Source of the DNA: a virus
Taxonomy: Duplodnaviria > Heunggongvirae > Uroviricota > Caudoviricetes
Length of the DNA: 37,277 nucleotides
Strand: one strand, 5' to 3'
Virus record (IMG/VR): IMGVR_UViG_2711768166_000003
Positions 1 through 37,277 of the stretch are shown here, piece after piece. The notes beneath the pieces were generated by a model that saw nothing but the letters and a program-made list of their open reading frames with translations, had not been told where the DNA came from and did no database searches. Both the position numbers and the translations under genes were made by a program. How positions within the stretch are numbered: the stretch's first letter is position 1; the number at the start of each line of letters is the position of its first letter.

Positions 1-341
1 GGCGTCACACCCGAAGAGACAATTACTTCTGGAACCCCATTGAGATGCTGGTAAAAGCGTTGGAACCACAATTCCAGATTCATACCATTGGCGAGAATCA
101 GTTGTGCCCCCTGCGCACGTTTAATATCGCCAGGGGTAGGCTGATACTCATGAATTTCTGCACCAGGCTTGGTTATGGATGAGACTTCTGCAGCATCTCC
201 CGCCACGTTTTTGGCCATATCCGCGATGATGGTAAATGTTGTAATGACCTTAAATTTTTCAGTTGCACTTGCCTGAAATGCGATCGAGCAGGTGAGTGCG
301 AGGCCCCCCAAGAGCATGGTTACTTTTTTTATTGAGCGCAT
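1..341 (-). CDS. sitA: Mn/Fe ABC transporter periplasmic substrate-binding protein SitA, N-terminal part (gene continues beyond window start)
   Basis: Reverse-strand translation from ATG at 339-341 reads MRSIKKVTMLLGGLALTCSIAFQASATEKFKVITTFTIIADMAKNVAGDAAEVSSITKPGAEIHEYQPTPGDIKRAQGAQLILANGMNLELWFQRFYQHLNGVPEVIVSSGVTP; signal peptide then conserved SitA/MntC-type N-terminus. Not in the ORF track because it runs off the window edge. Confidence 0.8.
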   Translation of the reverse strand, partial: MRSIKKVTMLLGGLALTCSIAFQASATEKFKVITTFTIIADMAKNVAGDAAEVSSITKPGAEIHEYQPTPGDIKRAQGAQLILANGMNLELWFQRFYQHLNGVPEVIVSSGVT

Positions 342-373
342 AATTTAGTACCTATAGTGAGCAAAATTAGAAC

Positions 374-395
374 AAACATAGCAACGGCTATGTTT
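374..395. promoter_or_regulatory. MntR-box-like perfect inverted repeat in the sitA upstream region
   Basis: AAACATAGC-aacg-GCTATGTTT, a 9-bp perfect inverted repeat with 4-bp spacer; matches the recalled MntR operator consensus found upstream of mntH/sitA. Confidence 0.6.
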
Positions 396-417
396 TATAG
401 CATAACCTATACAGAAT

Positions 418-436
418 GAAAATGATTATCATTAAC
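418..436. promoter_or_regulatory. Fur-box-like site in the sitA upstream region
   Basis: GAAAATGATTATCATTAAC matches the 19-bp Fur consensus GATAATGATAATCATTATC at 16 of 19 positions; palindromic core AATGAT-T-ATCATT. Confidence 0.5.
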
Positions 437-534
437 ATCTTTGAGGCCCAAAACAGGGATTAGTTTGTTTCCTGCTGGATGAAAGGACTCTTGGGATAGC
501 ACATGCCGCACGAAGAGCAGCATTACATGATGTT

Positions 535-774
535 TTGTCGAATGAGCTACGAATCCTGATAGAAATACGAAACAAGCTAGCACATGGACAATGGATCTAT
601 CCCTTCAATAATGAAGGAAATACTGTTGACCCTGATAAATATAAATTAATCAATAAAGAAAACTTGCAGTCACTCCAATTCAAATATTCATTAGCACAGC
701 ATTTAGTTGACGCTGTACATGATTTGGTTGTAAGTCCTACGACATTCGAACGAGATTTCGAAAGCCATTTTTAA
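535..774 (+). pseudogene. Short ORF with HEPN-like R-x4-H motif, possible remnant of an Abi-type HEPN protein
   Basis: 79-aa ORF in AT-rich DNA; contains EIRNKLAHGQW (R-x4-H plus flanking residues typical of HEPN active sites). Too short for a full HEPN protein; no clear RBS. Confidence 0.3.
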
Positions 775-1256
775 AAATTATATCAAGTACGAACAAACTT
801 AGTGACAAAAGACTACGAAAAATATAAAACAATTTTAGTATTAAGTAGAGAGAAATTTCGTTCTGCTAGGACGCAGCAATAGGTTCATGAGATTCTCTGA
901 TACTTGTTACCTTAGTAAGCCTTAAATTTTTAAAAATTCTTTTACGTCCACTCCTCGCTCATAACAGGCATTAACTACATTTATCTTCATTGGCTATGCA
1001 AGTCGTAATAAAAGGTGGGACAAAACTGAGACACATAAGCTCTCACAAAGGTCTGCAAGGCCTCACATGTATTGAGATGTTAATAAAATGTAGACTTGTA
1101 ATTTTGATATAAATGGTAGATAAAACCTTTCCCCAAAATAAAAACGAACGTCAATGAAATCAAATGGTTGAATAAAGTTGATTTTGGCTAATAAAAAAAC
1201 AATAAAATAATTTTTATTATTAAATATCAATGACTTAAACTTAATGTTTTTATATA

Positions 1257-1421
1257 CTGCTGCGCCATATGGGCTGGACTGAAGCTGCAGACCTGATTGT
1301 TAAAGGTATGGAAGGCGCAATCAATGCCAAGACCGTAACCTATGACTTCGAACGTCTGATGGAAGGCGCTAAACTGCTGAAATGTTCAGAGTTTGGTGAT
1401 GCGATCATCAAGAACATGTAA
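1257..1421 (+). pseudogene. icd: Isocitrate dehydrogenase 3'-terminal fragment (icdC-like), prophage attachment junction
   Basis: In-frame translation [54 protein letters not shown] matches the Icd C-terminus with a few substitutions; similarity starts abruptly at about 1257 with unrelated AT-rich DNA upstream, so no intact icd precedes it. Confidence 0.85.
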
Positions 1422-1444
1422 TTACTACATATGTTAAATATTGT

Positions 1445-1476
1445 AACGGGCGTATAACACGTCCGTTATTTTTTGT
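1445..1476 (+). terminator. Rho-independent terminator following the icd 3' fragment
   Basis: Stem AACGGGCGT / ACGTCCGTT (one mismatch) followed by ATTTTTTGTT. Confidence 0.55.
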
Positions 1477-1490
1477 TAGCCTGCTAACGG

Positions 1491-1523
1491 TTATCAAAAT
1501 TTTATCAAAACAAGTTATCAAAA
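1491..1523. repeat. Three direct copies of TTATCAAAA next to the att junction (candidate integrase arm-type or accessory-protein sites)
   Basis: TTATCAAAA at 1491-1499, 1502-1510 and 1515-1523. Confidence 0.5.
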
Positions 1524-1763
1524 CCCTTGGTAGTTGGCGGTGAGAGGGGGGGGGTTAAGCGCGTTAGTTTTTCATTACGAATTTCTCTGCTTTTCATGAT
1601 TAATGTTGGTGGATGCTTGCTAATATTTAGGCCTGTGTTGTGCCAGAAGCAGAAGTTGCCAGCATTAAATTGATGGGGTAATAAAATATGGTTTGTTGTT
1701 TGAAATTCTAATGGATTCAATTAATTAGGTTTTAATGTTTGACTAGCTCACAAGTATAATTAT

Positions 1764-3347
1764 TTGTTATTCAAAGGAACAAGACAATTGAACACTTTCA
1801 TATTCAGAAATAATGATGAAATCGGGAAGTTAGAGGCAGAATCAGACAATTACTTAGACTCATGTTTTTTAGAGACAAACATATTCAAAGGTATTATGAA
1901 CTTTGATCCATCTGAGAAAAATCCAGATTTTACGAAAAGAATCATCGTTGGAAGAACTGGTAGCGGAAAGTCAGCGATTTTAAGGAAGATTATCGACGAA
2001 GAAAGCATAAAGTTTTCTGATAAGATTGAAGCAGAAAACACTATTTTTGAACATGTTAAAAACAATGTCTTTATTTCATCCCTAAATGATAGTGGAATTG
2101 ACTTGAGAGTTTTTTATAAGTCTTTATGGTTACATGCGCTACTAATAAAAGTCATTCCAGCCTTACATCGGTCAACTTATCAAAGCTTTTTTAATAAAAT
2201 TCAAGACTTAATTGGTGGGAAAAAGAAGTCATATAATCCAGAGTTGGCAAATGAATATATCGAACAATTTAAGGACGTATTTTTTAATGACAAGGCTTTA
2301 GTGGAAATAAGCAACAAAATGCAGAGTGAATTATCTTCTAAGATAGGTATAAAAGGTATAGATCTTGGAGGTAAACTTGGTCGCGAAGACACTCAGAAAG
2401 TGCAGTCTGAAACATCCAGTTATGTAAGCAGAGAGTTAATCAGAAAACAAAAGGAATTAATAAAAATATTAAATGAAGAGTTTTCTGAAGTTGGACAGTT
2501 TAGGATAGTTATAAGCATTGATGATCTTGATCGTTCTTGGCTGAGCTCTAGCGATATAAGATATGATTTTATAAATGCACTATTAGAAGCATTTAGGGAG
2601 TTACTTGACGTCAAGTCAGTTAAAATATTAATTTCGATTAGAACTGATATACTAATGGGTATTTACAATAAAACATTAAGGCAAGATGAGAAGGACCAGT
2701 CTCTTATTTATCCTGTATCTTGGAATAAATCAGAGATCCGAGAAATAATTGACATGCGTATTAATCACTTAATTAAAAATAAATATCAAAGCTCTCGCAC
2801 TATTACAATGAAAGATATTTTCAATTTTGAAATTGATAACGTATATGCAGATGATTATATTTTAGACAGAACAATGTTAAGACCTAGAGATGCAATAAGT
2901 TTTGTAAATTATTGCTTAAAGGAGTGTGATGGGCACGTAAGTATTAATCAAGATATAGTTTTAATGGCAGAAGAGAAGTTTTTTTCTTCTAGGAAAAGAG
3001 CATTGGTGTCGGAATGGGGAACTATTTACAAAAATATTTCAGGTTACATAGACGCCTTATCTTTGTTGGAAAAACATGAATTTTCATTAGAATCAATTGG
3101 AGACGATAATAAAAATGACATTCTAACTTATATTCTTGATAGAGTTCCATCAGATATCGAAGATGATTTACACTCCAAAATAGTAATGAACTTTGATGAA
3201 TTAATAAAAGTATGGTTTATTGTTGGAATTATAGGGATAAAGAGGACTGAAACCTTAATAATATACTCTTCATATGATAAACCCGATCTTGATATCACTG
3301 ATATCAAACGCAACTTCGTCATTCATCCTTTGTTTAATAGAAGATGA
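1764..3347 (+). CDS. AT-rich cargo P-loop NTPase, KAP-like (Walker A GRTGSGKS, Walker B VISIDDLDR); candidate defence ATPase
   Basis: 527-aa ORF; Walker A near residue 63 and hhhhDDLDR Walker B near residue 250 (long A-to-B spacing as in KAP NTPases), further ISIRTD and LRPRDA motifs. Sits between att and int. Start uncertain: track start is TTG at 1764; first in-frame ATG is at 1896; a TATAAT hexamer lies at 1755-1760. Confidence 0.7.
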   Translation: MLFKGTRQLNTFIFRNNDEIGKLEAESDNYLDSCFLETNIFKGIMNFDPSEKNPDFTKRIIVGRTGSGKSAILRKIIDEESIKFSDKIEAENTIFEHVKNNVFISSLNDSGIDLRVFYKSLWLHALLIKVIPALHRSTYQSFFNKIQDLIGGKKKSYNPELANEYIEQFKDVFFNDKALVEISNKMQSELSSKIGIKGIDLGGKLGREDTQKVQSETSSYVSRELIRKQKELIKILNEEFSEVGQFRIVISIDDLDRSWLSSSDIRYDFINALLEAFRELLDVKSVKILISIRTDILMGIYNKTLRQDEKDQSLIYPVSWNKSEIREIIDMRINHLIKNKYQSSRTITMKDIFNFEIDNVYADDYILDRTMLRPRDAISFVNYCLKECDGHVSINQDIVLMAEEKFFSSRKRALVSEWGTIYKNISGYIDALSLLEKHEFSLESIGDDNKNDILTYILDRVPSDIEDDLHSKIVMNFDELIKVWFIVGIIGIKRTETLIIYSSYDKPDLDITDIKRNFVIHPLFNRR

Positions 3348-3477
3348 TATCTAAGGTATGATCTTAGTATAAACCTAGTTAAAATTATTAAGGCACATCC
3401 CTCGCTTAAACCAAATTGTTTGACTCTTTTTCATGAGTGGTGAGAAATTCAAGGTAGCGTTGAAAATATTAGATTTT

Positions 3478-4605
3478 TTACCACGCTACCTTGCTCCATC
3501 CTTTGCCTCGATCGTCATGATAACGATCGGTTTGTTGTTGCGTTTTATGGCCAAGTAGTTTTTGTGTGTCTACCCCCTGTTCTTTGTACAGACGTTCAGA
3601 TAAAGACCTTTGTTCATGGAATGTTGCTGGTGAGCCATTACCCCAGTCAATTTCTGCCAAATCTCTCGCTCTACTAAAATTCGTCGTCAATGTATTGGAT
3701 TTAACCTGCGCGCCACGTTCAGCCTGTGAAGTGGTACGAAAAAAATGCACAAGGTATGGGCTGACTGCATAGTCACGGCAGCGGGCGACTACATCGCGTA
3801 AACTCCAGTTAATTGCATTGAGGCGAAGGGAAAGCGGGATGGCGATTTTGCTCCCGGTTTTTTCTTGGATGACGTGAAGATGATCATCCCAAATATCGCT
3901 AAATTTCATTTTGGATATATCTCCCAAACGCTGCCCAGTGACCAAAGCTAGGAGCATGGCATTTCCCATGTAACGATGACTGGCGTCTGCTATATCGAAT
4001 ATTTTTTGCCATTCTTCCAGGCTGAGGCGTTGACGGGTAATTTTTCTTTTGGGTTGCTTCGTCGCAAGAGCAGGGTTATACCCTGGCGGAACTTCGCCAT
4101 AATGCTGTGCTTCCTTAAACACATCGATCAATACAGACCTAACGACTTGGGCCATTCTAGGCTGTCCAGCTGCAATATACTCATCAAGCAATTGTGCTAT
4201 ATCTCTAACATCAACGGATGAGATCAACTTCATTCCTGCTCGTTCTCTGAGCAAGGATACTGGTTTAGCTTTTTGCTTATAGGTGTTGAGTCTTATATCA
4301 CCACTTTTGAGCCTGTCATCCTGGATCGCTTGATAGCGATCTAACCAGGTTGACGTTGTGATCGCTTTTCCTTTGCTGGTTGCGATCCTATCACTGATAG
4401 CTAGAATCTGCCGGGTTCTTTGCTCAGCCAGACGAGTGTTAGCTTCAGTGGCAATAGCAATAGCTTCAGCTTCATTTGTGCCCAACGAATGAAATTTCCC
4501 GGTCACTGGATGCTTATATCGCCAATAGACTTTATTTACTTTTCTACTATAAAGCGGATACAAGTTAGGTACTGAAACATTATTTTTACGTGGTCTGGCT
4601 GCCAT
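3478..4605 (-). CDS. int: Phage integrase, tyrosine recombinase
   Basis: 375 aa; conserved catalytic elements TGQRLGD (Arg), HEQRSLSERLY (H-x-x-R) and C-terminal TDRYHD (Tyr); adjacent to att and excisionase. Confidence 0.95.
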   Translation of the reverse strand: MAARPRKNNVSVPNLYPLYSRKVNKVYWRYKHPVTGKFHSLGTNEAEAIAIATEANTRLAEQRTRQILAISDRIATSKGKAITTSTWLDRYQAIQDDRLKSGDIRLNTYKQKAKPVSLLRERAGMKLISSVDVRDIAQLLDEYIAAGQPRMAQVVRSVLIDVFKEAQHYGEVPPGYNPALATKQPKRKITRQRLSLEEWQKIFDIADASHRYMGNAMLLALVTGQRLGDISKMKFSDIWDDHLHVIQEKTGSKIAIPLSLRLNAINWSLRDVVARCRDYAVSPYLVHFFRTTSQAERGAQVKSNTLTTNFSRARDLAEIDWGNGSPATFHEQRSLSERLYKEQGVDTQKLLGHKTQQQTDRYHDDRGKGWSKVAW

Positions 4606-4846
4606 TGCTTAAAATCCTTTGCAGAATAATAGAATCACTTTTCTTGATTACTGGAGTAACTAATTCCCCAACTAACTCTGCGTCCTCACGTACTCGCCAG
4701 AGTCGACCTTGTTTCATTGCTGGTGGACAAAATAAATTCTGCTTAGCATAACGACGCAATGTGGACACACTTGGAGGATTACTCCTAAATTTTTCCGCAG
4801 CCCATTCCTCAAGTGTCAGCATTTGAAGCATTTTTGATAACCTCAT
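4586..4846 (-). CDS. xis: Excisionase (Xis)
   Basis: Small protein immediately upstream of and overlapping int; MLTLEEWAAEK...PSVSTLRRYAK...GRLWRVRED is typical of phage excisionase-type DNA-binding proteins. True start may be the internal Met at 4831, which has a GAGG RBS. Confidence 0.8.
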   Translation of the reverse strand: MRLSKMLQMLTLEEWAAEKFRSNPPSVSTLRRYAKQNLFCPPAMKQGRLWRVREDAELVGELVTPVIKKSDSIILQRILSNGSQTT

Positions 4847-4886
4847 TTCTTTTGCTACAAAACTATTTCACTAGTTAATTTCGCTG

Positions 4887-5423
4887 TCAGGATTGCTTAT
4901 GTATCTTATGCAGCTCTTTAAAACGTTCCATAAATATCTCGTAGGCATGGCCAGGAGCCAGAGGAACAACTTCGAACATCTCTGTTGCCGGGATACCTTC
5001 CAATACTGGCCAGAAAGAGCCATCATCAAGCCCGAGATCGCGGCGTTCGGTTGCCAGCATGATGAGATCGGCATATTTCACGGGCGTGCTCATAGCCTGA
5101 GGTAACCCGTATTTCTCACGGATTACGGCGTCTATTTTTTCTTCCATCCGTTTATAGTCAGGAAGAAGGCGTTTCAGTGCTGCGGGGATGTCCTGGCAAT
5201 ACGCTTCTGTTGCATCATGCATTAATGCTTCAAAAGCAAATTCCTGCGGTACCAGCATGCTGCAAAGCACCGCATGTTGGGCGACGCTATAGAAGTGTGA
5301 AAGGTGTCCTGCAAAGCGGCAGATATTTGAAAGGGAAACCGCGATATCGTTAATAACGATGTCGTCTTTATTTATCTTGTCATAATAAAAATGCTTCCCA
5401 GAAAAAGTTTTAATAAATGACAT
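4887..5423 (-). CDS. HD-domain phosphohydrolase (YfdR-like 5'-deoxynucleotidase)
   Basis: H...HD metal-binding signature (SVAQHAVL ... LMHDATEAY); start set at the Met preceded by GGAGAA RBS (MSFIKTFSGKH...), 178 aa. Confidence 0.8.
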   Translation of the reverse strand: MSFIKTFSGKHFYYDKINKDDIVINDIAVSLSNICRFAGHLSHFYSVAQHAVLCSMLVPQEFAFEALMHDATEAYCQDIPAALKRLLPDYKRMEEKIDAVIREKYGLPQAMSTPVKYADLIMLATERRDLGLDDGSFWPVLEGIPATEMFEVVPLAPGHAYEIFMERFKELHKIHKQS

Positions 5424-5551
5424 TTTGTTCTCCACGTTATATGCGCTGCACCGCGCTGAATTTTGGTTAAAGAAAACCCTCGCCATCAGGCGATTATTGA
5501 GTCAATTACGTTTCCATAAATGCCCCCGCAGGGGCATTTGCAGTAATGAAA

Positions 5552-6376
5552 TCAGGCGGTGAAAGTACCAATAAAGGTTTCTACTTTGCTGTCTTTGAAT
5601 TTATCAACAAGCAGATCACGAAATTCGTTAGCCATTTCCTCCTGCACTGCTTCCAGCTGAATAATGCGTAGTACCAGTACAGGACGATCGCCAGTGATAA
5701 TGCTGAGGCGTAATTTAAACGGACGTTCTTTCAGGCCTTCAAACGGAACGCATTTAAATTCAAATGCCACTGGCATAATGTCTTTGGTCTTCGCTTCGAC
5801 AGACTCCATCAGGGAGCGTTTGCCGCTGAAGTCATTGTCTTCAAAATCAGCAGTCTGGTTCGCTTCAATTGTGATTTTACGGATCGCCGCAGCCGCTTTG
5901 GTTGCCTGAATGGCGTCACCATTAGCATCAAAGCCCACAAGGTAGTCGGCCCAGTCTTCAATCCATTCTGCCAGTGACTTCTGGGAGTTACGCTCGCCGT
6001 TAACAGACAACAGTGCAGAGAACGGTGCTGTCTTTTTCAGTTTGAGAGTGGCGGTATTATCTGCGTGACCTGGTTCATCAATAGTACCCAGGTTAAGAAC
6101 ACTGACGGCACGCATATTATCGGCATCGATAAAGCAGCGGGTGCCTTCATCTGCAAGATCTTTAGAATAACGGGTAAAGTCATCGATGCAGGCAGTGGAA
6201 AGCGCGCCACGGAAACGGAAGCGATTTAAATTAAATTTTTCCAGATCATGAATGCGGAAATTTTCAGGTAATGCCACTGCGTCGGCACCAATCTTACTGA
6301 TAATTTCATTAACACCCTGAGCAGAAATAAGGGCATGGATTTGATTAATTGCGGTTGCGTCTAAGTTCTGAGACAT
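5552..6376 (-). CDS. Conserved prophage protein (YfdQ-like, DUF2303-type)
   Basis: 274-aa ORF co-oriented with the flanking early genes; size and order (120 aa, 274 aa, 178 aa) match the yfdP-yfdQ-yfdR prophage gene trio as I recall it. Confidence 0.7.
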
Positions 6377-6441
6377 AATAAGTCCTCACTATATAAAGAT
6401 ATTCAGTGATGAGGTAAATAATCAGTTAATTAAGAACGATA

Positions 6442-6804
6442 TTAATGACCTGCTGCGCGGAGTTTTCCGTCAGGCTCACCGGCAAGAGTCAGTAATTGTC
6501 CCTGGTCTTCCTGCAGAATAGTCAGGCGCCCACCGCGATTGACATACATCGGCGTTTCGGTGGTGTCTTCTTCGGAAATTTTCCCGCGGTTAGTCGGGCG
6601 AACATATGAGAGTTTGTGTTTGATTTTCACACGGTTCTCATCAAATGGTTCGATTTCCAGGTTGAGTGAGACCTTACCTTTGGTTTTCGTGTTCATCACA
6701 CCGGAAGCGACTTCACTGAGAACTGCGCCGATTTTGGTTTCAAATACGCCGCCGTCCAGCTCCCCGATAAATGCCTGCACATCAGTACCGCGTTCGCTAG
6801 CCAT
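6442..6804 (-). CDS. Conserved prophage protein (YfdP-like)
   Basis: Start chosen at the internal Met preceded by GAGGAG RBS (MASERGTDVQAF...), 120 aa; the longer track ORF to 7032 is rejected. Confidence 0.6.
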   Translation of the reverse strand: MASERGTDVQAFIGELDGGVFETKIGAVLSEVASGVMNTKTKGKVSLNLEIEPFDENRVKIKHKLSYVRPTNRGKISEEDTTETPMYVNRGGRLTILQEDQGQLLTLAGEPDGKLRAAGH

Positions 6805-7083
6805 TTTGCTGCTCCTCATCATATCGACCCTGCAAGGTCGGTTGGTTTCTCCACAAAACAGAGAAGAACACCTGCGGTGGCAGCCGCCCGGATGGATTGG
6901 GTTATGAGCCCGTCGTCCGGTGATGCTCTTCTCTGTTTTGTAAAAAGAGCGGTACCAGCCGGAAGCAAGGGTACAAACTGGTACCGCCAGGACTACACAC
7001 AGCAATGAAACTATTGCCTGTCTTTTCACCACTTCAGGCTCGGTGGTATGCTGGAGTTCTCACACAGCCAGCAAGGAAACCTA

Positions 7084-7425
7084 ATGAACCAGTTTTATGT
7101 TCACGTTCGTCTGTTTGAAGCAACAGCCGAACAGACCAAAAAATTTGAAGAATTAATGCTTAACTTTCTGTACCAGAAAACAATCAAAGAGTCTGACGAT
7201 AGCTGCTGCAGACTGATTCCAGAGGGATATATCCTCAAAAGCACAATGAACTGCCAACAAATCCTTGATCAAACTTTTTCCATTGCTAACAGTGCTGGTG
7301 TTGACGCAAATATATTTGTCTGCAAATTTGAACAAAGCGCATGCTTACTTCCGTCTGCTTCCTTAGTTGGCAACGATTTTGTTCATCACGATCTTACGCC
7401 TAAGCCCATCAAGCTCGATTCTTAA
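7084..7425 (+). CDS. Hypothetical prophage protein (e14 YmfI-like by size and position)
   Basis: Start at the Met preceded by AAGGAA RBS (MNQFYVHVRLFEA...), 113 aa; its 3' end overlaps the convergent ORF 7363..7671. Confidence 0.5.
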   Translation: MNQFYVHVRLFEATAEQTKKFEELMLNFLYQKTIKESDDSCCRLIPEGYILKSTMNCQQILDQTFSIANSAGVDANIFVCKFEQSACLLPSASLVGNDFVHHDLTPKPIKLDS

Positions 7426-7671
7426 TGCCTTAACCATTGTGTCGTGATAAACACGGCTCACCCTCTCTCCATTGCATGGCAGTGGGGTGATCGTGTTAGC
7501 CATGAAATTCATGAACTTGGTTCGATCAGGGTCTTGCGCCTCGCAAGTCTTTAATGCCTGTTTTGCTAACAAAATACGGGCCTCAGTGCCTGCATTTGGC
7601 TCTATCTGCTGCAAACGTTTAGCGTCTTCCAGCAACAATGCGATCACATGCTTCAAATCCTGCTCATTCAT
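7363..7671 (-). CDS. Hypothetical prophage protein, first gene of the leftward early operon (e14 YmfJ-like by size and position)
   Basis: 102 aa; GGAGAG RBS 7 nt upstream of ATG; lies directly downstream of the OL/pL-like operator pair. Confidence 0.55.
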   Translation of the reverse strand: MNEQDLKHVIALLLEDAKRLQQIEPNAGTEARILLAKQALKTCEAQDPDRTKFMNFMANTITPLPCNGERVSRVYHDTMVKALRIELDGLRRKIVMNKIVAN

Positions 7672-7858
7672 CTATTCTCTCCACTGAAATCATCCGCTAA
7701 CGAATCATCCTGGACTTCATATGCCCCAGGCTGTTACTTCGTGGGCGTCCTGCCTGTTCGTTTTTGACATTTACTGACCGCTTACGACACATGCACCGTT
7801 TTGCAACCAGATTTTGTTGTAATCCTGTAGTTGGTCTGGAACAAAAGATAAAATTAAA

Positions 7859-7894
7859 TTGCGAGATATGCAAGTAATATTGCGATATATGCAA
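7859..7894. promoter_or_regulatory. OL-like operator pair (two 15-bp TTGCG-N5-TGCAA sites) with candidate leftward promoter
   Basis: TTGCGAGATATGCAA (7859-7873) and TTGCGATATATGCAA (7880-7894), centres 21 bp apart; on the minus strand TTGCAT and TATCTT hexamers with 17-bp spacing overlap the sites. Confidence 0.5.
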
Positions 7895-7905
7895 AATGAT
7901 GGGTA

Positions 7906-7928
7906 ATAAAAAGCCACCTTTCGGTGGC
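7906..7928 (-). terminator. Rho-independent terminator downstream of the repressor gene
   Basis: Minus strand GCCACC-GAAA-GGTGGC followed by TTTTT, between the CI stop (7949) and the OL sites. Confidence 0.6.
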
Positions 7929-7948
7929 CGATGGATGGGATATTGAGG

Positions 7949-8641
7949 TTAATTATGTCTCTTAAGGGTTTGCGACTGACTGATTAAGACCTTTCCAAAG
8001 ACCATGAATCGGTGTTCGTTTTCGCTAGTAATTCCCCATTCACGGTAAATCTGGTTATCAGAAATCACCAGCAGTTTGTCAGGAATCATTTGAAGTCTTT
8101 TAACGTATATTTTGTCATCAAAACCAAAGACATATATACCATCACCATCAAACTGATTGATGCTGACATCAACGAAGATGAGATCTCCTGGCTCAATGGT
8201 TGGACACATACTGTCCCCACGAACGTTGATAACTTTGATGTGATTGGCTGGTCGTCCGCCGAACATTGATACAGCATTATCAGTTCTGTATTCGATGGCA
8301 TGAATCACATCAATGACATCACCGCCCTGGATAAGGCCATTTCCCGCACTGGCACTGATATCCAGCATTTCAATACGGAACACATCCTTCACCTGCGCAA
8401 CATCCTCATTATTACTGTTTTTATATACAGTATTACTTTTGAGGGCAGAGGTAAAGAGATCAGCAATATCAACACCTAAGCTCTTGGCAATATTACTCAG
8501 TGTTTGTTCGGTAAATTGTTTTTGCTTACCCGTTTCTAAGCGCGAGATGTTCGCCGCATCTACTCCTATTGCTTCAGCGAGATCGGCGATTTTCATGTTC
8601 TTCGCTTGGCGAAGTTGTCTGACTCGGTTTCCTATGTTCAT
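7949..8641 (-). CDS. CI-type prophage repressor (N-terminal HTH, C-terminal S24 LexA-like peptidase domain)
   Basis: 230 aa; N-terminal XRE-type HTH (KIADLAEAIGVDAANISRLETGK), C-terminal S24 motifs (GDSMCPTI ... KRL); divergent from cro. Confidence 0.9.
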   Translation of the reverse strand: MNIGNRVRQLRQAKNMKIADLAEAIGVDAANISRLETGKQKQFTEQTLSNIAKSLGVDIADLFTSALKSNTVYKNSNNEDVAQVKDVFRIEMLDISASAGNGLIQGGDVIDVIHAIEYRTDNAVSMFGGRPANHIKVINVRGDSMCPTIEPGDLIFVDVSINQFDGDGIYVFGFDDKIYVKRLQMIPDKLLVISDNQIYREWGITSENEHRFMVFGKVLISQSQTLKRHN

Positions 8642-8654
8642 GCGTTTATTACAT

Positions 8655-8725
8655 TTCTTTATTGCGTGATAAGCAAATCAACTTGCGCAAAATAATTGCG
8701 TGAAATAACATGCATAACGCGCAAT
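8655..8725. promoter_or_regulatory. OR-like operator/promoter region between cI and cro
   Basis: TTGCGTGATAAGCAA (8662-8676), which fits the TTGCG-N5-(A/T)GCAA pattern of the OL sites, plus further TTGCG / CGCAA half-sites (TTGCGCAA 8683-8690, TTGCGTG 8696-8702, CGCGCAA 8717-8723). Confidence 0.5.
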
Positions 8726-8738
8726 ATTTGGAGGGTAT

Positions 8739-8999
8739 ATGCAATCACCATTACGAAATGTGCGTAAGGCGCATGGTTTCACTTTGCAGCATGTTGCTGC
8801 GGGTGTTCAAGTCAATCCAGCGACGTTGAGTCGTATTGAGAGGCTGGAGCAGATTCCATCTATCGAGCTTGCAGAACGTTTAGCCAATTTTTTTAAGGGT
8901 GAAGTCAGCGAAATGCAGATTCTTTATCCGGCACGTTTTCAATCTAGCCAAAATCAGAATGGGTTTAAACCACAGGAACAGGAGGTGAACCGTGGGTAA
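8739..8999 (+). CDS. Cro-like HTH transcriptional regulator
   Basis: 86 aa, XRE-type HTH (HGFTLQHVAAGVQVNPATLSRIERLEQ); GGAGGG RBS; divergent from the repressor. Confidence 0.8.
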   Translation: MQSPLRNVRKAHGFTLQHVAAGVQVNPATLSRIERLEQIPSIELAERLANFFKGEVSEMQILYPARFQSSQNQNGFKPQEQEVNRG

Positions 9000-9549
9000 G
9001 CATCACTGGAAAATAGAAAAACAGCCTGAGTGGTACGTGAAAGCTGTCAGAAAAACTATCGCGGCGTTGCCGGGTGGTTACGCTGAAGCGGCTGACTGGC
9101 TCGATGTAACAGAAAACGCTTTATTCAACCGCCTTCGTGCAGATGGCGATCAGATTTTCCCGCTGGGATGGGCAATGGTTTTACAGCGTGCTGGTGGCAC
9201 TCACTTCATTGCTGATGCTGTGGCGCAGTCTGCAAATGGCGTCTTTGTGTCTCTTCCTGACGTCGAGGATGTGGACAACGCCGATATTAACCAGCGTCTG
9301 CTGGAAGTCATTGAACAGATCGGCAGTTATTCAAAACAGATTCGTTCAGCAATCGAAGACGGTGTAGTGGAACCGCATGAGAAGACAGCAATTAACGACG
9401 AGCTGTATCTCTCAATTTCGAAGCTGCAGGAGCATGCAGCACTTGTCTACAAAATTTTTTGCATTTCAGAAAGTAATGACGCCCGCGAGTGTGCAGCTCC
9501 GGGCGTCGTGGCGTCGATTGCTTCTGGTTGTGGAGAAACTAACGCATGA
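8992..9549 (+). CDS. Phage regulatory protein (CII-like / e14 YmfL-like)
   Basis: 185 aa; GTG start preceded by AGGAGG; position right after cro. Confidence 0.65.
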
Positions 9550-9884
9550 ACAGTTTAACAACACACTACCGTCGCTCGCAACTGATTGCGCTTCCGGTAC
9601 CGGGTGGAAAAGCGAAGGTGGAATATTGCTATGCAGTGAATGTACCAGGTGACAGGGAAATTGTAACCCACAGCTTTGCAGAGTGGGCTGTGGGTGATTT
9701 CAACCGGCAGAAGGAGACAGTCCTTTGCGACAAGTTAACCGCTGGTTCAAAGATCACTACGGAGTGCCCGTCAGAGTCATTCGTTGGGAGCCGGAAACAC
9801 AACGGGTTATCTACCTCCGCGAAGGTTATGAGCATGAATGCTTCAGTCCGCTCGAACAGTTTCGTCGTAAATTCAGGGAAATAG
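9546..9884 (+). CDS. Hypothetical phage protein (e14 YmfM-like)
   Basis: 112 aa; ATGA start/stop overlap with the upstream gene. Confidence 0.6.
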
Positions 9885-9893
9885 AGGTCGGTC

Positions 9894-10835
9894 ATGAGCA
9901 CTAAATTAACCGGCTATGTATGGGATGGTTGCGCTGCATCAGGCATGAAGTTATCCAGCGTGGCAATTATGGCCCGCCTGGCTGATTTCAGTAATGACGA
10001 AGGTGTGTGCTGGCCATCAATTAAAACCATTGCCCGTCAGATTGGCGCGGGGATGAGTACCGTCAGAACGGCTATCGCACGGCTGGAAGCAGAAGGCTGG
10101 TTAACGCGTAAGGCGCGTCGCCAGGGTAACCGCAATGCGTCGAATGTTTATCAGCTTAACGTTGCGAAGCTTCAGGCAGCGGCATTTTCTCAACTGTCAG
10201 ATTCTGACCCGTCAAAATCTGACGCATCAAAATCTGACCCGTCAAAATTTGATGCGTCGAAATCTGGCAAAAAAGCGGGTTTTCACCCGTCAGAATCTGG
10301 CGGGGATCCGTCAGTAAAATCAAAACATGATCCGTCAGATAAAAAAACTTCTCGTCCGGACGCTTCGCAACCGGACACGCAGACGGCTGAACAGGATTTT
10401 TTAACTCGCCATCCTGATGCGGTTGTATTCAGCCCTAAAAAGCGCCAGTGGGGGACGCAGGATGATTTGACCTGCGCACAGTGGCTCTGGAAAAAAATCA
10501 TCGCCCTGTACGAGCAGGCTGCCGAATGTGACGGCGAGGTGGTTCGTCCCAAAGAACCGAACTGGACAGCCTGGGCAAACGAAATTCGCCTGATGTGTGT
10601 GCAGGATGGTCGTACTCACAAACAAATCTGCGAGATGTACAGCCGCGTCAGCCGCGATCCGTTCTGGTGCCGTAACGTGCTCAGCCCGTCGAAGCTGCGG
10701 GAAAAATGGGATGAGCTTTCCCTGCGCTTATCGCCGTCCGTCAGCACGTACACAGAAAAACGCGAAGACCCGTACTTCAAAGCCAGTTACGACAATGTGG
10801 ACTACAGCCAGATCCCGGCAGGATTCAGGGGGTGA
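9894..10835 (+). CDS. Replication initiation protein (O-like, N-terminal winged-helix DNA-binding domain)
   Basis: 313 aa; N-terminal HTH (WPSIKTIARQIGAGMSTVRTAIARLEAEGWL); internal Ser/Asp/Lys repeat linker encoded by tandem DNA repeats. Confidence 0.8.
   Translation: MSTKLTGYVWDGCAASGMKLSSVAIMARLADFSNDEGVCWPSIKTIARQIGAGMSTVRTAIARLEAEGWLTRKARRQGNRNASNVYQLNVAKLQAAAFSQLSDSDPSKSDASKSDPSKFDASKSGKKAGFHPSESGGDPSVKSKHDPSDKKTSRPDASQPDTQTAEQDFLTRHPDAVVFSPKKRQWGTQDDLTCAQWLWKKIIALYEQAAECDGEVVRPKEPNWTAWANEIRLMCVQDGRTHKQICEMYSRVSRDPFWCRNVLSPSKLREKWDELSLRLSPSVSTYTEKREDPYFKASYDNVDYSQIPAGFRG
10195..10350. repeat. Candidate replication origin: iteron array plus A-rich tract inside the O-like gene
   Basis: Five tandem ~15-bp units (TGTCAGATTCTGAC, CCGTCAAAATCTGAC, GCATCAAAATCTGAC, CCGTCAAAATTTGAT, GCGTCGAAATCTGGC), then further CCGTCAG copies and an A-rich stretch (GATAAAAAAAC). 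Confidence 0.55.
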
Positions 10836-10837
10836 GC

Positions 10838-11326
10838 ATGAGTCTTTTGAATGACGTTCAGAAATTCATTGAAGCCCATCCGGGCTGTACTTCCGGAGAC
10901 ATTGCGGATGCTTTTGCAGGTTACTCACGGCAGCGCGTTCTGCAGTCAGCAAGCAAGTTACGTCAGAGTGGGCGTGTGGCTCACCGTTGTGAAGGAGATA
11001 CACGCAGACATTTCCCGCGCCTGACTGAGAGAGCGCAGGAGCCGGAACCACAACCAGTTCGTGAAACCAGACCTGTGCGCAATTTCTATGTCGGCACTAA
11101 CGATCCCCGGGTGATTTTATGCCTGACCCGCCAGGCTGAAGAACTGGAGTCAAGGGGCTTATACCGTCGTGCTGCAACCGTGTGGATGGCGGCATTCCGT
11201 GAAAGCCACTCCCAGCCAGAACGAAACAATTTTCTGGCACGTCGTGAGCGGTGCTTACGGAAAAGCAGCAAGCGCGCTGCATCGGGTGAAGAGTGGTATC
11301 TGTCAGGGAATTACGTGGGGGCTTAA
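10838..11326 (+). CDS. Hypothetical phage protein (Arg-rich, possible regulator)
   Basis: ATG at 10838 preceded by a GGGGGTGA RBS-like stretch; ends with TAATG overlap to the methylase gene. Confidence 0.55.
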   Translation: MSLLNDVQKFIEAHPGCTSGDIADAFAGYSRQRVLQSASKLRQSGRVAHRCEGDTRRHFPRLTERAQEPEPQPVRETRPVRNFYVGTNDPRVILCLTRQAEELESRGLYRRAATVWMAAFRESHSQPERNNFLARRERCLRKSSKRAASGEEWYLSGNYVGA

Positions 11327-11979
11327 TGAGTAATAAATATTGCCGGGCGCTGGTGGAACTGCGGAACAAACCAGCCCATGAACTGAAGGAAGTGGGCGAT
11401 CAGTGGCGCACGCCGGATAACATTTTCTGGGGAATTAACACCCTGTTTGGCCCGTTTGTCCTGGATCTGTTTACTGACGGTGATAACGCCAAATGTACCG
11501 CGTATTACACGGCGGAAGACAACGCGCTGGCGCATGACTGGTCAGAACGTCTTGCGGAGCTTAAAGGTGCTGCCTTTGGTAATCCCCCATACAGTCGCGC
11601 CAGTCAGCATGAGGGGCAATACATCACCGGCATGCGTTACATCATGAAACATGCCGGTGCCATGCGTGATAAAGGCGGGCGCTATGTTTTCCTGATCAAA
11701 GCTGCCACCAGCGAAGTGTGGTGGCCGGAAGATGCAGACCATATTGCTTTTATTCGCGGGCGTATTGGTTTTGAACTGCCTGCCTGGTTTATCCCGAAAG
11801 ATGAGAAGCAGGTGCCGACAGGCGCTTTCTTCGCTGGTGCTATTGCTGTTTTCGACAAGACCTGGAAGGGACCGGCAATCAGCTACATCGGGCGCGATGA
11901 ACTTGAGGCATGTGGTGAGGCCTTTCTGGCGCAGGTTCGCCAGCAGGCGGAAAAACTGGTCAGGGAGATGGCGGCATGA
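11326..11979 (+). CDS. Phage DNA N6-adenine methyltransferase (Dam-type orphan methylase)
   Basis: Catalytic motif IV FGNPPYS; upstream DQWRTPDNIF and LDLFTDG motifs typical of the phage Dam family; start at the MSNKY Met. Confidence 0.85.
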   Translation: MSNKYCRALVELRNKPAHELKEVGDQWRTPDNIFWGINTLFGPFVLDLFTDGDNAKCTAYYTAEDNALAHDWSERLAELKGAAFGNPPYSRASQHEGQYITGMRYIMKHAGAMRDKGGRYVFLIKAATSEVWWPEDADHIAFIRGRIGFELPAWFIPKDEKQVPTGAFFAGAIAVFDKTWKGPAISYIGRDELEACGEAFLAQVRQQAEKLVREMAA

Positions 11980-12302
11980 CGACGTTAACTCAATGCCAGC
12001 AGCAGGTGCTGGATATGCTGATTTCTTACCAGAAAGAACGTGGCTTCCCGCCAACCAATCAGGAGGTGGCAACCATGCTGGGATACCGTTCAGTGAATGC
12101 AGCGGTGGAGCATCTTCGCGCACTGGAGAAAAAAGGCGTCATCACGATAAAGCGTGGCGTGGCCCGGGGGATCACGCTTCATACCGCAGTGAAGGACGAC
12201 GACAGCGAAGCGGTCGGTATCATCCGCGCACTGCTTGCCGGTGAGGAGAACGCTAGGTTGCGTGCAGCCCACTGGTTACATGAGAGGGGCCTGAAAGTAT
12301 GA
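11976..12302 (+). CDS. LexA-type DNA-binding domain protein
   Basis: 108 aa; ERGFPPTNQEVATMLGYRSVNAAVEHLRALEKKGVITIKRGVARGI resembles the LexA N-terminal winged helix; no peptidase domain. Confidence 0.7.
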   Translation: MTTLTQCQQQVLDMLISYQKERGFPPTNQEVATMLGYRSVNAAVEHLRALEKKGVITIKRGVARGITLHTAVKDDDSEAVGIIRALLAGEENARLRAAHWLHERGLKV

Positions 12303-12688
12303 AGTTGATCCTTCCTTTCCCGCCCAGTGTGAACACGTACTGGCGACACCCCAACAAAGGGGCATTTGCTGGTAAGAGCCTGATAAGCGAGGCGGGGCGA
12401 AAATTTCAGAGCGCGGCGTGCGCAGCAATAGTTGAGCAGTTACGTCGTCTGCCGAAACCAACGTCGGCACCTGCTTCAGTGGAGATCGTGTTGTTTCCTC
12501 CGGATAACCGGATCCGCGATCTGGACAACTATAACAAGGCGCTGTTTGACGCCCTGACCCACGCGGGTGTGTGGGAAGACGACAGTCAGGTGAAAAGAAT
12601 GCTGGTGGAGTGGGGACCGGTTATCCCGGAAGGGAAGGTTGAGATCACTATCAGTAAGTACGAGAAACCGGCGGGTGCAGCCGCCTGA
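12299..12688 (+). CDS. rusA: Holliday junction resolvase RusA
   Basis: LPFPPSVNTYWR ... RDLDNYNKALFDALTHAGVWEDDSQV are characteristic RusA motifs; 129 aa. Confidence 0.9.
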   Translation: MKLILPFPPSVNTYWRHPNKGAFAGKSLISEAGRKFQSAACAAIVEQLRRLPKPTSAPASVEIVLFPPDNRIRDLDNYNKALFDALTHAGVWEDDSQVKRMLVEWGPVIPEGKVEITISKYEKPAGAAA

Positions 12689-12707
12689 TTAAGAGGAGAA
12701 ACGAAGT

Positions 12708-13505
12708 ATGAATAATCTGATGGTCATTGATGGTATTGAAGTTCGTCGTGATGCTTATGGTCGTTACAGCCTGAACGATCTGCACAGGGCTGCCGATTCT
12801 CTGGATAAGCATAAGCCTGCATTCTGGCTCCGCAATGAGCAAACTGAACGTTTAATAAGCGAGTTGCAGATTTGCAACTCGGTCAATATAGAGCCAGTTA
12901 ACGTTATTCGTGGCGGAAATAACCAGGGGACGTATGTCTGCAAAGAACTGGTGTATGCCTATGCAATGTGGATCAGCCCGTCATTCCATCTGAAGGTGAT
13001 CCGTACTTTCGACATGGTAACCAGCGCACCTGAAAAATTATCCGGACAGGCTGCTGACAAGATGCAGGCTGGCGTGATTCTGCTGGACTTTATGCGCCGG
13101 GAGTTAAATCTGTCTAACTCTTCAGTGCTTGGAGCCTGTCAGAAACTCCAGGAGGCTGTTGGCTTACCGAATCTGGCACCGCGCTATGCCATTGATGCTC
13201 CTGCTGACGCGCCTGATGGCTCAAGCCGCCCCACGCTGTCACTGAGTGCACTGCTGAAGCAGTATGGTATCCGCCTGACAGCTAATCAGGCATATCACCA
13301 GATGGTGAAGCTGGGGATCGTCGAGCAGCGCGAACGATACAGCCGTACCGCGATTAACAACATCAAAAAATTCTGGTCGCTGACGGCGAAAGGCTGCATG
13401 TTCGGCAAGAACATCACCAGTCCCGCAAATCCGCGCGAGACGCAGCCGCATTTCTTCGAATCCCGATTCCCTGAGCTGTTAAAGCTACTCGATACCGTTC
13501 ATTGA
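12708..13505 (+). CDS. KilA-N domain protein (antirepressor-like)
   Basis: N-terminal IDGIEVRRDAYGRYSLNDLHRAA ... PAFWLRNEQTERLISEL ... GTYVCKELVYAYAMWISPSFHLKV fits KilA-N; AAGAGGAGA RBS. Confidence 0.8.
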   Translation: MNNLMVIDGIEVRRDAYGRYSLNDLHRAADSLDKHKPAFWLRNEQTERLISELQICNSVNIEPVNVIRGGNNQGTYVCKELVYAYAMWISPSFHLKVIRTFDMVTSAPEKLSGQAADKMQAGVILLDFMRRELNLSNSSVLGACQKLQEAVGLPNLAPRYAIDAPADAPDGSSRPTLSLSALLKQYGIRLTANQAYHQMVKLGIVEQRERYSRTAINNIKKFWSLTAKGCMFGKNITSPANPRETQPHFFESRFPELLKLLDTVH

Positions 13506-13506
13506 G

Positions 13507-14502
13507 GTGACCGTGAGAGCACTACTGACGCCTGAAATTGCCCCGCGTATGGGGATCGTATTGTTCAGGCCAGGTTCAGAGCTGATGCCCCTGTTTATGC
13601 AGGGGCGTGTCCTGCTGGAGCCAGAGCCGGAACGTTATTCATCTTTCGCCAGTGGTGCCGTTCCGGCGGCATCACAACCGCTGGCGGATGATCCTGCCGT
13701 TCGGACCGTGTTCCGCAATGAGGCAGTGATCCGTCGTGCTGGTGGCGTGGAATGTCTTGAAAGCTGGTTACTTCGTGAAAAGGGCTGTCAGTGGCCTCAT
13801 TCTGACTGGCACAGCGAGAACATGACCACAATGCGGCACGCTCCGGGAGCAATTCGTCTGTGCTGGCACTGCGATAACCAGCTGCGTGACCAGTTCACGG
13901 AACGGCTGGAATCAATGGCAACGGATAACTGTGCCCGCTGGGTGTTGTCTGTCGTGCGTCGGGATCTCGGTTTTGATGACAGTCACGTTGTGACAATGCC
14001 GGAACTGTGCTGGTGGCTGGTTCGTAATGATCTGGCGGATGCCTTACCGGAAAGTGCAGCCCGTAAGGCACTGAGATTACCGAAGCCTGTTGTGCCATCT
14101 GTCACCCGGGAAAGTGACCTTGTGCCTTCGGTTCCTGCCACCAGCATCATCCAGGATAAAGCTAAAAAGGTGCTGGCGCTGAAAGTGGATCCGGAGTCGC
14201 CGGAGTCTTTTATGTTACGCCCAAAACGTCGCCGCTGGGTTAATGAAAAGTACACGCGCTGGGTTAAGACGCAGCCGTGTGCATGTTGTGGAAAGCCTGC
14301 TGATGATCCCCACCATCTGATAGGCCACGGTCAGGGGGGAATGGGTACAAAAGAGCATGATCTCTTTGTGCTGCCTTTGTGCAGAAAGCATCACGACGAG
14401 CTGCATGCGGATACCGTGGCATTTGAAGAGAAGTATGGCTCCCAGCTGGAGTTGATATTTCGTTTTATCGATCGTGCGCTGGCAATTGGTGTGTTGGCCT
14501 GA
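13507..14502 (+). CDS. DUF968-type phage protein (YdfU-like) with C-terminal Cys/His metal-binding motif
   Basis: 331 aa; C-terminal CACCGKPADDPHHLIGHGQGG ... LCRKHHDELH; GTG start. Confidence 0.65.
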   Translation: MTVRALLTPEIAPRMGIVLFRPGSELMPLFMQGRVLLEPEPERYSSFASGAVPAASQPLADDPAVRTVFRNEAVIRRAGGVECLESWLLREKGCQWPHSDWHSENMTTMRHAPGAIRLCWHCDNQLRDQFTERLESMATDNCARWVLSVVRRDLGFDDSHVVTMPELCWWLVRNDLADALPESAARKALRLPKPVVPSVTRESDLVPSVPATSIIQDKAKKVLALKVDPESPESFMLRPKRRRWVNEKYTRWVKTQPCACCGKPADDPHHLIGHGQGGMGTKEHDLFVLPLCRKHHDELHADTVAFEEKYGSQLELIFRFIDRALAIGVLA

Positions 14503-14519
14503 TTTTGTGGAGAAAGTTG

Positions 14520-14876
14520 ATGCGTGATATGTATGAAGTAATGGATCGTTGGGGAGCTTGGGCTGCTTCAGACAATAGCGGAGTGGACTGGCAGCCGATA
14601 GCGGCTGGTTTCAAGGGACTTTTACCTCATGGCAAAAAGTCACGGATTCAGTGTGATGATGACGAAGGCATCATGATAGACAGTTGTGTGGCTCGGTTGA
14701 GAAGGTATAAACCAGAGGAATATGAGCTCATCATCGCCCACTTTGTTATCGGTATCTCATTACGCACTATTGCGAAGAAGAGAAAATGCTCTGATGGCAC
14801 AATTAGGAAGGAACTGCAAACTGCAATGGGGTTTGTTGATGGCTGTTTAGCAATGTTAGCTTATAGTATGGCATAA
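14520..14876 (+). CDS. Late-gene antiterminator Q (QuuD-type)
   Basis: MRDMYEVMDRWGAWAA ... IAAGFKGL ... SRIQCDDDEG ... CSDGTIRKELQTAMGFVDG parallels the recalled QuuD-family sequence; start at ATG 14520 after a GGAGAAAG RBS. Confidence 0.85.
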   Translation: MRDMYEVMDRWGAWAASDNSGVDWQPIAAGFKGLLPHGKKSRIQCDDDEGIMIDSCVARLRRYKPEEYELIIAHFVIGISLRTIAKKRKCSDGTIRKELQTAMGFVDGCLAMLAYSMA

Positions 14877-16070
14877 AAAATAAAATAGATTTACTGCCGA
14901 TTTTTCAAAAAAGACTGGGAACTGTTTATATCCAACGTAAATAAGGCCTCCATAAAACATGGCTGATGCGAGATATTTAACAGTTCTCATCCTTTTTTTA
15001 GCTTTATCAATCAAACCTGTAATGCTACTCTTAATACTATCTGCATTATCTTTGATTTCTTTATTTTCTTCAAACTTTAAATACTTATCGAAAGCGGACT
15101 CCACTCGAGAACGTAAGTTGTCGAATGTTTCATTGAATATCTCAATAGAAATGTAATTGACTTTTTTTATCATCCAAAGTCCTGCGATAATCAATATTGC
15201 TTCGGTTGTTTCATTAGCCTTCACTAAGCCACCAGCTGCTATTAATGCACCGGGAATAGTCAATGCTTTTGTCTGATTAGATGATATGAATTCGTTAATT
15301 TTACTCGTGAACTCAAGATTTTTCTCATCGAGTTCGTTAAGAATTTTATTTACAGAAAACCTCTTTGTGTAAATCTCATATAGTTCATCATATTTTTTCC
15401 TGACGAGTTCAGTAGAGTTAAGCAAGTCAAAGAAATTGAACGTACCATTTGCTTTAAATACTTCGTTTATGGCTGAGCGTATAACGAGCTTGCGCTCGCT
15501 TTTGTGTAAATCATTGATTTTTATTGTGTCGAGAAGCTCCTTTACAATTTCATATTTAAGAGACGAGTTCGATAAGCGATTAATCTCGCTATATTGTAAA
15601 AAATGCGTGAGTTCGACTGTATAACTTTTGTCTTCATTGGTGAAAAATAAGACAGAGCAGTCACTGTTATGATGATCAGAAATTAATGAAAGGATATCTT
15701 TCCACATAAAGAAAATATGGATTTTTTCGATGCTTTCATTCTTAGAAGTAGGGAGTATTAACGGCGTTCCGATGATATAATTTTTCGGAAGAGCGTTTTG
15801 GGTGTTTACTCTAGACCAAAAAGACTCAACATTCTCATAAATTATAGCATCATCCCAAGATGAAGCTTGGCGATCTAGCCAAATTTCATTATTTTCGATG
15901 CAGGTTGTTGCCTTTTTATAACCTATAGATTGTAACAGTCTAATTATTTCAGAACTATTTACAATAACAATGCTTTCTTCAAGACTTATGACAGTGTAGT
16001 AGCCCTCAACTCTGCTTGAGGCTCCGTTAATAATCTGCGCTAATCTTGATAAGTCATCAGCAATTGTCAT
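14856..16070 (-). CDS. AT-rich cargo gene B: protein with predicted C-terminal transmembrane helices (candidate effector)
   Basis: 404 aa; hydrophobic segments ALTIPGALIAAGGLV, AILIIAGLWMI and YLASAMFYGGLIYVGY in the last third; start ATG 2 nt after the stop of gene A; 3' end overlaps the Q gene convergently by 21 bp. Confidence 0.75.
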   Translation of the reverse strand: MTIADDLSRLAQIINGASSRVEGYYTVISLEESIVIVNSSEIIRLLQSIGYKKATTCIENNEIWLDRQASSWDDAIIYENVESFWSRVNTQNALPKNYIIGTPLILPTSKNESIEKIHIFFMWKDILSLISDHHNSDCSVLFFTNEDKSYTVELTHFLQYSEINRLSNSSLKYEIVKELLDTIKINDLHKSERKLVIRSAINEVFKANGTFNFFDLLNSTELVRKKYDELYEIYTKRFSVNKILNELDEKNLEFTSKINEFISSNQTKALTIPGALIAAGGLVKANETTEAILIIAGLWMIKKVNYISIEIFNETFDNLRSRVESAFDKYLKFEENKEIKDNADSIKSSITGLIDKAKKRMRTVKYLASAMFYGGLIYVGYKQFPVFFEKSAVNLFYFLCHTIS

Positions 16071-16072
16071 TA

Positions 16073-17248
16073 TTAGCTGTCTCTATATCTTTTGAGTTCA
16101 TCATAATTTGCCTGACTCAATTTTATCACAATTTCGCATTTGTTGTCAGTGAGAATTACAGGCTTATTTGACTTTTCGTCTCCAATAGCTCCACGCATTA
16201 TTTTCAACTTAAAATTATTGTCGTTATCTGCCACTTCAATTGTAAGCGCGCTTTCAGCTGCTTTAGGAGTTGGTTCAAATTGAGGGTCAATCTGGAAACC
16301 ATTAAGATTAACAAAATCGACAAACGTTCCCTTACATTTGTGTGAATCAGTCAGGCATGAGTCAATTATTTTTGAAATATCCTCTATCTTAACGGACTTA
16401 TTTCCGTGTTTATCTTTTGATTTTTTTTCCAGTAAGGATTTAACTTCATTGTCAATAGTATCACGCAGTACACGACCGAGTGAGTTTTTACTAGCAAAAA
16501 TATCTATAGCACTGAATAATTGCTGAATGCTTCTTTTATTGTCCGAATCATGTCGGCAACCTAATGAGTCTTTGAAAAAATCGCTTTTAGATTTACCTTG
16601 CAAGAAATGTACATATGAGTCACCCTTGTTTTCTGGATAACTGGCTTCGAATAAAGTTAAATCGAACATCGCAGCCTGCCGTAAGGCATCGGTATTAATT
16701 GGATTTAATCTTGTTGGGGTCAACTTATCCGAATCAAAGTCATAGGCGCTTTGTTTATCAACCATTACGATTAGAAGTTTCCCCAAATCCTCTGGTTCGG
16801 TAGACTTATAGTGGATGAAAACAACGCTCCCCCCCTGAAGTTGGGCAACTCTCGATTCGTTATTAGCATTATGTTTAAGCTTCTCTATTATAGCTCTAGA
16901 TAAATCAATGAATTCATTATTTTTATTAATGTATTTTTTTAGGATCGTAGGAATGGATGAAGGGTTGTGATCTGAGTCTAGGAAGTTATGAAATTTGTTT
17001 TTTCGGCTAAATTTTTTCTCAATTCTGGTTATGAATTCAGATGTGACTTCATTTTTTAGATCCCAAACTTCACCTAATCGATAATCAAATGCTCTTGAAT
17101 CATTTTTTTCAAGATTTGCTGTTACAGCACCAATAGGAAAGTACGATTGTTTGCCCAGCACTACAACATGAGGCGTGGCACCGCATTTATCGCAAGCTAC
17201 AGTTGGGTCGTCAAGAACATTGCCACATTCTAAACAAGTTATATCCAT
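16073..17248 (-). CDS. AT-rich cargo gene A: N-terminal zinc ribbon plus NA37/YejK-like nucleoid-associated domain
   Basis: 391 aa; N-terminal CLECG-x12-CDKCG; central region aligns by eye to YejK (GGSVVFIHY vs GGFVLFCHY; ...DLT...FL.GK...). Family assignment is from memory, not a search. Confidence 0.7.
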   Translation of the reverse strand: MDITCLECGNVLDDPTVACDKCGATPHVVVLGKQSYFPIGAVTANLEKNDSRAFDYRLGEVWDLKNEVTSEFITRIEKKFSRKNKFHNFLDSDHNPSSIPTILKKYINKNNEFIDLSRAIIEKLKHNANNESRVAQLQGGSVVFIHYKSTEPEDLGKLLIVMVDKQSAYDFDSDKLTPTRLNPINTDALRQAAMFDLTLFEASYPENKGDSYVHFLQGKSKSDFFKDSLGCRHDSDNKRSIQQLFSAIDIFASKNSLGRVLRDTIDNEVKSLLEKKSKDKHGNKSVKIEDISKIIDSCLTDSHKCKGTFVDFVNLNGFQIDPQFEPTPKAAESALTIEVADNDNNFKLKIMRGAIGDEKSNKPVILTDNKCEIVIKLSQANYDELKRYRDS

Positions 17249-17365
17249 TATATATCCCGAATTATAAGAATGAATTTTTATGTGGCTGAAAATTCTATCA
17301 AAACACTAACGCGTACGCAAAAAATATCGTAATCTGTTAAGTGTGCTCACTTCGCCACACAGCTT

Positions 17366-17397
17366 AAACCCGCCATCGAGCGGGTTTTGTCGTTTCT
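17366..17397 (+). terminator. tR'-like rho-independent terminator upstream of the lysis cassette
   Basis: AAACCCGC-catcga-GCGGGTTT followed by TGTCGTTTC; about 145 bp upstream of the holin start. Confidence 0.6.
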
Positions 17398-17539
17398 GGG
17401 TCTGGGGATTCCTTGGTCCTAGCCTATCCCGCAGTTATCCATTGACTCGGCTTCTTTGACGTTTCCGCTTCTGATTTGCGGTACATGATGTTTCCTCAAT
17501 TTGCACCTGCTGTATCAGCGAGGTGAGAGATAACTACAA

Positions 17540-17866
17540 ATGCCTCATAACCCAAATACATGGCTGGAGTTGGTCCAGAGCTGGTGGCGTGGAGACACAC
17601 CGCTGGGCGCAGTGATTATGTCGATTGTTATGGCTGGTTTACGTATTGCCTATTTTGGCGGTGGTGGCGGCTGGAAGCGAAAAACACTCGAAATTCTACT
17701 CTGTGGCGCTCTGACGCTGACTTTTGCATCCGCTCTTGAGTATGTCGGATGGCCTAAATCACTATCTGTTGCCATTGGTGGTGGGGTGGGGCTGATCGGT
17801 GTTGATGCTATTCGTGGGGCTGCAATGAGAGTAATCGGTAACAAGTTTGGTGGCTCTAAGGAGTAA
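17540..17866 (+). CDS. Holin (lambda S-like)
   Basis: 108 aa with hydrophobic helices and a charged C-terminus; architecture parallels lambda S; immediately upstream of the endolysin gene. Confidence 0.8.
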   Translation: MPHNPNTWLELVQSWWRGDTPLGAVIMSIVMAGLRIAYFGGGGGWKRKTLEILLCGALTLTFASALEYVGWPKSLSVAIGGGVGLIGVDAIRGAAMRVIGNKFGGSKE

Positions 17867-17869
17867 TTT

Positions 17870-18346
17870 ATGCAGGTACTAAATTCCCAGCGTAAAGCTT
17901 TCCTGGATATGGTGGCATGGTCAGAGGGAACGGATAACGGGCGACAACCGACACGTAACCACGGTTATGACGTTATTGTCGGTGGAGAACTCTTCACTGA
18001 TTACTCCGATCACCCTCGCAAACTTGTCACGCTAAACCCGAAACTCAAATCAACAGCTGCAGGCCGTTATCAACTTCTTTCACGCTGGTGGGATGCTTAC
18101 CGCAAGCAGCTTGGCCTGAAAGACTTCTCTCCGAAAAGCCAGGACGCTGTGGCACTGCAACAGATTAAAGAGCGTGGCGCTTTACCGATGATTGATCGCG
18201 GTGATATTCGTCAGGCTATCGACCGTTGCAGCAATATCTGGGCTTCACTGCCGGGCGCTGGTTATGGTCAGTTCGAGCATAAGGCTGACAGCCTGATTGC
18301 AAAATTCAAAGAAGCGGGCGGAATGGTCAGAGAGATTGAGGTATGA
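17870..18346 (+). CDS. R: Endolysin R (lytic transglycosylase)
   Basis: Near-identical to lambda R as recalled: [56 protein letters not shown]... Confidence 0.95.
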
Positions 18347-18804
18347 ACAGATTAACCGCGATTATCTCCGCTCTGGTTATCTGCATCATCGTCTGTCTGT
18401 CATGGGCGGTTAATCATTACCGTGATAACGCCATTACCTACAAAGCCCAGCGCGACAAAAATGCCAGAGAACTGAAGCTGGCGAACTCGACAATTACTGA
18501 CATGCAGGTGCGCCAACGTGATGTCGCTGCGCTCGATGCAAAATACACGAAGGAGTTAGCTGATGCGAAAGCTGAAAATGATGCTCTGTGTGATGATGTT
18601 GCCGCTGGTCGTCGTCGGTTGCACATCAAAGCAGTCTGTCAGTCAGTGCGTGAAGCCACCACCGCCTCCGGCATGGATAATGCAGCCTCCCCCCGACTGG
18701 CAGACACCGCTGAACGGGATTATTTCACTCTCAGAGAGAGGCTGATCACTATGCAAAAACAACTGGAAGGAACCCAGAAGTATATTAATGAGCAGTGCAG
18801 ATAG
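18343..18804 (+). CDS. Rz: Spanin inner-membrane subunit Rz
   Basis: Near-identical to lambda Rz: [44 protein letters not shown]... Confidence 0.95.
18563..18745 (+). CDS. Rz1: Spanin outer-membrane lipoprotein Rz1 (embedded in Rz, +1 frame)
   Basis: 60 aa: lipobox LVVVGC and proline-rich [24 protein letters not shown], as in lambda Rz1; fully nested within Rz. Confidence 0.9.
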
Positions 18805-18838
18805 AGCTGCCCATATCGATGGGCAACTCATGCAATTA

Positions 18839-19129
18839 TTATGAGCAATACACCCGCGCTTCCAGCGGAGTATAAATGCCTAAAGTAATAAAACCGAGCA
18901 ATCCATTTACGAATGTTTGCTGGGTTTCTGTTTTAACAACATTTTCTGCGCCGCCACAAATTTTGGCTGCATCAACAGTTTTCTGCTGTCCAATTCCCGA
19001 AACGAAGAAATGATGGGTGATGGTTTCCTTTGGTGTTACTGCTGTCGGTTTGTTTCCAACAGTAAACGTCTGTTGAGCACATCCTGTAATAAGCATTGCC
19101 AGAGCGGCAGAAAACAACATTTTTTTCAT
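18839..19129 (-). CDS. bor: Bor lipoprotein (serum-resistance-associated)
   Basis: MKKMLFSAALAMLITGCAQQTFTV ... ETITHHFFVSGIGQQKTVDAAKICGGAENVVKTETQQTFVNGLLGFITLGIYTPLEARVYCS closely matches lambda Bor; start at the lipoprotein-signal Met, not the longer track ORF. Confidence 0.9.
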   Translation of the reverse strand: MKKMLFSAALAMLITGCAQQTFTVGNKPTAVTPKETITHHFFVSGIGQQKTVDAAKICGGAENVVKTETQQTFVNGLLGFITLGIYTPLEARVYCS

Positions 19130-19653
19130 CTTATTATCCTGCATTGTTAAAAACGGCAGAATCCTATGTGACAACAATTAAACGATAGTTAAATGGATTG
19201 ATGAAAATTAAAACTATATAGGTGTACGGTCAGACTATTGGAGGTAGTCAGGATTTGAATGTCAGTCTGTTGTCGGCATTCTGGCAATGCAATTTGGATA
19301 AAGCGGGGATTAAAAAGATAGAAGCGAGCCGGTCAGGTAGAAATGAATCAGGCTCAAAGTGAAGCGGAAAAGGTCTGTGGCACAAACTGATGCTGCCATA
19401 ATTACAGCCTGATGACTTGTGGAATGAAACATGTTGAACTTCCTTAATTGATGTGATTCGAGTGAGGAAGGCATTCTGTCCCTCTATAGTGTCCATTAAT
19501 TCAAACGGGAAATTTGTCTCATGCGTGAGACAAGTCTCTCCATTAGTGAGTTGTATTGATTGCGACTCTTCAAAGAATCCATTACTGCGTTGATGAAAAA
19601 GGTTTACTACGAATGAAGGCAGCTATTTCGCTGGTTTCTTCATTGGAGTACAT

Positions 19654-20004
19654 ATGCCCCCACGAACCCCAAAAGCCTGCCGTGTTCGCGGCTGCCGCTC
19701 TACAACCACGGACCCTTCAGGCTACTGCGAAAGCCACAAAAGCGAAGGCTGGAAGCAATACAAACCTGGACAATCCCGTCATCAGCGCGGCTACGGTTCG
19801 AAGTGGGACAGTATCCGCGCGCGTGTCCTGAAGCGTGACAAAGGCCTGTGTCAGTTATGTCTGCGTGCTGGTGTGGTGCGTGAGGCGAAGACCGTTGACC
19901 ACATCATCCCTAAATCGCATGGCGGCACTGATGCCGACTGTAATCTGCAGAGTCTGTGCTGGCCGTGTCATAAGGCGAAGACGGCCCGTGAACGGTTGAA
20001 GTGA
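19654..20004 (+). CDS. HNH endonuclease (packaging-associated)
   Basis: 116 aa; HNH motif DHIIPKSHGGTDADCNLQSLCWPCHKAKT; directly upstream of the small terminase gene, as in HK97-like cos phages. Confidence 0.9.
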   Translation: MPPRTPKACRVRGCRSTTTDPSGYCESHKSEGWKQYKPGQSRHQRGYGSKWDSIRARVLKRDKGLCQLCLRAGVVREAKTVDHIIPKSHGGTDADCNLQSLCWPCHKAKTARERLK

Positions 20005-20010
20005 TAATGA

Positions 20011-20071
20011 TTCTCAACTGCCTGAGGGGAGGGGCGGGTCAAATCCCTGCGGCCTGACGTCTTCCGGACTG
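20011..20071 (+). terminator. GC-rich hairpin with T-tract between HNH and terS (terminator and/or part of the cos region)
   Basis: GGGGCGGG ... CCCGCCCC inverted repeat with ~33-nt loop, followed by ATCGTTTTTTT. Confidence 0.45.
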
Positions 20072-20129
20072 CCCGCCCCATCGTTTTTTTATACCCGCGA
20101 AAAATGAAATTTAACCAGGAGTGCCGCAT

Positions 20130-20624
20130 ATGGCTGGAACGGCGGGGCGTTCCGGGCGTCGCCCCAAGCCAACGGCGCGCAAGGCGCTGGCCGGAAATCC
20201 CGGCAAGCGAGCCCTGAACAAAGATGAACCTGTTTTTACGCCCATCAAAGGTGTTGAGCCACCGGAGTGGTTCGCTGAAGAAGATCTCCCTCTCGCCACG
20301 ATCATGTGGCAACTGACAACCAAAGAACTCTGCGGTCAGGGCCTGCTGTGCGTGACTGACCTCGCGGTGCTTGAGCGGTGGTGCGTGGCCTATGAGTTCT
20401 GGCGACGTGCTGTGAAAAATATTGCCATACAGGGCAACACCATCACCGGCGCAATGGGCGGCAGGGTCAAAAATCCGGAGCTGACAGCCAAAAAAGAACA
20501 GGAGTCCGAGATGAGCAGCACGGGGGCAATGCTCGGACTCGACCCCAGCAGCCGCCAGCGTCTGATTGGCCTGGCGGGGCAGAAGAAAGCCACTAACCCG
20601 TTTCTGAAAATCATCGAATCATGA
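20130..20624 (+). CDS. Terminase small subunit (P27-type)
   Basis: Start ATG 20130 preceded by AGGAG (20117-20121); Arg/Lys-rich N-terminus; immediately upstream of and overlapping the large terminase gene. Confidence 0.8.
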
Positions 20625-22354
20625 GCCGGAAATCTTACCCCAACGTAAATGCTGCCAATCAGTATGCCCGGGATGTCGTGCGCGGAAAGATTGTGGCCTG
20701 CCAGTTTGTGATTCAGGCCTGCCAGCGCCATCTTGATGACCTGATGGCGGAAAAAAGTAAGTCGTTTCGTTACCGCTTCGACAAGGACCTGGCTGAACGG
20801 GCCGCCAAATTTATTCAGCTGTTGCCGCACACCAAGGGTGAGTGGGCATTCAAGAGGATGCCCATCACGCTGGAGCCGTGGCAGCTCTTTGTGATCTGCT
20901 GCGCGTTTGGCTGGGTCAATAAAGGCTCCCGGCTGCGCCGCTTCCGGGAGGTGTATACCGAAATCCCCCGTAAGAACGGCAAATCAGCAATCTCTGCCGG
21001 TGTCGCCCTGTATTGTTTTGCCTGTGATAACGAGTTCGGCGCGGAAGTGTATTCCGGTGCCACGACGGAGAAACAGGCATGGGAAGTCTTTCGTCCGGCA
21101 AGACTGATGTGTAAACGCACACCCATGCTGACGGAAGCGTTCGGGATTGAGGTTAACGCCTCAAACATGAATCGTCCGGAGGATGGCGCGCGGTTTGAAC
21201 CGCTGATCGGTAACCCCGGTGATGGTTCATCACCCCACTGTGCGGTGGTGGATGAATATCACGAGCACGCCACCGATGCGCTTTACACCACGATGCTTAC
21301 CGGGATGGGGGCGCGACGTCAGCCACTGATGTGGGCCATTACTACTGCCGGGTACAACATTGAGGGGCCGTGCTACGACAAGCGACGGGAAGTTATCGAG
21401 ATGCTCAACGGGTCGGTACCCAACGATGAACTGTTCGGGATCATCTATACCGTTGACGAAGGCGATGACTGGACTGACCCGCAGGTGCTGGAAAAAGCTA
21501 ACCCGAATATTGGCGTGTCGGTTTATCGCGAATTTTTGTTAAGTCAGCAGCAGCGTGCGAAAAATAACGCCCGTCTGGCAAACGTCTTTAAAACAAAACA
21601 CCTCAATATCTGGGTGTCGGCGCGTTCGGCGTATTTCAACCTGGTGAGCTGGCAGAGCTGCGAGGATAAATCACTGACCCTTGAGCAGTTCGAGGGGCAG
21701 CCGTGCATTCTGGCCTTTGACCTGGCGCGTAAGCTGGATATGAACAGCATGGCGCGACTTTATACCCGCGAGATTGACGGTAAAACGCATTACTACAGTG
21801 TGGCCCCGCGTTTCTGGGTACCGTATGACACGGTGTACAGCGTCGAGAAAAATGAAGATCGACGGACAGCCGAACGCTTTCAGAAATGGGTGGAAATGGG
21901 CGTTCTGACCGTTACCGATGGTGCGGAGGTGGATTATCGCTACATCCTCGAGGAGGCCAAAGCGGCGAACAAAATCAGCCCGGTCAGTGAGTCACCCATC
22001 GACCCCTTCGGGGCGACCGGGTTGTCACATGACCTTGCTGATGAAGACCTGAACCCCATCACTATCATTCAGAACTACACCAACATGTCCGACCCGATGA
22101 AAGAGCTGGAAGCGGCAATTGAATCGGGGCGCTTTCATCATGATGGCAATCCCATCATGACCTGGTGTATCGGCAACGTGGTCGGCAAAACCATTCCGGG
22201 TAACGATGATGTGGTGAAGCCCGTCAAAGAGCAGGCGGAAAACAAAATCGATGGTGCAGTTGCGCTGATTATGGCGGTTGGCAGAGCCATGCTGTACGAG
22301 AAAGAAGACACGCTGTCTGACCACATTGAGTCCTATGGGATCCGCTCGCTTTAA
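20621..22354 (+). CDS. Terminase large subunit (HK97-type)
   Basis: 577 aa; size and position typical; ATPase Walker A-like region [10 protein letters not shown] and a C-terminal nuclease-type region. Confidence 0.9.
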
Positions 22355-22365
22355 CTGAGGTAATT

Positions 22366-22548
22366 ATGATCATGCTGATTCTCGCGCCTCTGGTGGGCGT
22401 GCTGGGGGCGCTTTTGCTGGCGTATGGTGCCTGGCTGATTTATCCCCCGGCGGGGTTTGTTGTTGCCGGGGCGTTGTGCCTGTTCTGGTCGTGGCTGGTG
22501 GCGCGATATCTCGACCGTACACAGTCGTCTGTCGGCGGAGGTAAATAG
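22366..22548 (+). CDS. Small hydrophobic membrane protein
   Basis: 60 aa, two hydrophobic helices ([22 protein letters not shown] ... [17 protein letters not shown]); GAGGT RBS; between terminase and portal. Confidence 0.5.
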
Positions 22549-23789
22549 TGTTCTTTTCGGGATTATTTCAACAAAAAAGTGACGCACCGGTGACCACGCC
22601 AGCAGAGCTGGCGGATGCTATCGGGTTGTCCTACGACACCTATACCGGAAAGCAGATCAGCAGCCAGCGGGCCATGCGACTGACGGCGGTTTTTTCCTGT
22701 GTCAGGGTGCTGGCGGAGTCGGTCGGGATGTTGCCCTGCAACCTGTATCACCTGAACGGCAGCCTGAAGCAGAGAGCCACTGGCGAACGTCTGCATAAGC
22801 TGATCTCCACGCATCCCAATGGCTATATGACGCCGCAGGAGTTCTGGGAGCTGGTGGTCACCTGTCTGTGCCTGCGGGGAAACTTTTACGCCTACAAAGT
22901 GAAAGCATTTGGCGAAGTGGCTGAACTGCTGCCCGTCGATCCCGGCTGTGTGGTACCGAAGCTTAACAGTAGCTGGGAGCCGGTCTATCAGGTCACATTC
23001 CCGGATGGCTCCACGGATGTACTGAGCCAGGAGGATATCTGGCATGTGCGCACGCTGACGCTGGACGGACTGGTGGGGCTGAATCCCATCGCCTATGCCC
23101 GCGAGGCAATATCGCTGGCGGCAGCGACCGAAGAGCACGGGGCCAGACTGTTCAGCAATGGCGCGGTGACGTCGGGTGTGTTGCGTACAGAGCAGACGCT
23201 GTCAGATCAGGCTTATGAGCGCCTGAAGAAAGATTTTGAGGAGCGTCACACCGGGCTTGGCAATGCTCACCGCCCGATGATCCTTGAGATGGGGCTGGAC
23301 TGGAAGTCGATGGCGCTGAACGCCGAGGACAGCCAGTTCCTGGAAACCCGCAAGTTTCAGCTTGAAGAAATCTGTCGTCTGTTCCGGGTGCCGTTGCACA
23401 TGGTGCAGAACACCGATCGCGCCACCTTCAACAATATCGAAGAGCTGGGGCTGGGATTTATCAACTATTCACTGGTGCCGTATCTGACCCGCATCGAACA
23501 GCGGATCAACACCGGACTGGTACGAAAAAGTAAGCAGGGCGTTTATTACGCCAAATTTAACGCCGGGGCGTTACTGCGCGGGGATATGAAGTCCCGTTTT
23601 GAAGCCTACGCCACCGGGATTAACTGGGGAATTTACTCTCCCAATGACTGCCGCGACCTGGAAGATATGAATCCGCGTCCCGGTGGGGATGTCTATCTCA
23701 CACCGATGAACATGACCACGAAACCCTCCGATGGCAGTAAAGCCGGTAAGCAGAAGGATAACGCCAATGCAGACGAAACAACGTCTTGA
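22548..23789 (+). CDS. Portal protein (HK97-type)
   Basis: 413 aa; GTG start after GGAGG; position between terminase and prohead protease. Confidence 0.85.
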   Translation: MFFSGLFQQKSDAPVTTPAELADAIGLSYDTYTGKQISSQRAMRLTAVFSCVRVLAESVGMLPCNLYHLNGSLKQRATGERLHKLISTHPNGYMTPQEFWELVVTCLCLRGNFYAYKVKAFGEVAELLPVDPGCVVPKLNSSWEPVYQVTFPDGSTDVLSQEDIWHVRTLTLDGLVGLNPIAYAREAISLAAATEEHGARLFSNGAVTSGVLRTEQTLSDQAYERLKKDFEERHTGLGNAHRPMILEMGLDWKSMALNAEDSQFLETRKFQLEEICRLFRVPLHMVQNTDRATFNNIEELGLGFINYSLVPYLTRIEQRINTGLVRKSKQGVYYAKFNAGALLRGDMKSRFEAYATGINWGIYSPNDCRDLEDMNPRPGGDVYLTPMNMTTKPSDGSKAGKQKDNANADETTS

Positions 23790-24417
23790 TGTACCGCTGA
23801 GTCTGAAATCTGTCAGTGACTCCGGTGAGTTTGAAGGGTATGGCTCCGTCTTTGGTGTAAAGGACAGCCACGATGATGTGGTGATGTCCGGGGCATTTGC
23901 TGCTTCCCTGCGGGCGTGGAGTGACAGAAAAGCGTTACCTGCGCTGCTCTGGCAGCACCGCATGGATGAACCCATCGGTGTTTACACCGAAATGAAGGAA
24001 GACGATGTCGGGCTTTACGTCAGGGGACGGTTGCTTATTGATGATGATCCCCTCGCAAAACGCGCACATGCACACATGAAGGCCGGTTCGTTAACCGGCC
24101 TTTCTATTGGGTACGTCCTGAAAGACTGGGAATACGACCGGAGCAAAGAAGCCTTTCTGCTGAAAGAAATCGACCTCTGGGAAGTCAGCCTGGTGACGTT
24201 CCCGTCTAACGACGAGGCGCGGATCAGCGACGTCAAGAACGCACTGGCCCGCGGGGAAATCCCCGAACAGAAAAAAATCGAAAGAGTCCTGCGTGATGTC
24301 GGACTCTCCCGTACCCAGGCCAAAGCATTCATGGCCGGGGGCTATGGCGCACTGTCCCTGCGCGACGCTGAGGATGTGGGCTCTGCACTGAATGCACTGA
24401 AAAATCTGAACTTCTAA
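23767..24417 (+). CDS. Prohead protease (HK97-type)
   Basis: Start at the Met preceded by AAGGA (MQTKQRLDVPL...); N-terminal protease-domain region ...GYGSVFGVKDSHDDVVMSGAF...; sits between portal and capsid. Confidence 0.85.
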   Translation: MQTKQRLDVPLSLKSVSDSGEFEGYGSVFGVKDSHDDVVMSGAFAASLRAWSDRKALPALLWQHRMDEPIGVYTEMKEDDVGLYVRGRLLIDDDPLAKRAHAHMKAGSLTGLSIGYVLKDWEYDRSKEAFLLKEIDLWEVSLVTFPSNDEARISDVKNALARGEIPEQKKIERVLRDVGLSRTQAKAFMAGGYGALSLRDAEDVGSALNALKNLNF

Positions 24418-24431
24418 TCAGGAGAAATACG

Positions 24432-25637
24432 ATGGCGGTTGATATTAAAGATGTCGAACAGGTCGCGCAGGAGCTGCAGCAGAAGTTTGACGACTTCAAA
24501 GCAAAGAACGACAAGCGCGTGGATGCGATTGAGCAGGAAAAAGGCAAGCTTGCCGGGCAGGTGGAAACCCTGAACGGAAAACTCAGCGAGCTGGAAAACC
24601 TCAAAAGCGATCTTGAAAAAGAGCTGCTTGAGCTGAAACGTCCGGCAGGTGGTGCGCAAAATAAACTGACCACCGAGCATAAAGAAGCGTTTGTGGGCTT
24701 CCTGCGTAAAGGCCGTGAAGATGGTCTGCGCGATCTGGAGCGCAAGGCATTACAGGTGGGCACCGATGAAGACGGCGGCTATGCCGTGCCGGAAGCGCTG
24801 GATCGCAACATTCTGACCCTGCTGAAAGATGAAGTGGTGATGCGCCAGGAAGCCACGGTGATCACCGTTGGTGGTTCCGACTACAAAAAACTGGTGAATC
24901 TGGGCGGCACGGCTTCCGGATGGGTTGGCGAGACTGACGCGCGCTCCCAGACTGCCACCTCAAAACTGGGCCTGATTGAACCTTTCATGGGGGAAATCTA
25001 CGGTAACCCGCAGGCCACCCAGAAAATGCTGGATGATGCCTTTTTCAACGTGGAAGCATGGATCAACAGCGAGCTGGCAACCGAATTTGCCGAACAGGAA
25101 GAAATTGCCTTTACCACCGGCGATGGTACCAAGAAGCCGAAAGGGTTCCTGGCGTATGAATCCACGGATGAAACCGATAAGGTCCGGGCGTTCGGCAAAC
25201 TTCAGCATATTGTATCCGGCGACGCGACTGCGGTGACCGCAGACGCCATTATCAAACTGATTTACACGCTGCGTAAGGCACACCGCACCGGCGCGAAGTT
25301 CATGATGAACAACAACAGCCTGTTTGCCATCCGTCTGCTGAAAGACACCGAGGGTAACTATCTGTGGCGTCCGGGGCTGGAACTGGGGCAGCCGTCCTCT
25401 CTGGCGGGTTACGGTATCGCTGAAAACGAACAGATGCCGGATATCGCCGCTGATGCGAAAGCCATTGCATTTGGTAACTTCAAACGGGGTTACACCATCG
25501 TTGACCGTATCGGCACCCGCATTCTGCGTGACCCGTACACCAATAAACCGTTTGTCGGTTTTTATACCACCAAGCGCACCGGCGGGATGCTGGTCGATTC
25601 GCAGGCCATCAAACTGCTGAAGATTGCAGCGGCGTAA
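24432..25637 (+). CDS. Major capsid protein (HK97-fold) with N-terminal coiled-coil delta domain
   Basis: 401 aa; N-terminal ~100 residues coiled-coil-like (scaffold delta domain), then a capsid domain; AGGAG RBS. Confidence 0.9.
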   Translation: MAVDIKDVEQVAQELQQKFDDFKAKNDKRVDAIEQEKGKLAGQVETLNGKLSELENLKSDLEKELLELKRPAGGAQNKLTTEHKEAFVGFLRKGREDGLRDLERKALQVGTDEDGGYAVPEALDRNILTLLKDEVVMRQEATVITVGGSDYKKLVNLGGTASGWVGETDARSQTATSKLGLIEPFMGEIYGNPQATQKMLDDAFFNVEAWINSELATEFAEQEEIAFTTGDGTKKPKGFLAYESTDETDKVRAFGKLQHIVSGDATAVTADAIIKLIYTLRKAHRTGAKFMMNNNSLFAIRLLKDTEGNYLWRPGLELGQPSSLAGYGIAENEQMPDIAADAKAIAFGNFKRGYTIVDRIGTRILRDPYTNKPFVGFYTTKRTGGMLVDSQAIKLLKIAAA

Positions 25638-25642
25638 TCACT

Positions 25643-25667
25643 CAGGGGCGCGGAACCGCGCCCCCTG
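25643..25667 (+). terminator. Stem-loop after the major capsid gene (partial terminator)
   Basis: AGGGGCGCGG-aa-CCGCGCCCCT perfect hairpin followed by a weak T-tract (GTTCT). Confidence 0.45.
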
Positions 25668-25686
25668 TTCTGGCGGGTGAAGAATC

Positions 25687-25887
25687 ATGATCCTGAAACA
25701 AGATCTGAAATGGTCACCGGACGGTATGCGTGTTGAGGTCATTCGGGCCGGTGAGTATGACGACGGGGCGCTTCCTGCCCGGGTGCAGGAGATTGCACTT
25801 CAGGCCGGGTTAGCAGAGCGCGGAACCAGTGCAAAAAGCAGTAAAGCGGCAAAAGAGAAAAAAGCCACGACCAGTAAAGAGGGCTGA
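25687..25887 (+). CDS. Small hypothetical head-module protein
   Basis: 66 aa; lysine-rich C-terminus; co-oriented in the head operon. Confidence 0.45.
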   Translation: MILKQDLKWSPDGMRVEVIRAGEYDDGALPARVQEIALQAGLAERGTSAKSSKAAKEKKATTSKEG

Positions 25888-25889
25888 GT

Positions 25890-26213
25890 ATGCTTCTGAC
25901 AATGGAAGAGATTAAAGCCCAACTCCGGCTGGATGAGGATTTCGATGCTGATGACCGCCATCTGCAACTGCTGGCCTGTGCGGCACAAAAGCGGACGGAA
26001 ACGTATCTGAACCGGAAGCTCTATGCACCGGATGAAACCATTCCGGACAGCGATCCGGACGGGCTGCACCTGCCGGATGATATTCGTCTGGGGATGCTGA
26101 TGCTTATCAGCCATTTTTACGAAAACCGCTCGTCGGTTACGGAAGTGGAGAAACTCGACATGCCGCAGAGTTTTGGCTGGCTTGTCGGCCCGTACAGGTA
26201 CTTTCCGCAATGA
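25890..26213 (+). CDS. Head-tail connector protein (gp6-like)
   Basis: 107 aa; MEEIKAQLRLDEDFDADD ... typical N-terminus of this family; position after capsid. Confidence 0.75.
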   Translation: MLLTMEEIKAQLRLDEDFDADDRHLQLLACAAQKRTETYLNRKLYAPDETIPDSDPDGLHLPDDIRLGMLMLISHFYENRSSVTEVEKLDMPQSFGWLVGPYRYFPQ

Positions 26214-26620
26214 AAATTCGTCAGGCGCAGACCAGCGCAACCTACATTCTGCCGGACCCCGGTGAACTGAATAAACGCGTCCTGATCCGCCTGCGGGTGG
26301 ATATGCCCGCGGATAACTTTGGCGTGGAGCCTCAATACCCGGTTACGTTCCGGACATGGGCGAAGGTTATCCAGACCAGTGCCACCACCTGGCAGGAAAC
26401 CGCGCAGACAGGGGACGCCATCACCCATTACATCACCATTCGTTATCGCCGGGGGATCACCGCTGATTATGAGGTGGTCTGCGGTGACAGTGTGTACCGG
26501 GTGAAACGTCAGCGCGATCTGAACGGGGCGCGGCGCTTTCTGCTGCTGGAGTGTACGGAGCTGGGCGAATGTAGGCAGAGTCACGGAGGCAACAATGACG
26601 ACTTCCTTTTTGCACGTTGA
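26210..26620 (+). CDS. Head closure / head-tail adaptor protein
   Basis: 136 aa; start overlaps the upstream stop; conserved position in HK97-like head modules. Confidence 0.65.
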   Translation: MKIRQAQTSATYILPDPGELNKRVLIRLRVDMPADNFGVEPQYPVTFRTWAKVIQTSATTWQETAQTGDAITHYITIRYRRGITADYEVVCGDSVYRVKRQRDLNGARRFLLLECTELGECRQSHGGNNDDFLFAR

Positions 26621-27101
26621 TTTTCAGCAGCCCGCGGAGATGCGCTTTAACCGCGCCCGTGTCCGGCGGGCGTTTGTCACGATTGGTCAGCGTCATATGC
26701 GTGATGCCCGTCGGCTGGTGATGCGCCGTGCGCGGTCGGCACCGGGTGAAAACCCCGGTTATCAGACCGGACGCCTGGCTCGTTCGATTGGTTACATGGT
26801 ACCCAGAGCCAGTAAACATCGCCCTGGTTTTATGGCACGTATAGCCCCTAACCAGCGTAATGGAGAGGGAAACCGCCGTATCAGCGGTGATTTTTATCCG
26901 GCTTTTTTGTTCTATGGTGTGAGGCGAGGGGCAAAGCGTCGTCGCAGCCATCATCGTGGTGCATCCGGTGGCAGCGGCTGGCGACTGGCTCCACGTAATA
27001 ACTTCATGGTGGAAACGCTTGAAAAGAACCGCAGCTGGACACGCTATTTTCTGGCGCGGGAATTGCGTAAATCACTGAAGCCGGAGCGACGACACAGATG
27101 A
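26595..27101 (+). CDS. HK97 gp10-like tail-component protein
   Basis: 168 aa; GGAGG RBS; Arg-rich; position after the head closure gene. Confidence 0.7.
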   Translation: MTTSFLHVDFQQPAEMRFNRARVRRAFVTIGQRHMRDARRLVMRRARSAPGENPGYQTGRLARSIGYMVPRASKHRPGFMARIAPNQRNGEGNRRISGDFYPAFLFYGVRRGAKRRRSHHRGASGGSGWRLAPRNNFMVETLEKNRSWTRYFLARELRKSLKPERRHR

Positions 27102-27658
27102 AACTGACGCCTGTTATTGCTGCACTGCGTGCCCGCTGTCCGTATTTTGAAAACCGGGTTGCAGGCGCGGCCCAGTTCAAAAATCTGCCGGAGGTCGGAA
27201 AGCTGAAACTCCCGGCGGCATATGTTGTACCGGGTGATGATTCTCCGGGAGAAAACAAAAGCCAGACCGACTACTGGCAGGAGCTGAAAGAGGGTTTCTC
27301 CGTGGTTGTCATACTGAGTAACGGGCGTGATGAGCGCGGTCAGTTTGCCTCGTATGATGTGGTGGACGATGTCCGGCAGATGCTCTTTAAGGCCCTGCTG
27401 GGCTGGAACCCGGAGGCGTGCGGTAACCCGATTACCTATGACGGCGGCACGCTGCTGGATCTGAATCGTCATGAGCTGATTTATCAGTTCGATTTTTCGG
27501 TCATCAGCGAGCTGACCGAAGACGATACCCGCCAGCAGGATGATCTGAACAGTCTGGATGAACTGCGAACGCTGGCGATTGATGTTGATTATCTCGATCC
27601 CGGTAACGGGCCTGACGGCGATATCGAATATCACACCGAAATAACCCTTCCTTCCTGA
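27098..27658 (+). CDS. Tail completion / tail terminator protein
   Basis: 186 aa; directly upstream of the sheath gene. Confidence 0.65.
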   Translation: MKLTPVIAALRARCPYFENRVAGAAQFKNLPEVGKLKLPAAYVVPGDDSPGENKSQTDYWQELKEGFSVVVILSNGRDERGQFASYDVVDDVRQMLFKALLGWNPEACGNPITYDGGTLLDLNRHELIYQFDFSVISELTEDDTRQQDDLNSLDELRTLAIDVDYLDPGNGPDGDIEYHTEITLPS

Positions 27659-27666
27659 GAATCTTC

Positions 27667-27837
27667 ATGTTTGTGAAACCTGTTAAAGGGCGGTCAGTTC
27701 CTGACCCTGCCCGCGGCGACCTTTTGCCCGCCGAGGGGCGAAATGTTGATGAGAACAACTACTGGCTGCGCCGTGAAGCCGCGGGTGATATCCGGCGCGT
27801 GAATAAAAAGGTGAACACCGATGACGATAAGCTTTAA
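27667..27837 (+). CDS. Small conserved tail-module protein (below the track size cutoff)
   Basis: ATG at 27667 opens a 56-codon frame (MFVKPVKGRSVPDPARGDLLPAEGRNVDENNYWLRREAAGDIRRVNKKVNTDDDKL) ending by overlapping the sheath gene start. Confidence 0.45.
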   Translation: MFVKPVKGRSVPDPARGDLLPAEGRNVDENNYWLRREAAGDIRRVNKKVNTDDDKL

Positions 27838-29317
27838 CACCATTCCGTCGAATACGCTGGTTCCGCTGTTTTATGCGGAAATGGATAACCAGGCGGCGAA
27901 TACTGCACAGGACAGCGGGGCATCGTTGCTGATTGGTCACGCCAATAACGGTACAGAGATTGTTGCCAACAGTCTGGTGCTGATGCCGTCGGCAGACTAT
28001 GCACGCCAGATTTGTGGTGCGGGAAGTCAGCTGGCGCGTATGGTCGAGGCTTATCGCCAGACTGACCCGTTTGGCGAGCTGTATGTGATTGCCGTTCCGG
28101 AAGCCACAGGCGCGGCGGCAACGGTTACGCTGACGGTGACCGGGGCGGCAACCGAAACCGGCACGGTGAATGTTTATGTGGGACGTACCCGCGTGCAGGC
28201 ATCGGTGACCAACGGCGATAACGTCGCGACGATTGCCAGCAGTATCCAGGATGCCATCAATGCCGTTCCGGCCCTGCCGTTTACGGCCTCATCTTCGGCT
28301 GGCGTGGTCACACTGACCGCGCGTCATAAGGGGCTTTGCGGGAATGAAATTCCTGTCAGCCTCAATTACTACGGCTTTGGTGGGGGCGAAGTGCTGCCAG
28401 CGGGCGTACAGATTGCCGTGGCGACGGGGACCGCCGGAACGGGCGCTCCGGTTCTCACCGGCGCGGTGGCTGCAATGGCGGATGAGCCGTTTGATTATAT
28501 CGGCCTGCCGTTCAACGACACGGGCTCCGTTAACACGCTGGTGACCGAGATGAACGATACCAGCGGTCGCTGGAGCTATGCGCGTCAGCTGTATGGTCAT
28601 GTGTATACGGCAAAGATCGGCACGCTGTCAGAACTGGTGACCGCAGGTGACCAGTTTAACCAGCAGCACATTACCCTGGCGGGGTACGAAAAAGACACCC
28701 AGACGCCTGCCGACGAGCTGGCGGCAAGCCGTACCGCCCGCGCAGCGGTGTTTATTCGCAACGATCCTGCACGTCCCACGCAGACCGGTGAGCTGGTGGG
28801 TATGCTGCCTGCGCCGAAGGGGAAACGGTTCACGATGACCGAGCAGCAGACCCTGCTGTCTCATGGCGTGGCAACGGCGTATGTCGAAAGCGGGGTGCTG
28901 CGCATTCAGCGTGATGTCACCACGTACAGGAAAAACGCTTACGGGGTTGCGGATAACAGCTACCTCGACAGCGAGACGCTGCATACCAGTGCGTATGTAC
29001 TGCGCAAACTGAAATCCGTCATTACCAGTAAGTACGGGCGTCACAAGCTTGCCAGCGACGGTACCCGCTTTGGTCCCGGTCAGGCGATTGTCACCCCGGC
29101 GGTGATCAAAGGGGAACTGCTGGCAACCTACCGTCAGCTTGAGCGTGCGGGGATCGTGGAAAACTACGAACTTTTTAAGCAGTACCTGGTTGTGGAGCGT
29201 GATGCCAGCGATCCGAACCGCCTGAATACGCTGTTCCCGCCTGACTATGTTAACCAGTTGCGTGTCTTTGCCGTGGTTAATCAGTTCCGTCTTCAGTATT
29301 CAGAGGAGTCTGCATAA
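27821..29317 (+). CDS. Contractile tail sheath protein (Mu gpL-type)
   Basis: 498 aa; immediately followed by the tail tube gene. Confidence 0.9.
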   Translation: MTISFNTIPSNTLVPLFYAEMDNQAANTAQDSGASLLIGHANNGTEIVANSLVLMPSADYARQICGAGSQLARMVEAYRQTDPFGELYVIAVPEATGAAATVTLTVTGAATETGTVNVYVGRTRVQASVTNGDNVATIASSIQDAINAVPALPFTASSSAGVVTLTARHKGLCGNEIPVSLNYYGFGGGEVLPAGVQIAVATGTAGTGAPVLTGAVAAMADEPFDYIGLPFNDTGSVNTLVTEMNDTSGRWSYARQLYGHVYTAKIGTLSELVTAGDQFNQQHITLAGYEKDTQTPADELAASRTARAAVFIRNDPARPTQTGELVGMLPAPKGKRFTMTEQQTLLSHGVATAYVESGVLRIQRDVTTYRKNAYGVADNSYLDSETLHTSAYVLRKLKSVITSKYGRHKLASDGTRFGPGQAIVTPAVIKGELLATYRQLERAGIVENYELFKQYLVVERDASDPNRLNTLFPPDYVNQLRVFAVVNQFRLQYSEESA

Positions 29318-29673
29318 TGGCCCGTATCGGGGGAACCTGTTATTTCAAAATTGACGGTCAGCAGCTATCGCTGACCGGCGGCATTGAGGTGCCCATGAAC
29401 AGGACGGTCAATGATGACATCATCGGCCTGGATGGTTCAGTGGACCGCAAGGAAACTCACCGTGCGCCTTATGTTAAAGGGACCTTCAAGGTGCCGAAGA
29501 ATTTTCCGGTGAGCAAAATCACCTCGTCTGATGAGATGACCATCACTGCCGAGCTGGCGAACGGTCAGGTCTATGTACTGTCGTCTGCCTGGCTGCACGG
29601 CGAAGCGAACCATAATGCCGAAGAAGGCACGGTCGATATTGAGTTCCACGGTGAAGAAGGGGATTACCAGTAA
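29317..29673 (+). CDS. Tail tube protein (Mu gpM-type)
   Basis: 118 aa; between sheath and chaperone genes. Confidence 0.85.
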   Translation: MARIGGTCYFKIDGQQLSLTGGIEVPMNRTVNDDIIGLDGSVDRKETHRAPYVKGTFKVPKNFPVSKITSSDEMTITAELANGQVYVLSSAWLHGEANHNAEEGTVDIEFHGEEGDYQ

Positions 29674-29942
29674 TGAAAGAGCTTGAGTTAAAGAAATCGA
29701 TTACTGCTCATGGCGAGACACTCTCCGTACTGGAGTTTGATGAGCCCACCGGGAAGGATGTCCGCGAGCTGGGGTATCCCTACCAGATGAATCAGGATGA
29801 GTCCGTCAGACTTCTGGCGCATGTGGTGTCGAAATACATTGTGCGGCTGGCGAAAGTGCCGCAAAGCTCTGTCGACCAGATGTCTCCCGCAGATCTGAAT
29901 GCGGCGGCGTGGCTTGTGGCCGGTTTTTTCCTCCAGGCCTGA
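29673..29942 (+). CDS. Tail assembly chaperone (short form)
   Basis: 89 aa; lies between the tube and tape measure genes; ends just after a slippery heptamer. Confidence 0.75.
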   Translation: MKELELKKSITAHGETLSVLEFDEPTGKDVRELGYPYQMNQDESVRLLAHVVSKYIVRLAKVPQSSVDQMSPADLNAAAWLVAGFFLQA

Positions 29943-30091
29943 CGGCTGAATACCTCACTGATCGCTTCTTTGACTGCGCCAGCTACTGGCGCATTAATCC
30001 CTTCGAATTGCTGAATATGCCGATCAGTGAAATTCCCTTACTGGTCAGTCAGGCAAACAGGATAGAGCAGGAGAAACGCACACATGGCTGA
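29673..30091 (+). CDS. Tail assembly chaperone, frameshift-extended form (G/GT-like)
   Basis: Fusion of frame 29673 up to the slippery site with the -1 frame ORF (...GRFFPPGLTAEYLTDRFFDCASYWRINPFELLNMPISEIPLLVSQANRIEQEKRTHG). Confidence 0.55.
29924..29930 (+). promoter_or_regulatory. Programmed -1 ribosomal frameshift site (slippery heptamer T_TTT_TTC) in the tail assembly chaperone
   Basis: In the frame of 29673 the codons are GGT TTT TTC; a -1 slip enters the frame of ORF 29909..30091, which runs to a stop at 30089-30091, overlapping the tape measure start. Confidence 0.6.
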
Positions 30092-31919
30092 ATTTGAGCT
30101 TAAGGCGTTGATCACCGGTGTCGACAGGCTTTCTCCCGCACTGTCGAAAATGCAAAAGAAAATCCGGGGATTTAAACGTCAGGCGGAAGAAGCGTCACAG
30201 GGTGGGCTGGCGCTTGGTGGCGGGCTGGCAGCGGGTCTGACGCTTTCCCTGAAATCTTATGCCGATCAGGAAAACGCCGCCACCGGGCTGAAAGTTGCCA
30301 TGATGGATGCGAACGGTGAGGTCGGAAAGAGCTTTCAGGACATCAATAAACTGGCTATTGGCCTGGGTAACCAGCTACCCGGCACAACGGCTGATTTTCA
30401 GAATATGATGCAGATGCTGGTGCGTCAGGGGATCCCGGCAGAAAACATTCTTGGCGGTGTGGGTAAAGCGACGGCTTATCTTGCGGTACAACTGAAAAAA
30501 ACACCGGAAGCGGCTGCTGAGTTTGCCGCAAAGATGCAGGATGCTACCGGAACGGCATCAGAAGACATGATGGGGCTGTTCGACACAATTCAGAAGGCGT
30601 TTTATCTGGGCGTTGACGATACCAACATGTTGTCCTTTTTCACTAAAACCAGTTCTATTCTGAAGATGGTGAATAAGGACGGTCTTCAGGCTGCCCAGAG
30701 CCTTGCCCCCATCAGCGTCATGATGGATCAGATGGGGATGAACGGGGAGTCGGCAGGTAATGCCCTGCGAAAAGTTATTCAGTCTGGATTAAGCGTTAAG
30801 AAAATCAGGGACGTCAATAAAGTCATGGCCCGCCAGAAACTCGGGGTACAGCTCGATTTTACTGACAGCAAAGGAAGTTTTGGCGGTCTTGATAACATGT
30901 TTAAGCAACTGACAAAGCTGCGAAAACTGACCGACGTTAAGCGAACAGGTGTACTTAAGGCAATATTTGGTGATGATGCCGAAACCCTTCAGGTGGTCAA
31001 TGCGCTGATCGATAAAGGAAAGGATGGTTACGATCAGATCCAGCAAAAGATGAATAAACAGGCCAGCCTGAATAAACGTGTTCAGGCACAGCTTGGTACG
31101 CTGTCCAACCTGTGGGAGGCAATGACGGGGACCGCAACTAACGGCCTTGCGGCTATTGGTGGCGCATTTTCTGATGACGCTAAAAACATCACGCAGTGGC
31201 TGGGGGAGTTGGGGGAAAAATTCACGAAGTTTGCGGATGAAAATCCCCGGGTTATTCGCGGCGTCGTCGGGCTTGCTGCCGGTCTTGCGATTCTGAAACT
31301 GGGATTGATGGGCGTTGGCGGTGCCATCAGTATTGTCAGCAGGATTATGTCGATGACGCCGATTGGCATGATTGCGACGGCGATAGCCCTGGCTGCGGGA
31401 TTAATTATCACTAACTGGGATGTTGTCGGACCTTATTTTAAGAAACTCTGGGAAACCATTGGTCCTTATTTTGAGGCTGGCTGGGAACTCCTTAAGAAAG
31501 TTTTTGCCTGGTCGCCGCTGGGTATGGTGATCAATAACTGGGGGCCGGTTGTTAAGTGGTTTCAGGATATGTGGGACAAGCTGAAGCCAATTATTGAGTG
31601 GTTTACCGACAGTTCCGGTGACACGGTCGATGCCATTAACTCTGCGCAGTGGGGCGCGGGTGCTTATGATGCTTATGGGACGGGAATACCGGCGCGGGGA
31701 TACACACCTTATCCGGCGGTAGATCTGGCTCAGTCAAACAACGCCTCCGATGCCACAGGCCCGAATCCCTTCATGATTAACAAAGCTTCTGCGCCAAAAG
31801 TTGATGGTGAGATCAAGGTCTCTTTTGTGAATTCGCCTCCGGGTATGCGGGTTATGGAAACGCGATCCAGCGGTTTTGATGTCAGCCATGATGTTGGCTA
31901 TACGCGCTTTGGCAGGTAA
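30084..31919 (+). CDS. Tail tape measure protein
   Basis: 611 aa, largely alpha-helical and Gly/Ala-rich with hydrophobic C-terminal segments; follows the frameshifted chaperone. Confidence 0.9.
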   Translation: MAEFELKALITGVDRLSPALSKMQKKIRGFKRQAEEASQGGLALGGGLAAGLTLSLKSYADQENAATGLKVAMMDANGEVGKSFQDINKLAIGLGNQLPGTTADFQNMMQMLVRQGIPAENILGGVGKATAYLAVQLKKTPEAAAEFAAKMQDATGTASEDMMGLFDTIQKAFYLGVDDTNMLSFFTKTSSILKMVNKDGLQAAQSLAPISVMMDQMGMNGESAGNALRKVIQSGLSVKKIRDVNKVMARQKLGVQLDFTDSKGSFGGLDNMFKQLTKLRKLTDVKRTGVLKAIFGDDAETLQVVNALIDKGKDGYDQIQQKMNKQASLNKRVQAQLGTLSNLWEAMTGTATNGLAAIGGAFSDDAKNITQWLGELGEKFTKFADENPRVIRGVVGLAAGLAILKLGLMGVGGAISIVSRIMSMTPIGMIATAIALAAGLIITNWDVVGPYFKKLWETIGPYFEAGWELLKKVFAWSPLGMVINNWGPVVKWFQDMWDKLKPIIEWFTDSSGDTVDAINSAQWGAGAYDAYGTGIPARGYTPYPAVDLAQSNNASDATGPNPFMINKASAPKVDGEIKVSFVNSPPGMRVMETRSSGFDVSHDVGYTRFGR

Positions 31920-31979
31920 TGAAAAATTAATCTGTTAATGAGTCCCACTCCGGTGGGATTTTTTATGTACGGAGTTTAT

Positions 31980-33308
31980 ATGACGTGGAAAGACAGACTT
32001 CAGGACGCGTCATTTCGCGGTGTGCCGTTTAAGGTTGAAGAAGAAAGTGCGGGAACCGGTCGTCGTGTGGAAACGCACGAATACCCGAACCGCGACAAAC
32101 CCTATACCGAAGACCTGGGGAAAATCACTTTCCGCCCGTCCATCACGGCTTATGTGGTGGGAGATGACTGCTTTGACCAGCGCGATCGCCTGATTGACGC
32201 GCTGAATAAACCCGGTCCCGGCACGCTTGTCCATCCGACATACGGTGAGCTGAAAGTCTGTGTTGACGGGGAAGTTCGGGTCAGCACATCGAAAAGTGAA
32301 GGGCGTATTGTCCGCTTTGACCTAAAGTTTGTCGAAGCAGGAGAGCTCTCTTACCCCATATCAGGTGCGGCGACGGCGCAGACGCTGATGTCATCCTGTT
32401 CTGCACTGGATGACTGCATCAGTGACAGCTTCAGCGGTTTCAGTATCGATGGCGTGGCGGATTTTGTGCAGAACGACGTCGTTGGTAATGTCAGCACAAT
32501 GCTTGGGTATGTTTCTGATGCGATGAAAGTGGTGGATTCTGCCGTATCGGATGCGGCCAGGCTGTTGCAGGGGGATATCTCGGTACTTCTGCCGCCACCA
32601 TCGTCAGGCAAAAATTTCGTTGAGCAGGTGCAGAAAATGTGGCGTACCGGGAAACGCCTTTACGGTAACGCCAGCGACCTGGTCACCATGATCAAAACGC
32701 TTTCTGGTGTCAGCCTTGGCAGCGATCTGCAACCGCGCGGCGTCTGGAAAACGGACAGTAAAACCACCGCCACGGCGACGCAGCAGCGTAACGTGGTTGC
32801 CAGCACCCTTCGTACGACTGCAATCAGCGAAGCGGCGTATGCCGTTACCCGATTGCCTGCGCCAACAACTTCCGCGGTGATGCAGAATGCCGCAGTGGGG
32901 CAGGCAACAACACCCGCGCAGAGCACTGGCTGGCCTTCCGTCACGCATCCGGCACTGAACAATGCACCGGCGGTGAAAAGCACGGTTGACCTGCCGACGT
33001 GGGAAGAACTGACTGACATTCGCGACACACTGAATACGGCAATTGATAAGGAGTTGTCCCGTACAACCAGTGATGCGCTGTTTCTGGCGCTGCGCCGGGT
33101 GAAAGCAGATCTGAATGCGGATATCAACACGCGCCTTGAACAGTCTGCACGGATCATTCAGCGCACGCCGGATGAGGTTTTACCCGCGCTGGTGCTGGCG
33201 GCGACCTGGTTTGATAACGCGGCGCGTGACGCGGACATTATCCGGCGTAATGCCATTACGCATCCCGGCTTTGTGCCGGTGATCCCTCTGAAGGTGCCAG
33301 TGCAATGA
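31980..33308 (+). CDS. Mu gpN-like tail / DNA circulation protein
   Basis: Start at ATG 31980 after GGAG; N-terminus MTWKDRLQDASFRGVPFKVEEES typical of this family. Confidence 0.8.
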   Translation: MTWKDRLQDASFRGVPFKVEEESAGTGRRVETHEYPNRDKPYTEDLGKITFRPSITAYVVGDDCFDQRDRLIDALNKPGPGTLVHPTYGELKVCVDGEVRVSTSKSEGRIVRFDLKFVEAGELSYPISGAATAQTLMSSCSALDDCISDSFSGFSIDGVADFVQNDVVGNVSTMLGYVSDAMKVVDSAVSDAARLLQGDISVLLPPPSSGKNFVEQVQKMWRTGKRLYGNASDLVTMIKTLSGVSLGSDLQPRGVWKTDSKTTATATQQRNVVASTLRTTAISEAAYAVTRLPAPTTSAVMQNAAVGQATTPAQSTGWPSVTHPALNNAPAVKSTVDLPTWEELTDIRDTLNTAIDKELSRTTSDALFLALRRVKADLNADINTRLEQSARIIQRTPDEVLPALVLAATWFDNAARDADIIRRNAITHPGFVPVIPLKVPVQ

Positions 33309-34384
33309 ACGATAACGTCACGCTACGGGTAAATGGCCGGGAGTGGAATGGCTGGACATCGGTGCGCATCGGTGCCGGTATTGAACGGCTGGCGCGGGAT
33401 TTCAGTGTGGAGATCACCCGCCAGTGGCCGGGAGATGAGGGTATCACCACGCTTCAGCCGCGTATTAAAAACGGTTCAAAAGTGGAAGTGCTGATTGGTG
33501 ATGAGCTGGTGATCACTGGCTGGGTGGAAGCGACCCCCGTTCGTTACGATGCCCGTTCGGTCAGCACCGGTATTGCCTGGCGTAGTCTGACCGCTGACCT
33601 GATTGACTGTGCAGCCGAACCGACACAGTTTAACGGACGATCGCTGGTTCAGATTGCGCAGGCGCTTGCTGCGCCTTTCGGCATTGAGGTGGTGAACAGC
33701 GGTGCGCCGTCGGGTGTTATTCCTGATGTCCAGCCTGATCACGGCGAAACGGTGATTGAGGTGATCAACAAAATACTCGGTCAGCAGCAGGCACTGGCTT
33801 ACGACGACCCGCACGGCAGGCTGGTGATTGGCGGTATTGGCTCAACGCGGGCACATACCGCGCTGGTACTCGGGGAAAACATCCTTTCCTGCGATACGGA
33901 GAAGAGTATCCGGGAGCGGTTTTCAGTTTACCAGGTGGCGGGGCAGCGTGCCGGAAACGACGATGATTTCGGTGAGGCTACCACCACCGCGCTGCGGGCC
34001 CGCACAGAGGACGCATTTATTGCCCGTTACCGTCCGATGTATATCAGGCAGACAGGGCAGGCTACGGGGGCAGGCTGTATTGCCCGTGCTGACTTTGAAG
34101 CCCGACAACGGGCGGCGCGGACGGATGAAACCACCTATGTGGTGCAGGGCTGGCGACAGGGTAACGGTACGCTGTGGCAGCCCAACCAGCGGGTGATTGT
34201 CTTCGATCCGGTCTGTGGTTTCGATAATACCGAACTGCTTGTTTCGGAAGTCACGTTTACTCAGGACCAGAACGGCACCCTGACGGAAATCCGTGTCGGC
34301 CCGTCTGATGCTTATCTGCCTGAACCCGAAGCCCCCGGCGCGCGGAAAAAGAAAAAAGCCAGAGTACAGGAGGACCCGTTCTGA
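33305..34384 (+). CDS. Mu gpP-like baseplate hub protein
   Basis: 359 aa; overlapping start/stop with neighbours. Confidence 0.8.
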   Translation: MNDNVTLRVNGREWNGWTSVRIGAGIERLARDFSVEITRQWPGDEGITTLQPRIKNGSKVEVLIGDELVITGWVEATPVRYDARSVSTGIAWRSLTADLIDCAAEPTQFNGRSLVQIAQALAAPFGIEVVNSGAPSGVIPDVQPDHGETVIEVINKILGQQQALAYDDPHGRLVIGGIGSTRAHTALVLGENILSCDTEKSIRERFSVYQVAGQRAGNDDDFGEATTTALRARTEDAFIARYRPMYIRQTGQATGAGCIARADFEARQRAARTDETTYVVQGWRQGNGTLWQPNQRVIVFDPVCGFDNTELLVSEVTFTQDQNGTLTEIRVGPSDAYLPEPEAPGARKKKKARVQEDPF

Positions 34385-34932
34385 TGAGGACGATTGAAGC
34401 CATGCAGCGACAACTCCTCGGCCTGATTGGGCGGGCCGTGGTGAAAAGCATCAGTGCCGCCACGAAATGTCAGACCGTGGATGTGTCCCTGATTGCCGGT
34501 GAACCCAAAGCCGGGGTTGAGCATCTTGAACCCTACGGTTTTACCGCAAGGGCAAACAGCGGTGCGGAAGCGGTGGTGTTGTTTCCGGATGGCGACCGTT
34601 CTCATGCGGTGGTTGTTACGGTGTCGGACCGGCGCTACCGCCTGAAAGGGCTGCAGACGGGTGAGGTGGCTGTCTATGACGATCAGGGGCAGTCCGTGAC
34701 GCTGACCCGGGAGGGGATCGTGGTGGACGGTGCAGGTAAAACGATCACGTTTCGCAATTCACCTAAAGCACGTTTTGAAATGGACCTGGAAGTGACAGGA
34801 CAGGTGAAAGACCTGTGCGACTCCAGCGGCACTACCATGTCAGCGATGCGGCTTGCCTATAACGGGCATCGTCACAGAGAGAACGGTCAGGGCAGTAACA
34901 CCGACAAACCTGATAAAGCGATGGAGGCATGA
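34384..34932 (+). CDS. Baseplate assembly protein V / spike (Mu gp45-like)
   Basis: 182 aa; conserved order in the baseplate module. Confidence 0.8.
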   Translation: MRTIEAMQRQLLGLIGRAVVKSISAATKCQTVDVSLIAGEPKAGVEHLEPYGFTARANSGAEAVVLFPDGDRSHAVVVTVSDRRYRLKGLQTGEVAVYDDQGQSVTLTREGIVVDGAGKTITFRNSPKARFEMDLEVTGQVKDLCDSSGTTMSAMRLAYNGHRHRENGQGSNTDKPDKAMEA

Positions 34933-35357
34933 TGGAACTGTGGCTGACGGTGAACGGTAAACGCACCTGCGCCAGCGCACCGCTGGATCCGCTGACCCGC
35001 GCCGTGGTGATTTCCCTGTTTACCTGGCGGCGGGCGGAGCCTGATGACAACGCCGACGTCCCGATGGGATGGTGGGGGGATACCTGGCCTGCGGTACAGA
35101 ATGACCGTTACGGCTCCCGACTGTGGCTGCTTCAGCGCAGCAAACTGACCAATCAGCTGGTGCAGACGGTAAGGGGGTATATCCGCGAATGCCTGCAATG
35201 GATGATTGATGACGGCGTGGTGTCCCGTATTGATCTGGATATCCGCCGCACTGGGATTAATGAACTGGGTAACAGTATCACTCTCTGGCGTCGTGACGGA
35301 CCGGTAATGATTTCTTTTGATGATCTGTGGAGTGCGATAACGCATGGCGGACAGTGA
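34929..35357 (+). CDS. Baseplate protein (gp46 / GPW-like)
   Basis: 142 aa; position between the V-like and J-like genes. Confidence 0.8.
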   Translation: MMELWLTVNGKRTCASAPLDPLTRAVVISLFTWRRAEPDDNADVPMGWWGDTWPAVQNDRYGSRLWLLQRSKLTNQLVQTVRGYIRECLQWMIDDGVVSRIDLDIRRTGINELGNSITLWRRDGPVMISFDDLWSAITHGGQ

Positions 35358-36402
35358 ATTTCAGCGCCCGACGCTGGCAGAAAATATCAGTATGCTCCGT
35401 AACGATTTATTCGCCAGGCTGGACGTCAGCGACACGCTCCGGCGCATGGATGAAGACGTGCGGGCAAAGGTGTATGCGGCGGCGCTGCATACGGTTTACG
35501 GGTACATCGATTATCTGGCGATGAACATGCTGCCTGACCTGTGCGATGAGTCCTGGCTGGCGCGACATGCTGCGATGAAACGGTGTCCGCGCAAGGGGGC
35601 CACTGCTGCCAGCGGGTATATGCGCTGGGAAGGTGTCAGCGATGGCCTGAAGGTGACCGCCGGGAGTGTTATTCAGCGCGATGACCTGGTTCAGTACACG
35701 GCAACTGCCGATGCAACCAGCTCCGGTGGTGTCCTGCGCGTGCCGATCGCCTGCTCAAGTGCAGGCGCGGTCGGTAACGCTGACGACGGTACGTCATTAA
35801 TCCTGGTCACGCCGGTTAATGGTCTGCCGTCTTCCGGCGTGGCAGATACCCTGACAGGTGGATTTGATACTGAAGAGCTGGAAACGTGGCGAGCCCGCGT
35901 CATTGAGCGGTATTACTGGACGCCGCAGGGCGGGGCTGACAGGGACTATGTCGTCTGGGCTAAAGAAGTGCCCGGCATTACCCGCGCATGGACATACCGT
36001 CACTGGATGGGAACGGGGACTGTCGGTGTGATGATTGCCAGCAGTGACCTGATTAATCCCATTCCGGAAGAATCAACGGAAACGGCAGCAAGACAACATA
36101 TCGGGCCACTGGCCCCGGTGGCAGGCTCTGATTTGTATGTGTTCAGGCCGGTGGCACATACGGTGGATTTTCATATCCGTGTGACGCCGGACACACCGGA
36201 AATACGGGCTGCCATCACCGCGGAGTTGCGTTCGTTCCTGCTGCGTGATGGTTATCCGCAGGGAGAACTGAAGGTATCGCGTATCAGTGAGGCGATTTCC
36301 GGTGCGAACGGGGAATACAGCCATCAGTTGCTTGCACCGGCAGACAATATCTCCATTGCAAAAAATGAACTGGCGGTACTGGGGACGATTTCATGGACGT
36401 GA
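35344..36402 (+). CDS. Baseplate J-like protein (Mu gp47-like)
   Basis: 352 aa; conserved order. Confidence 0.85.
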
Positions 36403-36977
36403 CAAACGATGATTACATCCGTCTGTTGTCGGCACTGTTGCCCCCCGGTCCGGCGTGGTCAGCCAGCGATCCGGCGATTGCCGGTGCGGCACCGTCATTA
36501 TCCCGCGTTCATCAGCGTGCGGATGCCCTGATGCGGGAGCTGGATCCGCGCACCACCACTGAACTGATAAACCGCTGGGAGCGTCTGTGCGGTCTGCCGG
36601 ATGAATGTATTCCCGCAGGGACACAGACCCTTCGCCAGCGTCAGCAACGGCTGGATGCGAAGGTTAACCTGGCGGGCGGCATCAACGAGGATTTTTATCT
36701 TGCACAGCTTGCTGCCCTGGGCAGACCAGATGCCACTATCACGCGATACGACAAAAGCACGTTCACCTGCTCATCGGCCTGTACTGACGCTGTGAACGCG
36801 CCTGAATGGCGGTATTACTGGCAGGTCAACATGCCAGCCGCCACCAACACCACCTGGATGACATGTGGCGATCCCTGTGATTCCGCACTGCGTATCTGGG
36901 GCGACACAGTTGTCGAATGTGTGCTTAACAAACTCTGCCCGTCGCATACCTACGTAATTTTTAAATATCCGGAGTAA
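36393..36977 (+). CDS. Tail protein (Mu gp48-like, DUF2313; e14 YmfQ-like)
   Basis: 194 aa, the same size as e14 YmfQ as I recall it; precedes the tail fibre gene. Confidence 0.75.
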
Positions 36978-36980
36978 TCC

Positions 36981-37277
36981 ATGCATCGTATAGACACGAA
37001 AACCGCGCAGAAGGATAAGTTCGGCGCGGGTAAGAACGGTTTTACCCGTGGTAACCCCCAGACCGGCACGCCTGCCACCGATCTGGATGATGACTACTTT
37101 GACATGTTGCAGGAAGAGCTCTGCAGCGTGGTGGAGGCATCCGGTGCCAGCCTGGAGAAGGGGCGGCATGACCAGCTGCTTACCGCGCTTCGTGCGCTGC
37201 TGTTAAGTCGCAAAAATCCGTTTGGCGATATCAAATCGGACGGCACGGTGAAAACGGCTCTTCAAAACCTTGGTTTG
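36981..37277 (+). CDS. Side tail fibre protein, N-terminal part (continues beyond window end)
   Basis: ATG 36981 after GGAG; N-terminus [47 protein letters not shown] typical of enterobacterial prophage tail fibre proteins. Confidence 0.6.

Follow-up and report, generated by a model that had tools for sequence, protein, structure and literature searches.

Predicted MntR and Fur operators upstream of a prophage-borne sitABCD operon in Escherichia coli

RESULTS

Gene Content at the Left End of the Window

The window analyzed here is the whole 37,277-nucleotide stretch of virus DNA held as IMG/VR record IMGVR_UViG_2711768166_000003, the left end of which is occupied by the 5' part of a gene that is read from the minus strand. 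Translation of positions 341 to 3 yields a polypeptide beginning MRSIKKVTMLLGGLALTCSIAFQASATEKFKVITTF, and the N terminus encoded by the 113 sitA codons inside the window matched the Pfam family ZnuA (PF01297) with E = 9e-24. Translation and Pfam match together identify the product as a ZnuA/SitA-type periplasmic Mn/Fe-binding protein of a SitABCD ABC importer. Many E. coli chromosomes carry annotated sitA and upstream DNA that are 100% identical to window bases 1 to 560, and the matching gene is annotated as sitA in thousands of E. coli records. The sitBCD genes lie beyond the window and were seen in related records; complete sitABCD follows the identical 560 bp in strains SE15 and MS1657 and in phages 21 and 1W. 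A sequence-only reading of this DNA had placed a metal-responsive control region upstream of sitA, which is correct as to position but left the strand unstated: sitA is on the minus strand, and upstream is rightwards. The features of this region are as follows.

1 to 341, minus strand: 5' part of sitA, with its ATG at 341 to 339; the gene exits the left end of the window
350 to 353, minus strand: likely ribosome-binding site AGG (353 to 351), 10-12 nt before the ATG, as read from the sequence
374 to 395, no strand: predicted proximal MntR operator, a perfect AAACATAGC-N4-GCTATGTTT palindrome covering the putative start region
394 to 402, minus strand: putative extended -10 element TGcTATAAA (hexamer 399 to 394, 5/6 match; TG at 402 to 401)
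397 to 410 (22-mer 393 to 414), no strand: distal MntR-type dyad ATAGG-TTAT-GCTAT with one core mismatch, a candidate second operator
412 to 436, no strand: predicted Fur operator, made up of the 19-mer 418 to 436 and an overlapping register at 412 to 430
417 to 422, minus strand: putative -35 element TTTTCA (4/6 match), 17 bp upstream of the -10 element
437 to 477, no strand: rest of the transferable sit module, common to chromosomal, phage, and plasmid alleles

A ribosome-binding site is annotated at the same position as the window AGG in the phage 21 record OL657228.

Prophage Context of the sit Operon

To the right of the sit region, the window continues into phage DNA with the following features.

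1269 to 1421: icd fragment
1764 to 3347, plus strand: 527-amino acid ORF encoding a KAP/Sll1717-type P-loop ATPase (RefSeq "P-loop ATPase, Sll1717 family"; Pfam KAP_NTPase)
3478 to 4605: lambda-type integrase
4586 to 4846: excisionase
onwards: phage with SfII-like early genes

Positions 1 to 1300 are 99.7% identical to phages 4A7, Lambda_4C10, 1W, and 3W, and positions 1 to 478 are 98% identical to classical phage 21. In phages 21 and 1W, sitDCBA is found in the b region, beside a phage-borne icd 3' fragment, attP, and int. The sitABCD moron described in lambda-like coliphages (Mathieu et al. 2020, PMC6969025) is essentially the DNA of the window, and phage 21 (OL657228) has the same sit region with neither box annotated in its record. 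Judged by these alignments, the sitABCD operon travels as cargo of lambdoid phages that integrate at icd (phage 21, 4A7, and 1W). The control region had been described earlier as looking intact although abutting prophage DNA. It is indeed intact, the nearest lineage-specific breakpoint being at 477/478, but the operon does not merely abut the prophage; it is phage cargo.

Coverage of at least 80% of positions 440 to 5200 was found in only 3 of 5,426 complete E. coli genomes (from window position 980 or 1258 onwards), and in at least one of these, MS1657, sitDCBA lies directly upstream. The arrangement looks like tandem elements at icd, in which a sit-bearing lambdoid element with its icd' fragment is followed by a second icd-type prophage. 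The 527-amino acid ATPase ORF is located between the att/icd' site and the integrase, where a DUF262 protein is encoded in other strains; this position looks like a variable cargo slot, possibly with an anti-phage role. Just downstream of the icd fragment, at 1436 to 1511 on the minus strand, part of the Rfam model of the Hfq-binding sRNA STnc150 is matched below threshold (27.4 bits versus a gathering score of 60; E = 0.002).

A Perfect MntR Box Proximal to sitA

The palindrome at 374 to 395 consists of two 9-nt arms (374 to 382 and 387 to 395) that are 100% complementary and separated by a 4-nt spacer, as the sequence-only reading had stated. It abuts the putative -10 element and spans positions -33 to -54 relative to the A of the sitA ATG. 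When compared with the consensus AACATAGC-N4-GCTATGTT, it shows 0/18 mismatches, and its arms are identical to those of the K-12 mntH box. In a search with AAACATAGCNNNNGCTATGTTT allowing up to 3 mismatches, 374 to 395 was the sole match in the 37-kb window, for which shuffled sequences predict 0.01 matches. The enterobacterial MntR consensus is given as AACATAGCnnnnGCTATGTT, quoted from Ikeda et al. 2005, in PMC1698941, and the box in the window is the one published for orthologous operons.

The weight-matrix scoring proposed at the outset gave a similar picture for MntR. The MntR matrix was built from 18 sites, comprising sitA orthologues of other genera and K-12 mntH and mntS, with E. coli sit alleles excluded. 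The palindrome scored 28.6 bits, inside the range of the training sites (21.9-31.7 bits), against 9.1 bits for the next best site in the window and a maximum of 19.1 bits over 200 shuffles. Both this matrix and the Fur matrix described below derive partly from orthologous or consensus-picked sites, and their scores are partly dependent on the consensus. The ATAG...GCTA core is invariant in 20/20 sites aligned at orthologous positions (11 genera together with K-12 mntH and mntS).

A Fur Box Upstream of the MntR Box

The second element lies at positions -77 to -95 relative to the A of the ATG, and thus, like the MntR box, within the approximately 100 bp originally proposed. Comparison of 418 to 436 with the Fur consensus GATAATGATAATCATTATC gave 3 mismatches on the plus strand (16/19), exactly the match claimed beforehand, and an even better 2 mismatches (17/19) on the sitA strand, where the 19-mer reads GTTAATGATAATCATTTTC. 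No match to the consensus at up to 3 mismatches occurred in shuffled sequences (0.00 expected). A second register at 412 to 430, displaced by 6 bp, has 4 mismatches and on the face of its sequence is the usual overlapping-hexamer look of Fur sites. As read by eye, TGATAATcATTTTCA at 431 to 417 has one mismatch to the 7-1-7 form of the Fur site.

The 13 sites of the Fur matrix were Fur-type boxes of orthologues, the box of K-12 mntH, and three taken from the K-12 ent-fep cluster; E. coli sit alleles were again excluded. The 19-mer at 418 to 436 scored 26.0 bits, above the 16.8-25.5 bits of the training sites; the next best site in the window reached 17.7 bits, and the best of 200 shuffles reached 19.2 bits. 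For calibration, the best consensus boxes in K-12 intergenic regions under classical Fur control have 3 mismatches (fepD-entS) and 4 mismatches (fepB-entC), and no Fur consensus match at up to 5 mismatches was found in fepA-fes. By the consensus, therefore, the sitA Fur box would rank as a very good one, with 2 mismatches versus 3 and 4 in these two K-12 regions.

Service of the Fur box to a divergent plus-strand gene was considered and rejected. The sole ORF there (445 to 774, plus strand) is an open frame of ~110 codons with no Pfam match and no convincing start, its first possible initiation codon being a TTG at 535. Most likely it is what remains of a gene in the b region of the phage.

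A Putative Promoter between the Boxes and the Nature of the Palindrome

The two boxes appear to flank a sigma-70 promoter. On the sitA strand, the order from 5' to 3' is Fur box (436 to 418), -35 element, 17-bp spacer, -10 element, palindrome (395 to 374), AGG, and ATG (341). Of the 6 bases of the putative -35 element (417 to 422), 5 fall in the 3' end of the Fur box, and ATTTTCAT at this position is kept in the aligned genera. Transcription is predicted to start around 386 to 388, inside the MntR palindrome. A generic promoter scan found no minus-strand promoter; the scan demands a T at hexamer position 6, and it is for this reason that the -10 element was missed.

An inverted repeat ahead of a gene may also be read as an RNA hairpin, which in this case would act on the sitA leader, as an intrinsic terminator or attenuator, or else end transcription coming from upstream. 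A consensus scan did classify the minus strand here as terminator-like, with a 9-bp stem followed by GTTCTAATTT, and the hairpin folds with -9.8 kcal/mol (z = -3.6 versus shuffles). Of the 9 stem pairs, however, only 3 are G-C, and the T tract is not continuous. On the sense strand, the promoter elements precede the palindrome and the sitA start codon follows it. The predicted start of transcription falls within it, and therefore the full stem would not be transcribed. No plus-strand gene ends upstream of the palindrome, and a permissive Rfam search of positions 1 to 1800 returned nothing in 342 to 477, i.e. no riboswitch or known leader.

The pattern of substitution in the 20 aligned sites also bears on this point. 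The exact sequence of the four innermost pairs is kept: three never vary, and the fourth shows one C-to-T change, in the ColV allele. The outer pairs, by contrast, decay without compensation, with 8/20 sites unpaired at each of the two outermost positions and two-sided changes at one position only. As far as an alignment can tell, this is the signature of a dimer-binding dyad and not of an RNA stem. We consider the hairpin reading extremely improbable and treat the palindrome as a predicted MntR operator.

Conservation of the Boxes within E. coli and across Genera

The 136-bp region 342 to 477 is present in identical form in about 240 E. coli records, and 2,356 of 5,426 complete E. coli genomes carry variants of it, at 1,681 chromosomal and 1,009 plasmid places. 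Both boxes are kept in 12/12 other E. coli alleles inspected, which were chromosomal, phage, and plasmid alleles of 84-100% identity; the allele of plasmid pS88 was among those aligned. In the chromosomal and phage alleles the MntR box carries 0 mismatches and the Fur box 2, and the 5' ends of the two boxes are 41 bp apart; in alleles of the ColV plasmid type the counts are 1 and 4, respectively, and the distance is 39 bp. In an alignment of 8 E. coli alleles, variable columns were distributed as follows.

Beyond 477: 12/13
437 to 477: 17/41
Fur box: 3/19
MntR box: 2/22
5'UTR: 3/32

Homology to most other alleles stops at 477/478, 41 bp beyond the Fur box; past this point, the alleles of the window, SE15, and SaT040 are wholly unlike those of UPEC 536, phage 21, and the ColV plasmids. 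Among E. coli alleles, conservation of the 5'UTR equals that of the boxes, and therefore intraspecies data alone do not single the boxes out.

Cross-genus comparison does so. Among 80 sitA loci fetched from reference genomes, a footprint set of Salmonella arizonae, Citrobacter, Klebsiella, Erwinia amylovora, and Shimwellia gave the following mean majority fractions.

Upstream flank: 0.46
5'UTR: 0.65
Fur box: 0.82
-10 block: 0.95 (the most conserved block)
MntR box: 0.86

In this alignment, the boxes were kept while the flanks diverged. Upstream of sitA in alpha-proteobacterial and other sit loci, boxes of the GCAAATG-N5-CATTTGC type were present without MntR boxes. Control by Mur, a manganese-responsive Fur-like protein, is described for Rhizobiales, and boxes of this type fit such control.

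Conservation alone might mislead if the boxes were non-functional relics carried with a transferred module, or if only one of them still worked in this allele. The sit module is mobile, being found in phage b regions, ColV plasmids, and chromosomes, and the whole of 342 to 436 is conserved within E. coli, an identity that recent common descent could explain. The same two boxes nevertheless persist in genera with unalignable flanks, and the ColV allele, 15% diverged over the region, keeps both and responds to iron depletion with strong induction. For either box, moreover, the version with the highest score is that of the window allele. Decay of one or both boxes is accordingly judged very improbable, and the two boxes are taken below as predicted operators.

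A Conserved Distal Dyad

The sequence-only reading had spoken of paired sites. Both members of the pair are present, but the description understates the layout in that a weaker MntR-type dyad, ATAGG-TTAT-GCTAT, lies between them at 397 to 410. Its center is exactly 19 bp upstream of that of the proximal palindrome, the junction being GCTAT-N5-ATAGC, and it overlaps the promoter spacer and the -10 element. For comparison, 20 enterobacterial orthologues were anchored on the gene-proximal ATAGC-N4-GCTAT core and, with the window and a ColV plasmid, gave 22 alleles. A distal core was found at the same offset in 22/22 of these sit alleles: 16 were perfect, 5 had one mismatch, and 1 (Citrobacter) had two. 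The dyad is also present at K-12 mntS, with one mismatch, but K-12 mntH is without it, having 7 core mismatches at the -19 offset. An apparent division into two promoter classes, with Fur-MntR distances of 23 bp and about 41 bp, proved to be an artefact, the best consensus match in some genera being the distal dyad; re-anchoring on the gene-proximal dyad gave a single common layout across genera.

This conservation suggests that the distal dyad is one half of a tandem MntR operator and thus a candidate second site. Quite possibly it is not an operator, in which case the dyad would be conserved only for the part it shares with the extended -10 element, and the proximal palindrome alone would serve MntR. 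The right half of the dyad, GCTAT, provides the TAT of the -10 hexamer, with the TG preceding it, and a single box suffices at K-12 mntH. The distal 22-mer of the window has 9/18 mismatches to the consensus and a matrix score of 9.1 bits, which is the second best in the window yet within reach of chance (the best scores of shuffled windows have a mean of 9.3 bits). The left half, ATAGC, is however located in the promoter spacer, a stretch in which RNA polymerase does not discriminate between bases, and the near-constancy of the core at a fixed 19-bp offset is coupled to 4-nt spacers that vary freely among sit alleles. Cores with at most one mismatch occur at just 43 of 114,130 positions in these loci, which is about the number that the sit dyads themselves would supply.

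The identity of the consensus-like copy also differs by lineage. It is the proximal copy in the window, whereas in Enterobacter and Buttiauxella it is the distal copy that comes within 0-1 mismatch of the full 22-mer, the proximal copy being the weak one. The ColV plasmids are mixed: the distal core is perfect, and the proximal core reads ATAGT, the reverse of the situation in the window. From these alignments it is conceivable, though on balance unlikely, that manganese control of enterobacterial sit operates via tandem MntR dyads with centers 19 bp apart, a layout that K-12 mntS would have inherited. Such a layout may read ATAGC-N4-GCTAT, 5 nt, ATAGC-N4-GCTAT, with the distal dyad over the spacer and -10 element and the proximal dyad over the start site.

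When IMG/VR was scanned with the double-dyad pattern, 13 contigs matched. Of these, 8 were E. coli prophage contigs that bear sit and share this control region. In the remaining 5, which were environmental, double ATAGC-N4-GCTAT arrays were unlinked to sit, and several of these arrays formed larger palindromes of their own; a phage regulator of some kind may use them as operators.

DISCUSSION

The sites at 374 to 436, their strength, and their conservation identify a region that is very probably, by analogy with homologous promoters, the operator region of the sitABCD promoter and subject to repression by host Fur and host MntR. The dual Mn/Fe control of sit operons on which the original reading drew is established for Salmonella. 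There, Fur and MntR each repress a sitA-lacZ fusion (PMC8970401), and in a Salmonella fur mutant sitA is up 53.8-fold, placing it among the most derepressed genes (PMC3212961). Repression of MntH and SitABCD by Mn-MntR in both Salmonella and Shigella has been reviewed (PMC3852070). For sitA on plasmid pS88, iron-depleted LB brought 17.8-fold induction; the corresponding values for serum and urine were 49.5-fold and 83.9-fold (PMC3438092). A Fur box upstream of the lambda-borne sit operon has, furthermore, already been reported in the alignment of Supplementary Fig. 7 of Mathieu et al. 2020 (PMC6969025), the sequence in which is essentially the control region of the window; the term "MntR" was not found in the supplementary files of that paper. 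The control region in the window is thus the already known iron- and manganese-responsive sit promoter, and its recognition was correct but not new. If anything here is new, it would be the conserved tandem MntR dyad. The literature searched makes no mention of a second MntR site at sitA, although the primary sit papers and RegPrecise fall outside it and the site may already be recorded.

Comparison with known systems places the window allele among close relatives. The sitABCD operon of Salmonella enterica SPI-1 is orthologous and, according to Ikeda et al. 2005 as relayed in PMC8970401, PMC3212961, and PMC1698941, repressed by MntR and Fur. In S. arizonae, the distance from the Fur-type box down to the MntR box is 42 bp, versus 41 bp in the window, and the two loci share a TGCTATA(A/T)AACATAGC-N4-GCTAT block. 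The S. arizonae boxes are weaker, with 3 MntR and 6 Fur mismatches versus 0 and 2 in the window, the flanks and 5'UTR of Salmonella sit are unalignable with those of the window, and the Salmonella operon resides in SPI-1, whereas that of the window resides in a lambdoid prophage. The sitABCD operons of ColV/ColBM plasmids (pS88 and APEC plasmids) have the same module and layout as the window, with about 85% identity over the 136-bp region, a Fur match of 15/19, and a spacing of 39 bp; their proximal MntR box has one core mismatch (ATAGT), whereas that of the window has none.

The K-12 mntH gene is the textbook example of a dual-repressed gene; Patzer and Hantke reportedly found in 2001 that its promoter is under dual repression by Fe-Fur and Mn-MntR. 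Its MntR box is a perfect AAACATAGC-AAAG-GCTATGTTT, with arms identical to those in the window, and its upstream Fur box likewise overlaps a -35-like hexamer. Unlike sitA, mntH encodes an NRAMP transporter, the spacing of its boxes is 34 and not 41 bp, and its Fur match is 15/19. K-12 mntS resembles sit in having a tandem arrangement of TTAGC-AATA-GCTAT, 5 nt, and ATAGC-CTGT-GCTAT; it differs in that no Fur box was found there and the downstream gene encodes a 42-amino acid protein and not a transporter. The mntS promoter is MntR-repressed, and MntS has been proposed to descend from the SitA signal peptide (bioRxiv 10.1101/2023.06.02.543501).

The geometry of the sites points to a simple model of control. 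Under iron sufficiency, host Fe2+-Fur would bind 412 to 436, overlapping the -35 hexamer. MntR is a dimer of the DtxR family, and under manganese sufficiency host Mn2+-MntR would bind 374 to 395, from the last bases of the -10 element across the start site. It would probably also occupy the weaker dyad at 397 to 410, over the spacer and the -10 element. Either repressor alone is expected to block RNA polymerase, to judge from the occlusion geometry, and therefore the importer would be made only when iron and/or manganese is scarce. Both Fur and MntR are host-encoded; a prophage cargo operon would therefore be wired into two host metal regulons.

The tandem-dyad layout, if undocumented, would refine the model of the MntR operator and help explain the tightness of manganese shut-off. 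SitABCD is recognized as contributing to fitness and virulence in Shigella and extraintestinal E. coli. For the window itself, the value of the analysis is mainly one of correct annotation: a prophage-borne importer appears to keep the operators that would place it under the host Fur and MntR regulons. With these operators retained, a lysogen would therefore express the importer only under scarcity of iron or manganese, e.g. inside a host.

Follow-up and report, generated by a model that had tools for sequence, protein, structure and literature searches.

A probable decayed remnant of a HEPN-like gene beside the att junction of a sit-carrying lambda-like prophage

We propose that positions 475-967 of the window (the whole stretch of 37,277 nucleotides of viral DNA analysed here) are very probably the non-functional remnant of a stand-alone 243-codon HEPN-like gene that was carried as phage cargo, cut at a CTGG and left to decay. 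The homology of this stretch to full-length genes, its truncation, its nonsense codon, its junction, its distribution among genomes and the secondary deletions of its sister alleles are observed directly in the DNA. As an ordinary unannotated pseudogene the relic itself matters little. It points to an intact family that is compact, unusually well conserved, stand-alone and marked by an invariant R-N-x3-H, a family that has no Pfam, NCBIfam or PADLOC entry and is a candidate new single-gene anti-phage RNase.

The remnant and its extent

The window opens with the 5′ part of sitA, encoding an iron/manganese ABC transporter substrate-binding protein (1-341, minus strand, with the start codon ending at 341, as annotated by RefSeq on identical DNA of strains KC-Dl-1 and MS1657), followed by the sitA upstream, or promoter, region (342-478). 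Megablast, the junction sequences and blastn of the MS1657 allele against the plasmid and GF47 copies show this region to be common to chromosomal and ColV-type plasmid sit cassettes, and here it stops at 478. On the other side, an icd 3′ fragment (1269-1421, plus strand) marks the att junction and is followed by the icd terminator (1443-1469), both placed from the ORF list, RefSeq and a terminator scan in which the icd terminator was the only one found between 300 and 1800. The original prediction described the DNA in between as an AT-rich spacer lacking other ORFs, and this is what we see across 342-1268: GC lies between 0.28 and 0.40 in 200-nt windows, no second ORF exceeds 58 aa, and RefSeq places no annotation in the sitA-icd interval of strains with the same DNA.

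The one larger ORF of this interval (535-774, plus strand, 79 aa) begins with TTG, ends at a premature TAA and encodes, as predicted, the peptide EIRNKLAHGQW at 562-594, with RNKLAH at 568-585. By itself the R-x4-H motif is uninformative in an ORF of 79 aa, as the open segments of all six frames of the whole window (28,834 residues) contain it 78 times, or about 0.2 times expected per 79 aa. The reading frame, which is open from 445, runs on past the TAA at 772-774 to a TAG at 880-882, and the conceptual product of 445-882 (145 aa) gives 445 protein matches, led by one with E = 3e-75 and 92% identity. The matched proteins are nearly all 241-250 aa long (about 243), and the alignment covers their last 135 residues and ends where they end. 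At the DNA level, 475-967 aligns without gaps over 493 nt, at 96% identity, to an intact gene with its 85-nt 3′ flank (L008 8325-8817), the encoded protein of which is 100% identical in Serratia rubidaea NCTC12971.

Positions 475-882 (plus strand) are codons 109-243 of a 243-codon gene, with the native TAG at 880-882, and the first 108 codons are gone, as read from the ungapped DNA alignment, the protein matches and the codon table. The following 85 nt (883-967) are the 3′ flank of the parent gene, with 4 mismatches in the alignment to the intact locus, and have been co-inherited with the remnant. The 79-aa ORF represents residues 129-207 of the parent protein, that is the middle of the remnant, which without any change of frame begins 20 codons before the TTG and runs for 36 codons past the in-frame TAA; comparison with intact genes places this TAA (772-774) at an AAA codon, K208. 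The ORF had rightly been judged too short to be an intact gene, but positions 535-774 understate the feature, which occupies 475-882 in one frame and continues with the 3′ flank to 967. A translated search for the rest of the gene, proposed in order to see whether adjacent frames carry it, recovers the 3′ part in the same frame, but the 5′ 108 codons, sought in all other frames of 342-1268, were not found and have been deleted.

The similarity thus reaches far beyond the short motif, the match to which is not fortuitous. Because the homology spans 135 residues of full-length 243-aa proteins and the 96% DNA identity includes noncoding flank, ORF 535-774 is not a chance ORF, and a spurious frame in an AT-rich spacer that happens to contain R-x4-H has a negligible probability, even though the motif is common in open frames of the window and both the 79-aa ORF and the 145-aa conceptual translation give nothing in Pfam, PADLOC and NCBIfam except a sub-threshold ArenaCapSnatch match.

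The left junction and the decay of the remnant

At its left junction the window reads TTTCCTGCTGG joined directly to ATGAAAGG. The sit-upstream sequence of other strains reads CTGCTGG followed by CGAC at this point, and the other sit loci (the MS1657 chromosome, a ColV-type plasmid and the GF47 chromosome) continue after the CTGG with CGAC(G/A) and further on TATTGAGGA, whereas the intact gene reads CCTCTGG followed by ATGAAAGG. The 5′ homology of the remnant therefore ends exactly at CTGG (475-478, plus strand), a sequence common to the sit-upstream region and the intact gene, and the sitA upstream stretch that other cassettes share over 185-197 bp is only 137 bp long in the window. As both partners are cut at the shared CTGG, the junction carries the signature of illegitimate recombination or deletion. 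On the right side, homology to the intact locus stops at 967 and is followed by 9 bases of filler (968-976, from the junction comparison), and from about 977 the sequence is that of the prophage-end region. This AT-rich sequence beside the att core (977-1268), which is 91-97% identical to E. coli strains with another insert, is probably the attP arm.

A single illegitimate recombination or deletion at the 4-bp CTGG would account for the loss of the first 108 codons (5′ 324 nt) of the gene and, in the same event, for the loss of the distal 50-60 bp or so of the sit upstream region together with whatever lay between. The start codon of the gene would have been lost in this way, along with predicted helices 1-2 and the conserved acidic E59. 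Both the origin of the truncation in a single event and the order of the events are our reconstruction from the junction sequences; the presumed ancestral arrangement, with sit beside an intact copy, was sought and not found, and the 5′ half of the gene is present in 2 of 5,426 E. coli genomes, in both of them elsewhere, in a different prophage beside a Septu-like pair. The neighbouring icd 3′ pseudogene fragment resembles the HEPN-like remnant in being a truncated, unexpressed leftover of recombination at a prophage end, but it is a by-product of site-specific integration, whereas the remnant would have been made by illegitimate recombination between sequences that share 4 bp.

The relic is present in about 298 of the 5,426 complete E. 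coli genomes (about 5%) at 97-100% identity, with at least 80% of it matched in 219, and may therefore be used as a lineage marker of the sit-phage family. Its length among the 298 genomes is 489, 389, 380, 301 or 99 nt. KE50-type alleles have the same left junction and lack the 160 bp that a 13-nt direct repeat, ATTTTTAAAAATT, bounds on both sides; a repeat search and the KE50-type alignment place its two copies at 767-779 and 926-938 of the window (plus strand). In these alleles a 1-nt difference makes a TTG start, and gene callers give a 120-aa chimeric ORF (P0009). Because the left junction is the same and the deletions differ, we read this variation as one primary truncation followed by varied secondary lesions across lineages. 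Following the truncation, the remnant would have drifted, acquiring the K208 nonsense codon in the window lineage and in phage Lambda_4C10, and in other lineages losing the 160 bp between the 13-nt repeats or shrinking to shorter remnants; it may persist only because the sit promoter on one side of it and the attP arm on the other are both under selection. The features that define a pseudogene are all found here, namely truncation relative to full-length homologues, a disrupted frame (codons 1-108 missing, TAA at codon 208) and further independent lesions in sister alleles (the 160-bp deletion and the shorter remnants).

The substitutions point in the same direction. Compared with the nearest intact copy the relic has 10 nonsynonymous and 4 synonymous changes in addition to the nonsense codon (omega about 0.68), against omega values of 0.12-0.37 for the same codons among intact copies. 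Fisher tests of the relic changes give p = 0.03 against the Serratia-Klebsiella pair and p = 0.18 against the Serratia-Rahnella pair, and the contrast, which rests on 14 substitutions, is only suggestive of relaxed selection.

Retention of the truncated gene for a function, be it as a decoy or anti-defence protein against dimeric HEPN nucleases, as an antitoxin-like peptide or as a regulatory RNA, would fit the preservation of the motif helix and everything downstream of it, the presence of the fragment in viable phages as well as in a twentieth of complete E. coli genomes at near identity, and the TTG start with its called ORF in KE50-type alleles. We nevertheless regard it as highly improbable. 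The frame in the window is closed by a TGA at 442-444 and the TAA at 772-774, its sole start is the TTG at 535, and no ribosome-binding site is evident before it. Sub-lineages carry different lesions, omega is near 0.7, and RefSeq annotation is absent. Furthermore, promoter-like sites between 300 and 1800 are no commoner than in shuffled sequence, and an Rfam scan of the same stretch never reached the gathering score of a family. The most specific form of this idea, in which the back half is a dominant-negative decoy, pairing as a heterodimer with intact HEPN nucleases of its own family from rival prophages or hosts and so inactivating them, is scarcely credible. We therefore retain the reading of a decaying, non-functional remnant.

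Two occurrences outside the chromosomal and phage context were also noted. The remnant is found on one large E. coli plasmid (NZ_AP026904.1 72688-73092, 237 kb), which suggests the transfer to a plasmid of either the sit-phage end or the sit cassette and flanking DNA. An E. coli-type remnant (residues 109-243, 92% identity) also lies at 398-802 of L042, a 1,450-bp contig binned as a Veillonella parvula MAG, most likely through a binning error.

The cargo slot of the sit phage and the tandem prophages at icd

The first 1.4 kb of the window is the att-proximal end of a sit-carrying prophage, and behind it, in tandem, stands a second prophage, whose integrase is of intE type. The relic had been attributed to a neighbouring or earlier element, and such an origin, in a mobile element resident at icd before the sit phage, could be entertained given two tandem prophages with complex element boundaries and a slot between sit and the att arm that holds a different insert of 1.5 kb in other strains. 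It is very unlikely, since this remnant, as residues 109-243 at 92% identity to the full-length family member P0001, is found between sitA and the integrase in the sequenced phages Lambda_4C10, 4A7, D2, 1W and 3W. Because these phage genomes hold it between sitA and int, on the phage side of attP, the relic belongs to the accessory region of the sit phage itself. Of the earlier claim of a defence gene relic left by another element, the relic stands and its link to defence is drawn from context, but the other element does not hold, as the relic lies inside sit-phage genomes. The intact gene would once have been accessory cargo between sitABCD and attP of an icd-integrating lambda-like temperate phage.

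The alternative allele of the slot is the 1.5-kb insert just mentioned, which encodes a 256-aa hypothetical protein, WP_000567449.1 (L019 3480-4977, strain MS1657; L022 2051-2821). It corresponds to window positions 479-976, so that the HEPN-like remnant is replaced at the same two boundaries; WP_000567449.1 shows no similarity to the HEPN-like gene and no Pfam or PADLOC match. Because two alternative inserts share their boundaries, the stretch from the sit promoter to the att-proximal arm is a replaceable cargo slot. In this way the relic documents the turnover of cargo between the sit cassette and attP in icd-integrating lambdoid phages, through two alternative inserts with the same boundaries, a microhomology junction and later repeat-bounded deletions.

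Both P2/P4 hotspots and the neighbourhood of att sites are known to hold accessory, or 'moron', defence cargo of prophages (Rousset et al. 2022, PMC9122126). Like that cargo, intact copies of the parent gene sit in variable prophage slots (the P2-like S-V interval and a Rac/Qin-like early region). The slot of the remnant is the b-region, from the tail fibre/sit genes to attP, and its cargo is dead here, unlike that of Rousset et al.; the parent family was not found among the systems validated in that study (PMC9122126).

Several further observations concern the prophages of the window. The tandem at icd consists of a sit-carrying lambda-like prophage (Bievrevirus-type, 1-1421) and an intE/e14-like lambdoid prophage from 1422 onward. 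At least 80% of window 1-12000 is matched in only 3 of the 5,426 complete E. coli genomes, one of which, A42, matches only from 1258, without the sit end. A gene for a 527-aa P-loop protein (1764-3347, plus strand), named 'P-loop ATPase, Sll1717 family' by RefSeq, follows the icd fragment and precedes the intE-type integrase gene of the second prophage (3478-4605, minus strand); it matches Pfam KAP_NTPase at 27.9 bits and no PADLOC model. Its place is taken in other E. coli strains by DarT and a macro-domain gene (DarTG) or by a TPR protein, and the site looks like a variable defence-cargo slot beside attL. A run of eight G at 1549-1556, noncoding, just 3′ of the icd terminator and before the P-loop gene, is a possible slippage-prone tract. 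The second prophage also carries an antisense pair (14856-16070 and 16073-17248, both minus strand) between the Q antiterminator gene (14505-14876) and the lysis genes (from 17540), encoding a 404-aa protein without matches and a 391-aa protein that matches the NA37 nucleoid-associated family (84.5 bits). The interval between Q and lysis is a classic moron position.

The parent family and its likely function

At E <= 1e-3, a profile search of 1.84 billion representative proteins returned 492 clusters of the parent family, most of them stand-alone and about 240 aa long. These roughly 490 clusters, counted at 50% identity, are patchily distributed across many bacterial phyla and include the archaeon Methanolobus. 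The family is phrog_12663 ('unknown function'), with P0001 matching at E = 2.2e-72 over residues 5-240 of 243 and three other members at E = 1e-71 to 4e-44. In an alignment of 98 diverse members, with a mean column identity of 24%, N15, W90, R140, N141 and H145 are invariant and E59, A144, G146, Q147 and W148 are at least 90% conserved; the RNKLAH of the window (568-585, plus strand) is R140-N141-x3-H145, the family-invariant R-x4-H. An AlphaFold2 model of P0001 (pLDDT 91.8) is all-alpha and predicts a helix at 116-144 that ends with R140..A144, with H145 opening the loop, and E59 is within predicted helix 42-66, where P0001 reads E59-T-R-L-R63. The E59 region is deleted from the window relic and the RNKLAH motif is retained.

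In catalytic HEPN domains helix 3 ends with R-x4-6-H, whose histidine opens the loop leading to helix 4; the arginine is followed directly by a polar residue (N, D or H), and helix 2 carries an acidic residue, often within E-x3-[KR] (PMC3710099). The family shows the R-x4-6-H with its polar residue, the helix-end position of the motif in the predicted structure and the upstream acidic residue. Nine of the 98 members match Pfam HEPN_RiboL-PSP (best E = 9.3e-7), one matches HEPN_MAE_28990, and UniRef labels member P0075 as a MAE-28990/MAE-18760-like HEPN protein. A Pfam scan of four full-length relatives gives matches at noise level only, and the closest full-length relatives of the relic either do not match the Pfam HEPN profiles or do so at 13.2 bits against a cut-off of 26.8. 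Structural comparison of the P0001 model by Foldseek finds nothing in the PDB at E < 0.1, and in BFVD a MAE_28990-like HEPN phage protein ranks first by probability (0.60), but with E = 0.41 and TM 0.33-0.38 it is not a significant match. The sensitivity of Foldseek may be low for small all-helical folds. PDB sequences, searched with a profile of the parent family, likewise gave no match.

Because the R-N-x3-H is invariant, the predicted structure places the motif as expected and some Pfam matches exist, weak or transitive, we regard the parent family as a probable member of the HEPN superfamily near the RiboL-PSP/MAE_28990 clade. With RiboL-PSP-HEPN (PF18735) and MAE_28990-like (PF18737) domains it shares the helix-end R-N-x3-H, an acidic residue in an earlier helix and an all-alpha structure, and its size is similar to their Pfam profiles of about 200 positions. 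It differs in having two extra C-terminal helices (196-242), of which the relic, keeping only the back half of the protein, retains the coding sequence, and none of the partners of PF18735/PF18737 (ParB nuclease, DNA methylase or L-PSP fusion) is conserved beside it. Indeed no partner gene recurs, as would be expected of a two-gene toxin-antitoxin or operonic defence system: when the 77 nearest upstream and downstream ORFs of 39 diverse loci were compared with one another by BLASTP, no pair reached E <= 1e-5. The neighbours differ even among closely related parent-gene loci, one of which, in Nitrosospira, has a cargo-like setting beside higBA and glmS.

The motif of the relic had been likened to HEPN active sites as they occur in Abi-type proteins. 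The homology, the invariant R-N-x3-H, the predicted motif position and the weak Pfam matches bear out the assignment of the relic to a HEPN-type gene. None of Abi_2/AbiD-F, AbiU2, AbiJ and AbiV (Pfam or PADLOC) matches the fragment or four full-length members at E <= 10, and judged by these profiles the parent family is not an Abi family. The lactococcal-type Abi HEPN proteins (AbiD/AbiF, that is Abi_2, AbiU2, AbiJ and AbiV) are likewise single-gene, stand-alone and associated with mobile elements, and RiboL-PSP-HEPN has been called 'distantly related' to AbiD/AbiF (PMC3710099). The AbiU2-like gene of Rahnella is a neighbour of the parent gene and not its homologue.

The intact protein is most likely a metal-independent RNase of the HEPN superfamily. 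That it acts as a single-gene HEPN-type RNase, activated on phage infection and arresting the cell, is the function we somewhat favour, and we give about even weight to the narrower proposal that phrog_12663 is an undescribed single-gene HEPN abortive-infection system. A search for literature on RiboL-PSP/MAE_28990 HEPN proteins or on a matching single-gene HEPN system found the 2013 HEPN survey alone.

The alternative that the remnant is real and its parent was something other than an anti-phage RNase, such as an addiction toxin, an RNA-processing enzyme or a non-catalytic binding protein, is rather unlikely. No model of validated defence families is matched, as PADLOC-DB v2.0.0 (5,027 models) assigns no family to the fragment, P0001, P0024, P0075 or P0103, and the solved HEPN domains give no structural match. 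At 65-93% identity among Gamma- and Betaproteobacteria and cyanobacteria, the family is more conserved than is typical of defence genes, which evolve fast. In the distant genomes (39 diverse) many immediate neighbours are housekeeping genes, along with a few defence genes, integrases and a transposase, a census too heterogeneous to claim enrichment of defence genes. Against this stand the invariant R-N-x3-H and the conserved upstream glutamate, as in catalytic HEPN domains, and a patchy cross-phylum distribution that includes an archaeon. Intact copies also recur in prophage cargo slots and beside defence genes: in a Rahnella P2-like prophage the gene lies between tail gene S and baseplate gene V, next to the AbiU2-like HEPN gene; in a Rac/Qin-like prophage of E. 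coli 2018-11-1BCC, where the encoded protein is WP_337452296.1, and likewise at three different chromosomal sites of Klebsiella, it is always beside a Septu-like PDC-M01 pair of ATPase and HNH genes; and another copy is beside PIN and AbiJ-NTD4 genes. Taken as gene context, these neighbourhoods are only suggestive of a link to defence, and with the conserved motif they lead us to keep an anti-phage HEPN RNase as the favoured parent.

Where the intact HEPN-like gene accompanies the PDC-M01 pair, the three genes form a module of about 4 kb (L023 8259-12200 in E. coli 2018-11-1BCC; L002-L007 10001-13955 in Klebsiella), in which the pair encodes a 530-aa AAA_15/21 ATPase and a 279-aa HNH protein and is separated from the HEPN-like gene by about 800 bp and a small antisense ORF.

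Follow-up and report, generated by a model that had tools for sequence, protein, structure and literature searches.

The locus raises the question of how the 3' end of icd came to lie in phage DNA, detached from the rest of the gene. The stretch of DNA analyzed (37,277 nucleotides, referred to here as the window) contains a 216-bp copy of the Escherichia coli icd 3' end at positions 1258..1473, as delimited by alignment to icd loci. The homology opens at 1258 with the bases TGCTGCGCCA; base 1257 is C, against A in icd. The copy comprises 2 nt of a Met codon, 53 icd codons (1260..1418) and the stop codon (1419..1421). This pseudogene fragment (1258..1421, + strand) is also recorded, as an incomplete pseudogene, in the PGAP annotation of strain MS1657. 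The preliminary description had placed the last ~54 codons of icd and a terminator from 1257 onward; both are present, with the start shifted to 1258 and the coding portion corrected to 53 codons plus 2 nt and the stop. The sequence reads an in-frame TAA at 1242..1244, and thus no icd body lies upstream of the fragment. Beyond the stop codon the homology to icd loci runs on to 1473, and the icd intrinsic terminator (1443..1475, + strand) is located inside this homology as an 11-bp stem (1443..1469) with a T-run after it; its folding energy is -15.1 kcal/mol. The pattern CTGCGCCATATGGGCTGGACTGAAGC was found once in the whole window, and no second icd copy was found within its 37,277 nt. The only hit of an Rfam scan of positions 1..6000 was a partial STnc150 match (1436..1511, - strand) over the icd terminator and the first arm repeats, which was dismissed because its 27.4 bits (E = 0.007) fall below the gathering score of 60. 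No C0293-like sRNA was found in the same scan.

The DNA to the left of the fragment is assigned to a phage-21-type prophage carrying sit and iss (prophage A). The window begins within sitA, the 5' part of which (1..341, - strand) was identified by its match to strain A13 as the last cargo gene of prophage A ('PAI-icd'). Positions 1..1300 are 99.7% identical to strain A13, and positions 1..1473 match the right end of its sit prophage at 99% identity, the homology to the window breaking off at 1473. The gene order in A13 is sitDCBA, the icd fragment, and the chromosomal ycgX-bluR. The stretch at 1000..1257 has a GC content of 27%, compared with 50% across the whole window. The region upstream of the fragment had been described as unrelated AT-rich DNA together with the sitA locus; the base composition and sitA hold, but the DNA is not unrelated, since positions 977..1472 align collinearly, at 92% identity, with the attP of free phage 21 (OL657228.1, 27053..27548). 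This collinearity identifies positions 977..1257 (+ strand) as the prophage A P arm, belonging to an attP of the phage 21 type. The interval from sitA to this arm holds a variable cassette (479..976, unstranded) of ~0.5 kb, which is common to the window and A13, has no blast match in the MS1657 locus, and contains a 79-aa ORF (535..774, + strand) for which no Pfam match was found. MS1657 and HH97 have at this position an unrelated stretch of ~1.5 kb with a 771-bp hypothetical gene (WP_000567449.1).

The DNA to the right of the fragment is assigned to a relative of e14 (prophage B). Past 1473, the homology to strain A42 and to K-12 e14 continues, and positions 1474..1535 (+ strand, right end approximate) are identified as the P' arm of the e14-type attP of prophage B by their collinearity with K-12 e14 directly downstream of icd. 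Positions 1258..3500 are 99.8% identical to A42, in which this stretch directly follows the intact icd and is continued by a P-loop ATPase gene, intE and xisE. A G9 homopolymer run (GAGAGGGGGGGGGTTAAG, 1539..1547) is located just past the arm repeats described below, near the end of the K-12 e14 similarity. The tyrosine integrase of prophage B (3478..4605, - strand) shares 96% identity with K-12 IntE and 60% with phage 21 Int; it has a PF09003 arm-DNA-binding domain in residues 1-73 (E = 2e-37) and also matches PF00589. An excisionase of the XisE type (PF07825) is encoded at 4586..4831 (- strand). Homologues of xisE, ymfI, ymfL, ymfR and ymfQ are annotated in the near-identical prophage of MS1657 and A42. 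The IntE/XisE-type module at icd and the e14 genes mark the right-hand element as an e14-type prophage, apparently a complete relative of e14 of ~40 kb. The window ends at 37,277 within its tail/baseplate genes.

A cargo gene of prophage B (1764..3347, + strand) lies between attL and int and encodes a KAP-family (Sll1717-type) P-loop NTPase (PF07693, E = 1.7e-6) of 527 aa with a GC content of 31%; the annotated lengths are 427 aa in MS1657 and 519 aa in A42. The variant of prophage B carrying this gene is present in 3 of 5,426 complete genomes (MS1657, VTB96929v and A42 only). The slot between attL and int looks like a swappable cargo or defence slot. The same position is taken in e14 by ymfD, ymfE and the gene for the Lit abortive-infection protease. 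PADLOC gave no matches for the KAP NTPase or for both large minus-strand genes at 14856..17248. These two oppositely oriented genes encode a hypothetical protein of 404 aa and a protein of 391 aa that is annotated in MS1657 as a 'nucleoid-associated protein', and they are inserted in prophage B with the Q antiterminator on one side and the holin on the other, a moron-like position. An ORF at 18839..19177 (- strand) is at the position equivalent to the annotated iss of MS1657 prophage B (L004 7080..7373). In MS1657 this gene for a serum-survival lipoprotein adjoins the lysis cassette, and a second iss is located on the 21-type prophage, which also carries sit. With iss on each prophage, a tandem strain would hold two iss copies and sitABCD at one locus.

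The full layout was read from relatives, since the window itself reaches only from sitA into the tail genes of prophage B. A tandem layout is present in the two closest complete genomes, MS1657 and VTB96929v, which are both of chicken origin; MS1657, the closer of the two, is from chicken heart. In MS1657, rluE and the intact icd are followed by a 21-type sit/iss prophage of 51 kb, icd', an e14-like prophage of 40.6 kb, icd'', ycgX and bluR. The left prophage consists of int interrupted by IS2, xis, a lambdoid genome, iss, and sitDCBA at its end; the IS2 in its int should leave this element grounded. The right prophage consists of the P-loop ATPase gene, int, xis, e14-like genes with a contractile tail, and a DUF262 gene at its end. 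Three co-oriented TGCTGCGCCA cores are present in MS1657 at spacings of 51,272 and 40,568 bp, of which the window holds the middle copy only. By this spacing a third icd copy would lie ~4.5 kb past the end of the window; the attR of prophage B is accordingly outside the window, which has no second icd copy. Each element also occurs alone, prophage A in A13 and HH97, and prophage B beside an intact icd in A42.

The frequency of the junction was determined among 5,426 complete E. coli genomes with window positions 1050..1640 as the query and a coverage of at least 80%. The hybrid junction was found in four (MS1657, VTB96929v and two engineered K-12 records). A synthetic junction composed of the e14-type P arm, the core and the 21-type P' arm served as the query for the reverse order and was fully covered in four other genomes (DAM, ANT, VTB97584v and H22); the order in H22 is the DUF262 gene, icd', 21-type int and xis. 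Both orders occur naturally and both are rare. Up to four icd 3' places were observed in at least one complete E. coli genome, which would mean three tandem elements at icd.

The reading proposed here, to which a probability of about 90% is given, is that the fragment is the middle of three direct icd 3' copies bounding two tandem prophages at the phage 21/e14 site. The preliminary description had likewise suggested an internal att copy between tandem elements integrated at icd, with a sit-carrying element to the left and a prophage to the right; that layout is visible in MS1657 and VTB96929v, where the intact icd and the further icd 3' copies that it proposed to look for are also present, and the two single occupants are those of A13 and A42. 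It had in addition regarded the detachment of the icd 3' end as telling in itself. This does not stand, because every icd prophage leaves such an end at its attR, as does icdC in K-12; the copy is marked as an internal junction by the P' arm and int of a second element that follow it, instead of ycgX. A rearranged junction, offered earlier as an alternative, was dismissed, since both flanks stop or start exactly at the limits of the att homology. As judged from the alignments, the probable hybrid site has the P arm of prophage A as its left flank and the P' arm and int of prophage B as its right flank, and each flank is also found without the other.

The crossover point is located in the first 10 bp of identity (1258..1267, + strand, TGCTGCGCCA) by two datasets. 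In evolved K-12 populations, excision of e14 was reported to leave icd with the icdC allele from position 1196220 onward (PMC13626634). K-12 position 1196210 aligns with window position 1258, and hence 1196220 corresponds to 1268. In the engineered K-12 record NZ_CP174267.1, the newly formed icd end shows, from 1268 onward, the haplotype of phage 21, and the middle icd copy retains that of e14 over the same stretch. Both integrase types exchange strands within TGCTGCGCCA, to the left of 1268. The alignment to icd that had been suggested for defining the crossover core gave a homology starting at 1258, and the DNA from 1268 rightward should be prophage B's own copy. The record NZ_CP174267.1 is listed in RefSeq as 'K-12 MG1655' and carries an engineered insert, including luxR, between icd and e14 (4768..9483 of the extracted locus); its e14 intE is also interrupted by IS3. 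The insert is bounded by phage-21-type att arms and recreates the hybrid junction of a phage 21 P arm and an e14 P' arm.

Three direct repeats of TTATCAAAA, noticed earlier just downstream of the fragment, are confirmed at 1491..1499, 1502..1510 and 1515..1523 (+ strand). The whole window contains four exact copies of the motif against 0.44 expected, and none of 100 shuffles reached four. Their positions were compared among eight att copies, with the first base of the homology taken as coordinate 0. The e14-type P' arms of the window, MS1657, A42 and K-12 each have TTATCAAAA at +233, +244 and +257, and the e14-type P arms (attR copies of MS1657 and K-12) have one TTATCAAAA at -127/-128. The 21-type copies carry a different motif, CCCCAAAA: it lies at +233, +245 and +258 on the P' arm of MS1657 attL, and once, at -127, on the P arm of the window, MS1657 and A13. 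In the window this single copy occupies 1131..1138 and is the core of a dodecamer, CTTTCCCCAAAA (1127..1138, + strand), that fits the consensus YYTTCCCCAAAA. The phage 21 record OL657228.1 annotates its three repeats as 'attP ... 3 subsites P1P2P3; consensus YYTTCCCCAAAA', and the e14-type repeats are at the same offsets as these annotated arm sites (YYTTCCCCAAAA x3). At the internal junction, a single arm site of the 21 type (P arm) and three of the e14 type (P' arm) consequently lie on either side of the shared core. The outer P-arm dodecamer and the final P' repeat together delimit ~397 bp, in agreement with the minimal phage 21 attP, which Wang et al. in 1997 reportedly placed between 366 and 418 bp and found to be bounded by repeated dodecamers. 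The same authors are said to have assigned the repeated dodecamers as arm recognition sites, relevant to the specificity of 21 versus e14.

The motif varies with the integrase and the geometry is conserved, as expected of arm-type sites and not of host-factor sites. The earlier suggestion that the repeats are integrase arm-type or accessory-factor sites is thus favoured in its first form: the phage 21 positions, the copy on the far arm, the co-variation of motif and integrase, and the PF09003 domain support TTATCAAAA as a putative integrase arm-type binding site. It is regarded as quite unlikely that the repeats instead bind an accessory factor (IHF, Xis or Fis), or that they are an AT-rich repetition arising by chance. 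The first repeat together with its neighbour reads TATCAAAATTTTA and does fit the IHF consensus WATCAANNNNTTR, but the pattern fits the first repeat only. The different motif of 21-type elements at the same three offsets and at -127 follows the integrase and not the host factors, such repeats are annotated as attP subsites in the phage 21 record, and the Int of prophage B carries the lambda arm-binding domain; the assignment attributed above to Wang et al. reportedly points the same way. The fourth exact TTATCAAAA of the window (4832..4840, - strand) is directly upstream of the annotated xis start codon. MS1657 and A42 have it too, but K-12 e14 lacks it at the corresponding point; the copy may be fortuitous or an Int-binding site near the start of xis.

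The proposed mechanism is as follows. Each attP would bring a substitute icd end of ~216 bp, and icd would remain intact after integration owing to this phage-borne replacement; the fragment in the window would be the replacement end brought by prophage B. A42, MS1657 and engineered K-12 share one Icd protein (WP_000444487.1), and thus the replacement ends of the 21 type and the B type encode the same C-terminus. The site in the window would double as the attR of the 21-type prophage and the attL of the e14-type prophage, with the DNA to the left of 1258 as the 21-type P arm and the DNA from 1268 rightward as the e14-type phage copy and its P' arm. The N-terminal domain of the e14-type integrase would bind the three TTATCAAAA sites of the P' arm, where the 21-type element would use CCCCAAAA. 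As the arms differ, each Int/Xis pair should excise its own prophage only. By recombining the junction with the distal copy, Int and Xis of prophage B would excise B, and prophage A would then end in sitA-icd'-ycgX as it does in A13; those of prophage A, acting on the icd copy and the junction, would remove A and fuse icd to the DNA from 1268 onward, as in A42. Either excision would leave an intact icd and an ordinary single-prophage junction. Joint excision of A and B by either integrase would not be expected, the arm sites being different. Loss of one or both elements could also come about through RecA-dependent recombination between the 216-bp repeats.

RecA-dependent homologous recombination might also have built the same structure in place of an integrase, for example by one crossover of transduced DNA inside the 216-bp icd repeat and a second one further downstream in the chromosome. 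Two observations are in keeping with such a route. The four SNPs between the window and A42 cluster in 1268..1328, as would be left by a crossover or conversion tract ending in the repeat, and the icd 3' copies are mosaic across strains, as seen in the SNP table. Against it, the right ends of prophage A in the window and MS1657 differ, yet the two sequences are identical from ~1247 rightward, and a divergence that ends at the att core is what site-specific events predict. Both elements, moreover, encode matching Int and Xis and have full arm-site sets, and engineered K-12 shows an integrase-mediated insertion giving exactly such a junction. Construction by RecA is on these grounds judged unlikely. 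Much less probable still is an assembly artefact in which two icd-linked prophage ends were mis-joined via the shared repeat: a 216-bp repeat in two to three copies per genome can mis-join short-read assemblies, and the window lacks its own flanks, but the same junction is present in two complete chromosomes and the reverse-order junction in four others, and the three-copy layout of MS1657 is consistent, with the correct flanks rluE-icd and ycgX-bluR.

With site-specific integration of two prophages retained as the preferred reading, the SNPs between the window and A42 need a further explanation. All four are located within 61 bp (1268..1328) and the rest is identical over ~2.2 kb (1258..3500). 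A model in which everything to the right of the core is phage-borne does not predict them, and a recombination or gene-conversion patch in one lineage is therefore invoked. The window is identical to MS1657 from ~1247 (~11 bp to the left of the att core) rightward, as against 92% identity between the 21-type P arms of the two and unrelated DNA in the cassette (479..976). The simplest reading is that the haplotype of the window and MS1657 is phage-borne, that icd of A42 took a host-allele conversion tract, and that B was paired with A in two A backgrounds. The sole free-phage relative, vB_EcoM-689R6, was considered as a test of the origin of the SNP patch and rejected as too divergent. It is tentatively suggested that the pairing of an e14-like phage with a 21-type sit prophage may have arisen independently on two or more occasions. 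If this were true, an occupied icd would stay a fully competent target, with either the functional icd or the displaced fragment as attB, and double lysogeny at icd would recur, perhaps under selection, in avian pathogenic E. coli.

icd is the classic attachment site for phage 21 and e14. Sharing of the icd attB by the two was reportedly described by Hill, Gray and Brody in 1989 (J Bacteriol 171:4083), and adjacent 21 and e14 prophages in K-12 are said to have been studied by Wang et al. in 1997 (J Bacteriol 179:5705). The locus in the window has in common with 21 and e14 in K-12 the icd attB, a phage-borne icd replacement of ~210 bp, two integrase types, the motifs CCCCAAAA (21) and TTATCAAAA (e14), and the hybrid middle site with the 21 P arm and the e14 P' arm that is present in engineered K-12. 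It differs in that the 21-type element is natural and carries sit and iss, and in that the relative of e14 is full-length (~40 kb) with a KAP NTPase as cargo, whereas K-12 e14 is a 15-kb remnant with ymfD, ymfE and lit. The attP of phage lambda has arm-type sites P'1-P'3 and P1/P2. The arrangement here resembles it in the three close direct repeats on the int-proximal arm, the repeat(s) on the other arm, and the N-terminal arm-binding domain of the integrase. The motif differs, and the lambda repeats lie within ~60 bp of the crossover, as against ~235-265 bp here, because the icd 3' end and terminator lie between.

The icdC pseudogene of K-12 MG1655 is likewise a detached icd 3' end (165 bp), with the same orientation and mechanism, and excision of e14 recombines the icd and icdC copies (PMC13626634). 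icdC is a terminal attR followed by the chromosomal iraM/ycgX, whereas the copy in the window is followed by the P' arm and int of another prophage. PAI-icd with Iss and Sit has been catalogued for many ExPEC, APEC and AIEC strains (PMC7545054), and the AIEC strain NC101 carries the lambdoid prophage NC-SV in icd, at the attachment site of phage 21 (PMC12803456). Both correspond to the left element of the window, as lambdoid prophages at icd with sitABCD at the right end by an icd fragment; they are described as single occupants, whereas in the window a second prophage follows. Tandem arrays of genomic islands with three related att sites have been resolved by TIGER/Islander (PMC10111431). The same logic applies to these arrays, in which an internal att copy separates two independently integrated elements, although they concern fis and tRNA genes and satellites, and the window concerns two full prophages in a protein-coding gene.

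Tandem occupancy of icd by 21 and e14, and PAI-icd itself, are already established, and the finding is thus one of a known arrangement, whose mechanism can be understood from homologous systems that have been studied in depth. It consists of a natural sit/iss prophage of the 21 type and a full-length relative of e14 with a KAP NTPase cargo gene. For annotation, the fragment is of value as the boundary between two mobile elements, and the pseudogene should be labelled as a hybrid attR/attL; since it separates two elements, the ~92 kb that follow icd are not to be described as a single island. The locus is a natural illustration of two integrases with different arm-site specificities that share one attB and leave icd intact.

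What the first reader, a model, noticed from the sequence alone, without database searches (positions are those of the whole stretch)
1764..3347. Solitary KAP-like P-loop NTPase as AT-rich cargo between the att junction and the integrase
The 527-aa protein carries a Walker A (GRTGSGKS) and, about 185 residues later, a Walker B of the form hhhhDDLDR, a spacing and motif I associate with KAP-family NTPases. It occupies the slot between the icd-type att site and int, which in phage e14 holds the ymfD-ymfE-lit cargo (lit is the Lit cell-death protease); this is established knowledge about e14, not something seen here. The gene is AT-rich relative to the phage backbone and is flanked by a poly-G tract and direct repeats. 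A single-gene NTPase in this variable att-proximal slot is a plausible stand-alone anti-phage or abortive-infection factor.
Basis: partly seen in the sequence, partly recalled or inferred. Interest (0 to 1): 0.7.

Follow-up and report, generated by a model that had tools for sequence, protein, structure and literature searches.

The report
Lone prophage ATPase, likely anti-phage
A single AT-rich gene wedged between the attachment site and the integrase of an e14-like E. coli prophage encodes a 519-residue ATPase of the already named "Sll1717" family, a distant relative of the experimentally validated one-gene phage-defence protein DS-41, so it is very probably a prophage-carried defence gene whose exact mechanism is still unknown.

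Summary
An intact ORF (1764-3347, +) carries GRTGSGKS and IVISIDDLDR 184 residues apart. It has 31% GC against 51% for the prophage, and lies between a phage-borne icd 3' fragment and intE. Homologues and PGAP place the start at TTG 1788 (519 aa). "KAP-like" is only partly right. Pfam KAP_NTPase is passed weakly (27.9 bits, cutoff 20) and there are no membrane helices. The proper assignment is NCBIfam "P-loop ATPase, Sll1717 family" (184.9 bits, cutoff 75, full length). DS-41, a single-gene defence validated in E. coli (DefensePredictor, Science 2026), also scores above that cutoff. It is only about 21% identical, so this protein is not a DS-41 equivalog. A 71%-identical E. coli homologue appears to represent a cluster that DefensePredictor scored as a predicted defence gene. 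The attL-int slot holds Lit, PD-Lambda-5, a DUF262 protein and other cargo in other strains. No partner gene is conserved across 25 viral loci and the genome contexts examined. The predicted fold is an AAA+/STAND-like ATPase, lid and winged helix, with a hypervariable segment and no recognisable effector domain. Verdict: an untested new member of a known kind. Defence is likely and the mechanism is inferred. Interest is moderate.

The parts
1258..1421 (+). Phage-borne icd 3' fragment, the last 54 codons plus stop. It is the att-side end of the e14-like prophage. Here it is an orphan, because the sequence to its left is the sitABCD island and not icd.
   Evidence: Translation and a Pfam Iso_dh C-terminal hit. 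Homology to icd-integrated prophages starts exactly at 1258. In K-12 the e14 feature starts 165 nt before the icd stop.
1443..1469 (+). Terminator-like hairpin plus T-run just after the icd stop.
1491..1523 (+). Three direct repeats of TTATCAAAA, starting at 1491, 1502 and 1515. They are conserved prophage backbone. Inferred to be arm-type (P'-like) binding sites for the Arm-domain integrase.
   Evidence: 4 in the window against 0.44 expected. Homology with other e14-like prophages extends through them to about 1524-1530. The integrase has PF09003 at 127.5 bits. Their function is inferred by analogy with the lambda P'1-P'3 sites.
1531..3477 (.). Variable cargo cassette of about 1.95 kb and about 31% GC. 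In other strains it is replaced by unrelated cargo.
   Evidence: Boundaries from BLAST against four other icd-intE loci. GC content. Alternative cargos.
1546..1554 (+). G9 homopolymer in the cargo leader. Its length is identical in the three E. coli genomes that carry this cassette.
1755..1760 (+). Perfect -10 hexamer TATAAT with only a weak -35. Candidate native promoter.
   Evidence: Sequence. It was not reported by the consensus scan because the -35 is poor. Inference only.
1773..1779 (+). Shine-Dalgarno-like AAAGGAA, 9 nt upstream of TTG 1788.
1788..3347 (+). Sll1717-family P-loop ATPase gene, 519 aa. The mechanical ORF begins at TTG 1764 (527 codons).
1821..1868 (+). Family-wide conserved N-terminal motif IGxLxAExDxxLxxCF. 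G21, A25 and D28 are 99% conserved in 137 diverse representatives.
1950..1973 (+). Walker A, GRTGSGKS.
2505..2534 (+). Walker B, IVISIDDLDR. D253 is 100% and D256 99% conserved.
2619..2648 (+). Strand VKILISIRTD with invariant R293. Read as a sensor-1-like arginine of the STAND 'hhhToR' type.
   Evidence: The functional role is inferred.
2880..2891 (+). RPRD motif with R375 100% conserved. Read as a sensor-2-like motif in the helical lid.
   Evidence: The functional role is inferred.
3024..3188 (+). Hypervariable segment, residues 421-475, at the start of the C-terminal winged-helix-like domain. Candidate specificity determinant.
   Evidence: Mean identity is 35% here against 57-80% elsewhere among 54 close homologues, and 15% in the diverse set.
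3478..4605 (-). intE-type tyrosine integrase, convergent with the ATPase gene. It marks the right edge of the cargo slot.
4586..4846 (-). xisE-type excisionase.

Best explanation
The gene is a prophage-carried, single-gene anti-phage defence ATPase of the Sll1717 family, the broader family that contains DS-41. It rides in the exchangeable cargo slot between the P'-arm repeats of attL and the stop codon of intE in an e14-like lambdoid prophage.

Proposed working, all of it inferred:
1. In the lysogen the gene is expressed from its own weak, AT-rich promoter.
2. The protein idles as a nucleotide-bound AAA+/STAND-like switch, made of a nucleotide-binding domain with a long helical insert, a helical lid and a winged-helix domain.
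3. A phage-derived cue is recognised through the fast-evolving C-terminal region (residues 421-475 plus the winged helix).
4. ATP binding and hydrolysis through K69, D253/D256, R293 and R375 drive a conformational change or oligomerisation.
5. There is no nuclease, protease, TIR, SIR2 or membrane domain. The output is therefore most likely direct, ATP-dependent interference by binding or sequestering a phage protein or DNA. Less likely, it is an abortive response through ATP consumption or a host partner.
For: Shown:
- The ORF is intact with intact catalytic motifs.
- It matches NF047389 (Sll1717 family) over its full length at 184.9 bits against a cutoff of 75. PGAP gives the identical protein that name.
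- DS-41 (WP_033812887.1, a single gene, protective against several BASEL phages) scores 92 bits on the same model. It aligns collinearly with this protein over 357 residues. The DS-41 model hits this protein at E 6e-13 over residues 23-444.
- DefensePredictor file 3 lists family member WP_000026497.1 (29% identical) at score 14.7 as a "Putative novel defense gene". Its apparent cluster-representative column gives WP_001741757.1, which is 71% identical to this protein.
- The slot is a defence hotspot. It holds Lit in K-12, PD-Lambda-5 (PD-Lambda-5_B at 402.8 bits), a DUF262 NsnA-like protein, and an AAA+HNH pair.
- The gene is solitary. No Pfam family recurs in more than 5 of 25 viral loci, and the Yersinia, Qin-like and Photobacterium contexts differ.
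- It is rare and patchy: 13 of 5426 complete E. coli genomes carry it, 3 with this allele. It is AT-rich.
- The AF2 model is confident (pLDDT 86.6). Its nearest folds are Cdc6/ORC, archaeal SSO1545, TnsC, NLRs, BrxC, RdrA and Avs.
- The C-terminal segment is hypervariable.
- Other stand-alone KAP NTPase proteins defend in a Walker-B-dependent way (PMC12632615).
Against: - No experiment exists on this protein or on its close subfamily.
- Identity to DS-41 is only about 21%, and the DS-41 equivalog cutoff is missed by far (48.5 against 370 bits).
- PADLOC 2.0 has no model that hits it.
- There is no recognisable effector domain, so the output step is a guess.
- The promoter is only a -10 match, so expression in the lysogen is not shown.
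- Two of the three E. coli genomes with this allele carry a nonsense mutation in it. The gene is therefore dispensable and perhaps costly.
Confidence: 0.6

Rival explanations
1. It is a phage-life-cycle accessory rather than a defence gene: an ORC/Cdc6-, DnaC- or TnsC-like DNA-binding ATPase that helps the prophage with replication initiation, DNA loading or target choice.
Against: - The gene is absent from nearly all e14-like and Qin-like prophages. Only 13 of 5426 genomes carry it.
- It occupies different slots in different phages, and also sits alone in a Photobacterium chromosome.
- It is compositionally foreign to its phage.
- A nonsense allele persists in otherwise identical prophages.
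- A family member is a validated defence protein.
Confidence: 0.12
2. It is a classical KAP-family NTPase of the PifA or Tmn type: a membrane-associated exclusion protein whose action depends on membrane insertion.
For: Pfam KAP_NTPase scores above the gathering threshold (27.9 against 20 bits, E 1.7e-6). The Walker B has the hhhhDDLDR form with a long insert of about 185 residues between Walker A and B. Several sources name homologues "KAP family NTPase".
Against: - The Pfam match covers only profile positions 30-206 of 293.
- No 19-residue window reaches a transmembrane-like hydropathy without charged residues. The maximum is 1.59, in the winged-helix domain, and 1.43 in the insert.
- The insert is modelled as soluble helices.
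- PADLOC gave no hit to any defence-protein model beyond a P-loop-only match.
- The far stronger, full-length match is to the Sll1717 family.
Confidence: 0.08
3. It is a selfish or addictive cargo gene, or a decaying passenger, with no benefit to host or phage.
For: It is AT-rich, rare, has no detectable partner, and two of three genomes with this allele carry a premature stop.
Against: The family keeps its full length (about 500-580 aa) and its catalytic residues across 1130 clusters at 50% identity. This indicates purifying selection on an active ATPase. The copies in the window and in strain A42 are intact.
Confidence: 0.08

Closest known systems
DS-41 ("AAA2", WP_033812887.1; NCBIfam NF053860), a single-gene E. 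coli anti-phage system validated in DefensePredictor (Science 2026, PMC13092281)
   Same: Both are single genes of about 500 aa. Both score above the cutoff of the NCBIfam Sll1717-family model: 184.9 and 92 bits against 75. They align collinearly from Walker A through Walker B (hhhhDxLD), the "SWN..E..E..D.R" helix and the "PR(D/E)" lid motif. Neither has a recognisable effector domain.
   Different: Identity is only about 21%. This protein scores 48.5 bits on the DS-41 equivalog model, whose cutoff is 370. The N-terminal IGxLxAExD motif and W122/H124 are specific to this branch. DS-41 has been tested and this protein has not.
NCBIfam NF047389, "P-loop ATPase, Sll1717 family"
   Same: Full-length match (profile positions 1-452 of 454) well above the cutoff. 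RefSeq already gives the identical protein WP_045133314.1 this name.
   Different: The family name carries no function, and a full-text search found no paper that mentions Sll1717.
KAP family P-loop NTPases (Pfam PF07693; PifA of the F plasmid, Tmn, EF_KAP, RADAR RdrA)
   Different: There are no transmembrane helices in or before the NTPase domain, the profile coverage is partial, and no fused effector region is recognisable.
Lit and the other cargo of the e14 attL-intE slot (K-12 ymfD-ymfE-lit; PD-Lambda-5; DUF262/NsnA-like)
   Same: The same position in the same kind of prophage, between the icd-derived att region and the integrase stop codon.
   Different: No sequence or fold relationship. 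Lit is a peptidase that cleaves EF-Tu (as cited in PMC6379469).
STAND / ORC-Cdc6-type AAA+ switches (Avs, bacterial NACHT, NLRs; archaeal SSO1545/PAB2304, PF01637)
   Different: There is no repeat-type sensor (TPR, WD40 or LRR) and no N-terminal effector domain. The protein is a bare switch module with a 100-residue C-terminal domain.

Membership tests
NCBIfam NF047389 P-loop ATPase, Sll1717 family | HMM score at or above the curated cutoff (75 bits) with near full-length coverage | tested here: met
   184.9 bits, E 2.9e-54, residues 20-526 on profile positions 1-452 of 454. PGAP names the identical protein accordingly.
NCBIfam NF053860 DS41_1_antiphage (equivalog of DS-41) | HMM score at or above the curated equivalog cutoff (370 bits) | tested here: not met
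   48.5 bits, E 6.3e-13. Pairwise identity to DS-41 is about 21%.
NCBIfam NF053860 DS41_1_antiphage (equivalog of DS-41) | Single-gene system that lowers phage plating when expressed in E. coli | not testable with these tools
   The solitary gene organisation is shown. The phenotype needs an experiment.
KAP family P-loop NTPase (Pfam PF07693; Aravind et al. 2004, from my own knowledge) | Pfam KAP_NTPase score at or above the gathering threshold | tested here: met
   27.9 bits against 20, E 1.7e-6, but only profile positions 30-206 of 293.
KAP family P-loop NTPase (Pfam PF07693; Aravind et al. 2004, from my own knowledge) | Transmembrane helices inserted in, or attached to, the NTPase domain | tested here: not met
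   The highest Kyte-Doolittle 19-residue mean is 1.59 (residues 473-492, containing D, E and K) and 1.43 within the Walker A-B insert. AF2 models soluble helices there.
KAP family P-loop NTPase (Pfam PF07693; Aravind et al. 2004, from my own knowledge) | Walker A GxxGxGKS/T and a Walker B of the hhhhDDxD type separated by a long insert | tested here: met
   GRTGSGKS at 63-70 and IVISIDDLDR at 248-257. D253 and D256 are 99-100% conserved.
AAA+/STAND switch ATPases | Nucleotide-binding domain, helical lid and winged-helix domain in this order | tested here: met
AAA+/STAND switch ATPases | Separate effector domain and repeat-type sensor domain, as in Avs, bacterial NACHT proteins and NLRs | tested here: not met
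   No Pfam, PADLOC or NCBIfam domain beyond the ATPase. The protein ends about 100 residues after the lid.
Known named defence systems in PADLOC-DB 2.0.0 | Significant match to any system protein model | tested here: not met
   The only hit is mad8, E 0.0025, over the P-loop residues 60-91.
e14-type attL-intE cargo slot | Located between the phage-borne icd 3' end with its adjacent repeats and the intE stop codon, and replaced by other cargo in related prophages | tested here: met
   Homology breaks at about 1524-1530 and about 3476-3495 against four other prophages. K-12 layout. Other cargos.

The most novel reading that the evidence does not exclude
The most novel reading not excluded is as follows. 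This branch of the Sll1717 family is an effector-less, minimal AAA+/STAND module: nucleotide-binding domain, lid and winged helix only. It would protect by a mechanism not yet described for bacterial immunity, such as ATP-driven assembly on, or sequestration of, a phage DNA or protein target. Target specificity would be written in a 55-residue hypervariable segment (residues 421-475). The gene would travel as one of many cassettes exchanged precisely between the integrase arm-site repeats and the int stop codon of e14-like prophages.
Probability: 0.2. Interest if true: 0.6.

Novelty: new member of a known kind. Interest (0 to 1): 0.35.

Why it matters
If confirmed, it adds a second, very divergent working example (about 21% identity) to the DS-41/Sll1717 family. 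That family has more than a thousand 50%-identity clusters across Proteobacteria, plasmids and prophages, and its mechanism is unknown. The protein is a bare ATPase switch with no effector domain and has a short hypervariable segment. This makes it a compact model for asking how such proteins sense phages and stop them. It also documents the attL-intE junction of e14-like prophages as a precise exchange slot for defence cargo, including Lit, PD-Lambda-5, DUF262 and AAA+HNH. That slot is a convenient place to look for further systems. It does not overturn anything: both the family and the idea were already in the literature by 2025-2026.

Tried and rejected
- PADLOC-DB 2.0.0 returned nothing beyond a P-loop-only hit.
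- PHROGs returned only an unknown-function family, phrog_13260.
- tblastn against 50,697 deposited phage genomes gave no match.
- Foldseek against BFVD viral structures gave nothing with E <= 0.001.
- A profile search of PDB sequences returned only P-loop matches with E >= 0.04. No relative has a solved structure.
- A full-text search for "Sll1717" found 0 papers.
- I looked for a conserved upstream element or small partner ORF travelling with the gene. Upstream regions of four contexts do not align, and no flanking Pfam family recurs.
- I tested whether the G9 tract varies in length, as a phase-variation site would. It is identical in the three genomes.
- I tested for transmembrane segments and found none.
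- Rfam on window 1-5000 gave only two sub-threshold STnc150 fragments.
- I considered Lit-like, PifA-like and Tmn-like assignments and rejected them for lack of any sequence signal.
- The literature search for a described e14/icd defence hotspot returned nothing specific.
- The Brenes and Laub 2025 paper on E. coli prophage defences is not in the library.
Full report
**1. Observation**

The window has an uninterrupted ORF at 1764..3347 on the + strand, 527 codons from a TTG.
- It encodes GRTGSGKS (nt 1950-1973) and IVISIDDLDR (nt 2505-2534). The Walker A lysine and the Walker B aspartate are 184 residues apart.
- The gene has 31% G+C, against 51% for the rest of the prophage.
- Upstream lie a 54-codon icd 3' fragment (1258-1421), a terminator-like hairpin (1443-1469), three TTATCAAAA direct repeats at 1491, 1502 and 1515 (4 copies in the window against 0.44 expected), and a G9 run at 1546-1554.
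- Downstream and convergent is an integrase with a lambda-type Arm-DNA-binding domain, followed by an excisionase.
- K-12 e14 has icd-ymfD-ymfE-lit-intE-xisE in the same arrangement.

Three details need correcting.
1. Homologues are 518-520 aa and align from residue 9, where M is nearly invariant. PGAP starts the identical protein WP_045133314.1 at the TTG at 1788. A perfect TATAAT (1755-1760) and an AAAGGAA (1773-1779) sit just upstream. The protein is therefore most likely 519 aa.
2. The direct repeats are conserved prophage backbone, not cargo flanks (see section 2).
3. The icd piece is an orphan. Left of 1258 lie an AT-rich remnant and the start of sitA. The window therefore shows two elements in tandem at icd. 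Strain A42 has the same prophage end next to an intact icd.

**2. The slot**

I compared the window by BLAST with four other icd-intE loci.
- Homology runs from 1258 to about 1524-1530, just past the third repeat. It resumes at about 3476-3495, and the int stop codon is at 3478.
- The 1.95 kb between these points is an exchangeable cassette.
- Other strains carry different cargo there: a DUF262 protein resembling Menshen NsnA/PD-T4-2_A; an AAA ATPase plus a methyltransferase matching PD-Lambda-5_B at 402.8 bits; a 774-aa TPR protein; a 348-aa unknown protein; and an AAA ATPase plus HNH endonuclease. K-12 carries ymfD-ymfE-lit.
- By analogy with the three P' arm sites of lambda, and given the Arm-binding domain of the integrase, I take the three repeats to be arm-type Int sites. 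This is inference.
- Two sub-threshold Rfam STnc150 fragments lie on the minus strand on either side of the cassette and are collinear in the model: positions 134-175 at 3483-3524 and positions 190-263 at 1436-1511. This would fit a locus that is contiguous where no cargo is present. I did not follow it further.

**3. What the protein is**

- Pfam gives KAP_NTPase at 27.9 bits (threshold 20). The match covers only profile positions 30-206 of 293. There are weaker hits to AAA_22 and nSTAND1.
- PADLOC gives nothing beyond the P-loop.
- NCBIfam gives a full-length match to NF047389, "P-loop ATPase, Sll1717 family": 184.9 bits against a cutoff of 75, on profile positions 1-452 of 454. It also gives a sub-threshold match to NF053860, "DS41_1_antiphage": 48.5 bits against a cutoff of 370, E 6e-13, over residues 23-444.
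- DS-41 is the single gene "AAA2", WP_033812887.1. It was validated against several BASEL phages in the DefensePredictor study (PMC13092281).
- The part of the DS-41 sequence printed in that paper's supplement scores 92 bits on the Sll1717 model, also above the cutoff. It aligns collinearly with the window protein over 357 residues at 21% identity.
- The same supplement lists a plasmid family member, WP_000026497.1, which is 29% identical to the window protein. Its score is 14.7 and its label is "Putative novel defense gene".
- In that row, the column that elsewhere repeats the protein's own accession gives WP_001741757.1, presumably the cluster representative. WP_001741757.1 is the Qin-prophage homologue and is 71% identical to the window protein. 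Neither accession is in the list of tested systems.

**4. Family size and conservation**

- An exhaustive HMMER search finds 1130 representatives of 50%-identity clusters at E <= 0.001, and 333 at E <= 1e-30. Nearly all are 500-580 aa and match end to end.
- I aligned 137 diverse representatives. The near-invariant positions are:
  - an N-terminal motif (I20, G21, A25, E26, D28, L31, C34, F35);
  - Walker A;
  - W122 and H124 in the helical insert;
  - D253, L255, D256 and W259;
  - K287, R293 and D295 on the next core strand;
  - Q307, E309 and K310;
  - R369, T370, R373, P374, R375, D376 and N382 in the lid;
  - E403, R410, E417 and W418.
- The C-terminal 100 residues are poorly conserved. 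Among 54 close homologues, residues 421-475 average 35% identity to the query, against 57-80% elsewhere.

**5. Structure**

- AlphaFold2 with a 55-sequence alignment gives mean pLDDT 86.6 and pTM 0.84.
- The order of elements is: a P-loop core with a long all-helical insert between the Walker A helix and the Walker B strand, then a helical lid, then a helix-helix-helix-hairpin domain that I read as a winged helix.
- Foldseek against the PDB puts the BREX BrxC N-terminal ATPase, RADAR RdrA and archaeal SSO1545 on top, with weak scores (E 5e-4 and above, TM-scores 0.2-0.4).
- These are generic AAA+/STAND similarities. No solved structure is a close relative, by fold or by sequence.
- No transmembrane segment is present, so the defining insert of classical KAP NTPases is lacking.
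- No nuclease, protease, TIR, SIR2 or other effector domain is detectable.

**6. Genomic behaviour**

- The gene is in 13 of 5426 complete E. coli genomes. Three carry this allele in the e14-like slot. Ten carry the 71% variant in a Qin-like prophage, between the replication-region genes and hokD.
- In Yersinia an 85% homologue sits between the integrases of two adjacent prophages. In Photobacterium a 60% homologue stands alone among chromosomal genes.
- Distant relatives (27-31% identity) are on plasmids of Enterobacteriaceae, Cupriavidus and Burkholderia, mostly conjugative, and a fragmentary 43%-identity match is on an Acinetobacter plasmid.
- IMG/VR holds 25 loci with relatives.
- I called the three ORFs on either side of each locus (136 proteins) and scanned them against Pfam. 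No family occurs in more than 5 loci. The hits are terminases, portals, CI-type repressors, Bro-N and P2 GPA, which means different slots in different phages. There is no conserved partner.
- Deposited phage genomes have no copy.
- Two of the three E. coli genomes with this allele carry a G-to-T nonsense change at gene position 1282. The window and A42 copies are intact.

**7. Interpretation**

The best-supported reading is a stand-alone, prophage-borne anti-phage ATPase of the Sll1717/DS-41 family.
- Shown: family membership; the homology to a validated defence protein; the defence content of the slot; the solitary and mobile behaviour; the intact catalytic motifs; and the hypervariable C-terminal segment.
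- Inferred: expression from the TATAAT promoter; recognition of a phage cue by the variable C-terminal region; and nucleotide-dependent switching or oligomerisation.
- Most speculative: the output step. With no effector domain and no membrane anchor, I favour direct ATP-dependent interference with a phage protein or DNA over an abortive mechanism. This is in line with the non-abortive, Walker-B-dependent behaviour reported for a different stand-alone KAP NTPase protein, EF_KAP (PMC12632615). I hold this weakly.

Rivals considered:
- A phage replication or loader function. This is supported only by generic fold hits and by one genomic neighbourhood.
- A membrane KAP/PifA-type mechanism. No transmembrane segment was found.
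- A selfish or decaying passenger. The family-wide conservation argues against this.

**8. Comparison, novelty and score**

- The protein is a member of the named NCBIfam Sll1717 family.
- It is not a DS-41 equivalog.
- It is KAP-like by a weak Pfam hit but fails the transmembrane criterion.
- It works like a minimal STAND/AAA+ switch but lacks the sensor repeats and effector domains of Avs and NLR proteins.
- The family is already named. A distant member has been validated, and a cluster apparently represented by a 71% homologue has been published as a predicted defence gene. This is therefore a new, untested member of a known kind.
- Interest is moderate at 0.35. What remains open is how an effector-less ATPase of this family stops phages, and whether the e14 attL-int junction is a general cassette-exchange site.

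Noticed in passing
window 14856-17248 (minus strand): Two ORFs sit antisense between the Q antiterminator (14505-14876, +) and the lysis genes (from 17870). One is 404 aa with no Pfam or PADLOC hit. The other is 391 aa and matches PF04245 (NA37/YejK-like nucleoid-associated protein) at 84.5 bits. This looks like a second cargo (moron) slot of the same prophage.
   Followed up: partly
window 1-1257: The window starts inside sitA (minus strand, to about 340) of the sitABCD iron/manganese transporter island. That island abuts the orphan icd fragment. In strain MS1657 the sit genes follow the tail genes of another prophage, so two elements sit in tandem at icd.
   Followed up: partly
window 535-774 (+): A 79-aa ORF carries an RNKLAH (Rx4H, HEPN-like) motif and gives weak Cas13b/Cas13e hits (E 0.01-0.04). 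It appears to be the remnant of a 256-aa hypothetical protein (WP_000567449.1) that is intact in MS1657, which has about 1 kb more sequence here.
   Followed up: no
window 1436-1511 (-) and 3483-3524 (-): Two sub-threshold Rfam STnc150 (Hfq-binding sRNA) fragments flank the cargo cassette. They are collinear in the model (positions 190-263 and 134-175; 27.4 and 18.7 bits against a gathering score of 60). This pattern is expected if an int-3'/att-proximal RNA locus is split by the inserted cargo.
   Followed up: no
window 10182-10304: Six iteron-like direct repeats with 15-nt spacing (TCAAAATCTGAC-type) lie within the 9894-10835 ORF, which matches an HTH-domain protein gene in related prophages. 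Probably the prophage replication origin.
   Followed up: no
L001 (E. coli MS1657), locus 10789-12072; also VTB96929v: The otherwise 99.9% identical copy of the ATPase gene has a single G-to-T change at gene position 1282 that creates a stop, giving 427 aa. The window and strain A42 are intact.
   Followed up: yes
window 4832-4840 (minus strand): A fourth exact copy of TTATCAAAA lies within the first codons of the xis ORF (4586-4846, minus strand). It is a possible further integrase arm-type site.
   Followed up: no
L016 (E. coli STEC388) 833-3472; H87 (S1-ESP-02-A): The same icd-intE slot holds an AAA ATPase plus a methyltransferase matching PD-Lambda-5_B at 402.8 bits in one strain. In another strain it holds an AAA ATPase plus HNH endonuclease pair. 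Strain ML35 has a 774-aa TPR protein with only a weak PDC-M34B hit, and Ecol_545 has a 348-aa protein with no hit. The last two are both untested candidates.
   Followed up: partly

Follow-up and report, generated by a model that had tools for sequence, protein, structure and literature searches.

The closest described counterparts of the element considered here include short RNAs of Escherichia coli and its prophages. KilS is an Hfq-associated sRNA of the K-12 Rac prophage (b4833), found by Hfq RIL-seq and northern blot (PMC8175672), and yncL is its RIL-seq partner; Bar et al. (2021; PMC8175672) prefer the view that K-12 KilS has a promoter of its own, and expression as an Hfq-associated small transcript is known for this K-12 copy only. 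DicF of the Qin prophage (RF00039) is produced, according to work cited in PMC5069750, by transcription termination and processing by RNases III and E. Processed RprA is a 47-nt RNA that is active on its own (PMC9262595), and the AsxR and AgvB "anti-sRNAs" of EHEC lambdoid prophages combine a conserved 3′ part of ∼42 nt with a variable 5′ part of 14–18 nt (Tree et al. 2014, PMC4104026).

The DNA analyzed here (37,277 nt, IMG/VR record IMGVR_UViG_2711768166_000003; the whole stretch is called "the window" below) carries an e14/SfV-like E. coli prophage. The minus-strand order in its early-left region is a cI-like gene (bp 7949–8641), a putative PL promoter, ymfJ, an sRNA-like module that we call module A, and yfdP, and the equivalent order is present in ST64B, LLS, phiNP, mEp460, and Rac. 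A second module, B, lies between module A and yfdP. The putative PL and its OL operators (bp 7830–7895, minus strand) lie just downstream of the cI-like gene and of that gene's terminator (bp 7929→7906); as read from the letters they include the palindromes TTGCATATATCGCAA and TTGCATATCTCGCAA with a −35 element TTGCAT and a −10 element TATCTT, and they would feed the minus-strand transcript. A promoter scan over bp 6300–8000 called nothing. The first gene downstream of the modules is yfdP (bp 6442–6816 with its ribosome-binding site, minus strand; 120 aa, PHROG 204, unknown function), whose ATG at bp 6804 is preceded by AGGAG at bp 6816–6812; this ribosome-binding-site-supported start had been proposed in an earlier note made from these letters, and it is the same start as that of K-12 yfdP. 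The yfdP of the K-12 CPS-53 prophage is missing both modules. No family with known function was found for yfdP, ymfJ, or ymfI, and no N-like gene was recognized. The ymfI/ymfJ pair is a mosaic insertion; both genes are absent from ST64B, LLS, and phiNP, all of which retain both modules, and mosaic breakpoints lie at ∼bp 6989 and ∼bp 7004. A plausible ymfI promoter, TTTTCA-18-TATGCT at ∼bp 7021–7050, can be read from the sequence downstream of the repeats on the plus strand.

The earlier note had drawn attention to two perfect inverted repeats, of 14 and 8 bp, between the divergent yfdP and ymfI genes (bp 6854–6985), and had suggested a structured 5′ UTR, a small RNA, or a regulator binding site. 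Both repeats are present at those coordinates, are far above chance expectation, and are longer than had been thought. The 14-mer of repeat 1 is indeed perfect, but it is only the core of 25-nt arms (bp 6853–6877 and 6917–6941) that are 84% complementary, and repeat 2, also perfect, is 10 bp long (bp 6949–6958 and 6978–6987) rather than 8. The 284-nt intergenic stretch folds on the minus strand with −111.3 kcal/mol (z = −4.4; none of 200 shuffles as good), and the plus strand, too, gives a more stable fold than its shuffles (z = −3.4). A U-run follows the repeat-2 hairpin on the minus strand only; the plus strand has no T-run after the hairpin. In helix P1, which contains repeat 1 (below), pair 21–99 is U-G in 38 of 42 sequences, and its plus-strand equivalent would be C-A. 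Since P1 has conserved U-G and G-U pairs that the plus strand would turn into C-A mismatches, the structured strand is the minus strand, and both repeats make sense only there, within the early-left (PL) transcript. Thus what had been presented as a single region is two separate modules on a strand that had not been specified. Two of the suggested roles hold in kind, in that repeat 2 is the terminator of an sRNA and repeat 1 is part of a structured leader ahead of the minus-strand gene; the delimited region left out the functional seed of the sRNA (bp 6991–7006), and the known relatives of this sRNA, KilS, DicF, and RprA, had been missed. We consider it probable that both repeats are helices of minus-strand PL RNA, arranged as a KilS-family sRNA followed directly by a junction RNA.

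Module A begins with a 16-nt single-stranded seed, AUUGCUGUGUGUAGUC (bp 7006→6991), that is identical at 16 of 16 positions to K-12 KilS and to RprA; in the latter it corresponds to nt ∼60–75, the single-stranded part of processed RprA. It is followed by a Rho-independent terminator and Hfq-type 3′ module (bp 6942–6988, minus strand), in which bp 6988→6976 pair with bp 6960→6948 to form a G+C-rich 13-bp stem, with the perfect 10 bp of repeat 2 as its core and the U-run UCUUUUU (bp 6948→6942) directly after it. The predicted folding energy of module A is −24 kcal/mol; a terminator scan missed repeat 2 because its loop limit was 8 nt. Among viral contigs, 88 of 90 distinct sequences have a hairpin and T-run after the 16-mer, compared with 12% of random 110-mers. 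The seed is predicted to pair over 12 bp with the yncL 3′ UTR (−18.2 kcal/mol; 1 of 1000 shuffles as good), and it would give the prophage part of the RprA target set. At loci found through module B, and hence not through the seed itself, a GCUGUGUGWAGUC-type seed is kept in 41 of the 86 distinct variants of the upstream sequence; the module-A 5′ tail thus differs at about half of these loci, and the RprA-type seed is not obligatory. A search for the seed's complement across the whole window returned only the seed's own site and no phage-internal target. Text searches of the literature for the 16-mer gave RprA uses only, and no description of the RprA seed identity or of the tRNA-like junction was found in the literature searched.

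By its sequence, the sRNA part belongs to the already known KilS family. The identical seed is directly followed by a related GGCGG.A.CAG terminator, and the element occupies the same place, in the early-left leader downstream of the repressor and immediately 5′ of the first early-left gene, with the same strand logic. BLAST of bp 7007–6941 matches Rac-type phages with ∼78% identity over 67 nt, and the annotated 3′ end of K-12 KilS is the last U of the homologous U-run. On the other hand, K-12 KilS has 32 nt at its 5′ end that are absent here, no promoter equivalent to the one favoured for K-12 KilS was seen, the terminator differs in its loop and in part of its stem, and the downstream sequence is module B and yfdP rather than AAAGTGAATTTTGTG... 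and kilR. DicF lies at the same type of locus and has a homologous 3′ terminator domain; its 5′ tail is UUUUCUGGUGACG where the present element has AUUGCUGUGUGUAGUC, and no ftsZ-pairing region was identified in module A. Two KilS variants (L066 and L086) agree with DicF in ∼90% of its 3′ domain and in their flanks and differ in the 5′ tail, and these alignments place KilS-type elements and DicF at one prophage locus with a common 3′ domain, only the 5′ 13–16 nt being different. DicF, KilS, and the present element appear to be seed-swapped alleles of one prophage sRNA locus, and in the common allele the seed is exactly that of processed RprA. In Rfam the DicF model (RF00039) scores 15.7 bits against a gathering threshold of 48 (E = 0.15 on 81 nt), and the RprA model (RF00034) scores 21.1 bits against 70, with only model positions 47–108 aligned. 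The architecture of processed RprA is nonetheless the same, namely AUUGCUGUGUGUAGUC, 2–3 nt, a terminator hairpin, and a U-run. Module A differs from RprA in having none of its 5′ domain (the rpoS, csgD, and hdeD pairing regions), in its unrelated upstream sequence, in not lying at the ydiK-ydiL locus, and in having no recognizable Rcs-type promoter. In phage LLS the terminator is likewise RprA-like. AsxR and AgvB, judged by their described design alone, are comparable as very short Hfq sRNAs at a conserved prophage position; however, they are located 3′ of PR′ in a late "moron" site and not in the PL leader, and they are sponges complementary to core sRNAs, whereas module A copies the seed of a core sRNA.

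Module B (bp 6942→6852) forms a three-way junction. Its closing helix P1 is built from bp 6922–6942 (5′ strand, one arm of repeat 1) and bp 6852–6872 (3′ strand, the other arm), all on the minus strand. Arm P2 (bp 6888–6920) has a 7-bp stem, an internal loop (AC/AAUC), a 3-bp GGG/CCC tip, and the 7-nt loop CUCAUAA (bp 6908→6902) with CAU at bp 6906→6904; arm P3 (bp 6874–6887) is a variable hairpin that reads GCGG CUGCCA CCGC here. Between P1 and the yfdP ribosome-binding site lie a conserved tail, GGAGAAACC, and a small hairpin (bp 6842→6823), which together occupy bp 6823–6851. The earlier note had proposed covariance analysis across related prophages as a check, and this bears the pairing out. 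In an alignment (A1) of 42 distinct module-B sequences, the 21 pairs of P1 are paired in 94.8% of cells and six pairs have changed on both sides; for P1, P2, and P3 together, 94.6% of cells are paired, compared with 39–54% in slid controls (none of 500 shuffles as good), and 11 pairs have both-side changes, compared with three to five in slid controls. Among 25 distinct P2 arms, 91% of cells are paired (28–56% in slid controls) and six of ten pairs have changed on both sides. Two of the four P3 pairs show both-side changes, and elsewhere P3 is replaced by unrelated hairpins of 14–50 nt in other phages. Altogether, pairing is kept by compensatory changes in ∼80 distinct variants from ∼25 species of Enterobacterales. 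CAU is invariant in every variant seen, with loop positions 37 and 38 varying, an invariance of the core that is partly circular because most copies were found using that core as the pattern; variants found instead through the sRNA seed or a covariance model keep the fold, one of them with a compensatory AGG/CCU tip. The GGAGAA of the tail is retained in nearly all long-P1 copies, and the hairpin that follows changes sequence and stays a hairpin. No second copy of module B was found in the window, which has no Rfam 15 match at gathering scores and only weak or implausible ones at E ≤ 10, apart from the below-threshold leads to RprA and DicF. Module B is apparently an undescribed, conserved RNA fold that resembles the anticodon arm of initiator tRNA.

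That resemblance lies in P2, in which 14 contiguous nt (CGGGCUCAUAACCC) are the same as the anticodon stem-loop of the E. coli metZ tRNAfMet, with its three G-C pairs and CAU loop. A short-stem version of module B, with a 6-bp stem and ending in RCCA, lies directly after tRNA genes in Klebsiella and Raoultella phages, and in Klebsiella phages it is found in tRNA arrays downstream of Q. Its P1 and P3 together make a helix of ∼12 bp that resembles an acceptor/T-arm minihelix, and CCA is absent from the long-P1 form. ARAGORN found no tRNA in the whole window or in four module-B variants run in standard and mitochondrial modes, and with a lowered threshold it gave only spurious opposite-strand calls in those four. 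Module B differs from a tRNA in having a three-way rather than a four-way junction and neither a D arm nor a T arm. Other tRNA-like RNAs are the P4 CI and P1/P7 C4 phage RNAs, which are processed by RNase P, and the thrS operator, which mimics tRNA; module B matches neither the Rfam C4 family nor any other. Several further candidates were set aside. Matches to the 18-mer core in contigs outside the Enterobacterales are chance ones, with no flanking similarity and no tRNA at the 20 loci checked. The CUGAUGA of the Klebsiella form recalls a hammerhead ribozyme, but these nucleotides form part of the covarying P2 stem, a GAAA core is missing, and the window itself reads CGGACGA at that position. 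A K-turn in the P2 internal loop was rejected because its 3′ strand has no GA, and a tie of module B to a KilS-like seed in late-region copies was dropped when only AUUGCU proved to be in common.

The following scheme could account for this arrangement. Polymerase starting from PL, or from a weak local promoter, would terminate at the repeat-2 hairpin, and the 5′ end of module A (bp 7006→6942) would probably arise by RNase E-type cleavage just before AUUGCUG, as in RprA and DicF; termination and processing would thus follow the route of DicF. The resulting RNA of ∼65 nt would bind Hfq and pair with host RNAs through its processed-RprA seed. Only transcripts extending past the terminator would contain module B, which would fold with repeat 1 as the 21-bp closing helix, P2 as a mimic of the initiator-tRNA anticodon arm, and P3 as a variable element. 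Our best guess is that P1 is a processing site for a double-strand-specific nuclease (RNase III), where cleavage would part the sRNA from the mRNA that follows it and free or stabilize the conserved P2/P3 core, which a conserved factor would recognize through the CAU loop. A structured RNA located after PL and ahead of the first early-left gene recalls the λ N-leader RNase III site, nutL, and HK022 putL, and the long helix could, like the λ N-leader site, be an RNase III substrate; unlike the λ and HK022 leaders, the present one has no N gene and contains a three-way junction with a conserved tRNA-like arm.

Module B might instead act in trans, as a tRNA-like decoy for a host factor recognizing the CAU anticodon loop of tRNAfMet, tRNAMet, or tRNAIle2, a reading that we regard as doubtful. 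The core would be released from the long P1 by RNase III, or from the short-stem RCCA form by RNase P and 3′ trimming, and would titrate or misdirect MetRS, TilS, IF3/30S, or an anticodon nuclease such as VapC. VapC cleaves tRNAfMet. The 14-nt identity, the constancy of CAU while positions 37 and 38 vary, and the recurrence of the same core as a unit of tRNA arrays, with 3′ RCCA and an acceptor/T-arm-like helix, all fit such a role, as does the fact that module B is not bound to one downstream gene: it is followed by a yfdP-like gene in 94 of 127 cases and by rdgC-, yfdR-, or xis-like genes in the remainder. (A yfdP-specific operator was rejected on account of this variation.) However, no partner was identified, ARAGORN calls no tRNA in any mode, the long-P1 form ends without CCA, and CCA conservation is weak evidence since the RCCA forms are close relatives of one another. 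It is slightly more doubtful still that module B represents a new class of phage tRNA mimic, excised from early-left transcripts or tRNA arrays to serve as a decoy or modulator in trans; if it does, a single short RNA segment would let the prophage imitate both a core sRNA (by the processed RprA seed) and a core tRNA, and the candidate factors would be a VapC-type tRNAfMet-cleaving toxin of abortive infection, MetRS, TilS, and IF3. The tRNA arrays and the anticodon-arm similarity could also mean that module B is a decayed, functionless phage tRNA(CAU) gene and the long repeat a recombination scar. We think this very unlikely, since an unselected remnant would not retain pairing, and here compensatory substitutions maintain all three helices in different genera even as the sequences of P3 and P1 turn over. 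An unlikely reading that would have module B act in cis is that it, or the P1 3′ strand and its hairpin, is a nut-like (boxA/boxB) or put-like antitermination site. Module B heads long early-left and late operons, and in ST64B, LLS, and phiNP the interval from cI to the first early-left gene has no N-like gene. In many variants the 3′ strand of P1 is UGCUCUUU, with a boxA-like UGCUCUU and a small hairpin next to it, and the frame and tail (GUUGUGGUGAAUGCG and hairpin) recur in other leaders. Yet the boxA-like letters vary (GCUCUU, GCCCUU, GCUCUC, and, in the window, GUUCUU) with compensating changes in the other strand, which indicates that the pairing is selected rather than a boxA sequence. 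Moreover, module B is placed after and not before the adjacent strong terminator, phages with the tRNA-array form have a Q antiterminator gene just upstream, and put sites have an architecture of two stem-loops in ∼70 nt just downstream of PL rather than a three-way junction; the best match of the module-B model (R1) in the HK022 immunity region scores 11 bits, and putL is unrelated by eye.

The two remaining explanations dispense with minus-strand RNA structure. The location between divergent genes led to the suggestion of a regulator binding site, and the repeats could be a protein-binding DNA site acting on the divergent promoters of yfdP and ymfI, or could form a structure in plus-strand RNA, which also folds well, as any inverted repeat must. 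The regulator-site suggestion finds no support here, because the arms vary in sequence yet remain paired, in part through G-U pairs possible only in minus-strand RNA, which would be C-A on the plus strand, where there is also no T-run. The probable operators for the repressor are ∼900 bp distant (roughly bp 7860–7895), the plausible ymfI promoter is downstream of the repeats on the plus strand, and phages that are without ymfI/ymfJ retain both modules; such a DNA or plus-strand role is thus most improbable. It is harder still to believe that the region encodes an N-terminal extension of YfdP. An open 196-aa frame does exist (bp 6442–7032) and small hypothetical proteins appear here in the annotation of some phage records, but the earlier note was right to call this frame implausible: K-12 YfdP starts at the ATG equivalent to bp 6804, homology with K-12 ends at the ribosome-binding site, P3 length varies by non-multiples of three, the mosaic breakpoints given above lie within the frame, and substitutions follow base pairing.

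If, as we favour, the repeats belong to an sRNA and a junction RNA of the PL transcript, the copied seed offers a testable route by which prophages might rewire the envelope-stress and RpoS-linked network of their host, and the seed-swapped locus is a natural experiment on sRNA seed exchange. The junction RNA, with its strong covariation, exact initiator-tRNA anticodon arm, and two operon contexts, is a candidate RNA family, which could be an addition to RNA family libraries or a lead to a phage–host interaction at the level of tRNA recognition. The region is common: bp 6800–7090 match 2781 of 5426 complete E. coli genomes (at 100% identity in E. coli MDR_56 and APEC O2-211), in which its annotation amounts to nothing beyond occasional spurious "hypothetical proteins", and the seed-bearing sRNA module is present in 868 of those genomes.

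A lambdoid, e14/SfV-like E. coli prophage makes up the window, and in it the two inverted repeats (minus strand, 6852-6988) lie between ymfI (plus strand, 7084-7425) and the minus-strand genes yfdP (6804-6442) and yfdQ (DUF2303; 6376-5552). The cI-like repressor gene (HTH plus S24 peptidase; minus strand, 7949-8641) is followed 3′ by a clean terminator (7929-7906) and then by a pair of almost identical palindromes, TTGCATATATCGCAA and TTGCATATCTCGCAA (∼7895-7830, within 7830-7929 of the minus strand), which overlap the promoter-like site TTGCAT-17-TATCTT; as read from the sequence, these are probably the early left operators (OL) and promoter (PL) of the prophage. Phages ST64B, LLS, and phiNP have no annotated gene between the repressor gene and the repeats, and in mEp460 this interval holds only two small plus-strand hypothetical genes; thus the repeats belong to the leader of the early left operon. 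The “divergent” arrangement in the window stems from the insertion of ymfI and ymfJ (minus strand, 7671-7363), a pair that ST64B, LLS, and phiNP lack and that appears to be a mosaic insertion within the PL leader. These two genes are convergent and overlap by ∼60 nt (7363-7425), so PL transcripts would cross all of ymfI in the antisense direction. Homology with other phages stops at ∼6989 or ∼7004. The segment 6800-7090 is matched in 2781 of 5426 complete E. coli genomes, with no annotated feature under the matches other than the flanking yfdP and ymfI.

Both repeats were found where the earlier note had placed them, and each is longer than it reported. The arms of repeat 1, described there as 14 bp, are 25 nt long (6853-6877 and 6917-6941) and 84% complementary with the perfect 14-mer inside, and repeat 2, described as 8 bp, is a perfect 10-bp inverted repeat (6949-6958 and 6978-6987). 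The minus-strand fold of the 284-nt intergenic stretch has an energy of −111.3 kcal/mol (z = −4.4; 0 of 200 shuffles as good), and the plus-strand fold has z = −3.4 against shuffles. Two of the readings offered by the earlier note hold in kind, each for a different repeat: the small RNA (sRNA) applies to repeat 2, which is its terminator, and the structured leader to repeat 1, which forms a junction helix.

UCUUUUU (6948-6942) comes directly after repeat 2 on the minus strand, and no T-run follows it on the plus strand. The 16 nt that precede the hairpin, AUUGCUGUGUGUAGUC (7006-6991), lie in a region with weak similarity to two Rfam families, RprA (21 bits) and DicF (15.7 bits), neither of which reaches its gathering threshold. 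The identical 16-mer, with a related hairpin directly after it as in the window, is present in KilS, an annotated ncRNA of the K-12 Rac prophage that is located between sieB and kilR and whose annotated 3′ end is the final U of its U-run. KilS came to light in Hfq RIL-seq data, and a northern blot confirmed it (PMC8175672). In the window, repeat 2 terminates a KilS-type sRNA (minus strand, 7006 to 6942; here called module A), a new member of the known KilS/DicF family. An exact scan of viral contigs for the 16-mer, or seed, gave at least 120 loci; among the matches listed, a hairpin plus T-run follows the seed in 88 of 90 distinct downstream sequences (median distance 2.5 nt), against 12% of random 110-mers, and the hairpin sequences are highly diverse. 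At loci found through the adjacent structured RNA (module B, below) rather than through the seed, a GCUGUGUGWAGUC-type seed is kept in 41 of 86 distinct upstream variants, and the others have the same terminator with different 5′ tails. Module A including its seed is present in 868 of the 5426 E. coli genomes, and ∼1000 further genomes match the terminator part only, without the seed region.

The K-12 rprA sequence reads ...ACGA-AUUGCUGUGUGUAGUC-UUUGCCCAUCUCCCACGAUGGGC-U8, and the 16-mer plus terminator coincides within one 5′ nucleotide with the 47-nt processed form of RprA, which is active by itself (PMC9262595). In phage LLS the terminator, too, resembles that of RprA. The 16-mer can form 12 bp with the yncL 3′ UTR (−18.2 kcal/mol; 1 of 1000 shuffles as good), and yncL is the published RIL-seq partner of KilS. 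The complementary site, UUUUGCACGCAGCA (K-12 locus L308), lies ∼10 nt past the yncL stop codon and immediately 5′ of the yncL terminator hairpin, an arrangement more suggestive of a sponge or an sRNA derived from the 3′ UTR than of a classical target site on an mRNA. A search of the window for the complement of the seed returned only the seed's own locus, so any target is probably a host RNA. The homology, architecture, and complementarity to the known KilS partner are established here, and it is likely that module A is a functional KilS-type sRNA; we infer its expression, processing, and targets in the window prophage.

Qin dicF and KilS variants (e.g., L066 and L086) have homologous flanks on both sides. 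Both are followed by AAAGTGAATTTTGTGATG...GGTGAATGCGGCT.AGCGCACG and then by a division inhibitor gene (dicB after dicF, kil after the KilS variants), ∼90% of the 3′ terminator domain is common to them, and the sole differences between them lie in 13-16 nt at the 5′ side, which are UUUUCUGGUGACG in DicF and AUUGCUGUGUGUAGUC in KilS. By this comparison DicF, KilS, and the window element appear to be alleles of one locus, the window copy having the KilS/RprA seed and a related terminator but a different downstream partner. The AsxR/AgvB anti-sRNAs have the same design of conserved 3′ domain and variable 5′ tail, but they are sited 3′ of PR′ (PMC4104026). Our literature search found no description of the seed identity with processed RprA or of DicF and KilS as alleles of one locus with exchanged seeds.

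In K-12, the 5′ end annotated for KilS falls where the 3′ strand begins in a helix (GCACAACACGAAGGCGCA ... UGCGCCUCCGGUUGU; L129, ∼1975-2069, minus strand) like that formed by repeat 1. This end could therefore arise from helix processing instead of, or besides, the separate promoter that Bar et al. (PMC8175672) proposed. In several Citrobacter, Mixta, and Klebsiella-type variants (L237, L247, L266, L272, L180, and L303) the terminator loop of module A is enlarged and carries a Shine-Dalgarno-like AGGAGG or GGGGGA and an AUG, from which a short frame spans the 3′ stem and U-run; the frame, which the window lacks, may encode a leader peptide through which termination is coupled to translation. 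The hairpin motif CCACCGAGCCUGAAGUGGUGAAAAGACAGGC 5′ of the window seed (7010-7083, minus strand) recurs in Rac-type leaders (L053, L061, and K-12 Rac, L129 ∼2070-2120), and ST64B, LLS, and mEp460 have related hairpins and then CACCACAAC immediately 5′ of the seed. The C/A-rich CACAAC stretch resembles GcvB target sites.

Beyond the sRNA terminator, a BLAST search of the region matched DNA right after tRNA genes in Klebsiella phages, and ∼80 distinct variants were gathered with a conserved core pattern. Repeat 1 is the closing helix (P1) of a conserved three-way junction, module B (minus strand, 6942 to 6852). In P2, a 7-bp stem leads through the internal loop AC/AAUC to a 3-bp GGG/YCC tip capped by the 7-nt loop CUCAUAA; P3 is a hairpin directly adjoining P2 that varies freely in sequence and length. 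The earlier note had proposed pairing conservation in related prophages as a check, and the helices are indeed kept with compensatory changes. In 42 distinct long-P1 sequences 94.6% of cells are paired (39-54% with slid partners), 11 pairs are changed on both sides (3-5 in slid controls), and 70 cells are so changed (4-14 in slid controls); 0 of 500 shuffles did as well. Across 25 distinct P2 arms pairing is 91% (28-56% slid), with both-side changes at 6 of 10 pairs. P1 pair 21-99 is U-G in 38 of the 42 sequences and would be C-A on the opposite strand; it is thus the minus-strand RNA that is structured. The invariance of the core is partly circular because the core served as the search pattern, and copies reached by other routes, first by way of the sRNA seed and next with a covariance model of the alignment, were therefore examined. 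These retain the fold, one group with a compensatory AGG/CCU tip, and have loops CCCAUAA and CUCAUUC (CUCAUUA in ST64B, found by BLAST); CAU is invariant across all variants found by these non-core routes. Module B is very likely a selected RNA structure. Several records, among them those of mEp460 (L008, 1470-1613), of Stx2 phages, and of many E. coli genomes, show small “hypothetical protein” genes over modules A and B, on one strand or the other; in view of the RNA evidence, these are probably mis-annotations.

Over 14 contiguous nt, CGGGCUCAUAACCC matches the E. coli initiator tRNA (metZ) anticodon stem-loop exactly, down to the three G-C pairs characteristic of initiator tRNAs; no such three-way junction was found described in the literature searched. 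Module B is not itself a tRNA, as the junction is without D or T arms; ARAGORN in every mode did not call it, and Rfam gave no family match. A Klebsiella/Raoultella form has a 6-bp P1 (GGCCUG/CAGGCC) and then RCCA, begins 6 nt past the CCA of the preceding tRNA, and sits between the upstream Q antiterminator gene and the downstream lysis genes. Nor is module B bound to yfdP: the first gene after long-P1 copies is yfdP-like in 94 of 127 (others are rdgC-like, yfdR-like, xis-like, or something else). Among 185,579 species genomes the core pattern is present in ∼25 Enterobacterales species; matches outside this order are chance.

In the mechanism that we propose, transcription from PL or a weak local promoter would stop at repeat 2, and the module A 5′ end would probably be cut just before AUUGCUG by an RNase E-type activity, in the way that RprA and DicF are processed; the RNA would then work through Hfq and the seed that it has in common with processed RprA. 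Module B would be made only on read-through transcripts. Any specific function for it is doubtful, but we favor the view that the 21-bp P1 serves as a site of double-strand-specific processing, whose cleavage would separate sRNA from mRNA and free or stabilize the conserved core, which a conserved factor might read through the CAU loop.

A rival to P1 processing is that module B acts in trans as a tRNA-like decoy. A nut- or put-like antitermination site is a weakened alternative, since the boxA-like letters covary instead of staying fixed, module B lies after rather than before the adjacent terminator, and it is unlike HK022 put. Covariation contradicts a dead tRNA remnant. The G-U pairs and the positions of promoters and operators contradict plus-strand RNA and a DNA operator, the regulator-binding site that the earlier note had entertained. 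Coding sequence is contradicted by length variation not in multiples of three and by the K-12 start codon; the minus-strand gene has, as the note had it, an RBS-supported start (ATG 6804, AGGAG 6816-6812), which is that of K-12 yfdP, and the extended 196-aa frame, which the note had thought implausible, is unsupported.

The P1 frame ACAAC...GAGCA / UGCUC...GUUGUGG.GAA holds other interiors in some phages, two of them with T-arm-like hairpins. Such frames, ACAAC..GAGCA / UGCUC..GUUGUGGUGAA, occur at L105 5654-5790, 3′ of module B in L176 and L185, and at L024 1337-1457; one interior has two hairpins with T-loop-like UUCAAUC/UUCAAUU loops, and P1 plus its 3′ tail may be a self-standing module. 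Downstream of a divergent module B (tip AGG/CCU), L082 (11205-11270) and L072 have a sequence like a tRNA 3′ half (T arm CUCGGUUCGACUCCGAG plus acceptor strand), which could be an attachment-site remnant or other tRNA-like piece. A gammaproteobacterial MAG (L292, ∼3660-3730) has a tRNAfMet-like sequence in which the acceptor 3′ strand and CCA come right after the anticodon arm (...GGGCUCAUAACCCAAUCCUGCUCCCGCAACCA), and this looks like an initiator tRNA without a T arm.

Follow-up and report, generated by a model that had tools for sequence, protein, structure and literature searches.

The Convergent ymfI/ymfJ Pair of an e14-Type Lambdoid Prophage: Two Protein-Coding Genes with Overlapping 3′ Ends

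Identity and Conservation of the Gene Pair

The two convergent open reading frames (ORFs) found beside the cI-like repressor gene in a 37,277-nt stretch of viral DNA (IMG/VR record IMGVR_UViG_2711768166_000003, hereafter the window) are ymfI and ymfJ, a genuine protein-coding pair of an e14-type lambdoid prophage. Their arrangement is real and conserved, but it is already annotated, named and catalogued, and it is an ordinary one. The original prediction, made from the letters of the DNA, described two ORFs with good ribosome-binding sites and starts, the 3′ ends of which overlap by about 60 bp on opposite strands. This description proved accurate: both ORFs are intact and preceded by a Shine–Dalgarno sequence, and the overlap amounts to exactly 63 nt.

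7084..7425, plus strand: ymfI, 113 amino acids, ATG start; Shine–Dalgarno sequence AAGGA at 7073-7077, 6 nt 5′ of the start
7363..7671, minus strand: ymfJ, 102 amino acids, ATG start; GGAGAG 6-8 nt 5′ of the start
7363..7425, both strands: 63-nt dual-coding overlap of ymfI and ymfJ, where ymfI codons 94-113 plus the stop face ymfJ codons 83-102 plus the stop

The phase of the two genes places codon position 1 on one strand opposite position 3 on the other; the TAA stop of ymfJ is opposite the TTA codon for Leu94 of ymfI, and the TAA stop of ymfI is opposite the TTA codon for Leu83 of ymfJ. A longer version of ymfI starting at 7048 (125 amino acids) was ruled out, since 1-nt indels between 7048 and 7084 break its frame in relatives; despite these indels, the DNA of this interval is nearly invariant.

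The pair is 95.9% identical at the DNA level to b1143/b1144 of Escherichia coli K-12 over 588/588 nt, and RefSeq annotates both coding sequences (CDSs) with the identical 63-nt overlap in the window’s locus as well as in K-12, a named status that the original prediction had missed. The full 588-nt pair is present in 303 of 5426 complete E. coli genomes (95.6-100% identity). In the window as in K-12, it is flanked by cI-like and cro-like genes and ymfL at the right and by xisE/intE at the left. A scan of GTDB representative genomes returned two loci, both from E. coli, and is uninformative on diversity; the latter was drawn from contigs encoding homologues and from IMG/VR. In the resulting set (E. 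coli, Salmonella, Klebsiella, Enterobacter and IMG/VR), stop codons or frameshifts in one of the frames, which the original prediction had named as the sign against it, were not encountered: both ORFs are open in 54/54 loci, overlapping by 42, 63 or 72 nt in a single phase. The overlap is kept even in diverged pairs with YmfI about 50% identical, where it spans 42 and 22 nt (the latter in a 53%-identical pair).

Selection on Both Frames and the Extent of Dual Coding

The original prediction left room for one of the ORFs being a non-coding shadow. Such a shadow would stay open only because the antisense phase rarely gives stops. With position 1 opposite position 3, this phase does tolerate antisense ORFs better than any other (a stop appears only where the facing codon is TTA, CTA or TCA), and no Pfam domain was found in either protein. 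Nevertheless, the shadow reading is refuted: the ORFs, 342 and 309 nt long, share no more than 63 nt, and outside the overlap each ORF displays its own third-position excess and a dN/dS indicative of purifying selection in relatives (0.05-0.25 for ymfI, 0.18-0.33 for ymfJ). Moreover, curated and PHROG models match both proteins, with YmfI scoring above the NCBIfam equivalog cut-off, the reading frame is kept in ymfI homologues down to 48% identity, and the YmfJ protein encoded by the K-12 prophage e14 has been detected after DNA damage (PMC11002266).

The substitution pattern allows the contribution of each frame to be followed along the pair. In ymfI-only DNA, the number of steps per site at ymfI codon positions 1/2/3 is 0.58/0.46/1.86, and in ymfJ-only DNA it is 2.07/0.70/0.78 (ymfI position 1 being ymfJ position 3). 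In the overlap, the corresponding values are 0.65/0.50/0.85, i.e., the wobble rates of both frames are depressed relative to the free wobble outside (1.86 for ymfI and 2.07 for ymfJ; Poisson p = 1.7e-4 and 2.5e-7), and the total substitution rate is the lowest there. The depressed wobble could partly reflect a constraint at the RNA or DNA level instead of two protein constraints. The constraint is ymfI-like up to approximately position 7384, mixed at 7384-7414 and ymfJ-like beyond. The beginning of the ymfI tail (LVGNDF) is still selected as ymfI protein and the end of the overlap as ymfJ, the middle being a relaxed tail in both frames. The 63 nt shared by the ORFs overstate the functional overlap, which is far shorter: the weakly constrained tail of each protein covers the constrained end of the other.

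The RefSeq annotation, the conservation and the selection on both frames set the arrangement apart from a chance one, with the caveat that an extension of about 20 codons in the permissive phase is not improbable in itself: the partner needs only to avoid TTA, CTA and TCA. In our view, the CDS overlap arose as a side effect of compaction and of this permissive phase, and its consequence is that ymfI and the C-terminal module of ymfJ are locked together. As stated, the finding changes little, since it concerns a named pair of a well-studied cryptic prophage with overlapping transcription already catalogued; still, the demonstration of selection on both frames offers annotators a worked example of telling a shadow ORF from real dual coding.

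The YmfI and YmfJ Proteins

YmfI (PHROG 8894) matches the NCBIfam equivalog model NF051477 (YmfI family phage protein) with 162 bits at a cut-off of 140 (E = 3.5e-48), amino acids 1-90 aligning to model positions 1-89. Its core (amino acids 1-86) is predicted to adopt an alpha/beta ferredoxin-like fold of the beta-alpha-beta-beta-alpha-beta type (AF2, mean pLDDT 71), and the tail (amino acids 87-113), of which amino acids 94-113 are encoded antisense to ymfJ, is predicted to be disordered (AF2 pLDDT < 50). Distant relatives of YmfI comprise 92-96 amino acids and lack the tail, which is lineage-specific by these lengths, by the reach of the NCBIfam model and by the AF2 model.

The predicted fold raises the question of function. 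According to one reading, YmfI is a GhoS/Cas2-like small endoribonuclease cleaving specific phage or host mRNA; the ferredoxin-like core, the presence of Cas2 and GhoS (2llz, TM 0.53-0.59) among the top Foldseek matches, and a below-cut-off hit of one distant YmfI relative to Pfam GhoS (E = 0.0018; a cargo protein beginning with MAKFTV, NCBIfam YmfI_phage E = 1e-9) speak for it. However, this fold is a generic one: the Foldseek search with the YmfI model returned many generic ferredoxin-fold matches (TM 0.42-0.59, E ≥ 0.014), all its E-values exceeded 0.01, the search of PDB and BFVD together gave generic matches only (E > 0.003), and the Pfam GhoS model (PF11080) is matched by no YmfI member. 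The reading is very unlikely. Membership of YmfI in the GhoS family was rejected in the comparison of the YmfI superfamily profile with E. coli GhoS (hhalign, probability 0.4%), as was homology of the YmfI profile to P22 SieB (0.9%). No match to either protein was obtained with PADLOC at E ≤ 1, and the PDB sequence search with both yielded none below E = 0.4.

YmfJ corresponds to PHROG 12693 over its full length (1e-70) and is predicted to be helical (AF2, low confidence). It consists of two modules, an N-terminal (ELKHVIALLLEDAKRLQQIEPNAGTEARI) and a C-terminal one (TPLPCxGxxVxRVYHDTMVKALRIEL...). The N-terminus is acidic, not arginine-rich; homology to the gp24/N antiterminators was considered and rejected, the YmfJ profile aligning to P22 gp24 with an hhalign probability of 0.1%. 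Whenever the neighbour is ymfI, one and the same C-terminal module is found, attached to N-terminal modules of at least four unrelated kinds, and the same N-terminal modules bear other C-terminal sequences when the neighbouring cargo gene differs. The cargo family beginning with MSNSI provides a parallel: there, one C-terminal module occurs on two different N-terminal modules.

The ymfI Leader and the Repressor Side

Upstream of ymfI lies a short leader followed, on the minus strand, by a segment related to a known small RNA.

7014..7083: ymfI leader, nearly invariant; its minus strand is homologous to the 3′ part of the P22 sas antisense RNA
7025-7030 and 7044-7052, plus strand: predicted ymfI promoter, -35 TTCACC, 16-nt spacer, extended -10 TGgTATGCT
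7028-7047: inverted repeat ACCAC-N10-GTGGT within the leader
6942..7008, minus strand: KilS-like segment, homologous to the Rac sRNA KilS (b4833), directly following the sas-like leader on this strand

The leader is conserved in 33/33 distinct upstream regions, and the DNA further left is unrelated among them. This same leader, approximately 68 nt long, stands in front of at least 13 cargo families unrelated to one another, its mean identity being 84% vs. 27% for the next 100 nt. Positions 7015-7047 of the window are 94% identical to the lambda/P22 sequence upstream of sieB, and the leader can be aligned with the P22 sas RNA as published, over the 3′ part of this RNA (ACCACCGAGCCUGA.GUGGU.AAAAGACAGGCA), the 5′ part being only loosely similar. 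It is likely from these motifs that ymfI is driven by its own promoter in the leader; the predicted promoter was not called by the consensus promoter scan, and it differs from the annotated P22 sieB promoter, which aligns further downstream. The KilS-like segment, named after the sRNA of the Rac prophage (PMC8175672), includes an intrinsic-terminator hairpin with arms at 6948-6958/6979-6989 and a U-run at 6942-6946, as suggested by the Rac alignment and the fold. No Rfam match was found between 6400 and 8100, and the literature search on the leader sequence returned no paper.

At the other side of the pair, the following elements separate ymfJ from the repressor gene.

7672..7905, minus strand: cI-to-ymfJ region with operator-like palindromes, putative PL promoter and structured ymfJ 5′ UTR
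7859-7873 and 7880-7894: operator-like palindromes TTGCGAnATATGCAA between the cI-like gene and ymfJ
7873-7868 and 7850-7845, minus strand: putative PL promoter, -35 TTGCAT and -10 TATCTT
7912-7929, minus strand: terminator of the cI-like gene, a terminator-like site GGCCACCGAAAGGTGGCT followed by a T-run
7949..8641, minus strand: cI-like repressor (XRE/LexA-family, S24 peptidase), an ORF annotated as such in the identical RefSeq locus

Related copies of the palindrome are located between cI and cro (8662-8676 and 8710-8724). The 5′ leader of ymfJ is conserved up to its immunity-specific part, and its predicted structure shows compensatory changes at three base pairs. With this layout, ymfJ would be the first gene of the early-left (PL) operon.

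Convergent Transcription and the Role of the Overlap

No conserved terminator or hairpin was found between ymfI and ymfJ; if both are transcribed, their convergent transcripts must therefore run antisense to each other. The consensus fold of the overlap from 17 sequences (-3.6 kcal/mol) revealed no compensatory pair and no conserved structure. A hairpin at 7385-7449 does fold in the single sequence and was rejected as a conserved hairpin or terminator at z-scores of only -1.3 and -1.9; two plus-strand candidates for terminating ymfI read-through (7533-7547 and 7741-7757) were dismissed as weak, the second not being conserved in related loci.

In K-12, ymfI-ymfJ belongs to the core E. coli excludome, with overlapping transcription in at least 50% of 58 transcriptomes (ExcludonFinder, NAR 2025; PMC12288877), as does sieB-ydaF of Rac (PMC12288877). 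The ymfJ mRNA of e14 is induced late in the SOS response, reaching a log2FC of 4.8 vs. 2.0 for ymfI (PMC11002266). In an assay that does not distinguish the strands, the modest rise of ymfI could stem from antisense read-through; by itself, it is no demonstration of exclusion.

The original prediction suggested a convergent module with mutually antisense 3′ ends capable of antisense regulation. As anatomy, this is correct, and the excludome membership of the K-12 ortholog lends it published support; the overlap itself was found to hold neither a terminator nor a conserved RNA structure. As for regulation through the 3′ overlap, the antisense mechanism known from this slot, the P22 sas RNA, targets the rightward gene at its 5′ end, not at its 3′ end. 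A stronger version would hold that the 3′-3′ overlap is a selected device, i.e., a minimal excludon of the OOP/cII type, in which the mRNA duplex is cleaved by RNase III and expression becomes mutually exclusive. The retention of the overlap in every locus and in diverged pairs, the similar overlap (4-72 nt) that the majority of the other cargo genes with this leader show with their convergent partners, the lowest total substitution rate and the published excludome entry are consistent with such a device. On the other hand, the overlap length varies (22, 42, 63 and 72 nt), the commonest cargo family has a 77-nt gap instead, sieB and gene 24 of P22 do not overlap, and sieB and N of lambda merely abut. 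Conserved structure and covariation were not found in the overlap, its depressed wobble is fully explained by two protein constraints, and, without a terminator, antisense pairing reaches far past the CDS overlap anyway. Taken together, selection for the overlap as such seems rather unlikely.

The modular structure of YmfJ invites yet another explanation, in which YmfI is an exclusion or toxic factor and the C-terminal module of YmfJ its early, PL-made neutraliser, so that they form a cognate pair like SieB/Esc in P22, with the overlap preventing their separation by recombination. It accords with the co-variation of the C-terminal module with the cargo gene (at least four unrelated N-terminal modules beside ymfI, other C-termini beside other cargo, and the MSNSI parallel), with the slot being that of sieB/esc, and with the defence-like genes adjoining some relatives. 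Adjacency and overlap alone nevertheless explain the co-inheritance, PADLOC has no match for either protein, and the YmfJ model is of low confidence, so we hold a cognate pair to be unlikely. Its extension is a similarly unlikely proposal: that the sieB slot of enterobacterial lambdoid prophages is a cassette system with a shared sas-like leader some 68 nt long, which would act in one direction as promoter and 5′ UTR and, from the opposite strand, as an antisense silencer common to all cassettes, and with at least 13 swappable cargo families, each with a cognate C-terminal module on the first PL protein (exclusion/escape pairs like SieB/Esc), welded by the 3′ overlap. Should this architecture hold, the leader would serve as a simple sequence handle for harvesting accessory and exclusion genes of prophages, and a testable model of the switch-off of accessory genes at induction would follow. 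The surroundings (sas-like leader, swappable cargo and co-varying C-terminal module) may eventually be more useful than the overlap itself.

Overall, the analysis shows that ymfI and ymfJ are real genes, that both frames are constrained, that the arrangement is conserved and that slot and leader are homologous to those of the sieB phages. It is probable that ymfJ is the first PL gene and ymfI a moron with its own leader, that the convergent layout is regulatory, and that the CDS overlap is a by-product of compaction; the promoter positions, the timing of ymfI, antisense silencing and the protein functions are what we infer. Repressor-controlled PL would transcribe ymfJ first, in the leftward direction, and ymfI would be expressed from the nearly invariant leader in front of it, the tight packing making each coding region run about 20 codons into the other. 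It is the entire convergent layout that would provide the regulation: PL would be repressed in the lysogen and ymfI expressible, and upon induction or infection, PL transcription would proceed antisense through the entire ymfI and its leader. Under these conditions, ymfI would be silenced by transcriptional interference and by antisense RNA covering its ribosome-binding site, as sas does with sieB in P22.

Comparison with Known Systems

The closest counterpart is e14 of K-12, where ymfI (b1143) and ymfJ (b1144) have the same lengths (113/102 amino acids), the same 63-nt overlap and the same place beside a cI-like repressor. The prophage in the window differs from it in having yfdP/yfdQ/yfdR-type genes between ymfI and xis/int, a different repressor/cro allele and a few amino-acid differences.

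In a broader context, ymfI occupies the sieB slot of P22, lambda and Rac, which is bordered by the first PL gene and the ral/kil region and lies to the left of the repressor. There too, the slot harbors an accessory gene that reads rightward and converges on the 3′ end of the first PL gene. By its position and sequence, ymfI appears to be an oppositely oriented accessory gene (“moron”) in this slot and not a sieB gene. Likewise, ymfJ takes the place of N in lambda and of gene 24 in P22 in the PL order, but YmfJ is unrelated to gp24/N and YmfI to SieB. The spacing of the convergent genes also differs: P22 has the order c2, OL/PL, gene 24 (minus) and sieB (plus) with a 20-nt gap, N and sieB of lambda abut (0 nt), and sieB and ydaF of Rac overlap by 4 nt, in contrast to the 63 nt of ymfI/ymfJ. 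An internal start resembling that of esc is not evident in ymfI, unlike in sieB, and the TGnTATGCT motif of the ymfI leader is lacking in lambda and P22. The P22 sas RNA represents a documented case of antisense control by a leftward RNA, which acts on the 5′ end of sieB; a homologous element lies upstream of ymfI.

The OOP RNA of lambda is antisense to the 3′ end of the convergent early gene cII, but it is short, non-coding and equipped with its own terminator, whereas ymfI and ymfJ are both mRNAs with no conserved terminator. With excludons, ymfI/ymfJ shares the convergent pair with necessarily overlapping transcripts, an overlap that RNA-seq has shown for the K-12 ortholog only; unlike them, it includes in the overlap the coding sequence of both genes and not just UTRs.

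Identity and Arrangement of the Gene Pair

The pair corresponds to ymfI/ymfJ of e14-type lambdoid prophages, as identified by megablast against complete E. coli genomes. In agreement with the original prediction of two convergent ORFs, each with a ribosome-binding site and start codon and a 3' overlap of about 60 bp, both Shine–Dalgarno (SD) sequences are present, and the common stretch (7363-7425) comprises exactly 63 nt.

7084..7425, plus strand: ymfI, 113 aa, ATG start, SD AAGGA at 7073-7077
7363..7671, minus strand: ymfJ, 102 aa, ATG start, SD GGAGAG upstream of 7671

In this antiparallel phase, codon position 1 on one strand lies opposite position 3 on the other; the ymfJ stop faces ymfI Leu94 (TTA), and the ymfI stop faces ymfJ Leu83 (TTA). 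The gene order in the window is int, xis, yfdR, yfdQ, yfdP (all minus), ymfI (plus), ymfJ (minus), cI-like repressor (minus), cro-like, ymfL (plus). Of 5426 complete E. coli genomes, 303 carry the entire 588 nt (identity 95.6-100%), the K-12 pair b1143/b1144 being 95.9% identical to that of the window at the DNA level, and the same overlap appears in RefSeq CDS annotation as “ymfI” with either “ymfJ” or “hypothetical protein”. YmfI scored 162 bits against NCBIfam NF051477 (cut-off 140), the match being limited to aa 1-90; YmfI and YmfJ were assigned to PHROG 8894 and PHROG 12693, respectively, both labelled as of unknown function, and Pfam, PADLOC, and PDB sequence searches with the two proteins gave no match. 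The genes are real and conserved, yet annotated before, and their overlapping transcription is already catalogued; what is gained beyond this is the dissection of the dual coding and the surrounding architecture of a sas-like leader and variable cargo.

Two related contigs differ in their surroundings. In a Klebsiella contig (L007, 3366-5342), DUF2767, DUF3037, and HipA_2 matches lie right of ymfI/ymfJ, where other loci carry the repressor gene, so the pair can occur outside its usual immunity context. In L054, with a 53%-identical pair, two more genes flank the slot (1881-2351 and 3562-5235), a 156-aa ORF that is membrane-protein-like by sequence and a 557-aa ORF with weak PADLOC matches to PDC-M28C and mad8, which suggests a possible defence-gene neighbourhood.

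Coding Constraint in Both Frames

The pair was sampled from Salmonella, Klebsiella, Enterobacter, and 40 IMG/VR contigs. Both ORFs were open in 54/54 loci; they overlap by 42, 63, or 72 nt, in a single phase throughout. Substitution steps were counted by parsimony over 26 distinct haplotypes.

Substitution steps per site at ymfI positions 1/2/3 (ymfI position 1 = ymfJ position 3; ymfI position 3 = ymfJ position 1)
ymfI-only DNA: 0.58/0.46/1.86
ymfJ-only DNA: 2.07/0.70/0.78
Overlap: 0.65/0.50/0.85

The ymfI-only rates are a classic plus-strand coding signature, and the ymfJ-only rates a minus-strand one. Pairwise dN/dS outside the overlap (ymfI 0.05-0.25, ymfJ 0.18-0.33) indicates purifying selection in each frame, and the wobble classes of both frames are depressed in the overlap relative to the flanks (Poisson p = 1.7e-4 and 2.5e-7). 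The suggestion that one ORF is a non-coding shadow is refuted and retains next to no probability.

Functionally, the two genes share less DNA than their ORFs do. The first seven or so codons of the ORF overlap evolve as ymfI (LVGNDF is invariant, the opposing ymfJ tail NKIVAN variable) and its last few as ymfJ; in the middle ten (~7384-7414), with roughly 1 step per site at all three positions, constraint is relaxed for ymfI and ymfJ alike. In the AF2 model, YmfI is ordered over aa 1-86, a beta-alpha-beta-beta-alpha-beta core, and its tail stays below pLDDT 50. An exhaustive HMM search of 1.84 billion proteins yielded only 16 representative clusters of YmfI homologues, the distant members being 92-96 aa long and stopping just past the conserved LLP motif; in two pairs with YmfI 48-53% identical, the short tails differ, and the overlap with the ymfJ-like partner is 42 and 22 nt. 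Thus, codon rates, model, short relatives, and diverged pairs indicate that the weakly constrained tail of each protein lies over the constrained end of the other.

The Leader and the sieB Slot

Upstream of ymfI lies a leader (7014-7083, ~68 nt), near-invariant in 33/33 distinct upstream regions, including loci with ~50%-identical YmfI, while the DNA to its left is unrelated from locus to locus. One-nucleotide indels among loci show it to be non-coding. Its left half (7015-7047) is 94% identical, by blastn against phages, to DNA directly upstream of sieB in lambda, P22, HK620, and others. The reverse complement of this conserved element corresponds to the 3' part of P22 sas (sequence tabulated in PMC13397905), a cis-antisense RNA reported by Ranade and Poteete (1993), according to PMC12197685 and PMC7067206, to turn sieB translation from SieB to Esc. 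YmfI has no homology to SieB, nor YmfJ to N/gp24; hence, ymfI sits in the sieB slot and has the antisense-RNA region in common with it, yet is no sieB gene.

The minus strand of 6942-7008 is homologous to the Rac Hfq-binding sRNA KilS (b4833) and includes an intrinsic-terminator hairpin, with arms at 6948-6958 and 6979-6989 and a U-run behind it; as the sas-like element is immediately upstream, both may form one leftward small RNA. Many Stx2c and mEp460-type phages carry the piece 6900-7050 at 96-99% identity. An ~89-nt inverted repeat (6853-6941, ACAAAACAGAGAAGA...TCTTCTCTGTTTTGT) forms a long near-perfect hairpin (z-score -5.5 for the fold of 6845-7035) and, since the homologous region of Rac lacks it, appears insertion-like.

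When IMG/VR was scanned for an exact pattern (CGGTGGTATGCT-N6-7-CTCACAC), the leader turned up in at least 120 contigs (L056-L175). Among the matches listed, it precedes small ORFs (59-163 aa), the cargo, which blastp separates into at least 13 families, most converging on or overlapping an early gene of the opposite strand at its 3' end, and between-family mean identity is 84% in the leader (19/68 nt pattern-fixed) versus 27% in the next 100 nt. The families MAKFTV... and MTRFIV... are distant YmfI relatives (NCBIfam E 1e-9 and 9e-7; hhalign probability 62%).

The ymfJ-type gene is a mosaic, in which at least four unrelated N-terminal modules, including the recurring types A (ELKHVIALLLED...) and B (MEFKDLP..QEIAAQ...), join one C-terminal module (...RVYHDTMVKALRIEL...) whenever ymfI adjoins; beside different cargo, A and B bear other C-terminal sequences. 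Leader, cargo, and, from the first early gene, the C-terminal module thus constitute a co-travelling unit, which physical welding through the overlap explains. Two common E. coli proteins (P0096 and P0109, 133 aa) carry an N-terminal MEFKDLP-type region, resembling module B, and behind it, in tandem, the type-A module, showing that the N-terminal modules recombine freely.

Transcription and Proposed Mechanism

A terminator scan between the two stop codons found none, so the transcripts, where both genes are expressed, are necessarily mutually antisense. The predicted convergent, mutually antisense module is thereby borne out in its anatomy, and overlapping transcription has been reported for K-12, where at least 50% of 58 transcriptomes showed it and ymfI–ymfJ is among 165 convergent pairs of the core E. 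coli “excludome” (PMC12288877). A hairpin in the overlap, proposed from a single sequence, was rejected (17-sequence consensus fold -3.6 kcal/mol, 0 compensatory pairs), as was a weak terminator-like site (7741-7757, plus), not conserved in related loci. In a K-12 SOS time course, ymfJ mRNA rose late (log2FC 4.05 and 4.83), a delay for which the authors hold the CI-like repressor of e14 responsible, and YmfJ protein was detected; ymfI reached log2FC of only 1.0 and 2.0 (PMC11002266). Candidate control elements are as follows.

7859-7873 and 7880-7894: operator-like palindromes TTGCGAnATATGCAA (putative OL), two adjacent exact copies between repressor gene and ymfJ
8662-8724: related TTGCGAnATATGCAA copies (putative OR) between repressor and cro
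7912-7929: good terminator behind the repressor gene (terminator scan)

With 3 mismatches allowed, TTGCGAnATATGCAA is no more frequent across the window than expected from shuffling. A PL-type (early-left) promoter probably lies near 7845-7873 and would transcribe ymfJ first. The ymfJ 5' UTR (7690-7765, minus) is conserved across loci with different immunity regions, and its consensus fold has compensatory changes at three base pairs; it may act as a regulatory RNA element, of the nut type or another. Within the leader, a promoter is plausible from its motifs (-35 TTCACC 7025-7030, 16-nt spacer, extended -10 TGgTATGCT 7044-7052); a strict consensus scan made no call at 7025-7052.

Two real genes under dual constraint, a conserved convergent overlap with no conserved terminator, and the sieB/sas homology of slot and leader are shown by the sequence comparisons. 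In the mechanism proposed as the best estimate, PL would be repressed in the lysogen and ymfI expressed from its own leader; upon induction or infection, PL transcription would pass through ymfJ and then antisense over ymfI and the leader, and would repress ymfI both through collision and through antisense pairing that covers its ribosome-binding site. The 63-nt overlap itself would be a side effect of compaction, in a phase that permits it, and not the regulatory device; that the 3' duplex of the overlapping mRNAs plays this role is considered unlikely. Attractive by analogy with SieB/Esc as another explanation of the co-travelling unit, and somewhat less probable again, is the notion that cargo and anti-cargo might form a cognate protein pair. 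The modelled YmfJ is helical, at low confidence, and the modelled YmfI fold is generic ferredoxin-like; Cas2 and GhoS are among its weak Foldseek matches (every E >= 0.014), but hhalign against GhoS was negative, leaving a GhoS-like RNase very improbable.

Comparison with Known Systems

Lambda and P22 lack the TATGCT of the leader's putative -10. The P22 layout is c2, OL/PL, nutL, gene 24 (minus), and sieB/esc (plus) with its own promoter and a gap of 20 nt, whereas in lambda sieB (plus) is abutted by N (minus). In Rac, sieB (plus) and ydaF (minus) overlap by 4 nt and, like ymfI–ymfJ, belong to the core E. coli excludome (PMC12288877).

Follow-up and report, generated by a model that had tools for sequence, protein, structure and literature searches.

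The window (the whole stretch of DNA analysed, 37,277 bp) carries, at 7766–8963, the immunity cassette of a lambdoid prophage of SfII type that is integrated at icd, and the gene for its repressor, cI, contains an SOS (LexA) box at 8413–8432 (TACTGTATATAAAAACAGTA) whose arms are kept in every one of 129 distinct cI sequences compared. We consider it likely that the account given here, comprising the cassette, its operators, the switch they would form and a LexA-controlled internal unit in cI, is the best explanation of the region. The operator consensus defines one common immunity group in a form that can be tested, and the SOS box within cI is the point of greater weight. The original prediction, which described the operators, missed this box, and with it a putative second, direct SOS route into the region.

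The immunity cassette and its regulatory proteins

The cassette runs from the leftward promoter and operator (pL/OL) through the cI terminator, cI and the right operator (OR) into most of cro, and is exchangeable en bloc. The flanks at 7012–7765 and 8964–9700 have 91–99% homology to e14 (MG1655) and SfIV, and this homology is missing from the stretch enclosed by the flanks; the e14/SfIV cassette has the same layout with different palindromes. SfII (KC736978) shows 97.9% identity in DNA and 99.6% in the CI protein. Repressor, Cro and operators are near-identical, the sites being the same apart from their spacing, which places the cassette in the SfII immunity type. The cassette region is present in 388 of 5,426 complete E. 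coli genomes (coverage at least 80%), and also in SfII, mEp460 and Stx2a-converting phages of O157:H7. The cI and cro genes are divergent and separated by a 97-bp control region, and this gene order, together with the HTH_3 domains in both products, bears out the divergent pair that had been read from the sequence beforehand. With an operator and putative promoters between the two genes and a second operator at a putative leftward promoter, the arrangement is that of a lambdoid phage.

The repressor (230 aa; 7949–8641, minus strand) consists of an HTH_3 domain (residues 7–62, E = 1e-11), a variable linker at about 65–86 and a Peptidase_S24 domain (residues 104–218, Pfam E = 6e-19). That it is an S24-domain repressor, as claimed earlier, is supported by this match and by the presence of all catalytic and cleavage positions, Ser144 (8212–8210), Lys181 (8101–8099) and Ala99–Gly100 (8347–8342). 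The GDSM (Ser144) and VKRL (Lys181) motifs align with UmuD, and Ala99–Gly100 is invariant in 129 of 129 distinct cI sequences, which are relatives, so that counts among them are not counts of independent events. Among solved structures the C-terminal domain matches UmuD best, with remote sequence similarity (E = 2e-4), and the N-terminal HTH weakly matches a 434-repressor derivative. The Fels-1 repressor FsoR, 51% identical to cI, gives cleavage products in vivo after mitomycin C (PMC3121763). The Cro-like protein (86 aa, HTH_3; 8739–8999, plus strand) is preceded by the Shine-Dalgarno (SD) sequence GGAGG at 8730–8734, and its recognition helix is kept throughout the clade; a BLASTP comparison between Cro and the N-terminal domain of cI gave no alignment. 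An initial scan of IMG/VR returned only relatives 96–100% identical, and the diversity in the comparison comes from queries with the Fels-1 and L010 repressors. A partial match in the Salmonella phage ST-29 does not represent a natural gene encoding just the C-terminal domain; it is a BTP1-type repressor with a frameshift. An alternative-frame ORF of 71 aa within cI (8086–8301) was rejected as a gene: it is open in only 71 of the 129 sequences, mostly close relatives.

Operators, promoters and the cI terminator

The operators had been proposed to follow a 15-bp pattern, TTGCGN5WGCAA. Three exact matches occur on the two strands of the 37,277 bp, all in the immunity region, compared with 0.42 expected, and 1 of 100 shuffles reaches three; the proposal has withstood a search of the rest of the 37 kb, which holds no further copy of the exact pattern. 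With one mismatch allowed the window has 7 matches versus 8.2 expected by chance, so that the argument is carried by clustering and conservation and not by the loose pattern. A 17-bp weight matrix was trained on relatives only, leaving out the window, SfII and the related locus L005. In the window it ranks the four operator sites first to fourth, at 17.4–19.6 bits, and random Markov-1 sequences of equal length contain a mean of 0.1 matches of at least 17.4 bits. The fifth-ranking site (8759–8775, 10.9 bits) lies in the immunity region as well.

Left of cI are the two near-identical 15-mers described before, OL-a at 7859–7873 (TTGCGAGATATGCAA, 18.7 bits) and OL-b at 7880–7894 (TTGCGATATATGCAA, 19.1 bits), both exact matches at positions kept in relatives. 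Their centres are 21 bp apart, in agreement with the two helical turns claimed for the window; as a general rule the claim fails, since the distance in relatives is 21–24 bp. The third copy, expected in the cI–cro intergenic region, is the OR3-like site beside cI (8662–8676, TTGCGTGATAAGCAA, exact match), which stands at +28 from the cI start in all relatives of this immunity type. Beside cro, the OR1-like site at 8710–8724 (ATGCATAACGCGCAA, 17.4 bits; TTGCGCGTTATGCAT when read on the minus strand) has one mismatch, and ATGC-N7-GCAA is found at +76 in all of these relatives. OR is composed of two strong sites 48 bp apart around a central half-site element, TTGCGCAA; the invariant element between them at 8681–8690 (ACTTGCGCAA) shows a conservation of at least 97% over 86 distinct OR sequences. 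Its abutting half-sites, TTGC and GCAA, form a possible weak OR2-like site. The 15-mers flanking 8681–8690 score below 8 bits in the window and 18 bits in the related locus L008, at +42; no canonical 15-mer for a central OR2 was detected in the window, where none above 8 bits lies between the two strong OR sites. A degenerate operator-like site is located within codons 8–12 of cro (8760–8774, GTGCGTAAGGCGCAT; 10.9 bits, not significant alone), and its equivalent is a full site (13–18 bits) in L009, L010, L012 and F1055, as well as in most of the diverged clades.

The operator sites and their conservation are directly visible in the comparison. In essentially all of about 167 related loci, defined by a common repressor recognition helix, D[AGS]AN[IV]SR[LVM]ETGKQK, the motif offsets are fixed at +28 and +76 from the cI start and about 62 and about 85 nt past the cI stop. 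The motif is absent where the repressor differs between the same flanks (e14, SfIV), and absent from the Fels-1 clade, whose recognition helix differs. This co-variation with recognition helix and cassette suggests that the operators are bound by cI, and probably by Cro as well. The proposed consensus stands as a motif, made up of conserved immunity-region sites; its form is better written as WTGC(G)-N5-(N)GCAW. Of the lambda-like OL/OR layout, the placing of the sites holds good, to the left of cI and its terminator and in the interval that separates cI from the divergent cro; a count of three per operator does not: OL has two, and OR has two strong sites with the half-site element in place of three clear 15-mers. 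Phage 933W has no OL3 either (PMC3317979), so the three-site feature is not definitive for lambdoid phages in general.

The predicted leftward promoter pL (7845–7873, minus strand) has a −35 element TTGCAT (7873–7868), a 17-bp spacer and a −10 element TATCTT (7850–7845). The right half of OL-a doubles as this −35, and AAGATAAAAT at pL is kept in relatives; pL would drive ymfJ-yfdPQR-xis-int (downstream genes according to the PGAP annotation). In OR, the predicted PRM (8648–8676, minus strand) has its −35 TTGCTT (8676–8671), overlapped along with the spacer by the OR3-like site, 17 bp from a −10 TGTAAT (8653–8648), the complement of which, ATTACA, is at least 97% conserved in the 86 OR sequences. 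No SD sequence precedes the cI ATG, and because the putative −10 ends 7 nt ahead of it, the cI mRNA transcribed from PRM appears to lack a leader. For PR, the predicted −35 is TTGCGC (8683–8688), within the invariant ACTTGCGCAA, and the predicted −10 is TAACAT (8706–8711, plus strand), 17 bp from TTGCGC and at least 97% conserved as TAAYAT in the 86 OR sequences; the OR1-like site covers the end of this −10 and the start site. The spacers of all the predicted promoters, the internal one discussed below included, are 17 bp. A simple consensus promoter scan of 7300–9100 gave no match, all four predicted promoters failing it; the same scan misses the genuine umuDC promoter, and this negative result is therefore weak or uninformative.

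A rho-independent terminator between the cI stop and the left operators was part of the original prediction. The hairpin at 7904–7929 (minus strand; stem 7929–7912, followed by TTTTT) has a stem of 7 pairs, 5 of them G-C, with an energy of −13.2 kcal/mol (z = −3.1), and single-sequence folds of relatives place a G+C-rich hairpin with a T-run here in all 10. The stems vary (GCCACC/GGTGGC, GACCAC/GTGGTC, GCCGCC/GGCGGC and ACCGCC/GGCGGT), and both the energy and the retention of a hairpin despite changed stems uphold the terminator. Folding of the 169-nt pL leader showed no excess of structure over shuffled sequence (z = +1.1), which offers no evidence of a nut- or put-like RNA in it. Rfam had no match anywhere in the window at gathering thresholds, nor any in 7300–9100 with E allowed up to 1.

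The LexA box inside cI

The box covers codons 70–77 of cI and is the sole match in the window. Its 20 bp are exactly those of the E. coli umuDC box and conform to CTGT-N8-ACAG, and the sequence is catalogued upstream of umuD and sbmC (PMC3009722). CTG-N10-CAG is found at this position in 129 of 129 distinct cI sequences (51–100% protein identity). The pattern is one of invariant CTGT/ACAG arms and TA flanks around a variable A+T-rich centre, and those variants whose arm reads CCAG correspond to the established recN and dinI boxes (PMC3009722). No synonymous change occurs in the arms in any of the 129 sequences, and the encoded linker is hypervariable: Thr71 is ACT in 129, Val72 is GTA in 127 and Ser76 is AGT in 129, and the third bases of codons 70 and 73–75 are 95–100% conserved though the amino acid takes 6–8 values. 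The median codon entropy of cI is 1.0 bit; of the 90 degenerate codon columns that are conserved, just 4 have near-zero entropy, and 3 of these 4 are box arms. The box and this codon-level constraint are evident on direct inspection of the alignments, and what has kept the arms across 129 sequences and two operator specificities is, judged from the codons, selection on DNA and not on protein. In Stx2a_WGPS2 the box is identical and the operators are the same as in the window. We found neither an operator consensus nor an intragenic LexA box for SfII, mEp460 or Stx2a_WGPS2/Stx2a_1447 in the searchable literature, which likewise yielded no report of LexA binding or of a LexA-dependent, damage-inducible transcript, and a LexA box inside cI is apparently previously undescribed.

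The box is not coupled to the phage's own gene for a LexA DNA-binding domain (11976–12302). Gene and box dissociate: SfV, SfIV and cdtI have this gene and a cI without the box, and Fels-1, F1055, Kp4872-1 and phiNP are without the gene. An antisense promoter at the box was also rejected, as its candidate −35 elements (CACCTG, TCCTCA) lie in variable codons and are not −35-like.

The predicted internal SOS promoter (8427–8455, minus strand) combines −35 TTTACC (8455–8450) with −10 TACTGT (8432–8427) over 17 bp. By the same rule the umuDC region reads TTGATC-17-TACTGT, which cI mirrors as TTTACC-17-TACTGT. The −35 in cI is weak and coding-constrained; TTTAC is kept in 106 of the 129 sequences and is TTTTC or TTTAT in the other 23, and it coincides with conserved Leu-Phe-Thr codons. 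A putative ribosome-binding region (8381–8407, minus strand) contains GAGGA (8407–8403) and AGGTGA (8394–8389), and candidate in-frame GTG starts on the same strand are Val84 (8392–8390) and Val87 (8383–8381). In each of the 129 sequences the stretch from the box to Ala99–Gly100 contains an in-frame start codon (ATG, GTG or TTG) whose anti-SD pairing is −5 kcal/mol or lower, a value reached by only 17% of other internal start codons. The SD sequence is kept across 61 different linker peptides; the Fels-1 clade has the rare codons AGG AGA there and the related locus L149 has AGGAGG, and three box-less relatives are without an SD and in-frame start of this kind. Codon 87 is a non-start GTA or GTT in 50 of the 129 sequences, and in about 8 of them the only start is at Val95. 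Taken together, the box, the umuDC-like −35/−10 elements, the SD-like sequence and the in-frame start suggest a LexA-controlled isoform consisting of the C-terminal domain of cI only.

We propose tentatively, with somewhat more doubt than confidence, that the cI of SfII, mEp460, Stx2a_WGPS2, ST64B-like phages and Fels-1 comprises two nested genes, one for the full-length repressor expressed from PRM and one for a LexA-repressed, UmuD-sized protein of the C-terminal domain, which would give LexA a direct input into the switch apart from RecA cleavage. A lexA null in Salmonella LT2 is lethal owing to Fels-2, not Fels-1, which counts against a strong anti-repressor role of the isoform. Fels-1 is still induced in a lexA3 host, in which LexA is uncleavable (PMC3121763), so LexA release is not needed for induction.

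Alternative readings, proposed mechanism and known systems

LexA bound to the box might instead be an intragenic roadblock or modulator of cI transcription started at PRM, with no internal promoter. Bound LexA would hold down the synthesis of full-length cI in the lysogen; once LexA was cleaved, that synthesis would rise and buffer the prophage against brief SOS pulses. The position of the box 210–230 nt into the transcription unit fits such a role, as do the weak internal −35, confounded by coding constraint, and the independence of Fels-1 induction from LexA cleavage (PMC3121763). However, a roadblock would require neither the umuDC-like −35/−10 geometry nor an SD and in-frame start kept in hypervariable linkers, and, by reasoning only, more repressor late in the SOS response seems contrary to the interest of the phage; we regard this explanation as unlikely. 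It is highly improbable that the linker 20-mer is not a working LexA site, and is a recombination junction between N- and C-terminal modules or the relic of a umuD-like ancestor. The box does coincide exactly with the boundary of the two domains, the clade of Fels-1 retains it and a related C-terminal domain alongside a different N-terminal domain and different operators, and UmuD is the closest solved structure to that domain. Its conservation nevertheless follows the LexA-operator pattern of CTGT/ACAG arms, TA flanks and a variable centre rather than uniform homology, and a relic would be expected to show synonymous changes as other codons do.

As for the operators, the TTGC-N7-GCAA sites could be recognised mainly by Cro or a host factor and not by the S24 repressor, given that Cro also is an HTH_3 protein with a recognition helix conserved across the clade. 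Against this, the motif follows the cassette and the recognition helix of the repressor and lies on both sides of cI, including OL, 800 bp from cro. Sites of a host factor would not vanish upon a swap of the cassette alone, and in characterised lambdoid switches repressor and Cro use common sites. Recognition mainly by Cro or a host factor is very unlikely.

Returning to a repressor-bound switch with a LexA-controlled unit nested in cI, we infer from the sequence the following scheme of protein–DNA binding, promoters, internal transcript, and isoform and its function. The repressor, probably with Cro, would recognise 15–17-bp palindromes of the form WTGC(G)-N5-(N)GCAW. In OR, 8662–8676 would cover the −35 and spacer of PRM and 8710–8724 the −10 end and start site of PR, while the invariant TTGCGCAA between them would supply the PR −35 and half-sites. 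In OL, 7859–7873 and 7880–7894 would cover and flank the −35 of pL, controlling ymfJ-yfdPQR-xis-int, and cI transcripts would end at the intrinsic terminator (7904–7929), before OL. Induction would proceed as in lambda, through RecA-stimulated self-cleavage at Ala99–Gly100 by Ser144/Lys181. As an added layer, host LexA would bind the umuDC-identical box (8413–8432), most likely repressing the internal umuDC-like promoter (TTTACC-17-TACTGT). The internal transcript would be translated from the SD and a GTG (Val84 or Val87) into about 144–147 aa, a UmuD-sized protein with the C-terminal domain only, made only in a strong SOS response.

If the box controls an internal promoter, the textbook circuit gains a second SOS input, LexA besides RecA. 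Possible actions of the truncated protein would then be heterodimer formation with the repressor, an effect on it in trans, or competition for activated RecA. This would set the induction threshold or commitment point in many prophages of E. coli, Shigella, Salmonella, Klebsiella and Citrobacter, including Stx2a-converting phages; as Shiga-toxin release is tied to prophage induction, release thresholds might be affected.

With lambda the window shares divergent cI and cro genes, palindromic operators over PR, PRM and pL (promoters predicted here), a terminator between cI and OL, a leaderless cI mRNA (predicted here) and an S24 repressor with Ala-Gly, Ser and Lys. It differs from lambda in a repressor HTH of the XRE/434 type, in operators of 15–17 bp with TTGC arms, in having two sites in OL and two strong sites 48 bp apart plus TTGCGCAA in OR where lambda has three spaced 23–24 bp, in the absence of rexAB and N, and in the SOS box inside cI. 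SfII, mEp460 and Stx2a_WGPS2/Stx2a_1447 are of the same immunity type, and cI, cro, cII and the terminator are already annotated in SfII. The repressor sites of 933W are 15 bp and rotationally symmetric (PMC3317979), but of another sequence specificity, and three of them are in OR. Fels-1 FsoR has the same length as cI of the window and the same SOS box in its linker (TACTGTAAATAAATACAGTG), with AGGAGA-N6-GTG also present inside the gene, whereas its recognition helix and operators are not those of the window. Likewise umuDC has the identical 20-bp box, with TACTGT 17 bp from a −35-like hexamer and a downstream S24 product that is about 140 aa long and has its cleavage site at the N-terminal end; in the window the unit is nested in frame within a larger repressor gene. 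Finally, the Gifsy antirepressors GfoA/GftA and Tum of phage 186 are LexA-controlled and link host LexA directly to prophage induction (PMC3121763). Unlike these systems, the relative Fels-1 does not need LexA cleavage for its induction, and whereas GfoA/GftA and Tum are separate genes directed against uncleavable repressors, the candidate here is a shortened version of a repressor that can be cleaved.

The prophage and its repressor

The window begins in the icd region of E. coli, where an apparently intact lambdoid prophage is inserted, as e14 is. On a 100%-identical chromosome (E. coli A42), the PGAP gene order is icd, intE, xisE, yfdR, yfdQ, yfdP, ymfI, a ymfJ-like gene, an "XRE family regulator" that corresponds to cI (7949–8641, minus strand), an HTH protein gene that corresponds to cro (8739–8999, plus strand), ymfL of the CII/CP76 family and the replication genes, followed by genes for a Dam-like methylase, a LexA-family protein, RusA, a KilA-N protein and Q, and the lysis genes. 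The cI product (230 aa) contains HTH_3 and Peptidase_S24 domains and the cro product (86 aa) an HTH_3 domain. The immunity region is 97.9% identical in DNA to that of Shigella phage SfII, with 99.6% identity between the CI proteins, and matches mEp460 and several Stx2a- and Stx2k-converting phages at ~90%; it is found in 388 of 5,426 complete E. coli genomes (coverage at least 80%). The SfII records already annotate its genes and terminator. In the public records of the Stx2a_WGPS2, mEp460 and phiNP loci, the repressor ORF begins at the internal Met16 and is 648–651 bp long, compared to 693 bp here. We favor the upstream ATG, which gives a complete HTH domain and fits the conserved spacing TGTAAT-7 nt-ATG.

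The S24 domain aligns with UmuD over GDSM and VKRL, which assigns Ser144 and Lys181 as the catalytic residues, and Ala99-Gly100 is invariant in relatives. The Fels-1 repressor FsoR, 51% identical to the window repressor, gives cleavage products after mitomycin C treatment, and Fels-1 is still inducible in a lexA3 host (PMC3121763). Because of the catalytic residues, the invariant Ala99-Gly100 and the FsoR products, RecA-dependent induction of this prophage, as originally predicted from the S24 domain, appears well founded.

The predicted terminator between the cI stop and the left operators is borne out by folding (stem 7929..7912, TTTTT tail, –13.2 kcal/mol, z = –3.1). In every relative examined, a G+C-rich hairpin and a T-run directly follow the cI stop, with stems that vary (GCCACC/GGTGGC, GACCAC/GTGGTC, GCCGCC/GGCGGC, ACCGCC/GGCGGT). 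Taken over its full length, the leader of the putative pL shows no unusual degree of structure. Immediately left of the cassette breakpoint (7765/7766) lies the element ACTTCGTGGGCGTCCTGCCTGTTCG (7737–7762), conserved beside OL in e14, SfIV, F1055, L012 (a relative locus) and phiNP, with any immunity type and at varying distance from OL; on the plus strand it resembles a weak terminator followed by TCGTTTTT.

An SOS box within the repressor gene

A search for LexA-controlled antirepressors revealed a single perfect LexA box in the window, TACTGTATATAAAAACAGTA (8413–8432), located within cI codons 70–77. Its sequence is that of the E. coli umuDC box, and the same 20-mer is given upstream of umuD and sbmC (PMC3009722). 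Conservation was analyzed in 129 distinct cI coding sequences, encoding 88 distinct proteins 51–100% identical to that of the window and including the Fels-1 clade, whose operators differ. CTG-N10-CAG is present at this position in all 129, next to linker codons 77–87 that are hypervariable (61 different peptides). Thr71 is always ACT and Ser76 always AGT, Val72 is GTA in 127 of 129, and at codons 70, 73, 74 and 75 the third base is kept in 95–100% of sequences while the amino acids take 6–8 values. Codon entropy has a median of 1.0 bit across the 90 conserved, degenerate codon columns; only four columns are near zero, three of them the box codons Thr71, Val72 and Ser76. Box variants in relatives, for example a CCAG arm, match known recN and dinI boxes, and an identical copy of the window's box is present in the Stx2a-converting phage Stx2a_WGPS2. 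The box is absent from the more distant relatives Yersinia phage 30.14 (49% repressor identity), BTP1 and HK022. Conserved arms around a variable A+T-rich center are the signature of a LexA operator, and the sequence comparison indicates that the box is under selection as DNA. No mention of an SOS box inside this cI was found in the searchable literature.

Two other LexA-related features were noted. A second CTGT-N8-ACAG match, CTGTTTGAAGCAACAG (7111–7126, plus strand) inside ymfI, differs from the 20-bp LexA consensus at 10 positions and probably arose by chance. At 11976–12302 (plus strand) a 108-aa protein combines a complete LexA DNA-binding domain (PF01726, 1–65 of 65, E = 3e-19) with a 40-aa tail, lacks the S24 cleavage domain and is called "LexA DNA binding domain protein" in SfII; it could be an uncleavable LexA mimic expressed from the early-right operon. 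SfV, SfIV, cdtI and Stx2c phages also have the gene, and Fels-1, F1055, Kp4872-1 and phiNP do not, a distribution that implies no coupling to the cI box.

A possible internal promoter and C-terminal isoform

Leading into the box, umuDC by our reading has TTGATC-17 bp-TACTGT and cI has TTTACC-17 bp-TACTGT, where TACTGT belongs to the box itself and the spacing in cI is unchanged in all relatives. Between the box and the Ala-Gly site, all sequences contain an in-frame ATG, GTG or TTG with a Shine-Dalgarno-like sequence of –5 kcal/mol or better, a value reached by only 17% of other internal start codons. This element is retained across unrelated linkers in differing forms: the window has AGGTGA and GAGGA, the L012 group GGAGAGGGTGA, the relative L149 AGGAGG, and the Fels-1 clade a pair of rare arginine codons, AGG AGA, 6 nt ahead of a GTG. 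None of three box-less relatives has such a combination, a weak comparison at n = 3. Since the terminator directly follows cI, an internal transcript can encode only the C-terminal two-thirds of the repressor. An alternative-frame ORF within cI was rejected as the product, as it is not conserved.

In our preferred reading, LexA would repress a promoter inside cI, whose transcript would yield a ~144–147 aa protein comprising only the C-terminal domain. We hold this reading tentatively, at somewhat below an even chance. Such an isoform might work by poisoning repressor dimers, by acting on the repressor in trans or by titrating activated RecA; as a precedent rather than a test, prophage is induced when the C-terminal domain of P22 c2 is over-produced. 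The main rival is that the box serves as a roadblock on cI transcription. Several caveats apply to the isoform and its promoter. The internal –35 overlaps conserved Leu-Phe-Thr codons, and 50 of 129 sequences have a non-start codon at position 87. The lethality of lexA-null mutations in Salmonella LT2 is ascribed to Fels-2 rather than Fels-1, which argues against a strong anti-repressor role. Induction of Fels-1 does not need LexA cleavage (PMC3121763). The immunity region as such is of a well-known kind; the conserved SOS box inside cI, in a promoter-like and ribosome-binding context, sets it apart as a variation on the lambda scheme worth experimental study.

Operators, putative promoters and comparison with lambda

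The three predicted 15-mers are present exactly (7859–7873, 7880–7894 and 8662–8676); the window contains no other match to TTGCGN5WGCAA, for which 0.42 matches are expected, and one of 100 shuffles gives three. A fourth copy, TTGCGCGTTATGCAT (8710–8724, minus strand), has one mismatch. With one mismatch allowed the window contains 7 matches against 8.2 expected, which is chance level, so the case for operators rests on clustering and conservation. Relatives were taken from SfII, mEp460, Salmonella phage F1055 and further phages, from IMG/VR contigs and from eight bacterial genomes with repressors 66–100% identical (Shigella, Citrobacter, Pseudescherichia, Klebsiella, Trabulsiella, Buttiauxella). 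A 17-bp weight matrix trained on relatives only ranks the four window sites 1–4 in 37 kb (17.4–19.6 bits; next match 10.9), with 0.1 matches of such score in random sequences. The refined consensus is ATTGCG-(T/A-rich N5)-CGCAAT, with nearly invariant TTGC/GCAA arms and usually G at position 5.

In ~167 loci whose repressor keeps the recognition helix D[AGS]AN[IV]SR[LVM]ETGKQK, essentially all distinct sequences have WTGC-N7-GCAW at +28 and +76 from the cI ATG and ~62 and ~85 nt past the cI stop. None of these sites was found in the Fels-1 clade, whose helix differs (DVGNISRLERGMQG). In e14 and SfIV the flanks 7012–7765 and 8964–9700 are retained at 91–99% identity, but the cassette between is non-homologous; its layout is the same (two left sites, terminator, repressor, palindromes beside each start codon), with TGTACC/GGTACA palindromes rather than TTGC/GCAA. 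Judged from this helix difference and cassette swap, the motif tracks the repressor and neither the flanks nor the host, the behavior expected for operators of an exchangeable immunity module.

The e14/SfV/SfIV cassette, seen in the K-12 e14 ymfK/cohE-ymfT region and in SfIV, has TTGTACC-GTTAA-GGTACAA by the repressor start, ATGTACA-CCGGA-GGTACAT by cro and two GGGTACAT/GGTACAT copies left of the terminator AAAAAAACCTGCCGAAGCAGGT, a candidate operator set for cohE. In Yersinia phage vB_YenM_30.14, TGCG...CGCA-type palindromes (AAATGCGCTATACGCATAT, TATGCGCAAGGCGC and TTTGCGGTTAACGCAAAA) lie upstream of a cI without the SOS box; half-site specificity thus seems to predate the box, unless this lineage has lost the box.

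An indel-free alignment of 86 distinct OR sequences shows at least 97% conservation of ATTACA (8648–8653; TGTAAT on the cI strand), of the TTGCG and GCAA arms of both operator sites, of ACTTGCGCAA (8681–8690) and of T, A, A and T of TAAYAT (8706–8711). TGTAAT ends 7 nt from the cI ATG, which is preceded by no Shine-Dalgarno sequence; we infer from this a PRM that would produce leaderless cI mRNA, as lambda does. Its –35 would be TTGCTT, the right arm of the 8662–8676 site, 17 bp from TGTAAT; repressor on that site should shut PRM. PR would consist of TTGCGC (8683–8688), 17 bp and TAACAT, with the 8710–8724 site over the –10 end and start site, and pL of TTGCAT (7873..7868, the right arm of the 7859–7873 site), 17 bp and TATCTT (7850..7845). 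The –35 of each putative promoter would thus be an operator half-site. A consensus promoter scan found none in the immunity region, but carries no weight, as it also misses the genuine umuDC promoter.

No 15-mer between the two strong OR sites exceeds 8 bits in the window, and the relative L008 has an 18-bit site at +42; the invariant TTGC|GCAA between the OR sites may be a weak, cooperativity-dependent site. Inside cro codons 8–12 lies a degenerate operator-like palindrome, TGTGCGTAAGGCGCATG (8759–8775; 10.9 bits), where most of the diverged relatives have a full TTGCG-N5-CGCAA site of up to 18 bits in which TTG CGN encodes Leu-Arg. The palindrome may act as an additional operator, 50 bp downstream of the PR-proximal site, or may simply be a by-product of coding constraint.

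The sequence features of the original prediction are confirmed, and its lambda-like interpretation is supported with some refinements. The two-helical-turn spacing of the left pair is found here (21 bp) but is not a conserved property, since it ranges over 21–24 bp in relatives. In contrast to lambda, there are two OL sites and the strong OR sites are 48 bp apart. Phage 933W likewise has 15-bp sites and no OL3 (PMC3317979).
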